Below are positions 1 to 64,000 of a stretch of DNA of 64,000 nt, piece by piece (within the stretch, counting starts at the first letter, position 1; each line of letters begins with the position of its first letter). The notes beneath the pieces were generated by a model. The model was given only the letters and a program-made list of their open reading frames with translations. It made no database searches and was not told where the DNA came from. A program made the position numbers and the translations under genes. Source of the DNA: Carcharhinus longimanus (taxonomy: Eukaryota); the NCBI GenBank assembly GCA_030264375.1, contig JASCQW010000132.1, positions 67,393,552-67,457,551 of the forward strand, read 5' to 3'.

Positions 1-169
1 GTCAGGTGAATGGAGAGTTCTGGCCTCAGACAGAGCTACAAATTAAATCCAGTCATAGTATAGAATTGATTTAATTAAAAAGCTGTATTTTGTTTTCCCA
101 GACCAACTTGTCTCAGCACATTTTGTTGGATACAGACTGGAGAGGAATAATCAAAAGTTCAACAATGTT

Positions 170-330
170 CTGAGATTTGATCGAGGCCCCATCTGCCTGC
201 TTGCATGGATGTAAAAGACCTCATGACACTATTGTGGACGAGAACAGGGGAGTTATTTGCAATGGGCTCTGAAAGGAATCATGGCAAGTGATCAAATGCT
301 GGCTAAAATTTTATCTCAACCAGTAACCAA
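170..330 (+). mobile_element. Deu-domain SINE fragment (SacSINE1/AmnSINE-like)
   Basis: gaggccccatctgcctg...ggatgtaaaagacctcatgacactatt...gaacaggggagtt resembles the Deu core; a longer copy lies at 11870-12225. Confidence 0.5.
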
Positions 331-354
331 GTTGACAATCATCTTCTCTAGGAA

Positions 355-1500
355 GTCCAGTCACCCTTTGAGTGAAGAAATTTCTTCTCATCCTAGTCCT
401 AAATGATGGGTCCCTTATCCAAAAATGTTTTAGGTCCCCCAGTCAGGAAAAATGTTTCAATATCCACCCTATTAAGCCCCTTAGGATAGAGGTGGAGAGA
501 CTCTTCCCGCTCAGAAAGGATAGTAGGACTANNNNNNNNNNNNNNNNNNNNNNNNNNNNNNNNNNNNNNNNNNNNNNNNNNNNNNNNNNNNNNNNNNNNN
601 NNNNNNNNNNNNNNNNNNNNNNNNNNNNNNNNNNNNNNNNNNNNNNNNNNNNNNNNNNNNNNNNNNNNNNNNNNNNNNNNNNNNNNNNNNNNNNNNNNNN
701 NNNNNNNNNNNNNNNNNNNNNNNNNNNNNNNNNNNNNNNNNNNNNNNNNNNNNNNNNNNNNNNNNNNNNNNNNNNNNNNNNNNNNNNNNNNNNNNNNNNN
801 NNNNNNNNNNNNNNNNNNNNNNNNNNNNNNNNNNNNNNNNNNNNNNNNNNNNNNNNNNNNNNNNNNNNNNNNNNNNNNNNNNNNNNNNNNNNNNNNNNNN
901 NNNNNNNNNNNNNNNNNNNNNNNNNNNNNNNNNNNNNNNNNNNNNNNNNNNNNNNNNNNNNNNNNNNNNNNNNNNNNNNNNNNNNNNNNNNNNNNNNNGC
1001 CATGATCTTATTGAATGGCGGGGCAGGCTCGAAGGGCTAGTTGGCCTACTCCTGCTCCTATTTCTTATGTTCTTTGTAATCTTGAATGTTTCAATGTGAT
1101 CAGCTCTCACTCTCTAAACTCCGGAGAATTTAGATCCAATTTACTCCGCATTTAATCAGAGGCCAACCCACTCATCCCTCTAATGAACCTTCACTGTACT
1201 ACCTCCAATGAAAGTATATATTTTCTTAAATATGGAGAGAAAATTGCACACACTATTCCAGGTGTGGTCTCACCAAAGCCCTGTACATTTGTAACATGAC
1301 TACTTTGTTCTTGTACTAAGTAAAGCCCAGCATATCATTTACCTTCCCAACTACTTGCTGTATCCCCATGCTAAATTTTTGTGTTTGTTGTACAAGTTCA
1401 CTGTACAAGTATACCAAAATCTTTCTGAACATCAACATTTACAATTTCACATGCCTTTTAAAACATATTCTGCTCTTCTTAGAATTATAACCTCATGCTT
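355..1500 (-). mobile_element. CR1 LINE 3' ORF2 fragment, interrupted by a younger + strand CR1 3' end (~485-1075, mostly N gap)
   Basis: aattgcacacactattccaggtgtggtctcacc is antisense to the CR1 [11 protein letters not shown] motif; young tail ggcctactcctgctcctatttcttatgtt ends near 1070. Confidence 0.7.
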
Positions 1501-1629
1501 TCCCAGTGGATATTTTGCTATGACATTACAAACTAATTCTGTCACATTACACAATATGAAGGAGGGAATTCTCCAATTTGAGATGAAGTGCAGTGCCAGA
1601 TGAGATTCTGTTTCACAATCTGCACTTGG

Positions 1630-1810
1630 AACCTTAGTTATGCACCTAAGTTTATTTTTCTCTACACCTTAGCTATGACTGTAACACTACATTCTGCACC
1701 ATCTCCTTTCCTTCTCTATGAATGGTATGCTTTTTCTGTATAGCAGGTAAAAGCAATACTTTTCACTGACTACCAATACACGTGACAATAATAAAGCAAA
1801 AAATCAAATG
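1630..1810 (+). mobile_element. 3' tail of a Rex1/Babar-type LINE
   Basis: ctagctatgactgtaacactacattctgcac...gtgacaataataaagcaaaaaatcaaa is homologous to the tail at 15802-15980 (-) and 41105-41270 (+). Confidence 0.7.
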
Positions 1811-1972
1811 CGTTCCCATCTGAGTCTCCTAGTAGACTGGCAGCTAGGTTCCGGTGCCATATTTAAATACTAGCCCAGTACATTCTTATGATTCTCCAAC
1901 CCAGTTGTCTCCAACAGACCATGCAGGATGTTAGCAACTTGAAAGTAAAAGGCTAACAATCTCAATAGGAAG

Positions 1973-3665
1973 GCTGTACCTGCTTTCCGTACCAAGGCCC
2001 TCAGAGCCCTTATTCAGGACGTTTGGGTCCATTGGCATGTGCCCTACCCCAGGGATGGCTCAGAGAAGCAAATGACCCTCACCTCAACAGCCTGGGAGGC
2101 TATTACCAAGGAGGGCAGCATGGCTGCCACCTGCCACAAAGCGCTATCCAGTGCGGGAAGCAGAGGAATGATCGCATCCGCTCCACCAGGGTAAGTCCTC
2201 TCCCAGCTCTCTCCACTACCAAACTCTAAGTTTGGCATCATTAACTCAAACAGCCACTCTCTTCATGGATCTCACCATTCAGCCGTGGGGCACACATATC
2301 AACACTCATTCAACAAAATCTTCACAACACCACCATCCCAAAAGTCTTGTTGCTCACACTCCATTCTCTGTTCCTTCTGGATCACAAACAGGAGACATGC
2401 ATTTCACCCAAACCTCTGCTCCACCATCTTTGAGCAAATCTTATTCTTTTGTCTCCATACAGGCCAGTCTTGCGCACAGCAGGAGAGAATGAGCCTAGAT
2501 TAGGGGACGGACGACAGAGATATTTGTCCTCAGCTAGTTTAATGAGGCTGCTGCAGAATCTACTGGTAAGGACAGAAATCAATCCATTGACAATGCAGAG
2601 CTTTGCCTCTTGCAGTAACCTAATCCAGATCTCAGCCCCATCACTTCACCCAAAACTACAATTCATACTGAGTGTGGTGTACTCTGATTTAGTTTCAACT
2701 CATCCACTGAAACTCTCCATATGTATTTTTCAGGTACCTGAGCCAGCCCAGCAGCTCCCAAGCCCACATAGCATGTCTGAGGATGAGGGGGCTCAGGAAG
2801 ACACATCACATCATTCACCCACGCTCTGCACCAATGCAGAGACCCACACCTCAGTGGGGTGTAATTCAAGGTCAGACATGGGGTCACTTTTGAGGGAATA
2901 CCTCACCTACATGTCCTCACAGCAATCAGCAGCAGGGACAACCCAGGTCTCCAGCACTTGGAGGGCTGCTGAAGACCAGCCACCTGTGAGGCCAGATCAT
3001 GATCCTGAGGAAGTGGCTGTCAGCTCACTGTTGGAGATGCAAAGGGAGGCTTTGGAGTATCAGGCAGAACTTTGAGAATTTCTCAGCAGTCTAGAGTGCA
3101 CGATGAAGGAGTCTGGTATTCTATCTGATGTCGTGGCTCCGACATACAAGTGCCTTGCAACCATCATGGAGACCTTAGTCCAGCAGGTCCTGCTGGATTT
3201 ACACTCAGGCCACACACTCTGATAGGCACCATCAGGATGTAAGCCACATGATATTGAGGCACTTTGACCTTCCTCCAGGTGCTCCACCTCCTGCAGGAGA
3301 CATGCTGGGGCCCTCTGATATCCACAAAGAGGATGTGTTTCTGCAGGTTCAGCCTTCATCACACTCAGAGTGTCCCCTTTTAAGATCAAGCCTCCAGGGG
3401 CCTACACACAGTGCACCTCAAAGGTGTCAGCTATGCCTGTGCCCACTGCAACTCGAGCAGCGCTAGCCACCAACAGTGCTTCTGTCCTTAAGCAGGAGAT
3501 TCTTATGAGACCGAAACTCCTCCAGGCCTTGGGCTATCAGTGGATGTCATCCAAGACCATCACAGGCATCAGGGTGTAGTAGTCAGCAGGTTACCTCCAC
3601 CCCTGCTCTGGATGTCAGGGCTGCACCGAGGTGCAGTGCTAAGGCTAGGAAAGTTAAAAAAGGGT
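1973..3665 (+). pseudogene. Harbinger Myb/SANT-like DNA-binding gene remnant, spliced
   Basis: AVPAFRTKALRALIQDV...YPRDGS...AWEAITKE...(fs)SAIQCGKQRNDRIRSTR then donor gtaag at 2191; next exon after tacag (~2463) reads ASLAHSRRE*A*IRG...; stops and frameshifts throughout. Confidence 0.7.
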
Positions 3666-4369
3666 TGATGTCATCTCAGGGTCATGGGTGCTCTATCATT
3701 GTGAATGAATTGCATTTTTTGAAAACCATTCCATGGATATGTGAACATTATGGTCAGATAAAATAATTTTGGTTTGGATCTTTGCAGTCCTCTTATTCTG
3801 AGGTTCAGCCTTCATCACACTCAGAGTGTCCCCTTTTAAGATCAACAGTCATGTGATGTCAACCCCACTGCAACTTGACACTGGACCTTTGTGTGCTGTC
3901 AGGGAGATGTGTGTAATTCTTTATTCACAGTGTACGAGGGCTGAATTCTTAATCCATAGTCCTCATGAATAGCAATGGCTGAGGAGGGCTCATCAACATA
4001 TGACTCTGTGCATCTGGTTACTAACTGATAGTGCCTCAAAACAAGACGTGTATTTTAGGGTGAGGGTCCTACACTGGCCAGTATTTCCTTTGTGTGAGTG
4101 TTTGTATGCTGAAATGGTTAGGAAGCACCTAGCCTTGACTCACATCACTGAACTTCCTTGCTGGACTTTAAGTTGACAGAGTGAGCACATTATCAGGACA
4201 CTGATGACCTAGCTATGATTTAATCCTTGTGAGTCATGAGCTCTTAAAACCCAAATGTGAATGTAGAACCCACTCTCTCAGATTGTTTGGCTATTCCCTC
4301 AGAAGTCACAAAAGGACTTGGAAGGCTCGAGGAGATGTCTCCTGACAATCAGACTTAGTTATACTCTTT

Positions 4370-4690
4370 GTGAAATTTTTCAGCCTGTAGGATATCACGG
4401 GCACACCTCCCACATCTCCCCTCCTCCATGGCATCAATACGCTCATGTTGCCCCTCACTTTCCCTCTGGGCTTCCTGCACCTCCTCATCTTCATCTTCCA
4501 AAGTGGCCTCCTTCTGGCAAGGCCTAATACCTCTGCAGATTGTGAAGGTCACAGCAAACTGCGATCATGCAGCAAACCCTCTCTGGTCCATGTTGTGGAG
4601 GCCCACCTAAGGGGTCTAAGGCATCTGAATCACATCTTCAGAAGTCCTATGGTCTATGAGGGAGCATGTGGTGGTGTGAGCAGCGTCCTT
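4370..4690 (-). pseudogene. HARBI1-like Harbinger transposase, C-terminal fragment
   Basis: AHTTTCSLI..TIGLLKM*FRCL(fs)DPLGGPPQHGPERVCCMIAVCCDLHNL followed by acidic tail EDEDEE...ARDIL. Confidence 0.8.
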
Positions 4691-4698
4691 GAGAGAAT

Positions 4699-4856
4699 CT
4701 GAAATCGGTTAAATCATGATTAGTAGTTCATCCCATTTAGTTATTCTCAATAATGCATTCAATATGTGGGGCAAAACACTTTTTAATGAGAACTGAGAGA
4801 AAGGGTGTTTTTCTGTAATTAGTGAGCCATTAATAATTTACCGTAATTCATGACCT
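4699..4856. repeat. Left arm of ~157-bp inverted repeat (partner at 5848-6004)
   Basis: ctgaaatcggttaaatcatgatt...taattcatgacct matches the reverse complement of 5848-6004 at roughly 85-90% by eye. Confidence 0.9.
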
Positions 4857-5060
4857 CTAGTTTAAACTCTCACGAGTAGAACTAAACAAACCTCCCTGCA
4901 AGGATATTGGTTCCTCTCCAGTTTTGGTGCAACCTGTCCCTCTTGTACTGGTCACCCCTACCCCAGCAGAGGTCCCAATAATCGAAGATCCTGAAATCTT
5001 GCTTCCTGCACCAGCTTCTTAGCCACATATTCATCTGTCCTATCTTACTACTCCTTTCAC
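4855..5060 (-). mobile_element. CR1 ORF1 (SGNH esterase-like) fragment, near-copy of 9966-10165
   Basis: WLRSWCRKQDFRIFDYWDLCWGRGDQYKRDRLHQNWRGTNILAGRF. Confidence 0.8.
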
Positions 5061-5116
5061 CCAAGTTGTGAGCCAGTCTTTAAGTTGGTAGCCCTTGTCT
5101 CCCTGCAACCATTCCT

Positions 5117-5355
5117 GCAGCTTGGAAAGCCAGAAAAGTAAAAAGAGTTGTTAAGAGTACATCAGCTGGTGAAATATTGGCTCTTGTGGAAGCAGTGGAT
5201 ATGGGATTCTATTTACCAAACATTATAATGGAGATTCTGTAATTGGGCAAATTGAAGATAGTATACCCATTGAATATTATGTAGAAAATTGTTCCTTGTG
5301 GAATAATGTACACTCTGCAAAAGGTAGAGTGTACGTTACACTTATTGACTTAAGG
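5117..5355 (+). mobile_element. Ty1/Copia LTR retrotransposon RNase H fragment
   Basis: AWKARKVKRVVKSTSAGEILALVEAVDMGFYLPNIIMEIL*(fs)IPIEYYVENCSLWNNVHSAK..LIDL matches the Copia RH pattern W..KK..RV..ST..AE..AL...D...I....DN.SL. Confidence 0.8.
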
Positions 5356-5565
5356 GATTTCTGCTATAAATCTGTAATTCAATTACGTGACTGTTACTAA
5401 TTCGCCTGTTTATTTTTTGATAAACAAATTTACTTAATTGTTCTAAATATAATAATTAAGATATGATATTTGATTCAGTTATCAAATACTGAAGTCTTAT
5501 TCAGACATGTGATAAGATCAGTGAGTAAAATTGATTAAGAATTACAGTTTCCTGTTCTGTTATCC

Positions 5566-5670
5566 ACTGACAAAGAGTCATGTAGACTCGAAATGTTAGC
5601 TCTATTCTCTTCCCAGATACGCCATCAGACCTGCTGAGATTTTCCAGCATTTTCTGTTTTTGTTCCTGTT
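5566..5670 (+). mobile_element. Short Penelope-derived repeat with a degenerate hammerhead-like core
   Basis: CTGACAAA-GAGTC-atgta-GACTC-GAAA followed by cagacctgctgagattttccagcattttctg. Confidence 0.65.
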
Positions 5671-5847
5671 TTGTTATCCTGAGCAATATTCCCACACATT
5701 CCCTAAAGTTCAACCGTAAGACAACCCACAATGAACGTGATCTAAAGCCGGAGAACTGAAATAATCTAAAGTAGGAAGGTGAAAATGATCAAAAACCGAA
5801 GTAATATTTTCTCCATAATTAATAAAATTCAGAAAATAAAGAATTCA

Positions 5848-6004
5848 AGGTCATGAATTATTGTAAATTATTAATGGCTCACTAATTACAGAAAAAGATC
5901 CTTTCTCCCAGTTCTCATTAAAAAGAGTGTTTTACCCCAAATATTGAATGCATTATTGAGAATAACAAAATGGAATGATTTAATCATGACTTAACTGATT
6001 TCAG
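5848..6004. repeat. Right arm of ~157-bp inverted repeat (partner at 4699-4856)
   Basis: aggtcatgaatta...ttaactgatttcag. Confidence 0.9.
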
Positions 6005-6244
6005 CCATGGCAAGTGGCCTAACAGTGCATTGCAACCTATTCAATGATCCCTGCTGGAAAGGGAGCATGTCAACTGAAGGCAAAATCTAGCACAGCATAA
6101 CTGCACAGTTGAACAACCACAGCTCTATAATTTTTGGAACACCTGTAACCATGGTGATGCAGCTTGTGTTTTGAAATGCTGCTGGCTTAAGACAATGCTT
6201 TATTCAACGGTGCAATGTATTCTTTCTAACTGGTGAATTGATGT

Positions 6245-9200
6245 TAACAGAACATAGAACAATGCAGCACAGGAACAGGCCTTTCAGCTCACAGAGTTGT
6301 GCCCAACAGGACTCCAAATTAAACTAATCCCGTCTGCTTGCTATTGATCCATATACCTCTAATCCTTGCATACTCGTGTGCTTATCTGAAACTCCCTTAA
6401 ATGACTCTATCATATCTGCTTGCACTATCACCGCTGGCAGTGTGTTACAGACACATACCACTTTCTGTGCAAAAAAAACTTGCTCCTCACATCTTCTTTG
6501 AACTTTCCCCCTCTCACCTATAGTGCATGCCACCTAATATTAGAAATTTTAACTCTGGGAAAAAGATTCTGACTGTCAACCCTATCTATGCCCCTCATAA
6601 TTTTATAAACTTCTAACAGGTCTCCCCTCAGCCTCTGCTGCTCCACAGAAAACAACTTTGTCCAGCTTCTCCTTATAGCTAGAACAAAGAACAAAGAACA
6701 ACCCAGCACGGGAAACAGGCCCTTCGGCCCAACGACCCCGCGCCGCCGCATCCTCCTACACCTACCCTGCCCTGCGTGTATGTGAGTGGAACCCCTAACT
6801 TAGCCAGATTCAGNNNNNNNNNNNNNNNNNNNNNNNNNNNNNNNNNNNNNNNNNNNNNNNNNNNNNNNNNNNNNNNNNNNNNNNNNNNNNNNNNNNNNNN
6901 NNNNNNNNNNNNNCTTCACAGCTCCAGGGACCTGGGTTCAATTCCCTGCTTGGGTCACTGTCTGTGTGGAGTTTGCACATTCTCCTCGTGTCTGCGTGGG
7001 TTTCCTCCGGGTGCTTCGGTTTCTTCCCACAGTCCAAAGATGTGTGGATTAGGTTGATTGGCCATGCTAAATTAACCATAGATACATAGGTTAGAGAGGA
7101 TTAGAGGGTAAAATATGTATGGATTGGGGGTAGGGCCTGGGTGGGATTGTGGTTGGTGCAGACTTGATGGGCCAAAGGGCCTCTTTCTGTACTGTTGAGT
7201 TTCTATGATTTCTATGATGAGTTTATAGCTCATACTCTCTAATCCAAGCAGCATCCTGGTAAAATTCTTCTACATTCTCTCCAAAGCCTCCACATCTTTC
7301 CTGTGATGTGGTGACCAGAATTGCACACAATACTCTAAGTGTGGCCTTTGTTGCATAAAGTTTTATGCAACATGACATCCTGACTCTTGTACTCAATAGA
7401 GGTAAGAATGCCATATGCCTTCTTCACCACCCTATCTACTTGTATGGCCACTTTCAGGGAGCTATGGAATTGAACCCCAAGATGCCTCTGTACATCAATG
7501 CTGTTCAGGATCCCGCCATTAATTGTATACTTACCTTTAACATTTGATCTCCCAAACTGCAGCACCTCACACTTGCCTCGATGAAATTCCATCTGCCATT
7601 TCTCCACCCATATTTATATCCCAGTGTATCCTTTGACAACCTTCCACACGATATAGAACTCTACCTATCTTTGTGCCATCTGCAAACTTTCTAACTCACC
7701 CATCTACGTTTTTATCCAAGTTATTTATATATCAGAAATAGCAGAGGTCCCAGTATGGATCCCGCGGAACACCACTGGTCACAGACCTCCAGCCAGAAAA
7801 ATACCCTTCCACACTACTCTCTGAATTATATGGGCAGGCCAATTCTGAATCCAGGCAGCCAAGTCACCCTGGATCCCATGCACCTTAATCTCCTGATGAG
7901 TCTACCACAAAGGACCTTGTCGAACGCCTTACTAAAATCCACGTAGACAATATCCACTGCTCTATCCTCATTGATCTTGATTGAAAAAAAAAGTCAAATT
8001 AGTAAAATATGACCTGCCCCACACAAAGCCACATTGACTTTCCCTAATTAGGACATAATTTTCCAAAACCGTGTAAAGCCTATCCCGAGGTATATCCTGT
8101 CTAAGTGCAGATGTAACATTCTCCCTGCAGCTCCTCCACCTCTTTTACTTTCCTGTCTATCTTGTCTAAAACATCAAAACCCTGGAACATTCAGCAGCCA
8201 GTCCTGTCCCTCTCTCAACCAAGTTTCTGTAATGACCACAGCATCATAGTCCCATGTACTGATCCAGGTTCTAAGCATATCTAGGCTTAGCCTTACCCAT
8301 AATACTCCTTGTGTTGAAATAAACACACTCCAGATCCTAAGAATCCTCTCCATTAGCTTCCCAACCACCAATGTGAGACTCACCAGTCTATAATTTCCTG
8401 GATTATCTCTTTTTCCTTTCTTGAACAGAGGAACAACATTCACTATTCGCCAGTCCTCCAGGATCTCTCCAGTGGCTAGGGAGGATACAAAGATCTTTAT
8501 CAGGGCCCAGCAATCTCCTCTCTTGCCTCTCTCAATAACCTGAGGTAGATCCCATCAGGCACTGGAGACTTATCCACCTCAATGCTCTTCAAGAAACCCA
8601 ACACCACTTTTTTTTTATCTCAAAATGTTCTAGCATATTAGCATGTTCCACGCTAATCTCACTATCTTCCATGTCCTTCTCCTTAGTGAATACCAATACA
8701 AAGTACTCTTTTAGGATCTCACCCACATCCTCTGCTTCCAAGCACATGTTCCCACCTTTATCCTTAACTGATCTTATCCTCTCCCTAGTTATTCTCTTGT
8801 TTTTAATATATGTATAAGATGCCTTGGGATTCTCTTTAACCCTACTTGGCAAGGTCATTTCTTGGCCCCTCCTTTCTCTCCTAATTCTGTACTTTCTTTA
8901 TTGTCCTGTCAGGTCCTGTCCAATTTTAGCTTCCCAAGCCTTACATATGCTTCTGTTTTCCTTTAACTCAATTCAGAACATTGTGATTCCCTCATTATCC
9001 AAGGTTCCTCTACCTTACCATTTTTGTGCTGCTTTCTTTCTGGAACATACTGACCCTGAACTCTGATCAGTCAGTCTTTAAACAACTCCCACATGTCAAA
9101 TATGGACCTGCCTGATGTCAGCTGCTTCCAATTAATTCTCCCTGGCTCCTGCCTAATTCTGAAATTTTCCCTCCACCAATTTAATACCTTCCCACAACGT

Positions 9201-10367
9201 CCTCACTTATCCTTATTCATAGTTACCTTAAAGTTATTTCCAAAATGGTCTCCCACTGAAAGGTCAATCATCTGGAGAAGATAATACAAGGTCTAGTATA
9301 GCCCCTCCTCTTTTGGACTATCCACGGATTGGTTCAAGAAACCCTCATGTATGCAGCTAATAAATTCTGTCCCATCTAAGCCTCTTCCTCAGTTAGTCCC
9401 AGTCAAATTGGGGAAATTAAAGTCATCCACTGTGACAACCCTGTTGTTATTGCATCTTTCCATAATCTGCCTACATATTTGTCCTAGTGTTCCAATGGCT
9501 GTTGGGGGGTTTATAGTTTAATCCCATCAGAGTGATTACATCCTTCTTAGTTTTGAGCTTTACCTATATTGCCTCAGTGGATGAGCCTTCCAGTATGTCC
9601 TCTCTGACAGATGTGACATTCTCCCTGATGAGTAATGCAACTCCTCCACTTGTCACCTTCCTCTCTATCTCGTCTAAAACATCAAAACCCTGGAACATTG
9701 AGCAGCCAGTCCTGTCTCTCTCTCAACCAAATCTCTGTGATGGCAACAACATCATAGTCCTATGTACTGATCCACGCTTGTGACTTATCTGTCTTATCGA
9801 TAATACTTCTTGCATCAAAATAAACACACTCCAGCCCATTAGTCCCATTGTGTTTATTAACCTGTCCCTACCTGTCCTTTCTTTGAGACTTACTGGTCCT
9901 AACATCTACCTTCCCCTCAATCATAGACTTACTTACCTGCTGCTCTGGTTCCCAGCCCCTTCCACTCTAGTTTAAACTCTCCTGAGTAGAACTAGCGTAC
10001 CTCCCTGCAAGGATGTTGGTTCCTCTCCAGTTTTGGTGCAACTTGCCCCTCTTGTACAGGTCACCCCCTGCCCTAGAAGAGGTCCTTTTGATCCAAGAAC
10101 CTGAAACCTTGCCCCCTGCACCAGCTCCTTAGCCACATATTCATCTGTCCTATCTTACTAGTCCTTGCTTCACTAGCACATGGCACTGTTTGTAATCCTG
10201 AGATCACTACCCTTGTGGTCCTGCTTTTCAGCCTCTTCCCTAACTCCCTATATTCACTTTGCAGGACTTCATCTCTCTATCTATGTCATTGGTACCAATG
10301 TGCACAACGACCTCTGGCTGCTCAGCCTTCCCCTCAAGAATTTCATACAACCGCTCAGAGACATCTG
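6245..10367 (-). mobile_element. Long decayed CR1 LINE (ORF1 esterase part, ORF2 endonuclease/RT, 3' tail)
   Basis: Fragments YDAVVITETWLREGQDWLLNVPGF, KENPKASYTYIKNKR, NVVPLFKKGKRDNPGNYRLVSLT, KWQMEFHRGKCEVLQFGRSN, LRGDLLEVYKIMRGIDRV; tail at ~6250. Confidence 0.9.
6681..7222 (+). mobile_element. Insertion into the CR1: HE1-type tRNA-derived SINE (6914-7217) plus an inverted CR1-like tail, partly gap
   Basis: B-box-like gggttcaattccc, tgtggagtttgcacattctc core, ttctatga tail; 8-bp TSD ttatagct at 6673-6680 and 7223-7230. Confidence 0.8.
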
Positions 10368-11086
10368 AACAATTTAAACACAATCTAATCTAACATTTGA
10401 ATATGTGCTTTGCAACCTTTGCACTAGAGGATACGAACGTTGTGAGCGCAGGAGGTGGTGATGGAGTTGAATGTGAAAGGGAAGGATGGGCATAACAGAA
10501 ATTATTATCACTGACTGCTTGGAAGGATAGTTTTCAGATTCTTGACAGGAAGTAGAAAGCTATGACTTCTCACCTTGTGTTAATAAAACAATAGCCTCAA
10601 AGCTGTGTTATGTGCCAGACAGAAAGGTAAAGGTACTGTCACTGTGGGCCATCCACTGTCCACTTGGAGGTGACACACTGCACCACAGGGAGCAAGTGAA
10701 AGACAGCTGCTAAACTTGCACTAATAATTGGCTCTGTTCCCTGCTTAGAATAGCAATTTTCTTCCAATTTTTCATCAGAAGTAGAATTTTCCTCAAATGT
10801 TGAATGCATTATTGAAAAGAACTATTGAGAATTTTTGAAAATAATTCATGATAAAGGATGAGGTAGGAGAAATACGATGCTGTGTGGACATGTCGCTAAA
10901 TGTGACAAAGCAGAGGGGATTCTGCACACCATGTAGTCACAGTTTATAAACAAATTATATGGTAACACAATGTTTGTGAGTATCAAACAGGCCTCATCTT
11001 AGCCATATTCCTTGCCTGATTGTGCATGTTGGATACCGTCTCCACATTGTACACAATTTTTTTCTCTGGAGCGGCAAGTTTTCAGT

Positions 11087-11103
11087 TGGCCAGCAGGGGG
11101 CAG
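11087..11103 (+). promoter_or_regulatory. Candidate CTCF-binding site
   Basis: tggCCAGCAGGGGGCAG; 11090-11103 fits the core CCASYAGRKGGCRS at every position and lies in apparently non-repeat DNA. Confidence 0.45.
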
Positions 11104-11616
11104 AAGCAAGCTATGAGACAGACGTAGGTTGGGGTGAATTTCTCTGAAGTGATTTGTGCCACTGTTGCACGTTTAAACCCGATTTTTGCGCACGTCTGTG
11201 GCCTGCCGAAGGAGTTATATGCACATGCAATGAGTCTGCAAATTTGCACATCCAAAATGGATGTGAACTGCTAAACTGTCATAAACTACCTTTTTTAAAA
11301 AAGAGGTTGACCTGCATTCTTCCGCAGCAGACTGTTGGAGAAACAGGTGAAAGAGGAACAATACCTGTTTGTAGAATTTCACTCTCAAATAACATAGTTT
11401 ATTAACATTATTTGTACAGAATTCTTAACAGCCAAGGACCTGGTGGTCCAAAGACACAGCCTGGTACTGAGAGAAGAAGTAGGAGTTTTAAAGGTGCAAA
11501 TCTCCGAGTCTTTCTTGAGGAAAGTTGGATGTGATTGTCACAAAGCTTGCCAAGGAGCCAACTTGTATTGTTGCGGCTCAGTGGATGGCATTCTCGCCTC
11601 TCAGTTACCAGGATGG

Positions 11617-11848
11617 CTGGCACGGTAGCATAGTGGTTCGATCCCTGGCTTGGGTCACTGTCTGTGTGGGGTTTGCACGCTCTCCCCGTGTCTGCATGGG
11701 TTTCCTCCGGGTGCCCTGGTTTCCTCCCACATTCTGAAAGACGAGCATTGACCAAAACAGGTGCCGGACTGTGGCGACTAGAGAAATTTCACAGTAACTT
11801 CATTGCAGTGTTAACGTAAGCCTTACTTGTGACTAATAAATAAACTTT
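11617..11848 (+). mobile_element. HE1-related tRNA-derived SINE
   Basis: ggcacggtagcatagtggttcgatcc...tgtggggtttgcacg...ttgtgactaataaataaacttt. Confidence 0.8.
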
Positions 11849-11869
11849 ATATGTTCAACTCCCATTCTA

Positions 11870-12225
11870 GTGACCGCAACATAAATCTATAGGCAGACGC
11901 TCCAGTACTATGCTGAGGCAGTGCTGCATTTTGTAGGTGTTATTACTTGAATGAGATGTTACATCTGCTCTCTCAGATAGATGTTGAAGATGCCACGGTG
12001 TTACTGTGAAGCAGGGCAGAGAGTTACCCCTGTTAACCTGGCTAATATTTATCCCTAAAGCAACCTAATTAAACCAGATTATCTGTCATCATCACATTGT
12101 CGATTGTAGGACCTTGGCTACCATCTTTTCTACATTGACCACACGTCAAAGTTACTTCATTGGCTGTAAAGTGCTTTGGAATGTTCTGAGTTTATGAAAG
12201 GTGATAAAAAGATGTAAGTTCATTC
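11870..12225 (+). mobile_element. Deu-domain SINE (SacSINE1-like)
   Basis: agatagatgttgaagatgccacgg...aatatttatccct...cagattatctg...acttcattggctgtaaagtgctttgg. Confidence 0.7.
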
Positions 12226-12439
12226 ATTCCTCATTGATGTATGTGACATTGGCACTGAGTGTCAACTCCTTCACCCCAGCACTGCAGAGCACACCTACAA
12301 AATGTTCAGCAACCTCACCAGAGCTGGCAAGTTAACTGGGAGCAATCCCTCCTTTGTTTACTTGCCCACTTCGGACACCAACATTTCCTGTATCCTCCTG
12401 TAGCAGCACCTTCGCAGTGCCCTCGGCTAGCGGGAGGAG

Positions 12440-13530
12440 GGCTTTCAATTTCTTTCATATTATTGACACATATTTCTCAATTGCTGGATTATATCTTTAT
12501 CATTCTCAGTTTGCGGAATTGATGGCTTCACTCGTACTAAAAGAAACTGCTAGCTTTCTCATGAATTTATGGCCTGATAATGCTTATGTTATTAAAGACG
12601 TGCTGACCCTTCGTCCTTTGTGGAGATTCATTGCCAGAGTTAGAGCATAAGAGCTCATAGTCATTCTGTTTCAGTAGTTGAGTTTGCAATAGACTTGGGG
12701 TCACTGCAGTATGAATATGACCCATGTCAGGTAGCTTTTTACAGGCATGAGCAAGTTCAGCATTTGCCTGCATCTACTTCATGGCTTCATAAAAAAAATC
12801 TTTCTTCTGACGAGTCTCCTCATTTGTTAACGTATCGGCAAAAGCCAGAGTCCAGAAGTCTGTGTTCCTCCTGAGTTAGGAGATGAAATTTTATTTCTGT
12901 TTCTATCACAATCAGAAGTCTCAGAACACCAGGTTAAAGTCCAACAGGTTTATTTGATAGTAATCTCACAAGATTTCGGATTACTAACAAATAAACCTGT
13001 TGGACTTTAACCTGGTGTTGTGAGACTTCTTACTGTGTTTACCCCAGTCCAACGCCGGCANNNNNNNNNNNNNNNNNNNNNNNNNNNNNNNNNNNNNNNN
13101 NNNNNNNNNNNNNNNNNNNNNNNNNNNNNNNNNNNNNNNNNNNNNNNNNNNNNNNNNNNNCCTGGTGTTGTGAGACTTCTTACTGTGTTTACCCCAGTCC
13201 AACGCCGGCATCTCCACATCAGTCACAATCAGCAGATGGTCATTTTTCTGTTGAGACTACCTTAAGAGAAAGTTGCAGCTGCTGTGTGATGGCCTAAGAT
13301 AAAGGAGGATGTAAACCTCTGTGCTGTATTTTGCTGTGTTTACAGGGAACCCTTCATCGTGTAGTAAATGGGGGCTTTCCCTGGAAATCAGGCAGCACCA
13401 GAGGGTGGACTTACCTCCAGATTGATGTTATTGGCCCGTTGCCGCCGCCACAGTGAGGTTATTGACCAGTCTACTAAGTGGATAGAGGCATTTCCTTGTC
13501 AGTCAAACAATGTACTCACTGCTGTGACCA
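12440..13530 (+). mobile_element. Endogenous retrovirus-like pol remnant (RNase H, integrase zinc finger and core), split by a Penelope-type insertion
   Basis: RH: HSQFAELMASLVLKET..NLWPDNAYVIKDVLTLRPLW..ARVRA(H); IN across the TSD: VCVPPELGDEILFLFLSQSADGHFSVETTL..*WPKIKEDV..WTYLQIDVIGPLP..VIDQSTKWIEAFPC. Confidence 0.8.
12916..13222. mobile_element. Penelope-type short element with inverted ends
   Basis: aacaccaggttaaagtccaacaggtttatttg and its reverse complement are adjacent; 10-bp TSD tcacaatcag at 12906-12915 and 13223-13232. Confidence 0.8.
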
Positions 13531-13719
13531 ACCCCACTCAATGAGTAGAGATATTATCATTTTGTTTGATGGTAATCTGGTCTCGCCTCATAAAACTACA
13601 CAGGATATCACTATCAGGCTGTGACTGGAAGGTAGAAAATTAGGAGTACATCACTGAGCACTTTGCAGTTGCTAGGGATAGCATTCCTCACAAGAGTTTT
13701 TCTTGGGATTATTTTTTGG

Positions 13720-14330
13720 GAGTGGAATTTAGGAGTTAATTATAGAGCAGTTGCTTGGAAATTCGTATCTGCGAGGGACACTGCCAGTCAGTAGGTAATT
13801 AATGGATCGGGCGTTGCCGAAAGAAGTGACCAAAATCATTTTCACAGTTTGAGAATTGCCTTAAGGATTTTCTAACATTAGAGCTAAAGGTAATTGCCTT
13901 AAGAGAAAGCGAATAGTTTTCGTTCAGAAATTGCTCTCAGCTTAAGAGAGAGAGAATGGAGAGAGAAGGGAGTCTGCATTAGCTATATGTAGTTTGAGAG
14001 AGAGAAACATTCAGCAAGCAGACGTGTTAAGGTGGGCTGGAAGCTAATGCTGTTAAGGTAGCCCGGTAAACTAGAGTTGAAGCCTTAAAGCTGCAAAGGG
14101 GTTTGCATATATGTTAAAGTTAAATTGAGTCAGTTAAAATCTCATAGGATGTTGTGAGCCGAGAGACCAGGTTCAAGGAACCAAGAAGAAGAGAAGACCA
14201 CAGAAGTTCCGGATCCACAGAAAGACAAACTTACATACTTTGAACTTGTAGATCATTCCATTCCCCAACTAGTGGAATGTTGGATATTAATCTTTGTTCA
14301 ATAAATCTTATTAGTTAGCATTCTAAATTA
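13720..14330 (+). mobile_element. Possible LTR / 3' region of the ERV-like element
   Basis: Purine-rich run ttttttggggag then tg..., AG-rich body and aataaa at ~14300, downstream of the integrase remnant; no second LTR seen. Confidence 0.35.
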
Positions 14331-14399
14331 GTGATTGTGCATTTTGCCAGTAAACTTATTTCTCAACAAGAATTTTATCACTCGGAGGTTTAAAATGTC

Positions 14400-15110
14400 C
14401 AAATCCCTACTAAGAAGGTGTCTCAGAGGATGCAATGTCACTCTCCTTCTCTGTCCCCAGCACAGATACACCCACCTCAGTGTGGTATGTGCAGCTTGGT
14501 CATAATGGCTACTCACACAGGAGAGAAAACATCACAGCCACACAAATAGTTGTTGGAAATTGAGAAAGAACAGACCTCTGGCAGTTGTGGCATACCGAGC
14601 TCCAGGCTGATGAAGAGCCTCTGGAATTGTCTGTCAGGAGGCAGATACTGGATGTCCAATGTGAAGGACATGTGACAGAGATGCCAGAGGGATTGCGTAT
14701 TTGACACCAACATTGGAGGAGTCCACCAATGCCTAGATCACTGTGAAGACACACTCAACAGAATGCATGGCTTCCTCCACTGACAAACTGGCAACTATCA
14801 CAGAAGGCCAAAACCAGCAGCTCACAGATATGATACTCAGTATGTGTTCCAACCTGCACTCCATCATTGAGAGAGAGAGAGAGAGAGAGAAGGAACATGG
14901 AGTCATGTCCACTTCCTGGTCCCTCTCAGGAAATCTGGGAGGACTAAGTGGAATTCATGGCAGAAAAGCTGCTGCTCACATCAGTAGAGCGTAACTCTCA
15001 GGCTGCTTCTGATGGCCACTGCCTCTCGCTCGCCCCTCTGCCATCAATACAGGCACCTCAGAGTTTTGCAGTAACTTCTGGGCCAGCTACCACTGCACAG
15101 GAGCTCCTAC
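14400..15110 (+). mobile_element. Harbinger Myb-like gene 3' fragment
   Basis: ctctgtccccagcacagatacacccacctcagtgtgg is homologous to 2823-2860; coiled-coil-like MASSTDKLATITEGQ..DMILSMCSNLHSI. Confidence 0.5.
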
Positions 15111-15189
15111 CACAGCGGCACTTCTCTTATTTGTGAGATTTGAACTTTGATATAAGTTATTTTGTACATAAATAATTGTTTTCTTTCTA

Positions 15190-15555
15190 GCTGCATTTAT
15201 TCATTATGTCTCAGTGAAAGTATGCACATGGATTTATTCGATGAGTTCAGTTTTATTGACACCATACATGTCCACACAGTTGGCATGGGATCCCTTCTGG
15301 GTCCAGCTCTCATAAATTCTTTGTTAAATTCCATGAGAAACGTGCTTTTGATGGAATGACACCTAACCTCCAAGCCCTTGCATATTTCCAATATGCAAAT
15401 GATACATTTGCTATATTTAAATCTGCAACTGTACATAATAATTTCCTTCCATGTCTTAATGGGCTCTATCCTGTGCTTAAAATCACCTTTTAGAATGAAT
15501 CAGTAAATGACTGAACTTCCCTTCCTTGATATAATAGGAAATCCACCAAGGGGCT
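15190..15555 (+). mobile_element. Penelope-like element reverse transcriptase fragment
   Basis: EFSFIDT..VGMGSLLGPALIN(fs)FVKFHEK..AYFQYANDTFAIF..FLPCLNGLYPVLKITF..LPFLDI matches PLE GxxMGSPL / YxRYVDD / LPFLD motifs. Confidence 0.85.
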
Positions 15556-15801
15556 CATTACCCTGGTTTAACTGAACTAGTCCCACTTACCTGTGTTTAG
15601 CCCCAATCCCTCTAAATCATTCCTATCCTACTGCATGATATGTCAGACATCCTGGTTAATTTGAGGAAATGGTGCTGGAGAAGGAGTTTCTGTGTGACCC
15701 TTCTCCCAAAGGGAGCTGAGGATAATTTCCTGGCTAAATTTGAGATCTGGCTGTCGTGTTTTTGTAATCTCAATTTGAAGGCTGGATGTTTCAAATTCAA
15801 A

Positions 15802-16858
15802 GATTTGATTTGATTTGATTTCATTTGATTTATTATTGTCACATGTATTAGTATACAGTGAAAAGTATTGTTTCTTGCGTGCTATGCAGACAAAGCATAC
15901 CATATATAGAAAAGGAAAAGAGAGAGTGCAGAATGTAGTGTTACAGTCATAGCTAGGGTGTAGAGAAAGATCAACTTAATGCAAGGTGGATCTATTCAAA
16001 AGTCTGATAGCAGCAGGGAAGAATCTGTTCTTGAGTCGGTTGGTACGTGACCTCAGACCTTTGTATCTTTTTCCTGATGGAAGAAGGTGTAAGAGAGAAT
16101 GTCCGGGGTGCATGGGGGTCCTTGATTATGCTGGCCGCTTTCCCAAGGCAGCGGAAAGTGTAGACAGAGTCAATGGATGAGAGGTTGGTTTGCATAATGG
16201 ACTGGGCTTCGTCCACAACTCTTTGCAGTTTCTTGCGCTCTTGGACAGAACAGGAGCCATACCAAGAATGCTTTCTATGGTGCATCTGTAAAAATTGGTG
16301 ACAGTCATAGTGGGCTTGCCAAATTTCCTTAGCCATGTGAGAAACCCAAAGCATTGGGTGAGCTTTCTTAACTATAGCATCGACGTGGAAAGATCAGGAC
16401 AAGTTGGTGGTGACCTGGACACTTAGAAACTTGAAGCTCTCAATCATTTCCACTTTGTCCCCATTGAAGTAGACAGGTGCATGTTCTCCACTGTGCTTGC
16501 TGAAAATTATAACTATTTCCATCATTTTATTGACATTGAGGGAGAAATTACTGTTGTTGCACCAGTTCACCAGATTCTCGATCTCTTTCCTGTACTCTAT
16601 CTCATCATTGTTTGAGAACAGACCCACAACAGTGGTGTCATCAGCAAACTTAAAAATCGAGTTGGAGGGGAATTTGGCCAGACAGTCGTAGATGTATAGG
16701 GAGTACAGTAAGGGGCTCAGGACACAGCCTTGTGGGGCACCGGTGTCGAGGATTATTGTGGAGGAGGTGCTATTGTCTATCCTAACTGATTGCAGTCTCT
16801 GGGTTAGGAAGTTGAGGTTCCAGTCACAGAGGGAGAAGCCAAGCCCCAGGCCAGGGAG
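15802..16858 (-). mobile_element. Rex1/Babar-clade LINE, 5'-truncated (RT plus 3' tail)
   Basis: [59 protein letters not shown]; (caaat)n tail at 15802-15830. Confidence 0.9.
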
Positions 16859-16959
16859 GTATACTGTATCCATTCTTTGAGATCTGGGGTTGGTTATATA
16901 CCCGATAGCTAATCTTACATTATTTTGACCTCAATGTTCATCGACGGAGGCTGATAATG

Positions 16960-18000
16960 ACTGGATAAGATGAGACTTTATCACCTTCCAGGGCCTAGTT
17001 CTCTCTCTATCGGGGCTTCTGGACAACAACACAGCAGCAGTGCAGAGACCCCGATGAAGCTATTGATGGATCTTTGATGTTGCTCAAAAATCCTGTCAAG
17101 GTTTTGGCCTATTCAAGGTCCATGGATGGCTATATTACCCTGCAGTCCATTATTAATCCTGAACTTTTGTTGTTATAATTCTGATTTTTGATGTCCTTTA
17201 TCCTGACAAGGGTGTTTGATTAGTGAGCATAGAGGTACATGATGCCTGTTATCCTGTGACTCTTTGAAAGCCAGGGTTATCCATTTATTGATAAATCTAC
17301 CAATATGCTCTGGCAGTGGAATGAGGGAGACTTTCGTTTAAGATGTGTTACCATTTACATTCAATCTTGGTCTTTCCATGTGGTACCAAGAGAGCAGTGT
17401 GGGTAAGGGGGGGTCTACCCACCCTGCTTTTGGCCCTGTGTCAAATTCAAATACCTAGGATTGAGTGTTTGTAATATGGAAATAATTCCTTTGCTTGTGA
17501 ACTGATAATGGGTCTCCATCATTCTTCTGGGAAACGTGCTATGATGGTTGTAGGGCATCAGGGTTTATTCTTTTCCTGTATTGCATTCCTGGCATTTTAA
17601 GGATAGTATCCTTTACTTTAATTATAGATAACAGGAGTATCGCCATAGCAGAGTGATGGGAGGGTGGTTTGGTACAGAGCTGGTGGTTATGGCCTCATAG
17701 GTCCTCATTGTGGGTGAGGGAAAACCCCCTTTAGAACTAATGATATCACATTTTTCTTTGGTATTTTTGTTGTTAGTTTGGGGTTAAAGAATCCTTGTTG
17801 GTACAGATAGATCAGGTATCCCAGAAAAGATTGGGTTATTTTGTCATTGATGTTGGAGTTGGGGAAATTTGTGGTGGTGCGCATCCGAGCGAGGTTGGTG
17901 AATCCTTGGTTGTCCAGCATTTCTTGTGTTGGTTTCATATATTTTCCAAGGCTGCACAGGTTGTGGAAGTGGCTAGTTGGTAATTTGAGTCCTGGGATGT
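16960..18000 (-). pseudogene. Decayed tyrosine recombinase ORF (Ngaro/DIRS-like)
   Basis: Hand reconstruction with single-base frameshifts: N-terminal LATSTTCAA-WKIYE; FLGYLIYLYQQG..NVISLVLKGV..P; AMAILLLSIIKVKD (box I-like); NGNTS*TKV; box II at 17070-16965 reads SINSF-RGLCTAAVL-CPEAPIERELG-WK-DKVSSY versus consensus HSFRRG.AT.A...G.....I..LGRWKSD....Y. Confidence 0.55.
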
Positions 18001-18146
18001 ACGGTGAACACAGCATCCTGTTGGGAGGAAGAGGTTCCTGTCCTCCCCCAAGTTATCCCGATTGGGATAGATGACTGAATGATGCCACTTCCTGTTGCTA
18101 TGATTTCCTTAACAGGGGTTGAATTGGTGGAAACTCAGGGCCTGAG

Positions 18147-18508
18147 TTTTATTTTTAATTCATTTATGGGGGCTGAGCATCATTGGCTGGTCTGGCATTT
18201 GTTGTCCATCCCTAACTACCCTCCATTTCAGAGGTCATTTAAAAGTCAACCACATTGCTGTGGGTCTAGAGTCATGTATAGGCCAGACTGGGTCAGAATG
18301 ACAGATTTCTTTCCCTAAAGGACATCAATGAAACACATGGGTTTTTAATGACATCATTTAATAGTCATCATTGGACTTAATTCCAGATTTTTTACTGAAC
18401 TCAAATTTCAAATCTGCTGTGGGGGAATTTGAACCCAGGTCCCCAGATCTTGACCTGGGTCTCTGGGTTACTAGTGCAGTGACAATACCACTATGCCACT
18501 GCCTCCTC
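18147..18508 (-). mobile_element. tRNA-derived SINE with LINE-derived 3' tail, inserted in the YR element
   Basis: Reverse complement reads gaggcagtggcatagtggtattgtcactgcactagtaacccagagacccagg...gggttcaaattccc...tttagggaaagaaatctg...aataaaa; same family as 29870-30128. Confidence 0.8.
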
Positions 18509-18944
18509 TCGGGTTTGACTAGAGCTGGAGAAGTTTGATGTTTGAAGCCCAGGGATGACGTGAGTATTTAACTGCTTTGTTGTTCTATGCTTATCTGCGA
18601 CTAGGTTAGAGATCCTATGGAGAATATTGTAGACAAGGGTGTAGGCAGTCCTCCCTCAGTAAGTCCCCTTTTGTGGACTTCTGGACAGCTCTCCTTCTTG
18701 AGGTTTAGATTCTCCTGGGAAGGTAGTATCCTGTTGTCTGCAGGGCCTGTGTGTGAGCCCAGATACTTGGGCTCCGCATTATCTGAGTTTCTCCAATGAG
18801 ATTATGAAACTCTGTTCCTGATATCCTGCATGTGAGAGTGTACACTGTCAAACCGTGTCTTATGTCTATGGTCTTATCCTGGTGTTATTCCATCTTTGAG
18901 GTTTAGTTTTGTTATTTGGGTTAGTGGGGTGCTGATGTAGGCTC

Positions 18945-19320
18945 CAACGCGATTTTCCCAAAAAAATTCTAAGTTCCCAATGTGCGGGAAAATGGGGGTA
19001 AATCCCACAGTTTGTTTTGGCATGATGGCTGACCAGTCCCTCCACGCCCCCATCGCTAGCCTTTTGACCTCTCCACCCTCTGATCTTCCCGGGCCAGCTC
19101 CTATTTCTCCAATGCCACCCTCCCAACCATGGCAGCCATGACCCTCCATCTTCTGATAGCCAGCTCCAATCACCCTCATTCCCTTCCTCCCCCACCGATT
19201 GTCTGGCAGAGTAGCAGTGGATCTCCTCCCTACTGTCCCTCATGGAAAAAAGATCATGGCCGACTGCCGCTCATGAGCTCCTTTGGCCCTGACCCTTTGG
19301 CACTGCCCGATGTCCAGTTG
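18945..19320. mobile_element. GC-rich MITE fragment (probably non-autonomous Harbinger-type)
   Basis: cgcgattttcccaaaaaaattctaag...ggggtaaatccc matches the terminus at 25592-25650. Confidence 0.6.
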
Positions 19321-20524
19321 GTGAGATCTCCTTGGTGGAAAAGTGAGTTAAATTTTCCAGCTGATGGTGGGGCTTGAGCGACACCTCCATTATGGCTGGA
19401 GATAAGTGAAACCTGCTTTATTGTGAGCCCAAGCCTTATTGGCTCTTCTTTTATTTGCCTCAATATATTTTACTTCTCAGGGCTGTGCAGGCAAGAGTAG
19501 CAACTATTTTGAAAATCTGTATATGGAAGGTGTGGAACTTAGATGTTATTGAAAGGGGAGTATTCCATCCTTCCCTAAGATGCCGCCCCAATGTGGGAGA
19601 CATCTGGAACAGCTCCACTTGCTAAGCTTTAGGTTTCCCTAGTGGAAGGTATCCTGTTATCTGTGGGTGAGTATAATTATTTGGGCCCTGTTTTCTCCAC
19701 CCTCTTCCCATGAGACTGTGTAGTTCTTCTCCTATTATCCAGTATGTGAGAGTGCATGCTGTTACATCACATCTTGGGTTTGGGATTATATTCTGATGTT
19801 TCCTTCTTTCTGGGGTATCCTGTCATTGTTCAGAGCTTTTGGGGAGCTATTTTAGGCTCTGTTTTTTATTTGATCCCACACGAGTTCCCTTGTGCTGTGT
19901 AGCTCCATCCTTATTATCCTGCATTCTTCTGTGGAACTGCTTTGGCCATTTAAAATTCAACCCATAGAGTTCTACTGCCTGCTAATCTCTAGTCAAATCC
20001 ACTGTGCCATGTGCTCCTGGCTTTTGCCTGGTATCCTGAGATCCCACCCTTTTTGTAATATCCTGTCATTATCTATGCAAAGGGAGGCACCAATTACANN
20101 NNNNNNNNNNNNNNNNNNNNNNNNNNNNNNNNNNNNNNNNNNNNNNNNNNNNNNNNNNNNNNNNNNNNNNNNNNNNNNNNNNNNNNNNNNNNNNNNNNTT
20201 TTCCTGTTATCCTGATATCCCACACTTTTTGTAATATCCTTTCATTATCCGTGTGAAGGGAGGCACCAATTTACAATGAATTGTAATTGATAAGCTGAAT
20301 CGATTGTAATGATTTTTGCCAGATTTTTCTGCTGGCATATGTGGAATGATGATAGTTCTGTGCTGTACTGGATTTTGCCATGGCTGCAAAGCCTCTGGCT
20401 CTGAGTATTTGATTTGTTATCTATTGTGAAAGGAATATATTGATATGCACGCCTAAACGTGGCATCAGTTTATGTTACTGATGAGCTGGGTGATCCTACT
20501 GAGGTCCATGTAGGCAGCCTGTAC

Positions 20525-20805
20525 CAGAGGCTTCCCCAGGCCAGTCCCTATATCACCCGTCTCCCCCCGATCTCCGCGAAACCTCTGGACAGTCCCAAAA
20601 CCCTCTCCCCAATTCCAATGATCATCCCCGACACCCCCCACAACAGCCCCAACCCTTCTGCTAGTCATCTTTTCTCCTTCCCTCCCCCCACCAATCCTCT
20701 GGCAGAGTGGCAGTGAGTCTCTCCCCTAGCAATCACTCCCAATAGGCCCTGCCCCCTTCACACTGCCCAGTGAGCAGTGCCAGTTTGCCTCTTGGGCAGT
20801 TCCAA
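20525..20805. mobile_element. GC-rich MITE internal fragment
   Basis: cccccaccaatcctctggcagagtggcagtg...ggccctgcccc..cactgccc shared with 19190-19310 and 26310-26390. Confidence 0.5.
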
Positions 20806-20809
20806 GGAG

Positions 20810-21110
20810 CAAAGTGACTATCACTTTACACACAAGCATTGGAGTGTGACAGTTTCCTGTGAAAGGCCAAGTTTTCTGAGACACTGTCTCTTTAGTTAGG
20901 GCATTCAAACCCTGGAAACTCGATTGGCAGAATATGGCCTTCACCTATGTCTGCTTACATGCTGCTGCCTCCCTTCCTGCAAAGCCTCAATCCTCAGCAG
21001 CTTGTCCACCTTCCTGTCACACCTGTCCCTTACCAGCTGACCTCCTCTTTCTCCATCTTCTTCTCCTCCTCACTGGAGGAGGTGCCACCTGCACAATGTG
21101 CATCACCCAT
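20810..21110 (-). pseudogene. HARBI1-like transposase, N-terminal fragment
   Basis: MGDAHCAGGTSSSEEEKK...RQCLRKLGLSQETVTL..VCKVIVTL, compare Harbinger SERQCLRRLRLSRETV..VAVKVT.AL. Confidence 0.55.
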
Positions 21111-21959
21111 AGGGAACACCATTTCACACAATAAATGGTGCAATGCTCAAACAACTCAACAACAATGTTTTAGTCTTCCCTGACAAATAGTCCTGAAGTT
21201 GATCAGAGGTGTATGTACAGCAGAATTTTCCCAAATAACTAATTCTCAGCAGCCTCCTCTGTTAAAATCAGACATAGACCCATGTCCAGCCTTTCATCAG
21301 TTTCTGGGTACCTGTTGTGTTTTCTGAGCAACATATAGAGTGGGCAATGCTTTAGGGCAGTTAAATACCTCAATCAGCGTTTAAGTACTCATTTCAAAAT
21401 GGCAGGCTGTTTCTGTGCTGAATTTGGAATTCACCAGCCTATTATGTTATTACAGGCTAGCATAATGATGTTTAGTTTGTGGCCCATTGTGAGATCTCCT
21501 GTGTCATTGGTCTGAACATGGATCACAATGATTGGATCTTCCTCCTCGCTCTCCTCTGATAGGTAGATAACTGCAACTGACTGAAAATTTCTGACAGTTT
21601 AGGCAGCTTAACTAGCTTGTAAGTATTTTTCACTAGTTTTGAAACTCAAAGTCAAATTCTAAATGTTTGACTAAATGTTAGTTTGAGAATCATTTCACAG
21701 AGAATTCCCGCTTGCATGATATTTCTAACTTTGGCATTCTGTTAATTTCTGCACTATTTTCATGAAGAACTGGTGTTACCATGTAGAAGATTTGTGTAGA
21801 AGGCATACCTCACTCTGGATATGTCCTTGATGACTGTGTTTAGAAAGATCACAGAAATCAGAATAAAACTGTCATAATCATTGAATAGATAACGGAAGAA
21901 ATAAAATATTGGCTGTAAAATATGTAGACTTAAACCTGCGTATGATCAAAAATCAATTT

Positions 21960-23137
21960 CAAATGGGGAAAACTAGTAATTGTGGTTGTTAATGAGGAAG
22001 AAGGCTTTCGATCATCCAAAGGTATCAATGGACTGGTTAGTTGGACAGAGAAGTGATAAATGGAATTCAATCTGTAAAAGTATGAAGCAATGCTTTTGAG
22101 GAGGGCAACAAAGACAGGAAAATAGACAATAAATAATAAAATACTGAGGAGTGTAGAAGAACACAGGGACCTGAAACTACATGCCTACAGATCCCTGAAG
22201 TTAACAAGACAGGTTGGTAAGGTGATTAAGAAGGCAAATAAAATACTTTCCTTTATTAATCAAGATAAAAGAACATGAAGGTTATGCTTCAACGTATAAA
22301 ACACTAGACTAGCCATAGCTAGAATGCTGTGTACAGCTCTGGTCACTGTATCACAAGGAGGATGTCATTGCACTAAATACGGCATGTTATATATTTTATA
22401 TCTCCAATCAATGCAAAATGATATGTGCTTCTATGTATGTAACAGGTTTAAGTCACAATGCTTTAAATGTTTATTCCAATTTCTCTAGCTCTTTCTTTCA
22501 GCTCTTTCTACAGCTTTGTTTACATTTCGCTGATTCTGCACTCAGGCTCAACCAATGAAGCACAGTGAGCACCAATAGTAAACAGACTCACATATTCCAA
22601 TATAGAACAAACAAATACTACAGAGCACAGAGGAGATTTTTTGAGGAATTTGCCAGGAATGGACAATTTTGGGTACAGAGATAAATTTTCTTTGGAACAT
22701 TGGAGGCTGACAGGAAGATTTAATTGAGATGTATAAAATTAAAATGAGTCTCGTAGAGTGAGTAGTGAAGCCATATTTCCCTTAGTGAGGTCAATAACAA
22801 GGGGACAGAGAGAAATGAGAGTGTGAATCATTCTGAGGCTTGAATCAATCTGAGGCACTCAAGTGTTACTAGAGAGGCGGTGCTCGACAAACTGGAGGGA
22901 CTGATTGTGGACAAGTCCCCAGGACCGGATGGAATGCATCCAAGGGTTCTGAAAGAAATGGCGGAGGNNNNNNNNNNNNNNNNNNNNNNNNNNNNNNNNN
23001 NNNNNNNNNNNNNNNNNNNNNNNNNNNNNNNNNNNNNNNNNNNNNNNNNNNNNNNNNNNNNNNNNNNTGGCGGGGCAGGCTCGAAGGGCTAGATGGCCTA
23101 CTCCTGCTCCTATTTCTTATGTTCTTATGTTCTTATG
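21960..23137 (+). mobile_element. CR1 LINE fragments (old RT 3' part 21960-22810; young copy 22865-23137 spanning a gap)
   Basis: EK**MEFN..KYE; LDKLEGLIVDKSPGPDGMHPRVLKEMAE; (ttcttatg)n tail. Confidence 0.8.
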
Positions 23138-23539
23138 TATGTGTCGGAGATGCCTTCAGGTAAGTAAGCCCAAAAAATGGGTGGGAAATGCTCCTGTTTT
23201 CCCACCCATTGGGTACTTGGTTTTTGTTTTGGGAGAATCCCGGCCATCAGTCAGCAAATTGCAGTGTACACTAGTTTTGATAACCAAAATTCATGATATT
23301 TTGATTTATAAAAACAAATCACAAGCCCTCTTAACACTCGGGAAAAATGCTACCGGTATAAAATTATGAAACTGATCCTCTTGCTTTTCTACAAATAATT
23401 TTGAAAAACCTTCCAGCGGAAACTGCTAGAAGCTGAAGAAAAATGTTGTATTGGTATGGCTGACTAAACTGTACAGAATGCATCTTTAGAAATTAAGTAG
23501 CTGCACATTGAACTCCAGGTTTAGCTCAGTGAGGGAACT

Positions 23540-23940
23540 TCTCATAGTCGACTGGACTGGGTATCTGTTTATCTCATTTCTTGATTCCATGCCTAAGTTG
23601 CAGATGAGTGGTCTATTCAGTTGATCCTTGCTTTTCTTTCTCACGGTTTGATACAACTGAGTGACTTGCGAGGCCGTTTCAAAGAGCAACTATGAGTCAA
23701 CTATGTTGGCATGGGACTGAAGTCATTTATGGAACTGCCTGTGAACGGCAACAGATTTTCTTCTTTGTTGAACAGTAGTTAACCAGTTGGTGAACAGACA
23801 ACAGCTCTGTGGTCACATTTACTGGTGCCAGCTTTTTATTTCAAGTTTTTCTTTGTAAATTTAATTCAAATTCTCATACTTCCATGATGGGATATAAATT
23901 TACGTTCTTTGATTTACTAGTTCTGTAACATAACCATTAT
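23540..23940 (-). mobile_element. Old tRNA-derived SINE/LINE 5' remnant related to the 18147-18508 family
   Basis: gagtcaactatgttggcatgggactgaagtca...cagattttcttc...tttaattcaaattctc...tactagttctgtaacataaccattat. Confidence 0.45.
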
Positions 23941-25306
23941 ATTTGGGTGGAAGTAATGAGATGGAGTCAGATAATAGCCGAAGGGAAAGGGAAAATATAA
24001 AGTATTGTTGCCAACTAAATCATGACACTAGCACAGTGACGGACAAGCAAGGCTAGTGAGTTGACCGCATGAGTGGGCCTCCTTCATCTCAGTAGGCTGC
24101 AAGATTAAAATTAGTCTTGTTCACTAACTATGATCCTTGGAAAAGGTTGAATACATTTAATACATGCCAAATATGTCATAACAAGTTATGAAAAATGCTT
24201 AATCATTCATATATTAATAGAACTGTCATTAACTTTAAGTGCTAAAAGCAAAGAAATACTTATGCTTTGGGCATGTTGTTCTCACAGTGAATGTTGTATG
24301 AAATCAGCATGCACCTCACTTCTCATGCCGTTGCTATACATGTGTATCACTTCAGTCATACCAGTAAGGAAAGAAGCTCCACGGATGGAAACAAGCATAA
24401 TGTTGCAGTTCTGTACGTGGGCAATGGTAAACAAAATGTCACGTGGGCCACATTCAGACCCAGATGGGCTGCATGTGGCTCCCAGGCCACACATAAGGTC
24501 ATGAAGGTGAAAATTCTAAAATTGGATACTATATTAGGGAAACTTTCAGATCTTTCAGGATGGGTGAACTGAGAGGCTGAATGAATCTTGTAAGTTACAT
24601 AATCTGGTGTGACCTTCTGTCGAAAGACATTGCATGCGTGTAAACTGTAGCTGTAGAGAGAGATGAGTCAGAAGGCCAATGCATTTACAGCATTGGCATC
24701 ATTATTATATGTAACTATAAACAAACAGGAAAAGGTTTGTCAAAACTTTTTTCACAATGGCAAGTGACTCTAAAATAATCTTAAAATAAAGTTTATACTT
24801 AAATCATAAAAAAGATGATTTACAAAAATAACTAACTAAACAAGATTTAAACACGTTGAGTGGAGTGGAGATGAATTAGTTTAGTGCTGTTCTATAACAA
24901 TAGCTAATAGATTTTGAAGACTAGTTTTCCATATGTTAACAAGTCTATTTTCAGTGATAATGTTTGAAGTAGGTGCTGTTGACAAAGTTTCTTTACAACG
25001 TTAACCCAAACTTGTTAAATGTTTGGTGATAATGTATCATCAGATAATTGACAGGAAAATTTTAGCAAAGTGATAATATCTCGGAGCTACAGTAGTTTTA
25101 TCTTAAACAGTAAATATCCTGTCATCTGTTTCAGTGAGGCAGGAAGTACTTAGCATAAACTATAATTTAAACATCAAATGCCTTTATGCTACATGAAATG
25201 ATTTGAAGAGAGGTCAACCTATTCCCTCTCACCCCGACTATTTTTGATGAGTTGATAAGTATGCTAAAACAAAAACAATGATTCAGATTTCTTTGGCATT
25301 TTTCAG

Positions 25307-25433
25307 AATGTGTTTTACATGTTTTGAAGTCCATACTCTAATTTATGGAAGATACATAGATCAGAGGTGGATGTATCTTTTACCTCTGTATGATCTCATT
25401 ACGGTGCACTACATTGAAGCAAAAACTTTTCAG
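25307..25433 (+). other. Candidate isolated exon, host gene unidentified
   Basis: Pyrimidine tract + ttcag acceptor; 127 bp open in one frame (MCFTCFEVHTLIYGRYIDQRWMYLLPLYDLITVHYIEAKTFQ); cag|gtagga donor; no protein recognised. Confidence 0.2.
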
Positions 25434-25452
25434 GTAGGATATCTCAGTTTGA

Positions 25453-25555
25453 GTTTTGACAAAAGATCATTGACCATAAACTCTGTTCCTCTCTGCACAG
25501 ATGCTGCCAGACTTACTGAATATTTCCAGCATTCTCTGTTTGCATTTCAGTTGTC
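25453..25555 (+). mobile_element. Short Penelope-derived repeat
   Basis: tgacaaaagatcattgacc...cacagatgctgccagacttactgaatatttccagcatt. Confidence 0.6.
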
Positions 25556-25587
25556 AGATCCTCCACTCTCCAGATTATCAAGGTTCA

Positions 25588-27044
25588 GGGAGGCGATTCT
25601 CCGAAAAAAATTCTAAATGTCGAATTCACGTGAAAACTGGGGTAAATCCTGCTTTTTTTTTCAGCGGGAGTTTCAAACTGAACCTCCTACACTCTGTGCA
25701 CAAGCATGATTTGCTCCAGAAATCAGTGGGTGGGGCCCCTTCCTGCTGGAGAGGCCGGCAGCAGAGCGCTGAGCGGGTCACTGTCAGCACCGATCTGTCA
25801 GCCCCGAGATCAGCACATAAGCAGTGGCCCCACACTGCTGGACATCTAATTGCTGGCCAGCTCGATCGCTGGCTAGCGCCTCGACCCCCGCCTCACCTGT
25901 CCACACCCCCATGGCCTGATTGTTGGTTTCCAGGAGATGTCTGGGCCAATCTCAACTCTCCCCCCACCTGTCCCAGCCTGCCTCAAACTTGTCCCCCCAC
26001 CCCTCCCCCCAGTGCTACCACATNNNNNNNNNNNNNNNNNNNNNNNNNNNNNNNNNNNNNNNNNNNNNNNNNNCTCCCCAGCAGGTGCAGTGGCCCACTC
26101 AGTGCTCTACTGCCGGCCTCCTGGGCAGGAATAGAAGCCCACTGATTTCTGGAGTGAATCATGATTGTGCGCTGCAGGATGCACTGAGTATGGGAGATTC
26201 ATTTTGAAACTTCCACTGAGAAAAACAGCATGATTTACTCCCGTTTTTACGCAGATTCGACACTCTCGCACAATTCGCACATTCGCACCTATCGCTGGCC
26301 TCCTTTCATCCTCCAGAGTGGCAGTGCGACCCGCCCACCCCCACCAATCCTCACTCAAAGGCCCCACCCCACCATGAGGCCCTGCCCCCATGACTGATGC
26401 CGGTGTTGGACTGGGGTAAACACAGTAAGAGGTCTCACAACACCAGGTTAAAGTCCAACAGGTTTATTTGATTGTAAACCCACTAGCTTTCGGGGTTTGC
26501 CCCTTTGTCAGGTGAGTGGAGGGTCACACACAGAGCATATAAAGGCACAAACAGTTTATAGAATATTGATTAGAATGTGAGTCTTTACAGCTAATCAAGT
26601 CTTAAAGATGTAGACAATGTGAATGGAGACCGTCCATGCCCGGTGGCCAGTGCCAAGATGCCAATGCCCAGGGGCACCCCCCCAGGCACCCGACCCTCAG
26701 GGAGAGGGGTCTTGATTGCCCCCCCTTTAACTTCATCGGGGTCGAGCCATCAGCTCCCTGTTAATGGGGAGCTACAGCAAACCCCACTAGAGTGAAACAC
26801 TCCTGGTGGAGAGGGAGAAGCTAGTGGGCCCGGAGACTTCAGTCCTGGACCCGCTAATGATATTTAAATTACATTTAAATCAGTAGGTGAACATATAAGG
26901 TGTGGAGCTGGTGACGCCATAAATCTGGCATGGGGACCCGCACTCAAGCCTGGACTCCCAGCGCACATTGCACAAATTGGCCAACGCTAGAGTCTTCCGG
27001 CATTTTAAAAAAATCAATGCAGCGGGATAGGAGAATCACCTCCC
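25588..27044. mobile_element. Composite GC-rich MITE(s); ~170-bp inverted arms at 25619-25785 and 26088-26262; terminus ggagaatcacctccc at ~27031-27044
   Basis: gggaggcgattctcc...ggagaatcacctccc ends; internal arms are reverse complements of each other. Confidence 0.7.
26395..26630. mobile_element. Penelope-type element fragment nested in the MITE
   Basis: gatgccggtgttggactggggtaaacacagtaagaggtctcacaacacc (same family as 12916-13222); minus-strand CTGACAAA-GGGG-caaa-CCCC-GAAA at 26488-26511. Confidence 0.75.
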
Positions 27045-27289
27045 AGATGTAAGATGCATATTGGGATCCTAGGGAAGTTCTGACTTGTAGGAATTCTGTA
27101 GGAATTGCTAAAAAGTTTCAGCTTCAAATGGGCTCCCCGGGATCTTATGTGAATGTCTCTGACTCTGAGCAATAGTTGAAGACAGTTCTGCCGTACTTGC
27201 CTGAATATATATCCAGAAATGTTAAGCAGATTAAAACTTGGTCCAACTCCTGTCTAACTCCAGAACTGACATCCTCAATCACCCACACT

Positions 27290-27555
27290 GACACTCCCAC
27301 ACCCAATGACCTCCTGACCCCCAGACTACCCTCTCAACCCAACCTGATCTTACTACCCCTTGACCTGACTACCCAGTTACCCAACTCATCCGCTACCCAC
27401 TTCATCCCTTCACCTCCTTACATTCGCTCACTCCCTCATTTGCATCCATTCATTTCCCCACATTCACCCCCTCGCTCACATTCATTCAGTCCCTCGCTCG
27501 CATTCATTCACTCCCTCACTCGCATTCATTCAGTTCCCTACATTCACTCACTTTC
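27290..27555. repeat. Degenerate C/A/T-rich simple repeat ((cattcact)n-like)
   Basis: Recurrent cattcattca / ccctcgctc units; explains the low-complexity ORF 27176-27805. Confidence 0.6.
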
Positions 27556-27984
27556 AGACTTAATTTTAAATTTACCATTTACCATTTACATATGGCGGCC
27601 AGTAAAAAGGGAACAGGGGCTTGTTTTCCCCCAATTTGACTACGTTCCAATGGAGTTCTCCAAAAAAGCTGCACTCCTCATTTCTGGAACAGCCACGTTC
27701 AGAATCCCACCGTGTCTGATTGGGCAAATTTCCAGACCCAGATTCTCAACATCAGTAGTATATTGCTCCAGAGAAAGCCTTTGTAAATGTATGACTGTTG
27801 ATTGATGGATTTATAACTGTTTGGATAGTGGGGCTTTTGATGTTCTGATTATCTCTCTTATATTCATCATTGTTTAAGGAAAAGATGATGAGGTCCTTTC
27901 CTGTAATCAGCAAAAATGTTCATTATGCCATTTGTGCATGACAAGTTTATTAACTTCTCAGATAAACAACAGAGAGATAATCAT

Positions 27985-28238
27985 ACAGTGTAGCAAAGGC
28001 TCTTCAGCCCATCGAGTCTGCATCAACAGTAATACCACTAAAGTTGCACTAATCCCACTTTCCATCACTTGTCCCGTATCCTTGAATGTTATATTTCAAG
28101 TGCTCATCTAAATACTTTTTAACATCTCCAGCCTCCATAACCTTTCCAGGCACTGCATTCCAGATTCTCATCACCCTCTGAGTGATTTGTTTTCTCAAAT
28201 CCCCTCTGAATCTCCTGCCCCTTACCCTAAGACTATAC
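27985..28238 (-). mobile_element. CR1 3' end fragment
   Basis: SLRVRGRRFRGDLRK..TQRVMRIWNAVPGKVMEA..KKYLDEHL. Confidence 0.75.
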
Positions 28239-28244
28239 AACCTT

Positions 28245-28975
28245 TGGTTGCCTGAGGAAGAGAGCGTTTGAAGACCAAGTCCTAAGATGTGACACCAAGC
28301 TCGTGGTCTACAGAACAGTAGTGATACCCATCACAGCACCGCCCCCCCCACCCCACCCCCCGCCACCATATGGTTCAGAGGTAAGGATTACATACAGCAG
28401 GGACCTCAAAACCCTGGATAACTACTGCCAGCACTGCATCCACAAGATCCAGCAAATCTGCTAGCAGAATAGGCACACCCATGTTCGTATTCTCACTCAA
28501 GCTGACAACACCAGCATTGAAGCATTGACCACACTCCATCAACTCTGTTGGGTGGGCTGCATGATCCGTATGCCTGGCACAAGACCACTGAAACAAGCAC
28601 TCTATTCAGAGCTTTGACATGGCAAGCAAGTCCCACGATGGCACAGGAAATGCTTCAAGGAAACCCATAAGCCTCCTTAAAAACAGTTGGGAAACCTCTG
28701 CCCAAGACAACCTGAAGTGGAGGAAGACCATCTGGGAAGGAACCAACATCTGGGGCTTCATTACTGAGAGCAAGCTGAAGTCAAGCGACGACAGTGAAGA
28801 GAGCACCTGACACCCTGGATACTGCTCCCCACCATTCCTCCAACCACCATCTGCCCCGCCTGTGACAGAGACTGTAGGTCAAATGTTGAACTCGTGAATC
28901 ACCCGAGAACTCATTTTGGTGTGAAAGCAAGTGATACTCGACCCTGAGGGTTTGTCTAAGAAGAAGGTGGAGAAA
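28245..28975 (+). mobile_element. RTE-clade LINE 3' fragment
   Basis: TKLVVYRTVVIP..YGSE..YSRDLKTLDNYCQHCIHKI..SIEAL..QLCWVG..RMPGTRPLKQALYSEL..WETSAQDNLKWRKTIWEG; aagaagaag tail. Confidence 0.8.
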
Positions 28976-29252
28976 AAGAAAGACGTGGATGATGACGCAC
29001 ATGAAAGGATTTTCTCACAACTCTGATTTGTTGGTCTTTAAATCGTTCTCTTCTTCTCTCACTCCTGTCTATTGTCTTGTTTTATTCCTGTTTCATGATG
29101 GTCTTTCCACCACATGCAAAACATGTGATGATATATTTTAGTCTGGCTGTTATCCAATTAACCCCTCCCTCAACCCAATCATCTTCATCCCTGGGTGTGA
29201 TGTTACCTTCCTTGACCAACCAGGAATAGTTTATGTGACTGCTGCTCATCTT

Positions 29253-29545
29253 ACATAGAATCCCTGCAGTGCAGAAAAGACCATTCAGCCCATCAAGTCT
29301 GCACCAGCTCTCTGACAGAGTATTTACCCAGGCCCTCTCCCCTCCCTATACCTGTAACCTCATGCATTTTAGCCAATCCACACAACCTTCACAACTTTGG
29401 ACTGTGGGATGAAACCGGAGCACCCAGACAAAACCCATGCAGACAGAGGGAGAACTTGCAAACTCCACACAATCACCCAAGGTCGGAATTGAACCCAGGT
29501 CCCTGGAGCTGTGAAGCAACAGTGCTAACCACTGTGTCACCATGC
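29253..29545 (-). mobile_element. HE1-type SINE
   Basis: Reverse complement: gcatggtgacacagtggttagcactgttgcttcacagctccagggacctgggttcaattcc...CR1-like tail. Confidence 0.85.
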
Positions 29546-29869
29546 TATCGTGTTTATCTAAGTCATGTTCTTTTTATATATTACCATATCTCATTGATTT
29601 TACGTGCCGAGTTTCCTTATCTGGTGGAGAGAGAGACATCTGTGTTCCATCCTCTCTCAATTTCTCACAAACAAACTTAAAGGCCTTGTCCTTTTGCTCT
29701 GAATTAGTTCTTTTATAACTTCACTTAACTTTGCCAGAATCCCTCTATCTTGGCATCTTTTCTGTACTGGTGTCCGACTTTTAAGTCTTCCCACCTTACT
29801 GTTATACAAAGAAAAGTATCTAATAAAGTCAAATGTCCGTAACCTATAAGGTAGGATGTTAAATAATAA

Positions 29870-30128
29870 TTTATTTTCTTCATTTGTGGGACATGGGTGT
29901 CGCTGGCTAGTCAGCAATTATTGCCCATCCCTAATTGCCTGAAAGCAGTTGAGAGTCAGCCACTTGCTGTGGCTCTGGAGTCGCATGTAGGCCAGACCAG
30001 GTAAGGACGGCAGATTCCCTTCCCTAAAGGACATTAGTGAACCAGATGGGTTTTTCCAACAATCGAAAATGGTGTCATACCAGTAGATTCTAAATTCCAG
30101 ATATTTTTATTGAATTCAAACCCAGGTC
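29870..30128 (-). mobile_element. tRNA-derived SINE with LINE-derived tail
   Basis: ttattgcccatccctaattgcc...ccttccctaaaggacattagtgaaccagatggg...aataccactagaccatcacctcccc. Confidence 0.8.
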
Positions 30129-30469
30129 CCCAGAACATTAGCTGAATTTATAGTCTAGCAATAATACCACTAGACCATCACCTCCCCTATATATTTTATC
30201 AGTTTATTAGCATCCTAATGGTCTTACTAGAATTAGGGAGCTTCCTCTGAAAGCCAGTTCAATGTTGAAGTAGATGCCATGTCCTTCACTAATAAAAATT
30301 CTTATTTTAAGATTTAGAAGGAGGTGTAATTTTTTTTCTTCCTTTTTAATTTTACTTACTTTCACATTTCATCAGACTTAGACTGTTGAGTGGCAAAAAA
30401 CAGGAAGCCAGGAATTAAACTGGGAAGGAGAGAGCACAGAGAACTGGGAATTACACGGAGCATGAGCTT

Positions 30470-30945
30470 TTTATAAATTCACTCATGGAATGCTGGTATC
30501 CCTAATTGCCCTTGTATGGTAAGCTGCCTTCTCCAACTGCTGCAGTTGGCATGATGATGGTACTCCCACAATAACGTTAATTAGGAAGTTCTCAGATTTT
30601 TGACCCAGCACTGATGCGTTAATGGTGATATTTCAATGTGAAATTTGGAGCAGAAAACCTTGCCTATATTCCTGCTGCTCTCGTTTTTCTAGGCAGTGGA
30701 GACCATAGGGTTTGTGGACTGCTTGTGAGGAAACCTTGGCAAATTGCTGCAATGCATATCGTAGATGTTACACACTGCAGCCACAGCACACTGGTGGTGG
30801 AGTGGGTGAATGCTTAAACTGGGATGCCAGTCAAGTGGACTGTGATCTCCTCGATTGTGTTGAGCACTTGACTGTTGTTAAAGATGCATTCTTTCAGGCA
30901 AGTAGAGAGTATTCCATAATATTCATGACTTGTGCATTGGTGGAC
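30470..30945 (-). mobile_element. LINE 3' end (CR1/L2-group) sharing its tail with the SINE above
   Basis: atccctaattgcccttg...ttttgacccagc...gtagatgttacacactgcagccac; homologous to 44222-44650 and 60540-60866. Confidence 0.65.
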
Positions 30946-32844
30946 CTGGTGAATCTGGTGTTGACTGTGAGCTGTAGAGAAGGACATTGATGGATTAGGC
31001 TGGATTTGAGACGATCAGGGAAAGTGACACTCATCCCATGTCAAACTTAAATTAAAGGCTGCATAATAGAGTCAAAACTATTTGCATTTTTTCATATTCC
31101 ATTTTCAGCTACTGTACAATGGGAATTATTTTATCTTTTGAACACAAATGATCCATTTGTTTTGAAGGAACTGTCAATTTCATTGCTAAGTAGACTTTAA
31201 ATTAATTTTCAAATTTTACTCAGTTTCTTTTCCAGCTCAATTTCCTGTCATCATTTCCTGGAGGAACTGATTTATGTCGGGTTACAATTATATGATCAGC
31301 AAGTGCCATCAACACCATTCACAAGTGGCCATCTGTCTGTGAGACTGTGAAATGTCAGGTAATTGCACTACATCAGATAATATTAGCTCTTCTCTAGACT
31401 GTAGAAAGTCAGATAAGGCTTCATGAAGCATACTCACCGCAATACAGTCTTAGATGGGTTCATCCTTTAGGGCCCCATTCTTACAACCATCAGCCTAATG
31501 ATACAGGTCATTCATGAAAAATCAAAACTTTGTCTAGATTCTAGATGGAGACCGTTAAACCTTACCTGATTTGTAATAGCATCCTTTTGGAGACTGAAAT
31601 ACAAATCAAAGGCCTCAACAGGCATCTCAGAGATTGCTGTGANNNNNNNNNNNNNNNNNNNNNNNNNNNNNNNNNNNNNNNNNNNNNNNNNNNNNNNNNN
31701 NNNNNNNNNNNNNNNNNNNNNNNNNNNNNNNNNNNNNNNNNNNNNNNNNNNNNNNNNNNNNNNNNNNNNNNNNNNNNNNNNNNNNNNNNNNNNNNNNNNN
31801 NNNNNNNNNNNNNNNNNNNNNNNNNNNNNNNNNNNNNNNNNNNNNNNNNNNNNNNNNNNNNNNNNNNNNNNNNNNNNNNNNNNNNNNNNNNNNNNNNNNN
31901 NNNNNNNNNNNNNNNNNNNNNNNNNNNNNNNNNNNNNNNNNNNNNNNNNNNNNNNNNNNNNNNNNNNNNNNNNNNNNNNNNNNNNNNNNNNNNNNNNNNN
32001 NNNNNNNNNNNNNNNNNNNNNNNNNNNNNNNNNNNNNNNNNNNNNNNNNNNNNNNNNNNNNNNNNNNNNNNNNNNNNNNNNNNNNNNNNNNNNNNNNNNN
32101 NNNNNNNNNNNNNNNNNNNNNNNNNNNNNNNNNNNNNNNNNNNNNNNNNNNNNNNNNNNNNNNNNNNNNNNNNNNNNNNNNNNNNNNNNNNNNNNNNNNN
32201 NNNNNNNNNNNNNNNNNNNNNNNNNNNNNNNNNNNNNNNNNNNNNNNNNNNNNNNNNNNNNNNNNNNNNNNNNNNNNNNNNNNNNNNNNNNNNNNNNNNN
32301 NNNNNNNNNNNNNNNNNNNNNNNNNNNNNNNNNNNNNNNNNNNNNNNNNNNNNNNNNNNNNNNNNNNNNNNNNNNNNNNNNNNNNNNNNNNNNNNNNNNN
32401 NNNNNNNNNNNNNNNNNNNNNNNNNNNNNNNNNNNNNNNNNNNNNNNNNNNNNNNNNNNNNNNNNNNNNNNNNNNNNNNNNNNNNNNNNNNNNNNNNNNN
32501 NNNNNNNNNNNNNNNNNNNNNNNNNNNNNNNNNNNNNNNNNNNNNNNNNNNNNNNNNNNNNNNNNNNNNNNNNNNNNNNNNNNNNNNNNNNNNNNNNNNN
32601 NNNNNNNNNNNNNNNNNNNNNNNGGGGCCGGCACCCCCCCCCCCCCCCCCCCCGCCCCCGGCAAACATTTTAATCAAAGGAGAGTGGGCACTGTGGCACC
32701 CCCTCAAATCCAGCCTTTTAAAGAAACCAAATGAGATCCTGGACTATATAGCCAGATGAAGAGGGTACAACTTTCAGCAATTGAATTTGAGAATGCCAAT
32801 TTAATATTTGGGGGCTATGCTTTTGGCTGCCGGGATCTGAAGTT

Positions 32845-33036
32845 CTGAGATCCCCTCCCTAAACATCCCCATCTCACTAACTCTTTTCTCCTTTAAGACA
32901 CCCCTTAAAACTTTACTGTTTGCCCAAGTTTTTGATCATTTGTCCTGATATCACCTTGATGTTTGCTTTATAACAGCCCCATGAAGCACTTGGGACATTC
33001 TATTCTGTTAAAGGCATTCTCTAAATGAAGGTTGTT
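32845..33036 (+). mobile_element. L2-type LINE 3' tail
   Basis: ccctccctaaac...tcctttaagacaccccttaaaac...tgaagcacttgggacatt...gttaaaggcattctctaaatg. Confidence 0.55.
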
Positions 33037-33149
33037 TTAGGCCAGTGTCTCCAGAATACTGTATAGTTTCTGATCAGTGTCATGAGAAGGGCATCCAGGT
33101 ATTGGTGTGGTGTGAGTACTTGAAATTAGGCGCCTGAGGAATGAAAATA

Positions 33150-33985
33150 GACTGCAGAAGTTAAAAATATCACATTGGTGAAAAGGCAGCTCATAGTTGA
33201 CTGTGAGATAATGCACTTTGGTAGGAGGAATCAAAATACAGAGTATTATTAAATGGAAAAAGACTACTGGTGAGTGAAGTGCAGAGGGATCTGAATGTTT
33301 CAGTGCACGAATCACAAAATATTAGCAAACAGGTCCAAAAAATAGTCAAGACGGCAAACGGCATTTTGGCCTTTTATTGCAAAGGGATTGGAGCTTTTGT
33401 TACAATTGTACAGGGTGTTGGTGAGGCCTCACCTGGAATACAGTGCATAGTTTTGATCCCATTACCTAAAAAAGGATAAAGTAATATTGGAGGCAGTCCA
33501 ATGCAGATCCACCAGACTAATTCCTGGGATGAGAGGGTTGTCCTATCAAGATTACTAAGACCCAAGATTACTGGGTCTGTATTTCTTGGAGTTTAGAAGA
33601 GTGAGGGGTGGCCTAATTCAAATATATAAGATCCTGAAAGGGTTTGACAGGGGAGATGGCGAGATGTTTTCACTAGTGGAAGAGTCTCAAACAAGGGCAC
33701 ATAGCTACAAGTAAAGAGCCAGTGATTTAAAACAAATGTGTAAAAATTTCTTCTGAGTGTGGTGAATCTCTGAAATTCTCTGCCCCAAAGAGTAGTGGAA
33801 GCTGGATCTTTAAGAGCATTTAAAGTGAGAGTGATAAATATTTGATAGATCAACAATTAGAGGGATATGAGGAATTGACATAATAAAGGAGTTGAGGCCA
33901 GCATAGATCAGCCATGATCATATTGAATGGCGGAGCAGGCTTTAAGGGCCTGGTGGTCTACTCCTGCTTCTATTTCTTGTGTTTT
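33150..33985 (+). mobile_element. CR1 LINE 3' fragment
   Basis: CEIMHFGRRN..EVQRDLNVSVHESQ..VQKIVKTANGILAF..LVRPHLEYS; tail ggtctactcctgcttctatttcttgtg. Confidence 0.85.
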
Positions 33986-35309
33986 ACAGCAATATACAAG
34001 ACTCTAAAGGACATAGGCAAGAAAAGTGTTTATGTTCAACATAGTGCTATACTCGACAAGAGTACCTAATCTGAAATCTGGAAGAGGAAAGGTAAAATAC
34101 TGTTTGAATGTAATTCATTTATACAGAAAGTGAACTGCCAAGGGGATCAGTGAGGATTGATTGTTTCAACAACTTTGATCGAAAATTGAAGATGTACCTG
34201 GAGAAAAATGCACTGAAGAGTTATGAGATGCATCTCCTGGACACTGAAACCACAACAGTCTTTTCTGATTGCATAGGTCTGTCCTAACTTTCTTAAATCA
34301 GCGTGAGATCATGTATCTAAGATGCCTTACACTACTTTGGCTCTGCATTGGTTGCATCGAGCTTGCCTTCCCACACTACACAGTGATATACAGCTAGAAG
34401 TATACATATGACGCATACATCTCAGACCCAAATTATTTCCAGAAATACAAATCTTTTAATGTGTGCTCACAAATAATTCATTGTACATTTTTAAAAATGT
34501 TCAAAAGATTTCATTTATGCATACTACCAGATGTACTGCAGGTCAATTATACATCATACTGGGAAACCCATTCTCACTGCAATCACCAGCCCTAAGGTCA
34601 GTGGTAAGATAATAGCAGCTTTCACACTGGATATTGTCTGTGAATATATTACAGGAATCCAACTAAATGTGAGAATGTGTTGTTAACTTCACCTTATTTG
34701 CCGGTTGGTTACCACAGTGGGTTTGTAGGAGGTCACTGCATGTAGTTAGATCAAAGCAATGAGATCCCTGTGGGAGTCAGCACATTATTTATTTGACAGC
34801 AGCACAATACTCACTAATTGATGAGCTGAGACCTTTTTTACCAATGTAACCACAAAAAGCATAGCGTTTTGTAGCCATTATGTTATAAATAGGTCAGGAA
34901 AGGTTATGTTTAGCAGCAATAACACAGCACAAAATTCATTCCAGTTATTTTCAAAAGGCCTGCTCCTTCAGTTTTCTGAAATTGATTAATAGCTGTTGTG
35001 TTTGAATGTTGCTTCAAAGTTGCAGGTATTCAAAAACACATTCTTCAGAAATGTTTTCAGCACAACCTTCATGCTGTGGATTTTAACTTCCTGCAAGAAA
35101 CCACAATGATTAATTAATTAGTTTTGAAAGTTATTACATTGCAAATGGGATTGCAAATCTGGTTGGAGGGCTGGCAGTCCTGAAGGTTTCTTCACATTAT
35201 ACCTGGTCATCTGGCATCTGTAAATGTTATTGTATTTACTCAATAAAATTTGGCTCCTTCTAGGTAATTATCTTTACTAGTGAATCTGTGTTACAAATTG
35301 TTATTGAAT

Positions 35310-36060
35310 CATAGAATATAAATTAGGCTCAGGAATAGGTCATTCAGCCCTTCAAGCCCACTCTGCCATTCAGGTAGATCATGGCTGAACTGATTGTAAT
35401 CTCAACAAATAATAGGATGATACCATACAGAAGGAGGCCATGTGTTTCATCATCTCTATGCCAGCCCTTCTGTAGAACTATCCCACTCACCTGCTCTTTC
35501 CTCATAGGCCTTCAAGCAGTTATCAAATCTTCACGTATTTTCAAATTCCCTTTTGAATCTGGTTTCAGCAATCTTTCCAGCAACAGTATACAACACTCAC
35601 TGTGTAAAATAAATATTTCCTCATGTTGCTCATAATTCTTTGACTTCAAATCTGAGTCCTCTTGTTACTGATTCTTCTGCCATTGGAAACAGTTTCACAG
35701 AATCCCTAGAATGCAGAAGGAGGCCATTCGGTCCATCAGGTCTGCACCGACCACAATCCCACTTAGGCCCTATTCCCGTATCCCACATATTTATCCTGCT
35801 AATCCCCCTGAAACTTTGGTCAATTTAGGATGGCCAATCTACCTAATCCACACATCTTTGGACTGTTTCCTTTGATTTACGTTACCAAAACCATTCATGA
35901 TTTTGAAAATCTTGATTAAATCTGCTCTTAACCTTCTCTGCTTTAATGCATACATATCTAGCTTCTCCAGTCTCCCTAGCTAACTGAAGACGCTCATCCC
36001 CAGCACTATGTAAAAAAACTCTTCTGCACCATTTTCAATGCCTTACCATCATTCCTCAAG
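35310..36060 (-). mobile_element. CR1 3' fragments with a nested HE1 SINE 3' part (35695-35865)
   Basis: aggtcattcagcccttcaagccc; gaaggaggccattcggtccatc...cacatctttggactg. Confidence 0.6.
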
Positions 36061-37370
36061 TTATATGATTCCCAAGAGACAGAGGTCATGGGAATCAGGA
36101 AATCAGACCATATTTTGAAAGATTGATATCCACTGACTATTATTTTCTAATTTATCTAGTCTTCCCTTACCACTGTTAACAAGCTTTGTGACACAGCACT
36201 TCACTTTTTCAGTAATGGAAATCTGCCAGCTAATTCTCACTGTTACAATTCCTATTGTCTCTTGCACTCCCTCATACTCTCTGTCTTTTTCACTCTCTCA
36301 ATTATTCTTCATGACTCCCATCATTTTGTTCCATACACTTTATGGACTGATGTCTTCTACCATTGCCTCTGGGGAATGCCAATTTCCTGGGAGCAGATGT
36401 CAAAAAAAAGGACAAGGAACCATTTCAGTGGGTCAGCACCTCTTTCTTACATGATTCCAAGATGTTTTTCCACTATTTTACAGACTTTTCTTTTTGTTCT
36501 CTCCCTTTCCCTCCCTCTGTACTTGCTTAAAACCTGAAGTATCTCAAATTCTTTCCAGTTCTGAAAATAGATCATTGACCTGAAACAATAGGCAATATTA
36601 TAATTGCCAAGATGGTGGGGGTTTGTGTGTAGACAGGAAGTTAAGTCCTTGAAAAATACCAGCATGTCAGAAACTCCAAATGCGCCTGTCTACGTCTGCA
36701 TTTTATTGGGATGTATTCCGTGGCAAGCACACATGTGGATATACTGGGTTAGTCATTTAAGTATTTGAATAATCAATGAATTGAATTTATAACCCTGAAT
36801 CCTAGCTTTAATAGGCATTGAATTGTTTACCAAGCTTGTAGAGGTTGTCAGGGTCTAAAACGTGAGACAATGCTTGTGAACAGTCTGGTTCATCCAGAAA
36901 AATCAATCAAAGGGGGGATTGCCAGTGAAACTGACAGGCTGGAAAGTCTTTAAGCAATAAAACTGCCTAGCTGCTGCAGGGGCAGATTTACAATTAATTG
37001 CACCATACCTAGGCACAGGGCCCAGAGCAATGGGGTCAGGTCGAAAATACAGGCTAGTCCTGGAACACTTCTGGCCATGACTAATATTTAAAAATTGTAT
37101 TAGAATTGCTCATTCAATCACGTGCTTATTGACCTATCAGCAGAAAATACAAGGAAGAATCTGCCTCTGATTGGCTGAGAAGCAAAGAGTGAAAGAGAAG
37201 GAAGGTTACCAAGAAGGAAAATTGTAACAGCTGGATCCCAGCAGTAAGAGGCTCCGAGGATAAGGCTGCAAGCAACATGTATGTGTGAAGGAGCAGTCCC
37301 CAGCAGCAGGTGTGAGACATACATTGAGCTCCTGACCACCAAGACATGGACAACCGCAGACAAGGCAGCA

Positions 37371-37572
37371 GTGTAGATAGTGGAGCCCAGTGTGGAAATG
37401 AAGTGGATGGAGGATCCCAGACAAGGTCGCAGGCAGATTGAGGACCCCAGGGATGGCAGCAGGCAGATTGAGGGCCCCAGGGATGGCAGCAGGCAGATGG
37501 AGGACCCCAGGGATGGCAGCAGGCAAACTGAGGACTCCACGTAAGACAGCAGGCAGATTGAGGATCCCGGGG
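37371..37572. repeat. 30-bp minisatellite (aggcagattgaggaccccagggatggcagc), about 6.5 copies
   Basis: Near-perfect units at 37431, 37461 and 37491; diverged units at 37371, 37401, 37521 and 37551. Confidence 0.9.
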
Positions 37573-38289
37573 TGGTGAGATTAAGGAGTGTGAGGAGATG
37601 GGGGGAATGAGACTTCTCCTTCAGAAGAAAAAGTAAGGGTAGATAAAGTGAGAAGGAATGACTAGAATCTCCCTAAACCCCTATAGGAAGATGGGTATCC
37701 CTGAAGGTATGGATGCCAGGAAATGTGCAGGATCTGACAGCCACCAAACTGGTGACAAGAAAATTATACAGAAACAGCTCAGCTCGCAATAACCCAGATT
37801 TTCCATTATGTGTGTGGGTGAAAACTGAATGATTAAAAATAGTTTTGCATTGACACAGGTGCTATTTGTACTCAAATTTAAAGATCAGTTCACCGTAAGT
37901 TTTGTACAGCTCCTGATGCTAATTTGGACGTTGACGTTAGCTCAAATTTAAAGGGAAAGGGAAAATAAAATTGGCGATAACATTTTTAAAAGTCCTTGCA
38001 AATACTCAAAAGACATCTTAGCACATGAACAGACTTTCCCATTGCTAAAATTGTAAATCATAAGTAACAGACATGGATAAAGAAAATAAAACCCACAATA
38101 AAGGTACGAGTCTAAAGGCAAATGACAGAGCAGCTGAACATCTCACCAACTATGACTGATGGCTGCTGAAATTGAGTAATGCGAAATGAAGTAGTTACAA
38201 GGAACATTACCCTGTCTGTTACAACAAAACACCATCCCTGCTGTGTGAGGGTCTTCAGGCCTCATGAGACTGGAAAACACGCCTTCTCA

Positions 38290-38952
38290 GACAGCCTGAC
38301 CTCTCATGGGAATCCCGCAAAAATACCTTATAGTCCAGTGCTGAACCTGTGGATTTTCCTGCTCCCACCCACTTTTCAGTTGCCACTCTGGAAAGGCAAT
38401 CCCTCAGTGGTTGTATCACTACAAGCCCAGTGAGGAAGAAACAGGTAGCGCTGCGCATACCAGCCACCAGATCACTTTTAATCTCGAGGCTCGCAGACAT
38501 GAAAGGCCAAAAAAGCCTACGAGCAACCCACTCCTGAAAGGAAATACTGGAATCTGCCCCAGCACCATATTGAATTTATCTTGGTCCCCCGCATCCTCCC
38601 TGCCATCCCCTCAGCGACTGACACCCTGGATGGTAATGGTGACCTGAACGCTCACCTCTGATATCCCCTTCAGAGGTGAGGCTATCAGGTTTTTGTTTTT
38701 ATATAGCTGTTTTAAATCATGCTGGCATGACGTAACGCTGGTGACCGATAAATATTCAGTGAGGAGGGCTCAGTAATATTATAATGTTTTCAATTGAGGT
38801 TCCCGGTCTTCCGTGGTGGATTTCACAATTCACCGGTAGCAAGAGGCCTGGAAAATCGGAAATATTGATCTTGCTGCTAAGAATCTCACTGAATTCTCCT
38901 GCCTGAGTTGTCATTTTTGCTGACAGCTAGCATTGGCTCAAAATCACCCCCA
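38290..38952. mobile_element. Old MITE-like element
   Basis: Ends aaaatcaccccc like other Harbinger-type termini in the window; GC-rich interior. Confidence 0.4.
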
Positions 38953-40159
38953 GAGTAAAAGCAAAGATGCTGGCTGCAGTTTTTCAATAATCTTCTATTT
39001 CTTTTTCCCTTTGAGTTAAAGGTCCACCCTAACCTGTCATCAAAATGAGTCATAAACCTCTTATTACTCCAACTATTGGGTTAAAAGCCTGGAAATCACT
39101 TCCTCACAGAATGGACTGCTGTGGCTCAAGGGGGTAGCTCACTACTGCCTTCTCAAGGGTAATTCGGGGATAGGCAACAAATGCTGGCCTTGCCACAAAG
39201 CACATATGAATTTTGTTCCTCTACAACGCATTACAATTTTGCTTCTTCAATTCTAGATAGCAAGAAGTGTATTTTCTACTTACCACTGTATGTACCAAAC
39301 AGCAGAACTTTCATATACCATTTTGTTGGAGTTTTAAAAATACATTTGATAGCGTAATCTACCTTCTACATCTGATTAACTAGTACCAAATAGCAGAAGA
39401 TAAATTCTCTCTGCTAAGCAATTTGCAAAGGCGAAACCTGACACCAGTCAAATGTATGTGGCTTAATACATGCTTCAAATTCAATGTATCAGCTTGGAAC
39501 CTCAGTGTTATGTATATCACATTACTGCATAAAACTAATTTTAAAAGTATACTTCAAAAAGTGGACTCTAGTTTTTCATCATTTTTTTGAAATTCCTATT
39601 TATGTACGACCTGTATCTATATGGAGCTTAAGTGTTTCTATGTGTGTAAATGGAAAAAATGGTTAGCAAAAAATCTTATGTTGATTAAAACAATTTGACA
39701 ACATGTTGAATTCTTCCGATTATTTTTCTCCTGCATTATTTGCAGTTGCTTGGAGACGCCATATAAACTTTGAAGTAAAATCAATGCCATGGCAACAGCA
39801 GTCCACATATTCATGGCAATTGTATCAATAGATGAATAAGGTGCTTTATATCTAGTGATTTAGCAAAGCCCTTTGCACTGTTTAAAGATAGCCTTTTAAT
39901 CTACTTTTGCTTTTTAGATTGTGCTTGGAGAAAAGCCAAATTTTCCCACTGTAATTACAAACAATTAGCTTCTACAGCAGCGGATTACTGGTATATCTTC
40001 AAGGAAAAACAAATAGCAGTTAACAGATACTGAATTATTTGTAAAGGTTTAAAGGTGGAAATTAAGGTATGTTTACATCTGATAGGTGTGCACTTTCTCA
40101 TATTATAAACTTAGCATGAAATGTTTTGGCCGGTACAGTGTCACAAACATGCTATTATT

Positions 40160-41510
40160 CATAGAAACATAGGAAATAGAAGCAGGAGTAGGCCATTCAG
40201 CCCTTCGATCCTGCTCTTTCATTCATTTTGATCATGGCTGATCAAAATCAGATTCAATATCCTGCCCCCCATACCCTTTGATCCCATTAGCACCAAGAAT
40301 TATATCTAGTTTCCTCTTGAAATCACACAATGTTTTGGCCTCAATTACTTTCTATGGTAGTGAATTCCACTCTGTGGGTGAAGAAATTTCTCCTCCTATC
40401 AGTCCTAAAAGGTTTACCCCTTATCCTCAAACTATGACCCCTGGTTCTGGACTCCCCCACCCCATTGGGAACATTGGGCCCGATTCTCCCATCTCAACCT
40501 ACAACTTTTCCGGCGGGTCCAGTTGGGGGAATTGTGTCACCGGCCTTTTTCCAGGATTTGCGCATGTGCCGAGAATGCATGCGCGATTTCCAGAGCCTGA
40601 GAACAGTCACAGTCCAGACCATGCTGGAAACCGGTGGGAAGAGAGGTAAGTGATTTGAATCTTTTTTAATGTAGTTTAAATATATTTTGTATGTGATTAT
40701 CGGGCCCGGCACAGGCCGAATACCATCTCTCACCCTGCCCAGGAGTACTTATTCTGGTAGGATTTAGAGTGGCTCCCCACATTTGGGGAAGTAGTGGGAG
40801 ACCCCACTGGAGTGAAGGGGGCCAACCGGGGAGTCAGGCAGCAGGGGGTGGTGCCCCATCAGCATAGGCAGCCTGGCAGAGAAAGCTGGTACCTCCTGGC
40901 ACTGTTCAAGGGGCAAAGTGCCCATGCCCAGGGAGCATCTTGGCACTGTCCACCTGGCAACAGGCAAAACCCTGACAAAGGATCATCTGGACTTGAAACA
41001 TCAACTCTTTTCTTTCCTTACAGATGCTGTCAGACCTGAGGAGATTTTCCAGCATTTTCCCTTTTGGTCTCAGATTCCAGCATCTGCAGTATTTTGCTTC
41101 TACCTTGCATTAAGTTGATCTTTCTCTGCACCCTAGCTATGACTGTAACAGTATATTCCGCGTGCTCTTGCTTCCTTCTCTATGAATGACATGCTTTGCC
41201 TGTGTAATGTGCAAGAAACAATACTTTTCACTGTATACTAATACATGTGACAATAATAAATCAAATCAATCCTTCTTCAGATAAGAACACCAAAACTGCA
41301 GGTTTTCTGTGCCTTCACCAACGCCCTGTACAATTGCAGCAAAACATCCCTATCCCTATATTTAAATCCATTTGATATGACGGCCAAATATCATTTGCCA
41401 TCTTTACTGCCTGCTGTACCTGCACGCTTACTTACAGTAACAGATGCACGAGGACTCCAAGGTGTTGTTGAGTATCCACCTCTCACAATTTACACCCTTT
41501 CAAGCAATAA
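40160..41510 (-). mobile_element. CR1 3' fragment with nested MITE (~40476-40970), Penelope repeat (40972-41102) and Rex1 tail (41105-41270)
   Basis: atagaaacataggaaatagaagcaggagtaggcc tail; gggcccgattctccc MITE end; ctgacaaagg..gacttgaaac; caataataaatcaaatcaa; CR1 resumes at ~41271. Confidence 0.75.
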
Positions 41511-42424
41511 CCTGTTCCCATAGCAAGGCTTTTCCTGGAACAAGTCAGCTAGCCTGCACCAGAGGCTCATGTCTTAAGGGGCATGACTCCACATCAAGCA
41601 TGGCTGACCAGGAATCTCTCCCACTCTTACCACCTCCCATTAGTGTGTTGGAAAGATTTTGAAGATTGATAAATCAACCTGTTGACCACATGATGAATTC
41701 ACCTTCCTTGAGCATCAAGTCCTGGGGTAGGACGTGAGCCCAGAGCTCTGGCTCAGAGGCAGTCTGTGCCACAAGACCTCCTGTTCTCATGTGCCTAGNN
41801 NNNNNNNNNNNNNNNNNNNNNNNNNNNNNNNNNNNNNNNNNNNNNNNNNNNNNNNNNNNNNNNNNNNNNNNNNNNNNNNNNNNNNNNNNNNNNNNNNNNN
41901 NNNNNNNNNNNNNNNNNNNNNNNNNNNNNNNNNNNNNNNNNNNNNNNNNNNNNNNNNNNNNNNNNNNNNNNNNNNNNNNNNNNNNNNNNNNNNNNNNNNN
42001 NNNNNNNNNNNNNNNNNNNNNNNNNNNNNNNNNNNNNNNNNNNNNNNNNNNNNNNGAAAGGCTTTTGAGACATAGCACCAAGCTAGTGCTCAAGTAAAGA
42101 GCTAGTAAACCCACTGATTCCTCTTGTTAGGATTGCAGCCTGTCAGTTACATGACTGGGGCAGCATCAGGTTAGCTCAGTTGGGAAAGGTGAGTGACCAG
42201 GGTGTGGGCCGGATTGATAAACTAAACAAAGAAACCATCATAAGAATTGGGCCAGGGAAAAATGTGATTATAACAAGTTTCTTTGGGAACAATAACTTGA
42301 ATAAAAAGCGATATTTTTACTCCATGACGTGTTCACACCACAGACTGTCTTCATGGGCAGAGCTTTAGAAAAGTGCACAAAATGGGCTACAACAGCGCTC
42401 AGCCAAAGTATTAGAGAAGAATAA

Positions 42425-42640
42425 ATGTCAAAGAGATAGTGTCAGAATATCCATCAAATTCCCCAATTTGAATTGGGATGTAACTGTCCTGCTGCATGAC
42501 TTTAATATGTTTCAACAGTGTACAGAGTCCTGGTTTCTTGATTCTGGTGTGTCTGAAGCAGACAAGGAAGAATGAAGGACTGCATGGGCTGAACATGTCA
42601 GAATTAACAGAAGTACCAAAGAATCCTCAAAAGACACTGG
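42425..42640 (+). mobile_element. Ty3/Gypsy gag N-terminal fragment, with possible LTR remnant upstream (~42125-42360)
   Basis: KFPNLNWDVTVLLHDFNMFQQCTESWFLDSGVSEADK(fs)NEGLHGLNMSELTEVPKNPQK resembles aquatic Gypsy gag P.M.W.......F..FKQ...L.F......G.EGL..LN.S.L. Confidence 0.5.
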
Positions 42641-42654
42641 GGGGGGAGGGCCGT

Positions 42655-43250
42655 GGGGGAGCAATTCTCTGGCCCCGTTAGCTCCAGTGCAAATCCCCCC
42701 AAGCTGATGAATTTGGCAAGAGGCCTGTGATGGAACTTGTGGCAGTTTCTGATTCTACTGGCCTATTCCTTCTGGCCTGATCATGCTCTCACTCAGAAAG
42801 GGCAAGAACTTGATCCAAACTCATTTACATTTATTTTAATTTCATGGTGAGATCAAAGTTAAATGCAGCTTTATGGTTCCCCCGCCCCACAGATCCCTAT
42901 AACTGAGGGCCCAGCGCCAAAGACTTCAAGATGGAGCAAGGAGGTGAGTTTCGTTTTCCGCTGACCTCCAGGATACCCAAGAGAAAAGCATCCACTACCA
43001 GGGTGCAGAGACAGGGTGCCTTGATTGGCTGCTGCTGGATCTTTCAAAGGAGGGATTACGACTGTTTATTAAAACAGCACTTCACCATCCGTTAACATTG
43101 AAATGTTTCCTCAAAAATGCAGCTGCTCAGTCTGACCTCATTTTTAAAGATTTTTTTCAACTCGGAAGTGCTTCCTAGAAAGTGCAGGTGTACAGTCTGA
43201 GTTCATTTTTTAAAAGGGATTTTTCTTCTACCTCTTATACCTGAACGTCT
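42655..43250. mobile_element. Old GC-rich MITE-like element
   Basis: Starts gggggagcaattctc, similar to other gggcg(c)gattctc termini. Confidence 0.4.
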
Positions 43251-43319
43251 TATGCCTTTACTGGTGGCTGGTTTGAACTGATACAAGCAACTGACACCAT
43301 TCAGATGTTAAAATGCAAG

Positions 43320-43547
43320 AACAAGAGTAAGAAAATGCTGGAAAATCTCAGCAGGTCAGACAGCATATGTGGAGAGAGAATAGGTATAGAGAATAGAGCC
43401 AACATTTCAAGTCTGGATGGGTCATCTGAGAGGGACATCCAGACTCGAAGCATCTCTCTCCACAGATGCTGTCAGACACTACAGAGATTTTCTAGCATTT
43501 CCTGACTTTGTTTCAGATTCCAGCATCTGCAGTATTTTGCTTTTATA
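43320..43547. mobile_element. Inverted (head-to-head) Penelope-derived short element
   Basis: aaaatgctggaaaatctcagcaggtcagacagcat...atgctgtcagac...gattttctagcatttc; 12-bp TSD ttaaaatgcaag at 43308-43319 and 43548-43559. Confidence 0.85.
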
Positions 43548-44221
43548 TTAAAATGCAAGGATCCCTCAATGAAGATCTTCTCACAGTAGCTGTTGAATTC
43601 TCCTGACAGATGTGATGGGGGCTTGGAGACCATTGTAGCCCTTGGGTGGTCAGAGACATGGATGGACAATGCTCTGGCACTGCCCCCTGGCACTAGCAAC
43701 CTTGCACTGACAAGGGGGAGGGGTAGGCCTGAAGGGGCTGAAGCCTTTAGTGATCCCATAGTAGGTGTTGCTCACTTGGTGGGGAGTGGGGGTTGGTATT
43801 GATGATTGGAGGGACTGATGCCAGCAATTGGAGCTCGGGTCTTTGACAGTGAGAGGGGAGGGGGCTGAGTAGCATTATTCTGAAATCAGGGCACCTTTTA
43901 AAAACAGTGGCCTGACCGCTGAGGAACTGTCCTTGCTGGCATCCTTGGATCCCACACATTATTCTGGACACAAATCACCCCAAGCTCCAAATAAATGAAT
44001 AATCAACATGCTCACGTGTGTATGGGTATATGGAATTTCCACAACTTTCCTTTCAGCTCATTTTAAATTATTTTCCTTTATCTTCAAAAATGAACTGCTC
44101 CTTCCTGATCTATAGTCATTTGAGCTGCAAATCTGTACATAGATCACAAAGTAGCCCCACATGAGCCCCTTAAAGCCCATCTATCATCTATAAGGCACAT
44201 TAAAAAAGGGAGATAGAATAT

Positions 44222-44650
44222 TCCATTTCCCTGGATGAGTGTAGCTCTGAAAATACTCAAGCTGGAAAACATCCAAAACAAAGCAGTTTGCTTGATTGGC
44301 ACTCCATTCACTACCTTAAACAGTCACTCCCTCTCTCACCCGCACACAGTAGCAACTTTGTGTATCATCTAGAACTTGTACCCCGGCAACTCACTAAAAC
44401 TCTTTCGATAGCATCATGTTGAAGAACAAGGATAGCAGGTGCATGGCTACAACACCACCAACAAGTTTCTTTCCAAGTCACACACTATTCTGACTTGGAA
44501 CTTTATTATCATTCCTTCATTGTTGCTAGATCAAAATCACTGCATTCCTTCCCTCGTAACACCATGGTGTACCTTCACCAGATGAATCTTAACACCTCCA
44601 TCTCTTGGAGATGGACATTATAAGTTGGCCTTGCCAGTGACACTTCTTTT
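44222..44650 (+). mobile_element. LINE 3' end (CR1/L2-group)
   Basis: ctggatgagtgtagctc...catccaaaacaaagcagtttgcttgattggc...tgacttggaac...ggccttgccagtgac. Confidence 0.7.
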
Positions 44651-44899
44651 TTTAAGAATCTCACCTCTCAGCTGCTTGCTTTATCCTTACAGTCACCATA
44701 AATCGTAACTTCAGCAAACATGGTTATATGTGAAAAGAGGTCTGAAAGACTCAAATAGGAGGTCTTGGCCAGTAACTGGAGCCTTTCCCCAGAGTTGAAA
44801 ACTATCTCACATTTGCAGCAATGCATGATTAACGTTTCTAAGATCATCCCAAAGCTGCATCTGTGGTTATGGTTCTGTGAATAAGCTGTTTGTGGGTGA

Positions 44900-46330
44900 G
44901 AGAAAAAAACACCAAAAAAACCCAACAAAGAGCTCATGACAGAAAGGAGGGTCGTGAGAACTACTGTCAAAACAAAATGAGCTGACAAGAGTTAAGAAGA
45001 AGTATGAAAAGACGAGATGTAAATGCAAAGTGAAATAGGAAAAGGTGTATTAAACCATTGACAGGTCCAATCAAAATAAGCAAGGGAAGATTATTTTTGT
45101 GGCCAAGGAAATGGCAATGTTGATTACTAAATACTTTGCTTTGGTGTTTGGACTGAATTGAAGAAGGAAAATTTAGAGATTGATAAGAAAATAACAGAAA
45201 TCTAACTATGTTTCATTTCCCCAAATTCATTAGAGACTGAGCTATCTTTAAAAGACTGGAGGGTTTCACATGCTGTGCTATTGTGCAAATAAAGGGGAAT
45301 GAGATAAACAAAGCAACTGCAGAATATTTAGCTTCACATCAGTAATATGAAAATTGCCAGATCCATAAATAGGCATAAATGAACAGGGATGAATGATTTA
45401 AAAGGACATGTTATTTATTTGTCACACGTAGGCTTACATTGCTATGAAGTTATTGTAAAAATTCCCTAGTCGTCTCAATCCGGTGCCTGTTCAGATACAC
45501 TGAGGAAGAATTTAGCATGGCCAATGTATCTAACCAACATGCCTTTCAGACTGTGGGAGGAAACCAGAGCACCCAGAGGAAACCAAGCAGACAAGCGGAG
45601 AATGTGTAGACTCCGCACAGTGACCCAAGCCAAGAATCAAACCTGTGTGCCTGGTGCTGTGAGGCAGCAGTGCTAACCACTGTGCCACCGTGTTGCCCCA
45701 TGTCTGTCACATGGACTGATCAGAGGTAACATGGATTTTGAAGGGCATTTCAGGCTATGCATTTCTAATAGAATTTGAAGCATAAAATGAGGAGAAAAGA
45801 TTGGAGGCTGCAGGACAGGGGAAGAAAAAATAATGCAGTAGATGTTGTATGTACACCTTCCGGGTAAACATCTGATAAAATGCCACAAATGAAAGTAATT
45901 GTGAGAATCGGGAGCTGTGATTTAAACTGGAAGATTGCAGCATGGATAGAGATGTGCTGAAAGACAAATAATGGGTTTATTTCTGGCTGCTGGGTAGTAT
46001 TTAGTAGAATGCAACTGGGATTTGTGTTAGGCCTAATATAGACATTAACACATATAAAGCTATCATAACCTAGATAGAAAGAATTCTATCAAGCTTTGAG
46101 GAATAGGAAGCTTCAAGAAAAATCAAATGACTACAGCACAGCATGACTGGACTTGAAATCATATAAAGGCCTTTTTAAAGAAAATGTGTGGCAGTATACT
46201 TCAATCAAAAAGATGAAGAGAAATATATCTTACATGGTAAATTTTCCCATGCAGTGCAGCAGCTAAAATAAACAAAATGTGTATAAATGAAAAAAGATTA
46301 AGTCAAATAGGGTTCTCCTTATGACAAGAA
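44900..46330 (+). mobile_element. Highly decayed CR1 ORF2 fragments
   Basis: EMAMLITKYFALVF; KDWRVSHAVLL; RIGSCDLNWK..G..VLG remnants. Confidence 0.5.
45410..45700 (-). mobile_element. HE1-type SINE
   Basis: Reverse complement: ggggcaacacggtggcacagtggttagcactgctgcctcacagcacc...gtgacaaataaataa. Confidence 0.85.
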
Positions 46331-46373
46331 GAATTGAATGCAAAAGCAAGGAAGCGTCAGCAAGAACAAACAT

Positions 46374-47800
46374 CGGACAGAATTTTCCATTTTTGAGACT
46401 AATAGTGGGATTTTTGCCCCAAGGCCAGAAATCCAAGCACGAGGTCAACAGAACTTCACATGGTCTGCCGAATTTTATGTCCTACCGGCTACTATTCCCA
46501 TGACGGGCGGGATGGGAAAATCCCTGTCTAAATGTGGCGATGGGCAGGTTTTGCGGCATGTTTCCTGCTAAGTGGTAGGGTGGGGACTTGTGCCCAATTT
46601 CCCGCTTGAAAGTTTATTAAATATGTGTCAGTGAGTAGCTCTCAAATTGCATGACCGGGCGGGCTTGATTCAACTGCCCTGCCATCACCTCATAGGGTCA
46701 AATGTTTGGGTGCAATATTTAAACGGACCCAAGCAGACATATTCAGTCTCTCCAGCCCAACTGTACTCAGGTAACATTTCTAGATAGCTGTGTCCATGGT
46801 TCCGCAGTGACTCCCTTGGGTCCCTCATCTGCCAGCACCACGATGTCCGCTACCCCAGGGATGGTTCCAAGAGGCTCACCATTCTAACCTTGCCACCCTG
46901 GGAGGCAATTGCAAGGGAAGTAAACTCCTCAGCCAACTGCCCAAGAAAGACCATAGAGTGTAGGATTCACAAGGCTAAGTCAACTCCAATTCAATTCACA
47001 CTCTCAATGGTATNNNNNNNNNNNNNNNNNNNNNNNNNNNNNNNNNNNNNNNNNNNNNNNNNNNNNNNAGTGATCTCATACTTGTCTCACTTTAACATCA
47101 CTAACATCTCATCTATCATGCTAAATAAACTCCATCCTCAGCCTTTACTGGGTGGAGTCTGCACACACAGCAGGCATGCATGCTTCCCAACTTCTCCTCC
47201 ATCTCTTCTCATCACACCCCATCCATTTGTCTTCATGTAGGCCAGGCTTGCCACAAATACAGACAAAGATCCCATACTGGAGGAGGGAGGGACGATACTC
47301 CGGTGCTAATCGAATTCGAAGAGGTTGCCACTGAGTTGGTGGGCAAGGCCAGAGATCGCTCCTGAGGGGAAGGAGAGATTGGTCCCCCCCAACAAGCCAG
47401 TACAGATGAGCCCTCCATGAATATCCTGATATTCACAGTGAGTGATATGCAAAGTTTTATTCTGCCTGCTTATGAACTAAATCCATCTTTTTTGTCTTAA
47501 ATGTACCAGCAGGCCTAGATAGCCTTCCATAGCATCCAGCTGTGCAGGCCAAGGAGTGTCTGCTGCCCCACAGCAGGAGTTCCAAAACAGGATGGAGACC
47601 TCTAGCTTTCAGCCCTCCAGAGAACAACTGCAAAAGTCATCAAAGACAACAGGGTGTAGCAGATCAGTGGGCTGCCTCCACTTCTGCTATGGATATTGGG
47701 AATACACCTGGATGTAGTAGTAGGGTTTGAAAATTTAAGAAGCTTTGAAATCAATTCTGGGTCATGAGTGTTCTATCACTTTAAATATCATGCACCTTTG
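46374..47800 (+). mobile_element. Non-autonomous Harbinger carrying a spliced Myb/SANT-like gene remnant (same family as 1830-4698)
   Basis: PWFRSDSLGSLI..DVRYPRDGSKR..PPWEAIAREVNSSANCPRKTIECR; exon 2 after gtag (47240): ARLA..RQRSHTGGGRDDTPVLIEFEEVATELVG. Confidence 0.75.
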
Positions 47801-47888
47801 TAAATATATTTGCTGTTCATTAGAATGGTCTTGTTATTTGAAAATGTTGTGCATATGCATCAATGCACCATCTAAGGGTCTGAGTATA

Positions 47889-48240
47889 TTGTTATAATTC
47901 AGGTCAGAAACTCCAAAATGTTTTATGAAGTCTGCCTGGATTATAAGTTTTGCACTTTGAATTTGGCTAGGGTGAGCGTGAGATTTTTCACTTCAGGTAT
48001 GATTCAACTGATCCACTAGGGAGCTTTTATCAATTAAAATTTATTTAAAAATACAGTTAACATGTAGCAATAACTTCTACCAATTACAAACAAGACAAAA
48101 AAAAACATGATATTGTTTAATCCCTGACAAATATATGAAATGTTCCAACCAAACTTCCAGATAAACATACATTTTCAGAAAATTTAACTCTGAAACTATG
48201 AAAATATGAACTGGATGTTGGAACTTAGTCCTCTTGAAAC
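47889..48240 (-). mobile_element. Probable LTR fragment (continues at ~49110-49300 and 50515-50760)
   Basis: Begins tgttataattcaggtcagaaactcc; contains tttatt (minus-strand polyA signal); A-rich LTR-like texture. Confidence 0.35.
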
Positions 48241-48244
48241 TCTG

Positions 48245-49108
48245 ACATAGATAAGCTGCAGAGCTGGGCTGAGAGGGGCAAATGGAGTTTAATGCGGAAA
48301 AGTGTGAGGTGATTCACTTTGGAAGGAGTAACAGGAATANNNNNNNNNNNNNNNNNNNNNNNNNNNNNNNNNNNNNNNNNNNNNNNNNNNNNNNNNNNNN
48401 NNNNNNNNNNNNNNNNNNNNNNNNNNNNNNNNNNNNNNNNNNNNNNNNNNNNNNNNNNNNNNNNNNNNNNNNNNNNNNNNNNNNNNNNNNNNNNNNNNNN
48501 NNNNNNNNNNNNNNNNNNNNNNNNNNNNNNNNNNNNNNNNNNNNNNNNNNNNNNNNNNNNNNNNNNNNNNNNNNNNNNNNNNNNNNNNNNNNNNNNNNNN
48601 NNNNNNNNNNNNNNNNNNNNNNNNNNNNNNNNNNNNNNNNNNNNNNNNNNNNNNNNNNNNNNNNNNNNNNNNNNNNNNNNNNNNNNNNNNNNNNNNNNNN
48701 NNNNNNNNNNNNNNNNNNNNNNNNNNNNNNNNNNNNNNNNNNNNNNNNNNNNNNNNNNNNNNNNNNNNNNNNNNNNNNNNNNNNNNNNNNNNNNNNNNNN
48801 NNNNNNNNNNNNNNNNNNNNNNNNNNNNNNNNNNNNNNNNNNNNNNNNNNNNNNNNNNNNNNNNNNNNNNNNNNNNNNNNNNNNNNNNNNNNNNNNNNNN
48901 NNNNNNNNNNNNNNNNNNNNNNNNNNNNNNNNNNNNNNNNNNNNNNNNNNNNNNNNNNNNNNNNNNNNGGTCATTGGATAAACATATGGATGATATTGGA
49001 ATAGTGTAGGTTAGATGGGCTTTAAATTGGTTTCACAGGTCGGTGTAACATTGAGGGCTGAAGGGCCTGTACTGCGCTATAATGTTCTATGTTCTATGTT
49101 TCTATGTT
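48245..49108 (+). mobile_element. Young CR1 3' end, mostly gap
   Basis: DIDKLQSWAERGQMEFNAEKCEVIHFGRSNRN; (gttctat)n tail. Confidence 0.85.
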
Positions 49109-49302
49109 CCCAGACTGTAACTTCCAGCAGCTCTTGAGGTAGAGATAATGCCACTGCTGGCCTCTAATTGTTAGCCAGTGGACCACTGCAAGAGACAGAG
49201 GTCTCACTCTAGGAAGGCAAGAAGACAAGCTTCCAGCTAGCCAGCAGAACTTACAATACCAAGGAGAGAGAAATGATGCTTTTAAGTCTGATGACACTAT
49301 GC

Positions 49303-50513
49303 AGATGATTCTCCCAATCGTCTGTGCTTGGGAGACTGAGACGGGGGCTGTGCAGTGGGCTTCCTGCTGGGTGTCATAGCCTCTGCGCTTCTCAGGCCAC
49401 TGGATTTTTAGCATCATCGGCTCCACACCAGCAATCAGCACAGAGCAGAATAAGTTATGTCGATGAGTGTTTCCATGTATTTCGAAGCCCTGATCTGAAA
49501 TCTCCAGGCCCGGTAACCTCTCCCCCTCGCCAGGAGTGTTCACTCTAGCAGGGTTTACAAGAGTTCCCCACTAGAGGGGAGCTGGTGGCCTGACCCTGCT
49601 GGAGTCAAGAGGGTGCCATGGAGAACCCCTAGGAAGTTGGGAGTAAAAGGTTGGCAGTGCCAGCCTGGCCCCCTGGCACTGACCATGGGACAAAGTGGCA
49701 ATGTTCAGGAAGCACCTTGGCACAGCCCACTGGGCACTGGGAATAGGGCCAATGGTGGGTATGGCCTACTGAGGGGTGGGGCCTCTGGGGGGAGATCAGT
49801 GGGGATGGAGCTTCCCGCTGCCACTATACACTCAAGCTTGGCGACAGAGGGAGGGAAGCCAGCAATCAGGGTTGGACATCGGAGTGGGGGGGGAGTTGTG
49901 GTGGGGGGAAGGGAGTGTTGGGGCAGCAGAGTGCTGGGACTGCAGGGGGGAGGCATTTGGGGCTGCTGGTGTATGGGGAGGGGATCAGAAGATCTGGACT
50001 GCAGGGTGGAGGTAGGCGGCCAGCAATTGGAGGGTGAGAGTGTCCGACAACCAGCGATGTGGGGTGATGGAGCTGGCCAATGATCAAGTTGATCAGCGAT
50101 TGGGACACTGGCAGTGTGGACTATTCTGCAAACACCAAGCTCCGCTATGACAGATTGGCATATGCACTGTGGCTCGCCCAGTTCTATGCTGCTGGCCTCT
50201 CCAGCGGGAATAGGCCCCACCCACTGATTTTAAACGTGATTCACGCTAGTGCTCTCTGCAGTGCACAAAGTGTGGGAGATTCATTTTGAAAATCCCGCAG
50301 AAGAAACCAACGGGATTTATTCCAGNNNNNNNNNNNNNNNNNNNNNNNNNNNNNNNNNNNNNNNNNNNNNNNNNNNNNNNNNNNNNNNNNNNNNNNNNNN
50401 NNNNNNNNNNNNNNNNNNNNNNNNNCATTTTGAAAATCCCGCAGAAGAAACCAACGGGATTTATTCCAGTTTTTACGTGAATTCAATGCTTAAAATTGTT
50501 TTGACAGAATCCC
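49303..50513. mobile_element. GC-rich MITE, same family as 25588-27044
   Basis: gatgattctccc start; 50180-50513 is the reverse complement of the 25590-25770 arm. Confidence 0.7.
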
Positions 50514-50882
50514 AAACCTTCTATACTAAAACAACAGCCCAAATCTGAAAATGAAAGAACTTCTGTCACCTGACCTGTCAATCATTCTTCCCCCAACAAT
50601 GTAAAATGTCATAAAGTCCTGAAGCCCAGAGTAAAAATAAACAAAACCCCATTTAAACCATTGAAGGAGAAATAAAAGAACTTCTAAGCAGACATCTGGA
50701 CAGTAATGTAAAAAACTAAAGCTGCTTATAATAGCAATGAACATGATTTAATTTTTAAAAAATTCTTAAAGGCATACTAACATCACAATTTTTAAAAAAA
50801 AAATATATGTATCCTCATGGCTATTTCTAAAATTTAAAAAATGGGACAACGACCTTTTAAAATAGTTGAAGTTATATCTGTC

Positions 50883-51720
50883 TGTGACCCTTGAACAAAA
50901 TGAGCTATCTGACAGATTCAAAGAAACTGACACCTCGTTATCTCTTAAGAGACACTGATCATCCCCAATGGGTTACATAGGCCACAAAGCAAGCTATGCA
51001 TATATCATCCCCAGTTCACAACCCAGATTGGCTGAACAGAGTTTGCTTGTCTCCTAGGACTTACTTTCAATTGTTAATGGTCGAGACAGTTAACCACCTC
51101 AGGGACCCAGGTAAGCAATTTGTCAAAGACAATGTGCAGAGGTGGGAGTCATGAGACATGGACCACTCACTTATGTAACCTTGCTGTACTGCAAAATCTC
51201 CGTATGCCATTTTACCATCTAACTATCAGCAGCACAGAAAAGGGGTTCTTCCCAGAATGAATACCAAGTCCCATCCATACCATTCTTAATGTAACTTCTG
51301 TACCATTAGCTACTATATTGATTTATCTGTGTTTGCCTATCCCATTGTGTGAAGTAAACACCATAGAAAAGTGAATTATCCAGCATTAGTTTACAGCCCA
51401 CTGATATAAGCGAAGGAAGGCCTCATTGGACTTTGATTTTGGACTCTAGACCGATATAAAACAATATTTATTTTCTCTCTGGTCTCTGCACTGTAAATCT
51501 TATGGTTCTCCATCTGCTTTTTCCTGTATGAGTACAAAGGAGGCAGCACCGCTACCTTCTTCTTGTGTTTGAGTGTGTGCAAACAAACTTTGATTTCATC
51601 CTATCTTGAGTTTGCTATGGGATTATTTGTTGAAATTTGACCACAACTGAATGAAGGGGTTGGGAAAAATGCTGTCACTGGGGGAAACAAATTAAATACA
51701 CCTTTCTGTTTATGGATGGG
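50883..51720 (+). mobile_element. Probable solo LTR / ERV LTR fragment
   Basis: tgtgacc start, ctgtatga..caaagg TATA-like region and aaacaaactttgatttcatc polyA-like region; no coding sequence seen. Confidence 0.35.
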
Positions 51721-52199
51721 TGGTGAGAGGAAAGATTAGTGCTATTTAAATTAAACCACTTCCTGTCCCTAGCAGTCCTCTTATTGCGACAGTGAATCAG
51801 GCTCCTCATAGTGTTCACCTCCCTCTGTGAGCCTGACATTATGTGATGTGTAGCAGACTCATGCTAGTTACTCTTCCTTGTGGTATGTCAGGAAGGTGTA
51901 TTCTTTTTTGTGTGTCTGAAAAATGCATCGGCAACCATATTTCTTGCAAGGTAGCATGAAGTTAGGTGTCCTTAAAGCTTTGGAGGGATGGCTGTAATTG
52001 TATCTCCACATGGGAAAGCTGCTTTCATTGGTAGTGCAAAGCACAGCCAGCGATGGCCACTCCAATGTGTACGCACCTCAGTATCTGCAAAGATTTCTCA
52101 TAAAGATGGCAAAGACTGCATCAAGTAATTTGACTTTAACATCTCAGAATGCACAGATACAGGGTTCGCCGCTGATACTTCCAAGATTAGAGCCTGAGA

Positions 52200-53270
52200 A
52201 ATCATGAGGTTTGAAAATGCAAGGCCCTTTCTGCTTTTCATTGTCAAGGAGCACTCAGTCTTGTCCATTTCTCCCTCTGGTAAGCATCCCCCATTTGAAG
52301 CATCAGGTTGTGAAGGGTGCAACAGACCACAATGATGCAGAAGACTCACTGTGGAGGATAATACAGAGCTCACCATGAGCAGTCCAACACTGGAAGTGCA
52401 CTTTCAGGATACCAGTGGTCTGCTTGATGATGGATGGCGTTGTCCTAGTCATGGCATTGTATCTGTCCTTGGAATGATCAGAGGACAACACATGGGTGTC
52501 ATGAGACATCATTTGAGAGGGTTCCCCTGATCCCCAAGCAGGCAGCCCTGTAACCACTGAGGCCCTTTGAATATGTGTGGAACCTGAGACTAGGGAACTG
52601 CTGGGGTACCTGGCACAAATGTACATGAGGTGCTTCTGGTGATTACATACTAATTGAATATTCAGGCAGTGGAAACCTTTTCTGTTTAATGAACATTAAG
52701 GGCTGTTGCTATGGAGTTCTTAAAGCCTTACATGCACAATTAATTGCATCCTGTACTTGAGAGGATCCTGACATAGCTGCAAATCCTAGGAATCTTGCAG
52801 CCGGCTAGCTTCATCAAGTGCGAATTTCACATAATGATAAGCCTTATTGTAGAGGGTATCTTTCACCTCCTTGATACATATGTTGAGGGCATAGAAATCC
52901 TGTATAAATGGAGATTCCTGGAACGATCCACAGGCAAAATATTGAGCACAGCGGTGACCTTCACTGGCACTGGCAGCATATGTTCTCCCACAGAATGTAA
53001 CAAATATGATCCCCAGTTCTGTCTGAAGCACACAATGCATGGCATTATCTGTCACTCAGCTCCAGATAGGAAAGTCTTCTTCAGTAGACCCTTGATCATG
53101 CAAGTCGCTTTTGTGGAATGGCAGGCAGAGGGGAGACCGATGGAGGGGAGGCGAGAACTCAACATGGAAGACAAGAGTGTAAACAAGAACGGGGCAGATG
53201 GGAATTGAACTGATGGGAGCGGATGTATGCACATTCCGGATTTTGAGGTGGTAGTGGCAAAGGGGGGGTA
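52200..53270 (-). pseudogene. Near full-length decayed HARBI1-like Harbinger transposase (element spans ~51775-53450)
   Basis: RVY*RRLSYLELSDR*C..LPVPVKVTAVLN(fs)FACGSFQES..CIKEVKDTLYNKAYHYVKF..N*TEKVST..YICARYPSS..DRYNA..SIIKQTTGILKVHFQC..(fs)IIVVCCTLHN. Confidence 0.85.
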
Positions 53271-54519
53271 CAGTTTGGTTTTGGGGTCAGACACAGAGAG
53301 GTCATGTCTTCTTTTCTTCTTGCTCTGCCACTTTTTGTTCGGCTCACATCCAACCCTTGTTGTCCCTTGTGATGCCTTGCCCTTATATTGTGGCTTGTTG
53401 TCTTCTTTTATGTTAGCATGGCATGAAAAGTGAGTCTTGAAGATAGAGCCACACTCTCCGGAGGAGCTGACTGTTTGCTTTCTTCATTTTGGCTCTTTGT
53501 CCTGTAATTTCTACAGTGAGTTAAAATCACCTTTGAATTGAAGAATAAAATAAAGTTTTTAAAAAGTATATCTTAAAATAGAATCATTGCATTAATAGTT
53601 TTATGAAGTTGCATATATAAGGTTAAAACGTGGTGGTTATTTACAAATGTAAATATTGAAAAGAAATGTTAAGAAAACCAAAAGAAATCATTACAGCATT
53701 GTCTCTTTAAAAAGCGTGTGTCTTCTTTGTGCTTAGCTGCAGAAGCCAACTTTGCAACATTTGTATCCAGAGCAGCAGCAGAATTCCTGTAGAGCAAAAC
53801 AGGTTTTTGAAATGGGACCAATGATTTTAAACCAAGCACTCATAGACACAGAATCAATTGAATTCAAATTTCAGCGATGTTGACAGCTTAAGCCACTCAA
53901 ATTGCAGAAATACTGTGAGGTAATCCGAGGCATTTAAATCTGGACAGGGGAAATTATGGTTACGGTATGCTTGTTACCTCTCAGGAGAAAGAGGGTAGGT
54001 GAGGCTCTCAAATGAAATCCTGCAGTTTTAATGTATGTCTTCATCAAATCACCGTCGAAATAGGAGAAACCAACTCAGAAAGTATTCCAGGCTGAATCAT
54101 CAGAAGAAAGTTCATACTTCTAACTGACACCCGGTATTATATTATTTGAGGGTGACTATATTCTGTAATGATTTATTTCATTATTCCTGAATGAGTCTCT
54201 TGTAATTTGAACAGTATTCTATTGGAAAGTTTATCCAATTTGTTAATTGTTTTAATAAGTTGTTATCAGTTTTAAATAAAGACCTGTTAATTGTTCATGA
54301 TAGAGGGTGGCAGATCCTGCTTTAATTTACCAAAACCTTTCTCCTGTCTCATGCACACTTACTTAAGATTATCAAGTGAGATATATCCCTTTGGGGGTGT
54401 TCCAAAATTGCGCAGAGGGAAACATCACTTCCATGTCGTAACAACAGCAAACTCTTGCAACATTCCAGCATTCCAGTCCCTTAGTTACAAAAATTCACAT
54501 GACAGGAATACTTAGTGAC

Positions 54520-55232
54520 ATTGATTTAGCCCTCTGGTAGGAGAGTTGGTGGGAATCTGTGTCTCCTTTCCAAGGAGCGTCTCATGCTATTCAAGTGCTA
54601 TTAGGCACTTCAGTGGGAAATGCCAGGCTTCCCACAGAGGGTGCAAATCCCACTTCTGAGACCTATCAGCCAATCAGAGTGGCCTGCCCAGTGGTGGCCA
54701 CTGCCAGTAATGCTCCAAGGCCTTAATCAGGGCTCATTGCTGAGCCCCTGAAGACAGGTGAGTGGGTGGGTTGGGGGGTCACTTGGAGGAGGCAGCCAGC
54801 AAAGGGGAGACAGGTGTCGGTTTCAAGGTCAGTGGAATGGCTCTAGAGGACACACTGTTTTTAAGAGAGAGACATGACCTCAATCCCATCATTCTGTAGG
54901 GCTTGGATATTCAGGGGGCATGGGAAACCTATGCCAGCTGGGGAGAATGCACAGGGCACCACAACATCCCAGTGATCTCAGGGAAAATTACCTTTAAGTG
55001 GCTCAATAATGAGCCTAATTAATTAGTTCTCTGCATTGGCTGATTCCCACCACTTATTAAGTGGACAGGTTTTCCCATTCATGGGAATGAGCTGCACAAC
55101 CTTCCCCAAGATGACGTGGGACCAACTGCCACCTAGTTCACTCCAGCAGGCTCCTTAAATCCCAGCGACGTACACGGAAATCTCCAAACTTTGACCACAA
55201 AGAGCTAGTACCTGTTATTAAAATCGGGCCCA
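54520..55232. mobile_element. Old MITE-like element
   Basis: Ends aaaatcgggccc; GC-rich interior with agccaatcagag. Confidence 0.45.
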
Positions 55233-56397
55233 TTAAATAAAACAAACAGCAGAAATTAATGCCAATTTTATGTATAGTCTTTTTCAAACCAATTTACCTC
55301 AATTTATGGCAATTATGTACCTTAAACGATTACTGCCTAACTTATGTTCAGGTGGCCAGCATTTAAGACAATTTGCTTCTAATATTGTGGCATTAAGTGA
55401 AGCAGATCTTAATGACTTTAACTTATATTTGAAAAACTTTCCAATGTAGTATTGATACAAATATATGAGTGAAACGTCTTGAAAGGTTTTAAAATACTGC
55501 AGATGCATTAATTTCTTCTTTTGTACTCTTAATACTCATGGTAAGCCAACTAGGTTTGATTTTTTGCTGCAATTGTTCACTTTCTCCATGAGGGCATTCA
55601 AAGTGGGGAGTCAATACAAAATTCTGGATGGAGCGCAAGTGTAAATAAGAGGTGACCAGAAGTGAACACCATCAGGAGGCTGGGGAAGTCAAAGAAGTAG
55701 NNNNNNNNNNNNNNNNNNNNNNNNNNNNNNNNNNNNNNNNNNNNNNNNNNNNNNNNNNNNNNNNNNNNNNNNNNNNNNNNNNNNNNNNNNNNNNNNNNNN
55801 AACGCAGTTGGTCCGTTATTGCAGCATTAACCAGGAGGCTGGGGAAGTCAAAGAAGTAGATTCGCAGAGATGGAGGTGGGGAGGTGTTAGGAAAGGTTTT
55901 GTGAAGGGGGAAGTAGTATTGAAGGAGGGGCAGAGTGTGTTGAGGGGAAAATGTGGAGGTGCTGGAGTTGGAACAAGAGGTGCTGGGGAGGGATGCTCCA
56001 CTTTTCTTTTCTATGGGGCAAGGGTTTGATGTACTGACTGCGGGAACGATGCAAACAGGGCAGCAGTTCACTCACTTACGCCCCATTTATCTGTCACTGA
56101 AGAAATTGGGATTTGCCTGGTTTCTGAAACAATCTATAAGTTTGTCTCTGTTTGGAAGAAACATATTTCATAAATTATACAGACATGACAATGATTAAGA
56201 TTGTACAAATTCTAATGTGCTGCCTCACAGTGAATCCACCAGAAGGCAACAGGTGATTGCAGTACCAGTCAAAGTGTGGAACGACCTGCAGAATCACAAC
56301 AATTGGTGTCAAATATCATTTCACATTTGGTTGGATATGCTAAATGCCCATTTAAGATTTCAAAAATCATCTACAAATGTGACATAACATTTAGAAA

Positions 56398-56500
56398 CAA
56401 AAACAAAATACCATAGATGCTGAAAATCTAAAATAAAAACAGAAAATGCTGGAAATACTCAGATAAAAGGTTATTATTCTGTCTACACAGATGCTGAAAT
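56398..56500 (-). mobile_element. Short Penelope-derived repeat
   Basis: aaaacaaaataccatagatgctgaaaatctaaaataaaaacagaaaatgctggaaatactcag. Confidence 0.6.
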
Positions 56501-57590
56501 ATTGCTTAAAATTATTTAATCAATCCTCATTTATTTCTTTATTTAGATGGTTAGCTCTCAGCCTGGCTATAATTATGAAAGCACAGTGAATTAAAATGTG
56601 GTAGACATCATGTGGCTTCTGTTGCTAAGGGGGACACTTCCTGATTGGTTCCAGAGTTCCAATGGTTTAGTTCCACCTTATATGGATCATTACTGCAGTT
56701 TGTTGAGGTAATTTTAGTCCCAGAAAGAGCTACATTACACTACAATGTTACTTCATTCATTGCTTTACAATTATTGATCTTTTCTATGTCACCTACTAAA
56801 GTAAAATTGTTCTTTTGGGTGGAATTTTACCTGCTCATCCTGTCCATCAATAACACACAAGATTACATTTACACAGTTAAAAATTAGTGTTACAGAAGAT
56901 TTCCCCCAAAAAGATTTCTACTTGAATAGACTCACAAGTAAACACCCCTTCGGACAACAATCCATATAAATATTTGATCTATAAAAATTTCAAAGTATTA
57001 TCACAAGGCATTTACTACTGCAAAAGGGAAAATATATCATAGGGCTTCTCTCCCTCTCTCTCTCTCACTCTCTTAGTCTGCTGTGGAGAATTTCAAAAGC
57101 TTTAGAACAAAACCCCATTTCCTGAAGGCAACCGGCAGTCTTCTGGGTAGCTGGAGACTGCTTCATGTTACTTCCTTTCACAAACCTGACCCAACACAGA
57201 GCACACTCTTGGGCCGTACTTGGTCACTCTCAATTAACGCAGCTCCCTGTCTCTCTTTAAATATATTTTTTCTTGTTCATCTTTTGCAACATCCCTCTGA
57301 AATGAACTGTCTTCAAAATATAAAAATCTTTCATGTTGTCTATTGCCCCACTCTTGGGTCAAATAACACTTAATAATCTTTCCCAAGTTTACTTAAGACT
57401 TTTCCCAAGTTGTAAAACCTTTTAGTTCCCATTGAAAGTTAACAACTGGGATCTAAACCCTTACTTATCACTTAATGCAAATTTTAACCCATGTATAATT
57501 TCCCTGTAGAGCATCCAACTTGGCCCTATCCATTTTAAGTGCCTGTCTTTACACCTAGTCTCTTTGATGTTTTCAACTCTGAAGACACCC

Positions 57591-57910
57591 TGGGTGGAAT
57601 TCTCCCATTTTGAGACCAAGTGCGGTCACAGATGACTCCAACAGTGCACATCTCATTGACCAGAATGGTAGATTCATGTGCCAGATTCAGCACTTGGCAT
57701 TCAGCATCTCATTAAGTATGCACAGGGCAAGATACTCTCCAACTGGGCCAGCAGCTGATTCATCCACTGACCTGCAGTTAGAAAATCCTGGTCCCCTATT
57801 CAAACACAGTCCAGCACATTTATATCACATTCTCCAGCCCAGCTATCTTCATCAGAATATGCAGGATGTCAGAAATCCAGAGGGAAAAGGCTAGCAGCCT
57901 CAATAAGAAG
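57591..57910 (+). mobile_element. Harbinger 5' end, truncated just before the Myb-like gene
   Basis: gggtggaattctcccattttgagac matches 46374-46400; 57800-57910 is homologous to 1860-1970. Confidence 0.65.
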
Positions 57911-58989
57911 TGTGTCCTCAATTCAACCACCCTCTCCCTAAGTCCATCATCTGCCCATACCACACTTGGACATCTACACCACATCTGGGGTCTTTGTGCA
58001 TTTCCTTCCAGTAAATGATGTGACATCCCTTTGACCTCTTTGTTTGTGAGTTTTTTTATACAGACTATTGGGATCCAATTTCTTTCCTCTTGGTCTTCCC
58101 TCTGCCTTCCATTGCTTGTCTTCTTCATCTACCTCCATGCCCACTACCTGGCATCATGATCCCTTCCCCTCTCCACTCTTCATCCCCTTGCACGTGCAGC
58201 TCCCCTTCCACATTGCTCCCTTGACTTAATCAGACTAGCGGAAAGCTACCCCCTCCCCCAGACGCCACCCCCCCCAGCTCGTGTTCCATCATAGTTCCCT
58301 GGTTCCCTGAGGATAGTGCTGTCCAGATAAACATTGGTGTGTGGCACCAAGGGGAAGGAGATTCCTGTACTCCCCAACCCCTGGCACTGTACTGAATCCA
58401 AATGGTGACACAGAGGGGTCCATTGATCCAGTAGCATGGTGCTGTCCGTAAAGACATAGAGATGGAAGGCAGCCACGTGTCTTTCCCAGCAGAATGGTGA
58501 ACAGAGCATCAGGAGAAATGCAGCTCTTTGGCAGGACTAGAGGTGGCCAACCCAACATGGCCATCTTCACCCTGCTAGACAAGGAGTTACCAGAGGTAGA
58601 GGTCCCTTGCTGGGGACATTTTATTGGGTGAGCTGAGCTTGGAGGAAGACAACAGTTCTGGAAACTGGGGAGGGTGTCAGAAAGGTGGCATTCATGGATT
58701 TTGTCTGTAGAGGCTTGCACAATTCAGGGAGGACAGTCTGTCTGAATGTGGAAGGGTCAACAATTCAAACATGGTCTACCATCTCCTAAAGGTGCTACTG
58801 TGTGTTCTGAGGCAGGTAGTCTCTCTGAACTCATCTCAAATGACAATGGTGCCCTTCATTTCCCTTTTTGTTTCCCGAACTGGCCAAATGCAGCAGTAGC
58901 TGTAGAAGCCCCGAAAGACCTTCATTAACTTGTGTGGAGGAGGATGGACCCTTCAAGGGGTGCAGCATCACACCCTCCTCCACACCCAG

Positions 58990-60450
58990 GACCAGAGGGA
59001 GGGCTCTCAGGTTCTTGGATGTGGCACTGGAGGCTTTAGGGATAGAGGTAAAATGGTGAGAGAATGGATATGTCCACAGTATGACATGAGATCCTCAAAG
59101 CGTACCTTCCCAAGGGAATAACAATAAATCCATGAGTCGGGTTTTGAAGACCTGGTTACAGATCTGCAAAATATTCAGTAACCTCAAACGAGTGGTAATA
59201 TTCAAAGAATGTACCTTCTATGATATTTCCTATCCACCAGACTACTAACCTCTCATTGAGCTCAATGCATCACATCTGTATCACTGACTCAGCAGTAATT
59301 AGTACTCACACCCAACATTCAGATACTCCACCTCATCCTCACTTTCATACCAATGCTAGCCTTACACTAACCTCTCGCAGCTTTCACAAACATCTTGCTT
59401 ATTTAACTGTGGCAGGCATGTCATCCAAACATGTTGGTCTGCACTCACCGATAGTCGTCTCTCTCTCTTGGAGGACAAGATCGAACGTATTAGGAAGTAG
59501 CAGCAGAGAGNNNNNNNNNNNNNNNNNNNNNNNNNNNNNNNNNNNNNNNNNNNNNNNNNNNNNNNNNNNNNNNNNNNNNNNNNNNNNNNNNNNNNNNNNN
59601 NNNNNNNNNNTTGGTCTGCACTCACCGATAGTCTTCTCTCTCTCTTGGAGGACAAGATCGAACATATTAGGAAGTAGCAGCAGAGAGCCAAGAGGGTCAG
59701 ACATGCCTGCATCGCCTAAACTCTTTGAAGGAGGCAGTATTCCACATCATTGGCCCACAGTTATTGGGGCTTTCATGTCTGGCATTGCAGAGAACAATGA
59801 GGATGATGTGTTCCTGCCATATGAACGTTCTCAAATTCCACTTCACACTTATCTTGCTACCTGGCATGAAGTAATGTTGTGGCCACAGACATCTTGTGTT
59901 CCAGTCAAACTTTATTTCAACCCTCCCCTTATGCATTTTTGCTTTTGTCCTTTCAGATATCCAAGGTTTGTTACCTCGTCAGCTAGTACAGCCTCACTTT
60001 GAAAGACACAAGCAGCTGATAAAGAAGCACTTGATCTGATATTTACAGCCAGCAGCTCTGGCACTGCCCATACATTTGTGAGTAGTATAGATCAGCGCTT
60101 GGTAAATTACTGATCGTGAGTGGGCTTTGGCCAGAGGAGGGAGAAAAGGTGGCACGTATGACAGCTCCTCACAGGAAAAGATCACAATGAATTTTGCTAC
60201 AAAGTATTCAGATATGTACTTTCCAGACTGTTAGTGAGGGCCATCTCCATGACAACCTGTTTGAACCAGCCATGATGGAGCATCTGGTAGCAAATACTCA
60301 GCACAAGGAAGCTCAGATGGAGGTCCTGAGATCCATACTTGTTGCCATGCAAGCCCAGCGTTGTGTCGTGCAGACTGTTGTCATCATGGTTGTACTAATG
60401 TTCAAAGATTCTCATCTTTGTCCAGAAATCTGTGCTTTAATACATTACTA
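58990..60450 (+). pseudogene. Second Harbinger-family spliced Myb/SANT-like gene remnant
   Basis: RGRALRFLDVALEALGIEVK..RSSKRTF..SRVLKTWLQICKIFSNLKRVV; exon 2 DKIEHIRK*QQR..QTCLHRLNSLKEAVFHIIG; later MMEHLVANTQ..MEVLRSILVAMQAQ. Confidence 0.7.
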
Positions 60451-60539
60451 AAATTGCTGATGTACTGCCCTGAGAGAGTGGCTATGGCTACAAACTCAGT
60501 GGCATCCTGTCCTCTTTCGGGATGACAGCATTCGTTCTC

Positions 60540-60866
60540 TCACCACTGCCACTTGCACTGCAGCAATTTACCAAAGATCCTTTAGACAGCACCTTCCAAA
60601 CCCACAACCACTTCCATTTAGAAGGACAAGGGCAGCAGATACATGGGAGCACCTCCACCTGCAAGTTCCCCTCCAAGCCACTCACCATCCTGACTTGGAA
60701 ATATATTGTCGTTCCTTTGCAGTTGCTGGGTCAAAATCCTGGAATTCCCTCCCTAACGGCACTGTGGGTCAACTAACAGCATGTGGACTGCAGCAATTCA
60801 AGAAGGCAACTCACCACCATCTTCTCAATAAATGTTGGCCACTCATGTCCCACAAATGAATAAAAA
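60540..60866 (+). mobile_element. LINE 3' end (CR1/L2-group)
   Basis: cttagacagcaccttccaaaccc...ccactcaccatcctgacttggaaatatat...gtcccacaaatgaataaaaa. Confidence 0.8.
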
Positions 60867-61429
60867 CTCTACTAATGCCCTTACTGTTGCCTTTCAGCCA
60901 GCCAGCCCAGACTGCTACTGCCCATGATGCTGAGATGGTACAGTCTGAAAGTGGACCCTCAAAACCAGCTCAATGTCATTCTGCACAGTCAATTAAGTTT
61001 CTCCTCCAGGATGTTGATGGTGGGGGATTCAGTGATAATAGCAATACTACTAAGTATCAAAGGAAATGCATAAGATTCTGTCTTGTTGCAGATGGCCTTT
61101 GCCTGGTACATGTGTGGCACAAATGTTACTTATGCTATTGGACAAAGTTGTTATTGAATGCTCTTTTTGGTAGTGGCTTTTACTTCAGGATGTTAGCCAA
61201 GAGGACTTTGTGATACTGAATAGCAGAGAATTGAAATGTGGGTGAGCATTTGTGCAATGTGATATGGAGATAAGATTTTAGGAGAACCAGAATTTCATTA
61301 GTCACTCTGAGACATACCATCTGGAGGTGTCCTTTGAAGACCTGGCAATGGCTGCATCACCATGACAATGAGGCTGTGGAAGATACAGAACATCATCACA
61401 AACTTGAAGGAGGAATGGGCACACGGTTA

Positions 61430-61830
61430 AATTAGTTTAGCAGGCTTTCCAATGGTGCAGGGGGCCCTTGACTGCACATGGCTCTGCAGGACCCACATAT
61501 CAATGAGGAGATGTGCCTCAACTAGAAGGGCTACCACTCTATGAGCATTTGTCTGATTTTGCGACCATGTACAGAGAATCAAATGGGTGAATGTCCACTC
61601 TTCTGGCAGGAACCAAGGTGCGGTTTTTCTGTGCCAGTCAACCAACTTTGGACAAGGAACACTCACACTGCACCTGGTTCATGACTCCCTCATGTCACTT
61701 GACCACATGTGAATATTGTGTATCCAGAGGCATAGTGAAGAGGACCACTGGCATCCTCTGCTGCCCAGACAATGGGTAAGACTTCAGTACTGAACAGGTC
61801 ATGCCTCCAAGCATTGGTGGGTACAGCCTT
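61430..61830 (+). pseudogene. HARBI1-like transposase catalytic-core fragment
   Basis: AGFPMVQGALDCT..LN*KGYHSMSICLI(fs)CDHVQRIKWVN..DKEHSHCTWFMTP..IVKRTTGIL matches Harbinger GFP.V.GAIDCTH / NRKG.HS / DKGY..W.MTP / IERT.G.LK. Confidence 0.85.
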
Positions 61831-64000
61831 CTATTGAGACCCCTCTCCCCCTCCATAAAATGAAAGGTGGCTCAATGTATACTGACTAACTTTGATCAGT
61901 TTGCATAACCCTTCTTAACTCAGGTGCGTTAAGTAATGAGATAGAAAAAAACGGAAAAAAGTCATGTGAAGGTCCATCACAACTTTATTGAATACTTTAT
62001 CAAGAAAAACAATATTCAGTCTCTTCACAGGACTCTTCAGTAAACAGTCTCAAATCTACATCAGCTATTTACTTCTGACATTCACTTCTAAGGATTTGCT
62101 ACACCCTATCCATGGGTCCCAAACACTGTATTTGAACTGTTTGTCTGAAAAGACTGATAATACCATTCAATTAGGCTGGGACAGGCTGTTCCTCAGTCTT
62201 TGAGCATCGTCTGATCTTTCTGCGTCATGGAGACAACTAAAAGTTGGCTTCTTTTTGACAGATCTTCACCCTCCTCTGATTTATTTGTCACAGTTTGGCA
62301 CCGTTCCCTTGTGAATCCAAAAATATTTCTAAATTCCACAAGATACATAACATATAACAATCAACACAGCAGTTCGACTAACTCTGCAGCAGAACAAGTA
62401 CCTCACCTGGAAGTCCCATAGTGATCCTTTTGAGCTTCAGTAATTTTCAGCTCAACACATTCTCAGCTAGTAGTCAGTCTGGATAATTCAGGGAACTCAT
62501 TGCTTACATCTTTCTACACTTAAACCTACTGTACAACTAACCTTAGGAAAGCAGGCTTATACAGCAGAGAAAATAGACTGCAAGACCACCGACATCCACC
62601 GTGACCCATCTACAAGTAATGCCTTCTGCCCCAACTGCTGACTTCCTATTTTTCCAACCCTCCCCCCCCCACACCAAAACTCCCCTCACCCTGCAGCTGC
62701 CTTGCGGCCTCTGCCTCCCCTGGACTCCCTGGTGATTAGCAGAGACAGTGGTGCTCATCTCCTCCTCCCTCTTGAAGGTCATGGCACCTTGATGCGATTT
62801 TTAAAAAGCAGTAATGATTCACTCCAATGTGAGACCACAGCTGGTGCATGAGAAGATTCATTGAGGGCTGAAGATGTGATGTTCTGCCCGCTAAGTATAA
62901 TAACTGATACAAATTCATGCAAATCAGATTCATGCCCTTCCCAGGAGTAAACCTGATCGTGTCATCGGAGGAGGGCTGGGAAGAAAGCAATCTGAAATCT
63001 TGCCGGTGCAAATCCATATTTTGGCCTCTCACAAGATACAGCGGCCATTATGGGTTTGGTGCTTGTGGCTAACAAGGCTGCTGGATCATCTCCCAAGTAA
63101 CAGACGTCACACTAAATGTCAAGACCATGAAAAATGCTGAAGTTATTGCAGAAGAAAGTCAATTCATAGCGGATGTGAGTTTAAAGGGCAATTTGTTATC
63201 CTTGAAATTTGGAATAATATTAAAGAGAAAAGTAATGTAAATGATTATGGCACATAGACAACAGAAAAGGAGAATAGCTCATATTTAAATTGGCTGTGAG
63301 TTCCCCGATGCTAGCATCAAATAAGGAATCTCAAAAATTACTCAAAAATATATCACCTTTGTGGTTATTACCAAATTCTTACACATGACAAATACCTTTC
63401 TCCTTTGACAGTAAGAAAATGCTGTTTGGGAGCAGGGACAATATCTAATGAGCGCAGACAAGATAATGCTGTGTCATGACTATAACATCATTAATATTCA
63501 ATTGAAGAATTGATGTAATTTTAATGTAGGTACAGTTTTATTGTTTCACAGTTGGAATGGATAGATTTAAAGATGTAATGCAGGTGGTGTTTGCTTTCAT
63601 CACAGAATCCTGAAGGTCAAATGATCTTATGACCTTCCTCCACTAGGTAATACAGGCTGTGCTCTAAGTAGTTACTGAATCAAAATGGAATTTTTAACCT
63701 GACTGTAAGACTGAAAGTGCTGGGGTTAAACCACAATTGGTCAAATGACAGTTAGCTAAGTAGGAGGAAAGCAACTGCAATTAATGGTTTCAAACTGACA
63801 GATTTATTGAAAACAATTATTAATCTGTTCTTTGCAAATAGAATAATATATGTAAATAAATTATCATCCACATAGCTGGTTGGCTAGAACGCACACCACT
63901 GTACAATTGGTAAACCGTTCTGATATCTAAATGGCAACTTGCTAACTGCCTAGAACATAAATAAATGAGTTATTATTTGCCCAATAAACAAGGTGATAAG

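Follow-up and report, generated by a model that had tools for sequence, protein, structure and literature searches.

As of 2011, the known tyrosine recombinase (YR) transposons of vertebrates comprised DIRS, Ngaro and a few Cryptons, according to the available portion of PMC3212892, where short terminal direct repeats are given as a Crypton trait. With Ngaro elements (PMC9210276, available portion; intact loci among L002-L122 and L132-L165), the locus described here shares a box-II-like string in which, allowing several frameshifts, a Tyr lies 8 residues past the Trp, as well as a weak hint of RT-RNase H upstream on the same strand and an apparently modest copy number. Unlike Ngaro, it exhibits no significant YR or RT-RNase H match and no split direct repeats, its motifs stand 50-70 aa too far apart, and it has an A-rich strand and an internal duplication at the place expected for the reverse transcriptase (RT). 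With Cryptons (PMC3212892 and PMC13465315, available portions), it has in common the lack of a detectable RT and a short direct repeat close to each presumed end but gives no match to DUF3504 or any other YR in single frames. The likeness to L1/Tx1 ORF2 (L194, L218, L306, L216, L217, L219) lies in an A-rich sense strand, the order of motifs read by eye and the rise in depth toward the presumed 3' end; in contrast, there is no RT core at the predicted place and no poly-A or target-site duplication, and duplications lie within the would-be ORF. As for the YRs of bacteria and phages that are relatives of the Ngaro query (L182-L193), i.e., the same enzyme family as in the original prediction for this locus, their profile z-scores on the region ranged from -0.4 to 1.2.

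Layout, copies and composition of the host repeat

Within the window, i.e., the whole stretch of 64,000 nt analysed, the interval 15630-20515 on the minus strand belongs to an old multi-copy repeat family, as a dead copy that other elements repeatedly invaded and that is likely a retrotransposon relic. Other copies of it exist, its insertion and nested repeats are shared among organisms 3-7% apart, it has an A-rich strand, a duplication and a dispersed heptamer, and it matches no tested protein profile. The features are as follows:

15630-20515, minus strand: host repeat copy, with approximate ends (coordinates of the original prediction)
15630-15801, minus strand: outer segment past the LINE with the same skew, presumably linked to the host repeat as its 3' part
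15802-16858, minus strand: nested 5'-truncated LINE (RVT_1, E 7.8e-12)
16965-17070, minus strand: box-II-like motif string over three frames, not significant
17009-17128, minus strand: pair of neighbouring predicted hairpins that overlap the box-II-like string, one with a 10-bp stem and a 6-nt loop
17010-17451, minus strand: part of the host repeat where the summed depth of other copies is greatest (204-430 vs 6-27 in the left flank)
17199-20214, minus strand: dispersed heptamer CAGGATA (11 of the 21 matches in the window, all on the minus strand)
17705-18052, minus strand: longest frame without a stop in the host repeat (115 aa), no relatives detected, longest-frame test p 0.20
18147-18508, minus strand: nested SINE-like repeat, second copy in the window at 29870-30120, depth 3e4-3e5
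18624-18944, minus strand: 320-nt internal duplication, copy 2 (207/307 columns identical to copy 1)
18945-19320, no strand assigned: nested MITE-like piece, partial matches at 20674-20738 and 25593-25649, opposite GC skew
19543-19859, minus strand: 320-nt duplication, copy 1
20023-20275, minus strand: 88%-identical pair (20023-20098 and 20199-20275) on both sides of the assembly gap 20099-20198
20493-20501, plus strand, and 15625-15633: 9-nt direct repeat near the two presumed ends, noticed in the sequence

Once the three nested insertions and a 100-N gap are subtracted, about 3.0 kb of host repeat remains, in agreement with the roughly 3 kb of strand-biased DNA originally reported around them: the minus-strand AT skew is 0.13-0.30 across the five host segments vs -0.01 and -0.04 in the flanks, and the strongest 3-kb skews of the window fall inside the host repeat. 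We infer that these five segments belong to one element. The insertions themselves proved genuine, namely the LINE from its RVT_1 match, a depth of about 1e5-1e6 and the top rank for the RT-core block, the SINE-like repeat from a second copy in the window, and the MITE-like piece from partial matches there, with Rex1, SINE and MITE being labels of the original prediction. No convincing target-site duplications were found for the nested insertions, and neither a poly-A tail, nor an LTR, nor a target-site duplication was found at the presumed ends of the host repeat.

Other copies, known from contigs of four runs, are present on every host segment in 4/4 runs. A letter differing from the locus is carried, per run, by 1-4 contigs at 15701, 3-6 at 17949, 12-24 at 18750 and 8-19 at 20294; the flank sites and 16957-16958 were found on the locus contig only. 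Depth climbs from 18114 toward 17010. The same locus with its nested insertions was also seen in organisms 3-7% diverged (122/4708, 172/2667 and 129/1812 in selected contigs), where the LINE and SINE junctions are bridged in runs X7 and X17 and partly in X18, the junction of the SINE-like repeat being common to the contigs of related organisms; no empty site was seen among the joints displayed. No RNA dataset is listed as containing the sequence, which says nothing about expression.

The upstream region is indeed repeat-built, as first described, the alignment of the two 320-nt copies scoring 195 vs a shuffle maximum of 72.5, and other copies match the duplication at 80% or more in patches. 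A weaker similarity of copy 1 to 19860-20098 (z 4.7) suggests possible older units of about 180 nt. The notion of a repeat-built ORF was rejected, since mismatches between the duplicates (67% identity) have no codon-position bias. The 88%-identical pair may partly be an assembly artefact; in run X7, one contig jumps from 20022 directly to 20199. CAGGATA is the most frequent 7-mer (0/500 shuffles with the duplications kept, about 2% with them removed). The hairpins at 17009-17128 stand out (z -3.28, 0/200 shuffles) as a selection from 102 window-strand folds, a wider fold at 16990-17150 giving z -1.93. Of note, a plus-strand hairpin at 18659-18778 (z -2.88) was discarded, as it is not kept in the duplicate copy (z -0.28). 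The longest inverted arms (21-24 nt, 71-81% complementary) are not terminal to the host repeat, and Rfam gave 0 matches.

Recombinase, reverse transcriptase and reading-frame tests

The original prediction read the region as a decayed YR element and named a frameshift-aware search as its check. Profiles were built for two clades of Ngaro-type recombinases and for Cre-like enzymes, without vertebrate Ngaro, DIRS1, PAT or Crypton seeds; a motif scan for DIRS1-/PAT-type seeds returned no candidate scoring as a YR, and viral-contig scans yielded no YR seeds. Against the profiles built here, the search was negative, the recombinase identity being above chance in none of the tests (best z=1.9 in 23 settings, 20/400 shuffles as high on re-run). 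Because of this negative result, a recombinase origin is unsupported and the call for 15630-20515 unproven; it may nonetheless be true, since the test loses power above about 20% decay (simulated copies detected: 48/50 at 15%, 26/50 at 20%, 4/50 at 30%). Most profile z-scores were slightly above zero, which hints at residual coding structure. Pfam scans of three single frames returned no family at E<=1, a range covering DUF3504, and are uninformative for a YR, since an intact Ngaro-type YR likewise gets no Pfam match.

The prediction was right that no RT core is detectable, but that absence does not carry a new element class; the "recombinase" is as hard to detect as the RT. On the upstream DNA, the Ngaro RT-RNase H profile gives a weak hint (6/250 shuffles and 4/56 real window tiles as high), with the RNase H end block ranking 336/666; on simulated copies, this profile detects 20/20 at 15% decay, 15/20 at 20% and 0/20 at 30%.

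The nine peptides of the prediction that were looked up do occur at 17976-16965 in the order given, switching between three frames; the peptide that contains a stop and the two-letter WK were seen in frame translations only. The long, nearly open minus-strand frames were not confirmed, as 0/6 host segments or sub-segments beat shuffles (lowest p 0.06), whereas the LINE control passes (0/500 and 0/200 shuffles); the power of this test is limited (17/30 detected at 10% decay, 10/30 at 15%). The box-II-like string block ranks 25/653 and 143/650, and 17/653 and 109/647 in a second test. Instead of the four frameshifts first claimed for box II, a tailored pattern needed 5, and with 5 allowed it has a single match in the window.

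Searches for protein relatives returned little. One frame run with phmmer against 1.84 billion representatives gave 0 matches at E<=0.001. For the frame 17705-18001, a word-based homolog search restricted to longer proteins found 0 relatives among 24 candidates, the ESM Atlas returned unnamed clusters at 0.91 with low recognition, and the best PDB match had E 0.61. Five stop-free frames had no PHROGs match below E 0.3, and 731 fetched ORFs and proteins compared with the region by tblastn gave 9 short matches, none in any proposed motif register.

Weighing the possible origins

Our preferred reading, with a probability of about 0.4, is an eroded or non-autonomous retroelement in which the recombinase motifs are a chance reading. 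The family would have spread via an RNA intermediate, copying by reverse transcription being suggested by the strand bias together with the hairpins near the presumed 3' end, and its proteins would be either eroded beyond recognition or borrowed from a partner element; we infer one or the other of these. By eye, the DNA could be read in three mutually incompatible ways, as the recombinase register of the prediction, as a second recombinase register and as a LINE-1 ORF2, and each is unsupported in its own register. Counting against the RNA intermediate is that none of the marks sought above was found at the ends. Against a chance reading, the proposed catalytic half is where the depth of other copies is highest, and this depth stops close to the tyrosine proposed. 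Furthermore, an ordinary coding element could hide here, because the tests are weak if copies lie 20-30% from their ancestor.

Such an element could be an ordinary Ngaro-type retrotransposon, whose circular cDNA would have been integrated by its tyrosine recombinase and whose RT-RNase H would be eroded and partly duplicated rather than absent, a reading we hold to be rather unlikely. In one setting, both-clade profiles place the RT-RNase H signal upstream and the YR signal downstream in the expected order and strand, at the shuffle counts given above; one run out of four with the concatenated profile reaches 0/30, the box II block at its best setting ranks 17/653, the tailored pattern is unique in the window, and depth peaks at 17010-17451. 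The settings were, however, chosen from many, with 4/56 and 10/74 real window tiles as high, and the spacing in the proposed register is wrong: the N-terminal motif and box II are about 303 aa apart vs 250-258 in 12 intact Ngaro loci, and boxes I and II about 187 aa apart vs 116 in the first row of alignment A1. An alternative register from 17723 with better spacing (about 219 aa from the N-terminal motif to box II) was rejected, ranking mid-table (chain rank 88/320 at best). For the split direct repeats of Ngaro (A1 ... B1 A2 B2), the 5' and 3' segments have no similarity here, though the ends are maybe lost or decayed, and intact Ngaro loci have AT skews of -0.30 to +0.18, 9/12 being negative. 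Neither was the terminal inverted repeat with internal complementary region of a DIRS1-like layout found. Less probable again is that an ancient LINE of L1/Tx1 type was inserted by target-primed reverse transcription and 5'-truncated, leaving its 3' half (RT, thumb, zinc knuckle, C-terminus and structured 3' end). In its A-rich sense strand the repeat is like three fetched L1 ORF2s (AT skew 0.11-0.28), L1-like motifs can be read by eye in order from about 20450 to 17280, a tryptophan-proline-tryptophan spacing at 17424-17281 resembles the L1 ORF2 C-terminus of L194, depth climbs toward the presumed 3' end, and one single-sequence L1 profile gave z=3.5 (0/100). Yet this alignment is gappy, off the by-eye register and gone on single segments (z -0.8, 1.2 and -0.1), while a profile of three L1 sequences scored z -0.9 and 0.4 (-0.8 to 0.9 once the duplications were taken out), and fish L1 shows no A bias in the available portion of a review (PMC9099904). 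The by-eye L1 register was itself rejected, since the RT-core block fails at the predicted site (ranks 136/488 and 100/494, the nested LINE ranking 1) while a distant LINE passes; the C-terminal block ranks 25/485 at 17235 with one profile and is unsupported with the other. These L1 profiles include no fish or shark seed (power 10/12 at 20%, 5/12 at 30%). Among the L1/Tx1 sequences compared, L218 matches LINE-1 ORF2 structures at E 7.5e-36; a set of 48 loci contained no L1, and a search for contaminating L1 in 401 and 400 prokaryote genomes added one seed.

A recombinase-only element, i.e., a Crypton-like DNA transposon or viral integrase module excised and reintegrated as a DNA circle, its repeat-built region replacing the RT, appears highly improbable. 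No RT core is detected, the 67% duplication sits at the RT's place and is matched by other copies, the 9-nt direct repeat lies near both ends as in the Crypton trait (PMC3212892, available portion), and near 17095-17070 there is an inverted repeat of 10 bp with a spacer of 6 nt. Its recombinase is itself unproven, the Pfam scans include DUF3504 among the families unmatched, both the direct and the inverted repeat are post hoc observations, and the duplication could be locus-specific. Just as improbable is an undescribed RT-less family of YR DNA elements in this animal lineage, in which a divergent recombinase with widely spaced boxes would follow a repeat-built region dotted with CAGGATA binding sites and would recombine at the 9-nt terminal direct repeat. 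Because the recombinase motifs scored no better than chance, no new kind of jumping gene is shown.

Significance for the repeat family

If true, a further RT-less YR class with a past expansion in a vertebrate genome would add to the list of DIRS, Ngaro and Cryptons. A caution also follows, in that three incompatible readings of decayed DNA all looked convincing by eye and none is supported. As it stands, the locus represents an unnamed old repeat family, fit for a repeat library.

Nested structure and copies of the host repeat

The host repeat belongs to an old multi-copy family and is dead at this locus. The following elements make up its nested structure, the family labels of the insertions being putative:

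15630..20515 (-), host repeat, 2991 nt once the insertions are removed
15802-16858, LINE with a reverse transcriptase (RT) domain (RVT_1, E 7.8e-12)
18147-18508, SINE-like insertion
18945-19320, MITE-like insertion

This nesting, proposed from the sequence alone, proved real, as the LINE carries its RT and both the SINE-like and MITE-like pieces have further copies in the window, namely at 29870-30120 for the former (71%) and, as relatives of the latter, at 20520-20800 and 25593-25649. One MITE-like relative adjoins the host repeat at its presumed 5' side, where it may mask the true end. The 3' end of the LINE also recurs at 1647-1809 and 41099-41269 (86-87%). Elsewhere in the window, 52306-52695 (-) holds a Harbinger-type transposase fragment (DDE_Tnp_4, E 0.0026, under the curated cut-off).

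The stretch 16860-18140 was found in 22 listed sequencing runs from 10 studies. When the contigs of four runs were aligned to the window at 80% likeness, each host segment was covered in every run by several contigs in addition to the locus contig, and contigs with a different letter numbered 3-6 per run at 17949, 12-24 at 18750 and 8-19 at 20294 (variation listed: 40 of 989 differences and 12 of 86 indels). Summed depth, which is not a copy number, reached 204-430 at 17010-17451 and 6-27 in the left flank. Cover was patchy, with 16957-16958 and 19585 covered by the locus contig only, a pattern that either a small number of fairly close copies or a large number of old ones could produce. Contigs bridged the LINE and SINE junctions in runs X7 and X17 and the LINE junction in run X18, while selected locus contigs differed from the window at 122/4708, 172/2667 and 129/1812 letters; together, these indicate that the host repeat is older than these insertions, themselves older than a 6-7% divergence. 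No empty site was seen among the 15 joints listed of 3068.

Composition, internal units and ends

The minus strand is indeed A-rich in the host repeat: its AT skew is 0.13-0.30, compared with a value near 0 on either side, and the strongest skew of the window lies here. The nearly open minus-strand frames of the original prediction were not confirmed: none of six host segments or sub-segments beat dinucleotide shuffles, in a test passed by the LINE control and with a power of 17/30 at 10% decay and 10/30 at 15%. As for the predicted peptides, all nine looked up lie at 17976-16965 in the order claimed, spread over three frames.

Internally, 18624-18944 duplicates 19543-19859 (207/307 identical, mismatches without codon-position bias), and weaker units of about 180 nt lie upstream (z 4.7). 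An 88% pair flanks an assembly gap and may partly be an assembly artefact; one X7 contig skips 20023-20198, and at 20065 the window's letter is absent from all contigs in three runs. The motif CAGGATA, with 11 of its 21 window matches in the host repeat, is the top 7-mer there (0/500 shuffles as high, or about 2% after removal of the duplications). Two hairpins are predicted at 17009-17128 (z -3.28, picked from 102 folds), and another at 18659-18778 (+) (z -2.88) is not retained in the duplicate at 19578-19697. A 9-nt direct repeat occurs near both presumed ends; the host repeat yielded neither terminal inverted repeats nor split direct repeats, and no target-site duplication that was convincing.

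Recombinase, RT and L1 readings

Originally, the region was viewed as a decayed tyrosine-recombinase (YR) element with no visible RT; a YR element that lacks RT is now very improbable. Profiles were built from intact YRs of two Ngaro-like clades (35, 138 and 113 sequences), plus 12 bacterial and phage relatives. Single-frame hmmsearch with the Ngaro-like profiles gave no match in the region, and frameshift-aware search peaked at z=1.9 over 23 settings (2 + 9 + 6 + 6), a best score equalled on re-run by 20/400 shuffles and 10/74 real tiles; across clades, such search recovered 50/50 simulated copies at 10% decay, 48/50 at 15%, 26/50 at 20% and 4/50 at 30%. The box II block ranked 25/653 or 143/650 and the proposed N-terminal block 312/646 or 258/651. 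Instead of the four frameshifts claimed for box II, a site-tailored pattern required five, then giving one match in the window; it is unfair as a test since shuffles were counted only at four frameshifts or fewer (0 in 12). The motif spacing is long, as noted, exceeding intact loci by 50-70 aa. Nothing can be read from the Pfam blank for YR, since one intact YR of clade 2 likewise gets no Pfam match (E<=0.01). That second clade, for which 764 relatives were found, includes L132, L138, L141, L150 and L165 (fetched loci with YR at about 1550-2690 and RT-RNase H upstream in each), where G-D-W replaces the G-R-W of clade 1. A recombinase is unproven. An ordinary decayed Ngaro, somewhat unlikely, receives a weak hint from the RT-RNase H scores, which point toward it and away from an element that never had an RT: on four segments of the DNA, the clade-1 profile was equalled by 38, 3, 14 and 7 of 100 shuffles, and the both-clade profile by 3/30 and 0/30 shuffles, then 6/250 shuffles and 4/56 tiles. 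RT-RNase H and YR concatenated scored z 1.0, 2.1, 0.0 and 1.1. A second register chosen by eye, in which YR would start at 17723 and RNase H would finish some 190 nt earlier (intact-like spacing), was rejected, ranking 88/320 at best.

By eye, the same DNA is also readable as L1 ORF2, and a relic of L1 is unlikely, less probable still than a decayed Ngaro. With profiles from fetched seeds other than fish and shark L1, a single-sequence profile reached z=3.5 (0/100), but gappy and in another register, with z <=1.2 on parts; series gave z 0.7-3.6 (6 settings), -1.3 to 2.5 (4) and -1.4 to 3.1 (16). The RT-core block failed at its predicted site, the nested LINE ranking first. Power on held-out L1 was 12/12 at 15%, 10/12 at 20% and 5/12 at 30%. 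Of note, two prokaryote genome records, G001 (L195-L238) and G296:C56, hold intact animal-type LINE ORF2s, the former also Ngaro elements, and this content is likely host contamination; in the viral-collection contig L194 (2-3562, +), likely chimeric or contaminated, a bacterial-looking ORF and an L1 ORF2 of mammalian type follow each other in one continuous frame.

Nature of the family

Since every membership test failed or left the matter open, the host repeat is placed in no named family. No paper describing a shark YR family in its title or abstract was found, literature background coming from parts of PMC4350176, PMC9004415, PMC13465315, PMC3212892, PMC6817897, PMC9099904, PMC9210276, PMC12440569 and PMC10587355. 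The family may already be catalogued, e.g., in Repbase or Dfam; it is a real old repeat and unlikely to be a new element class. Beyond the probability left to other classes, the preferred reading, at about 0.40, is a repeat family that would have spread via RNA, its own proteins having been eroded or borrowed.
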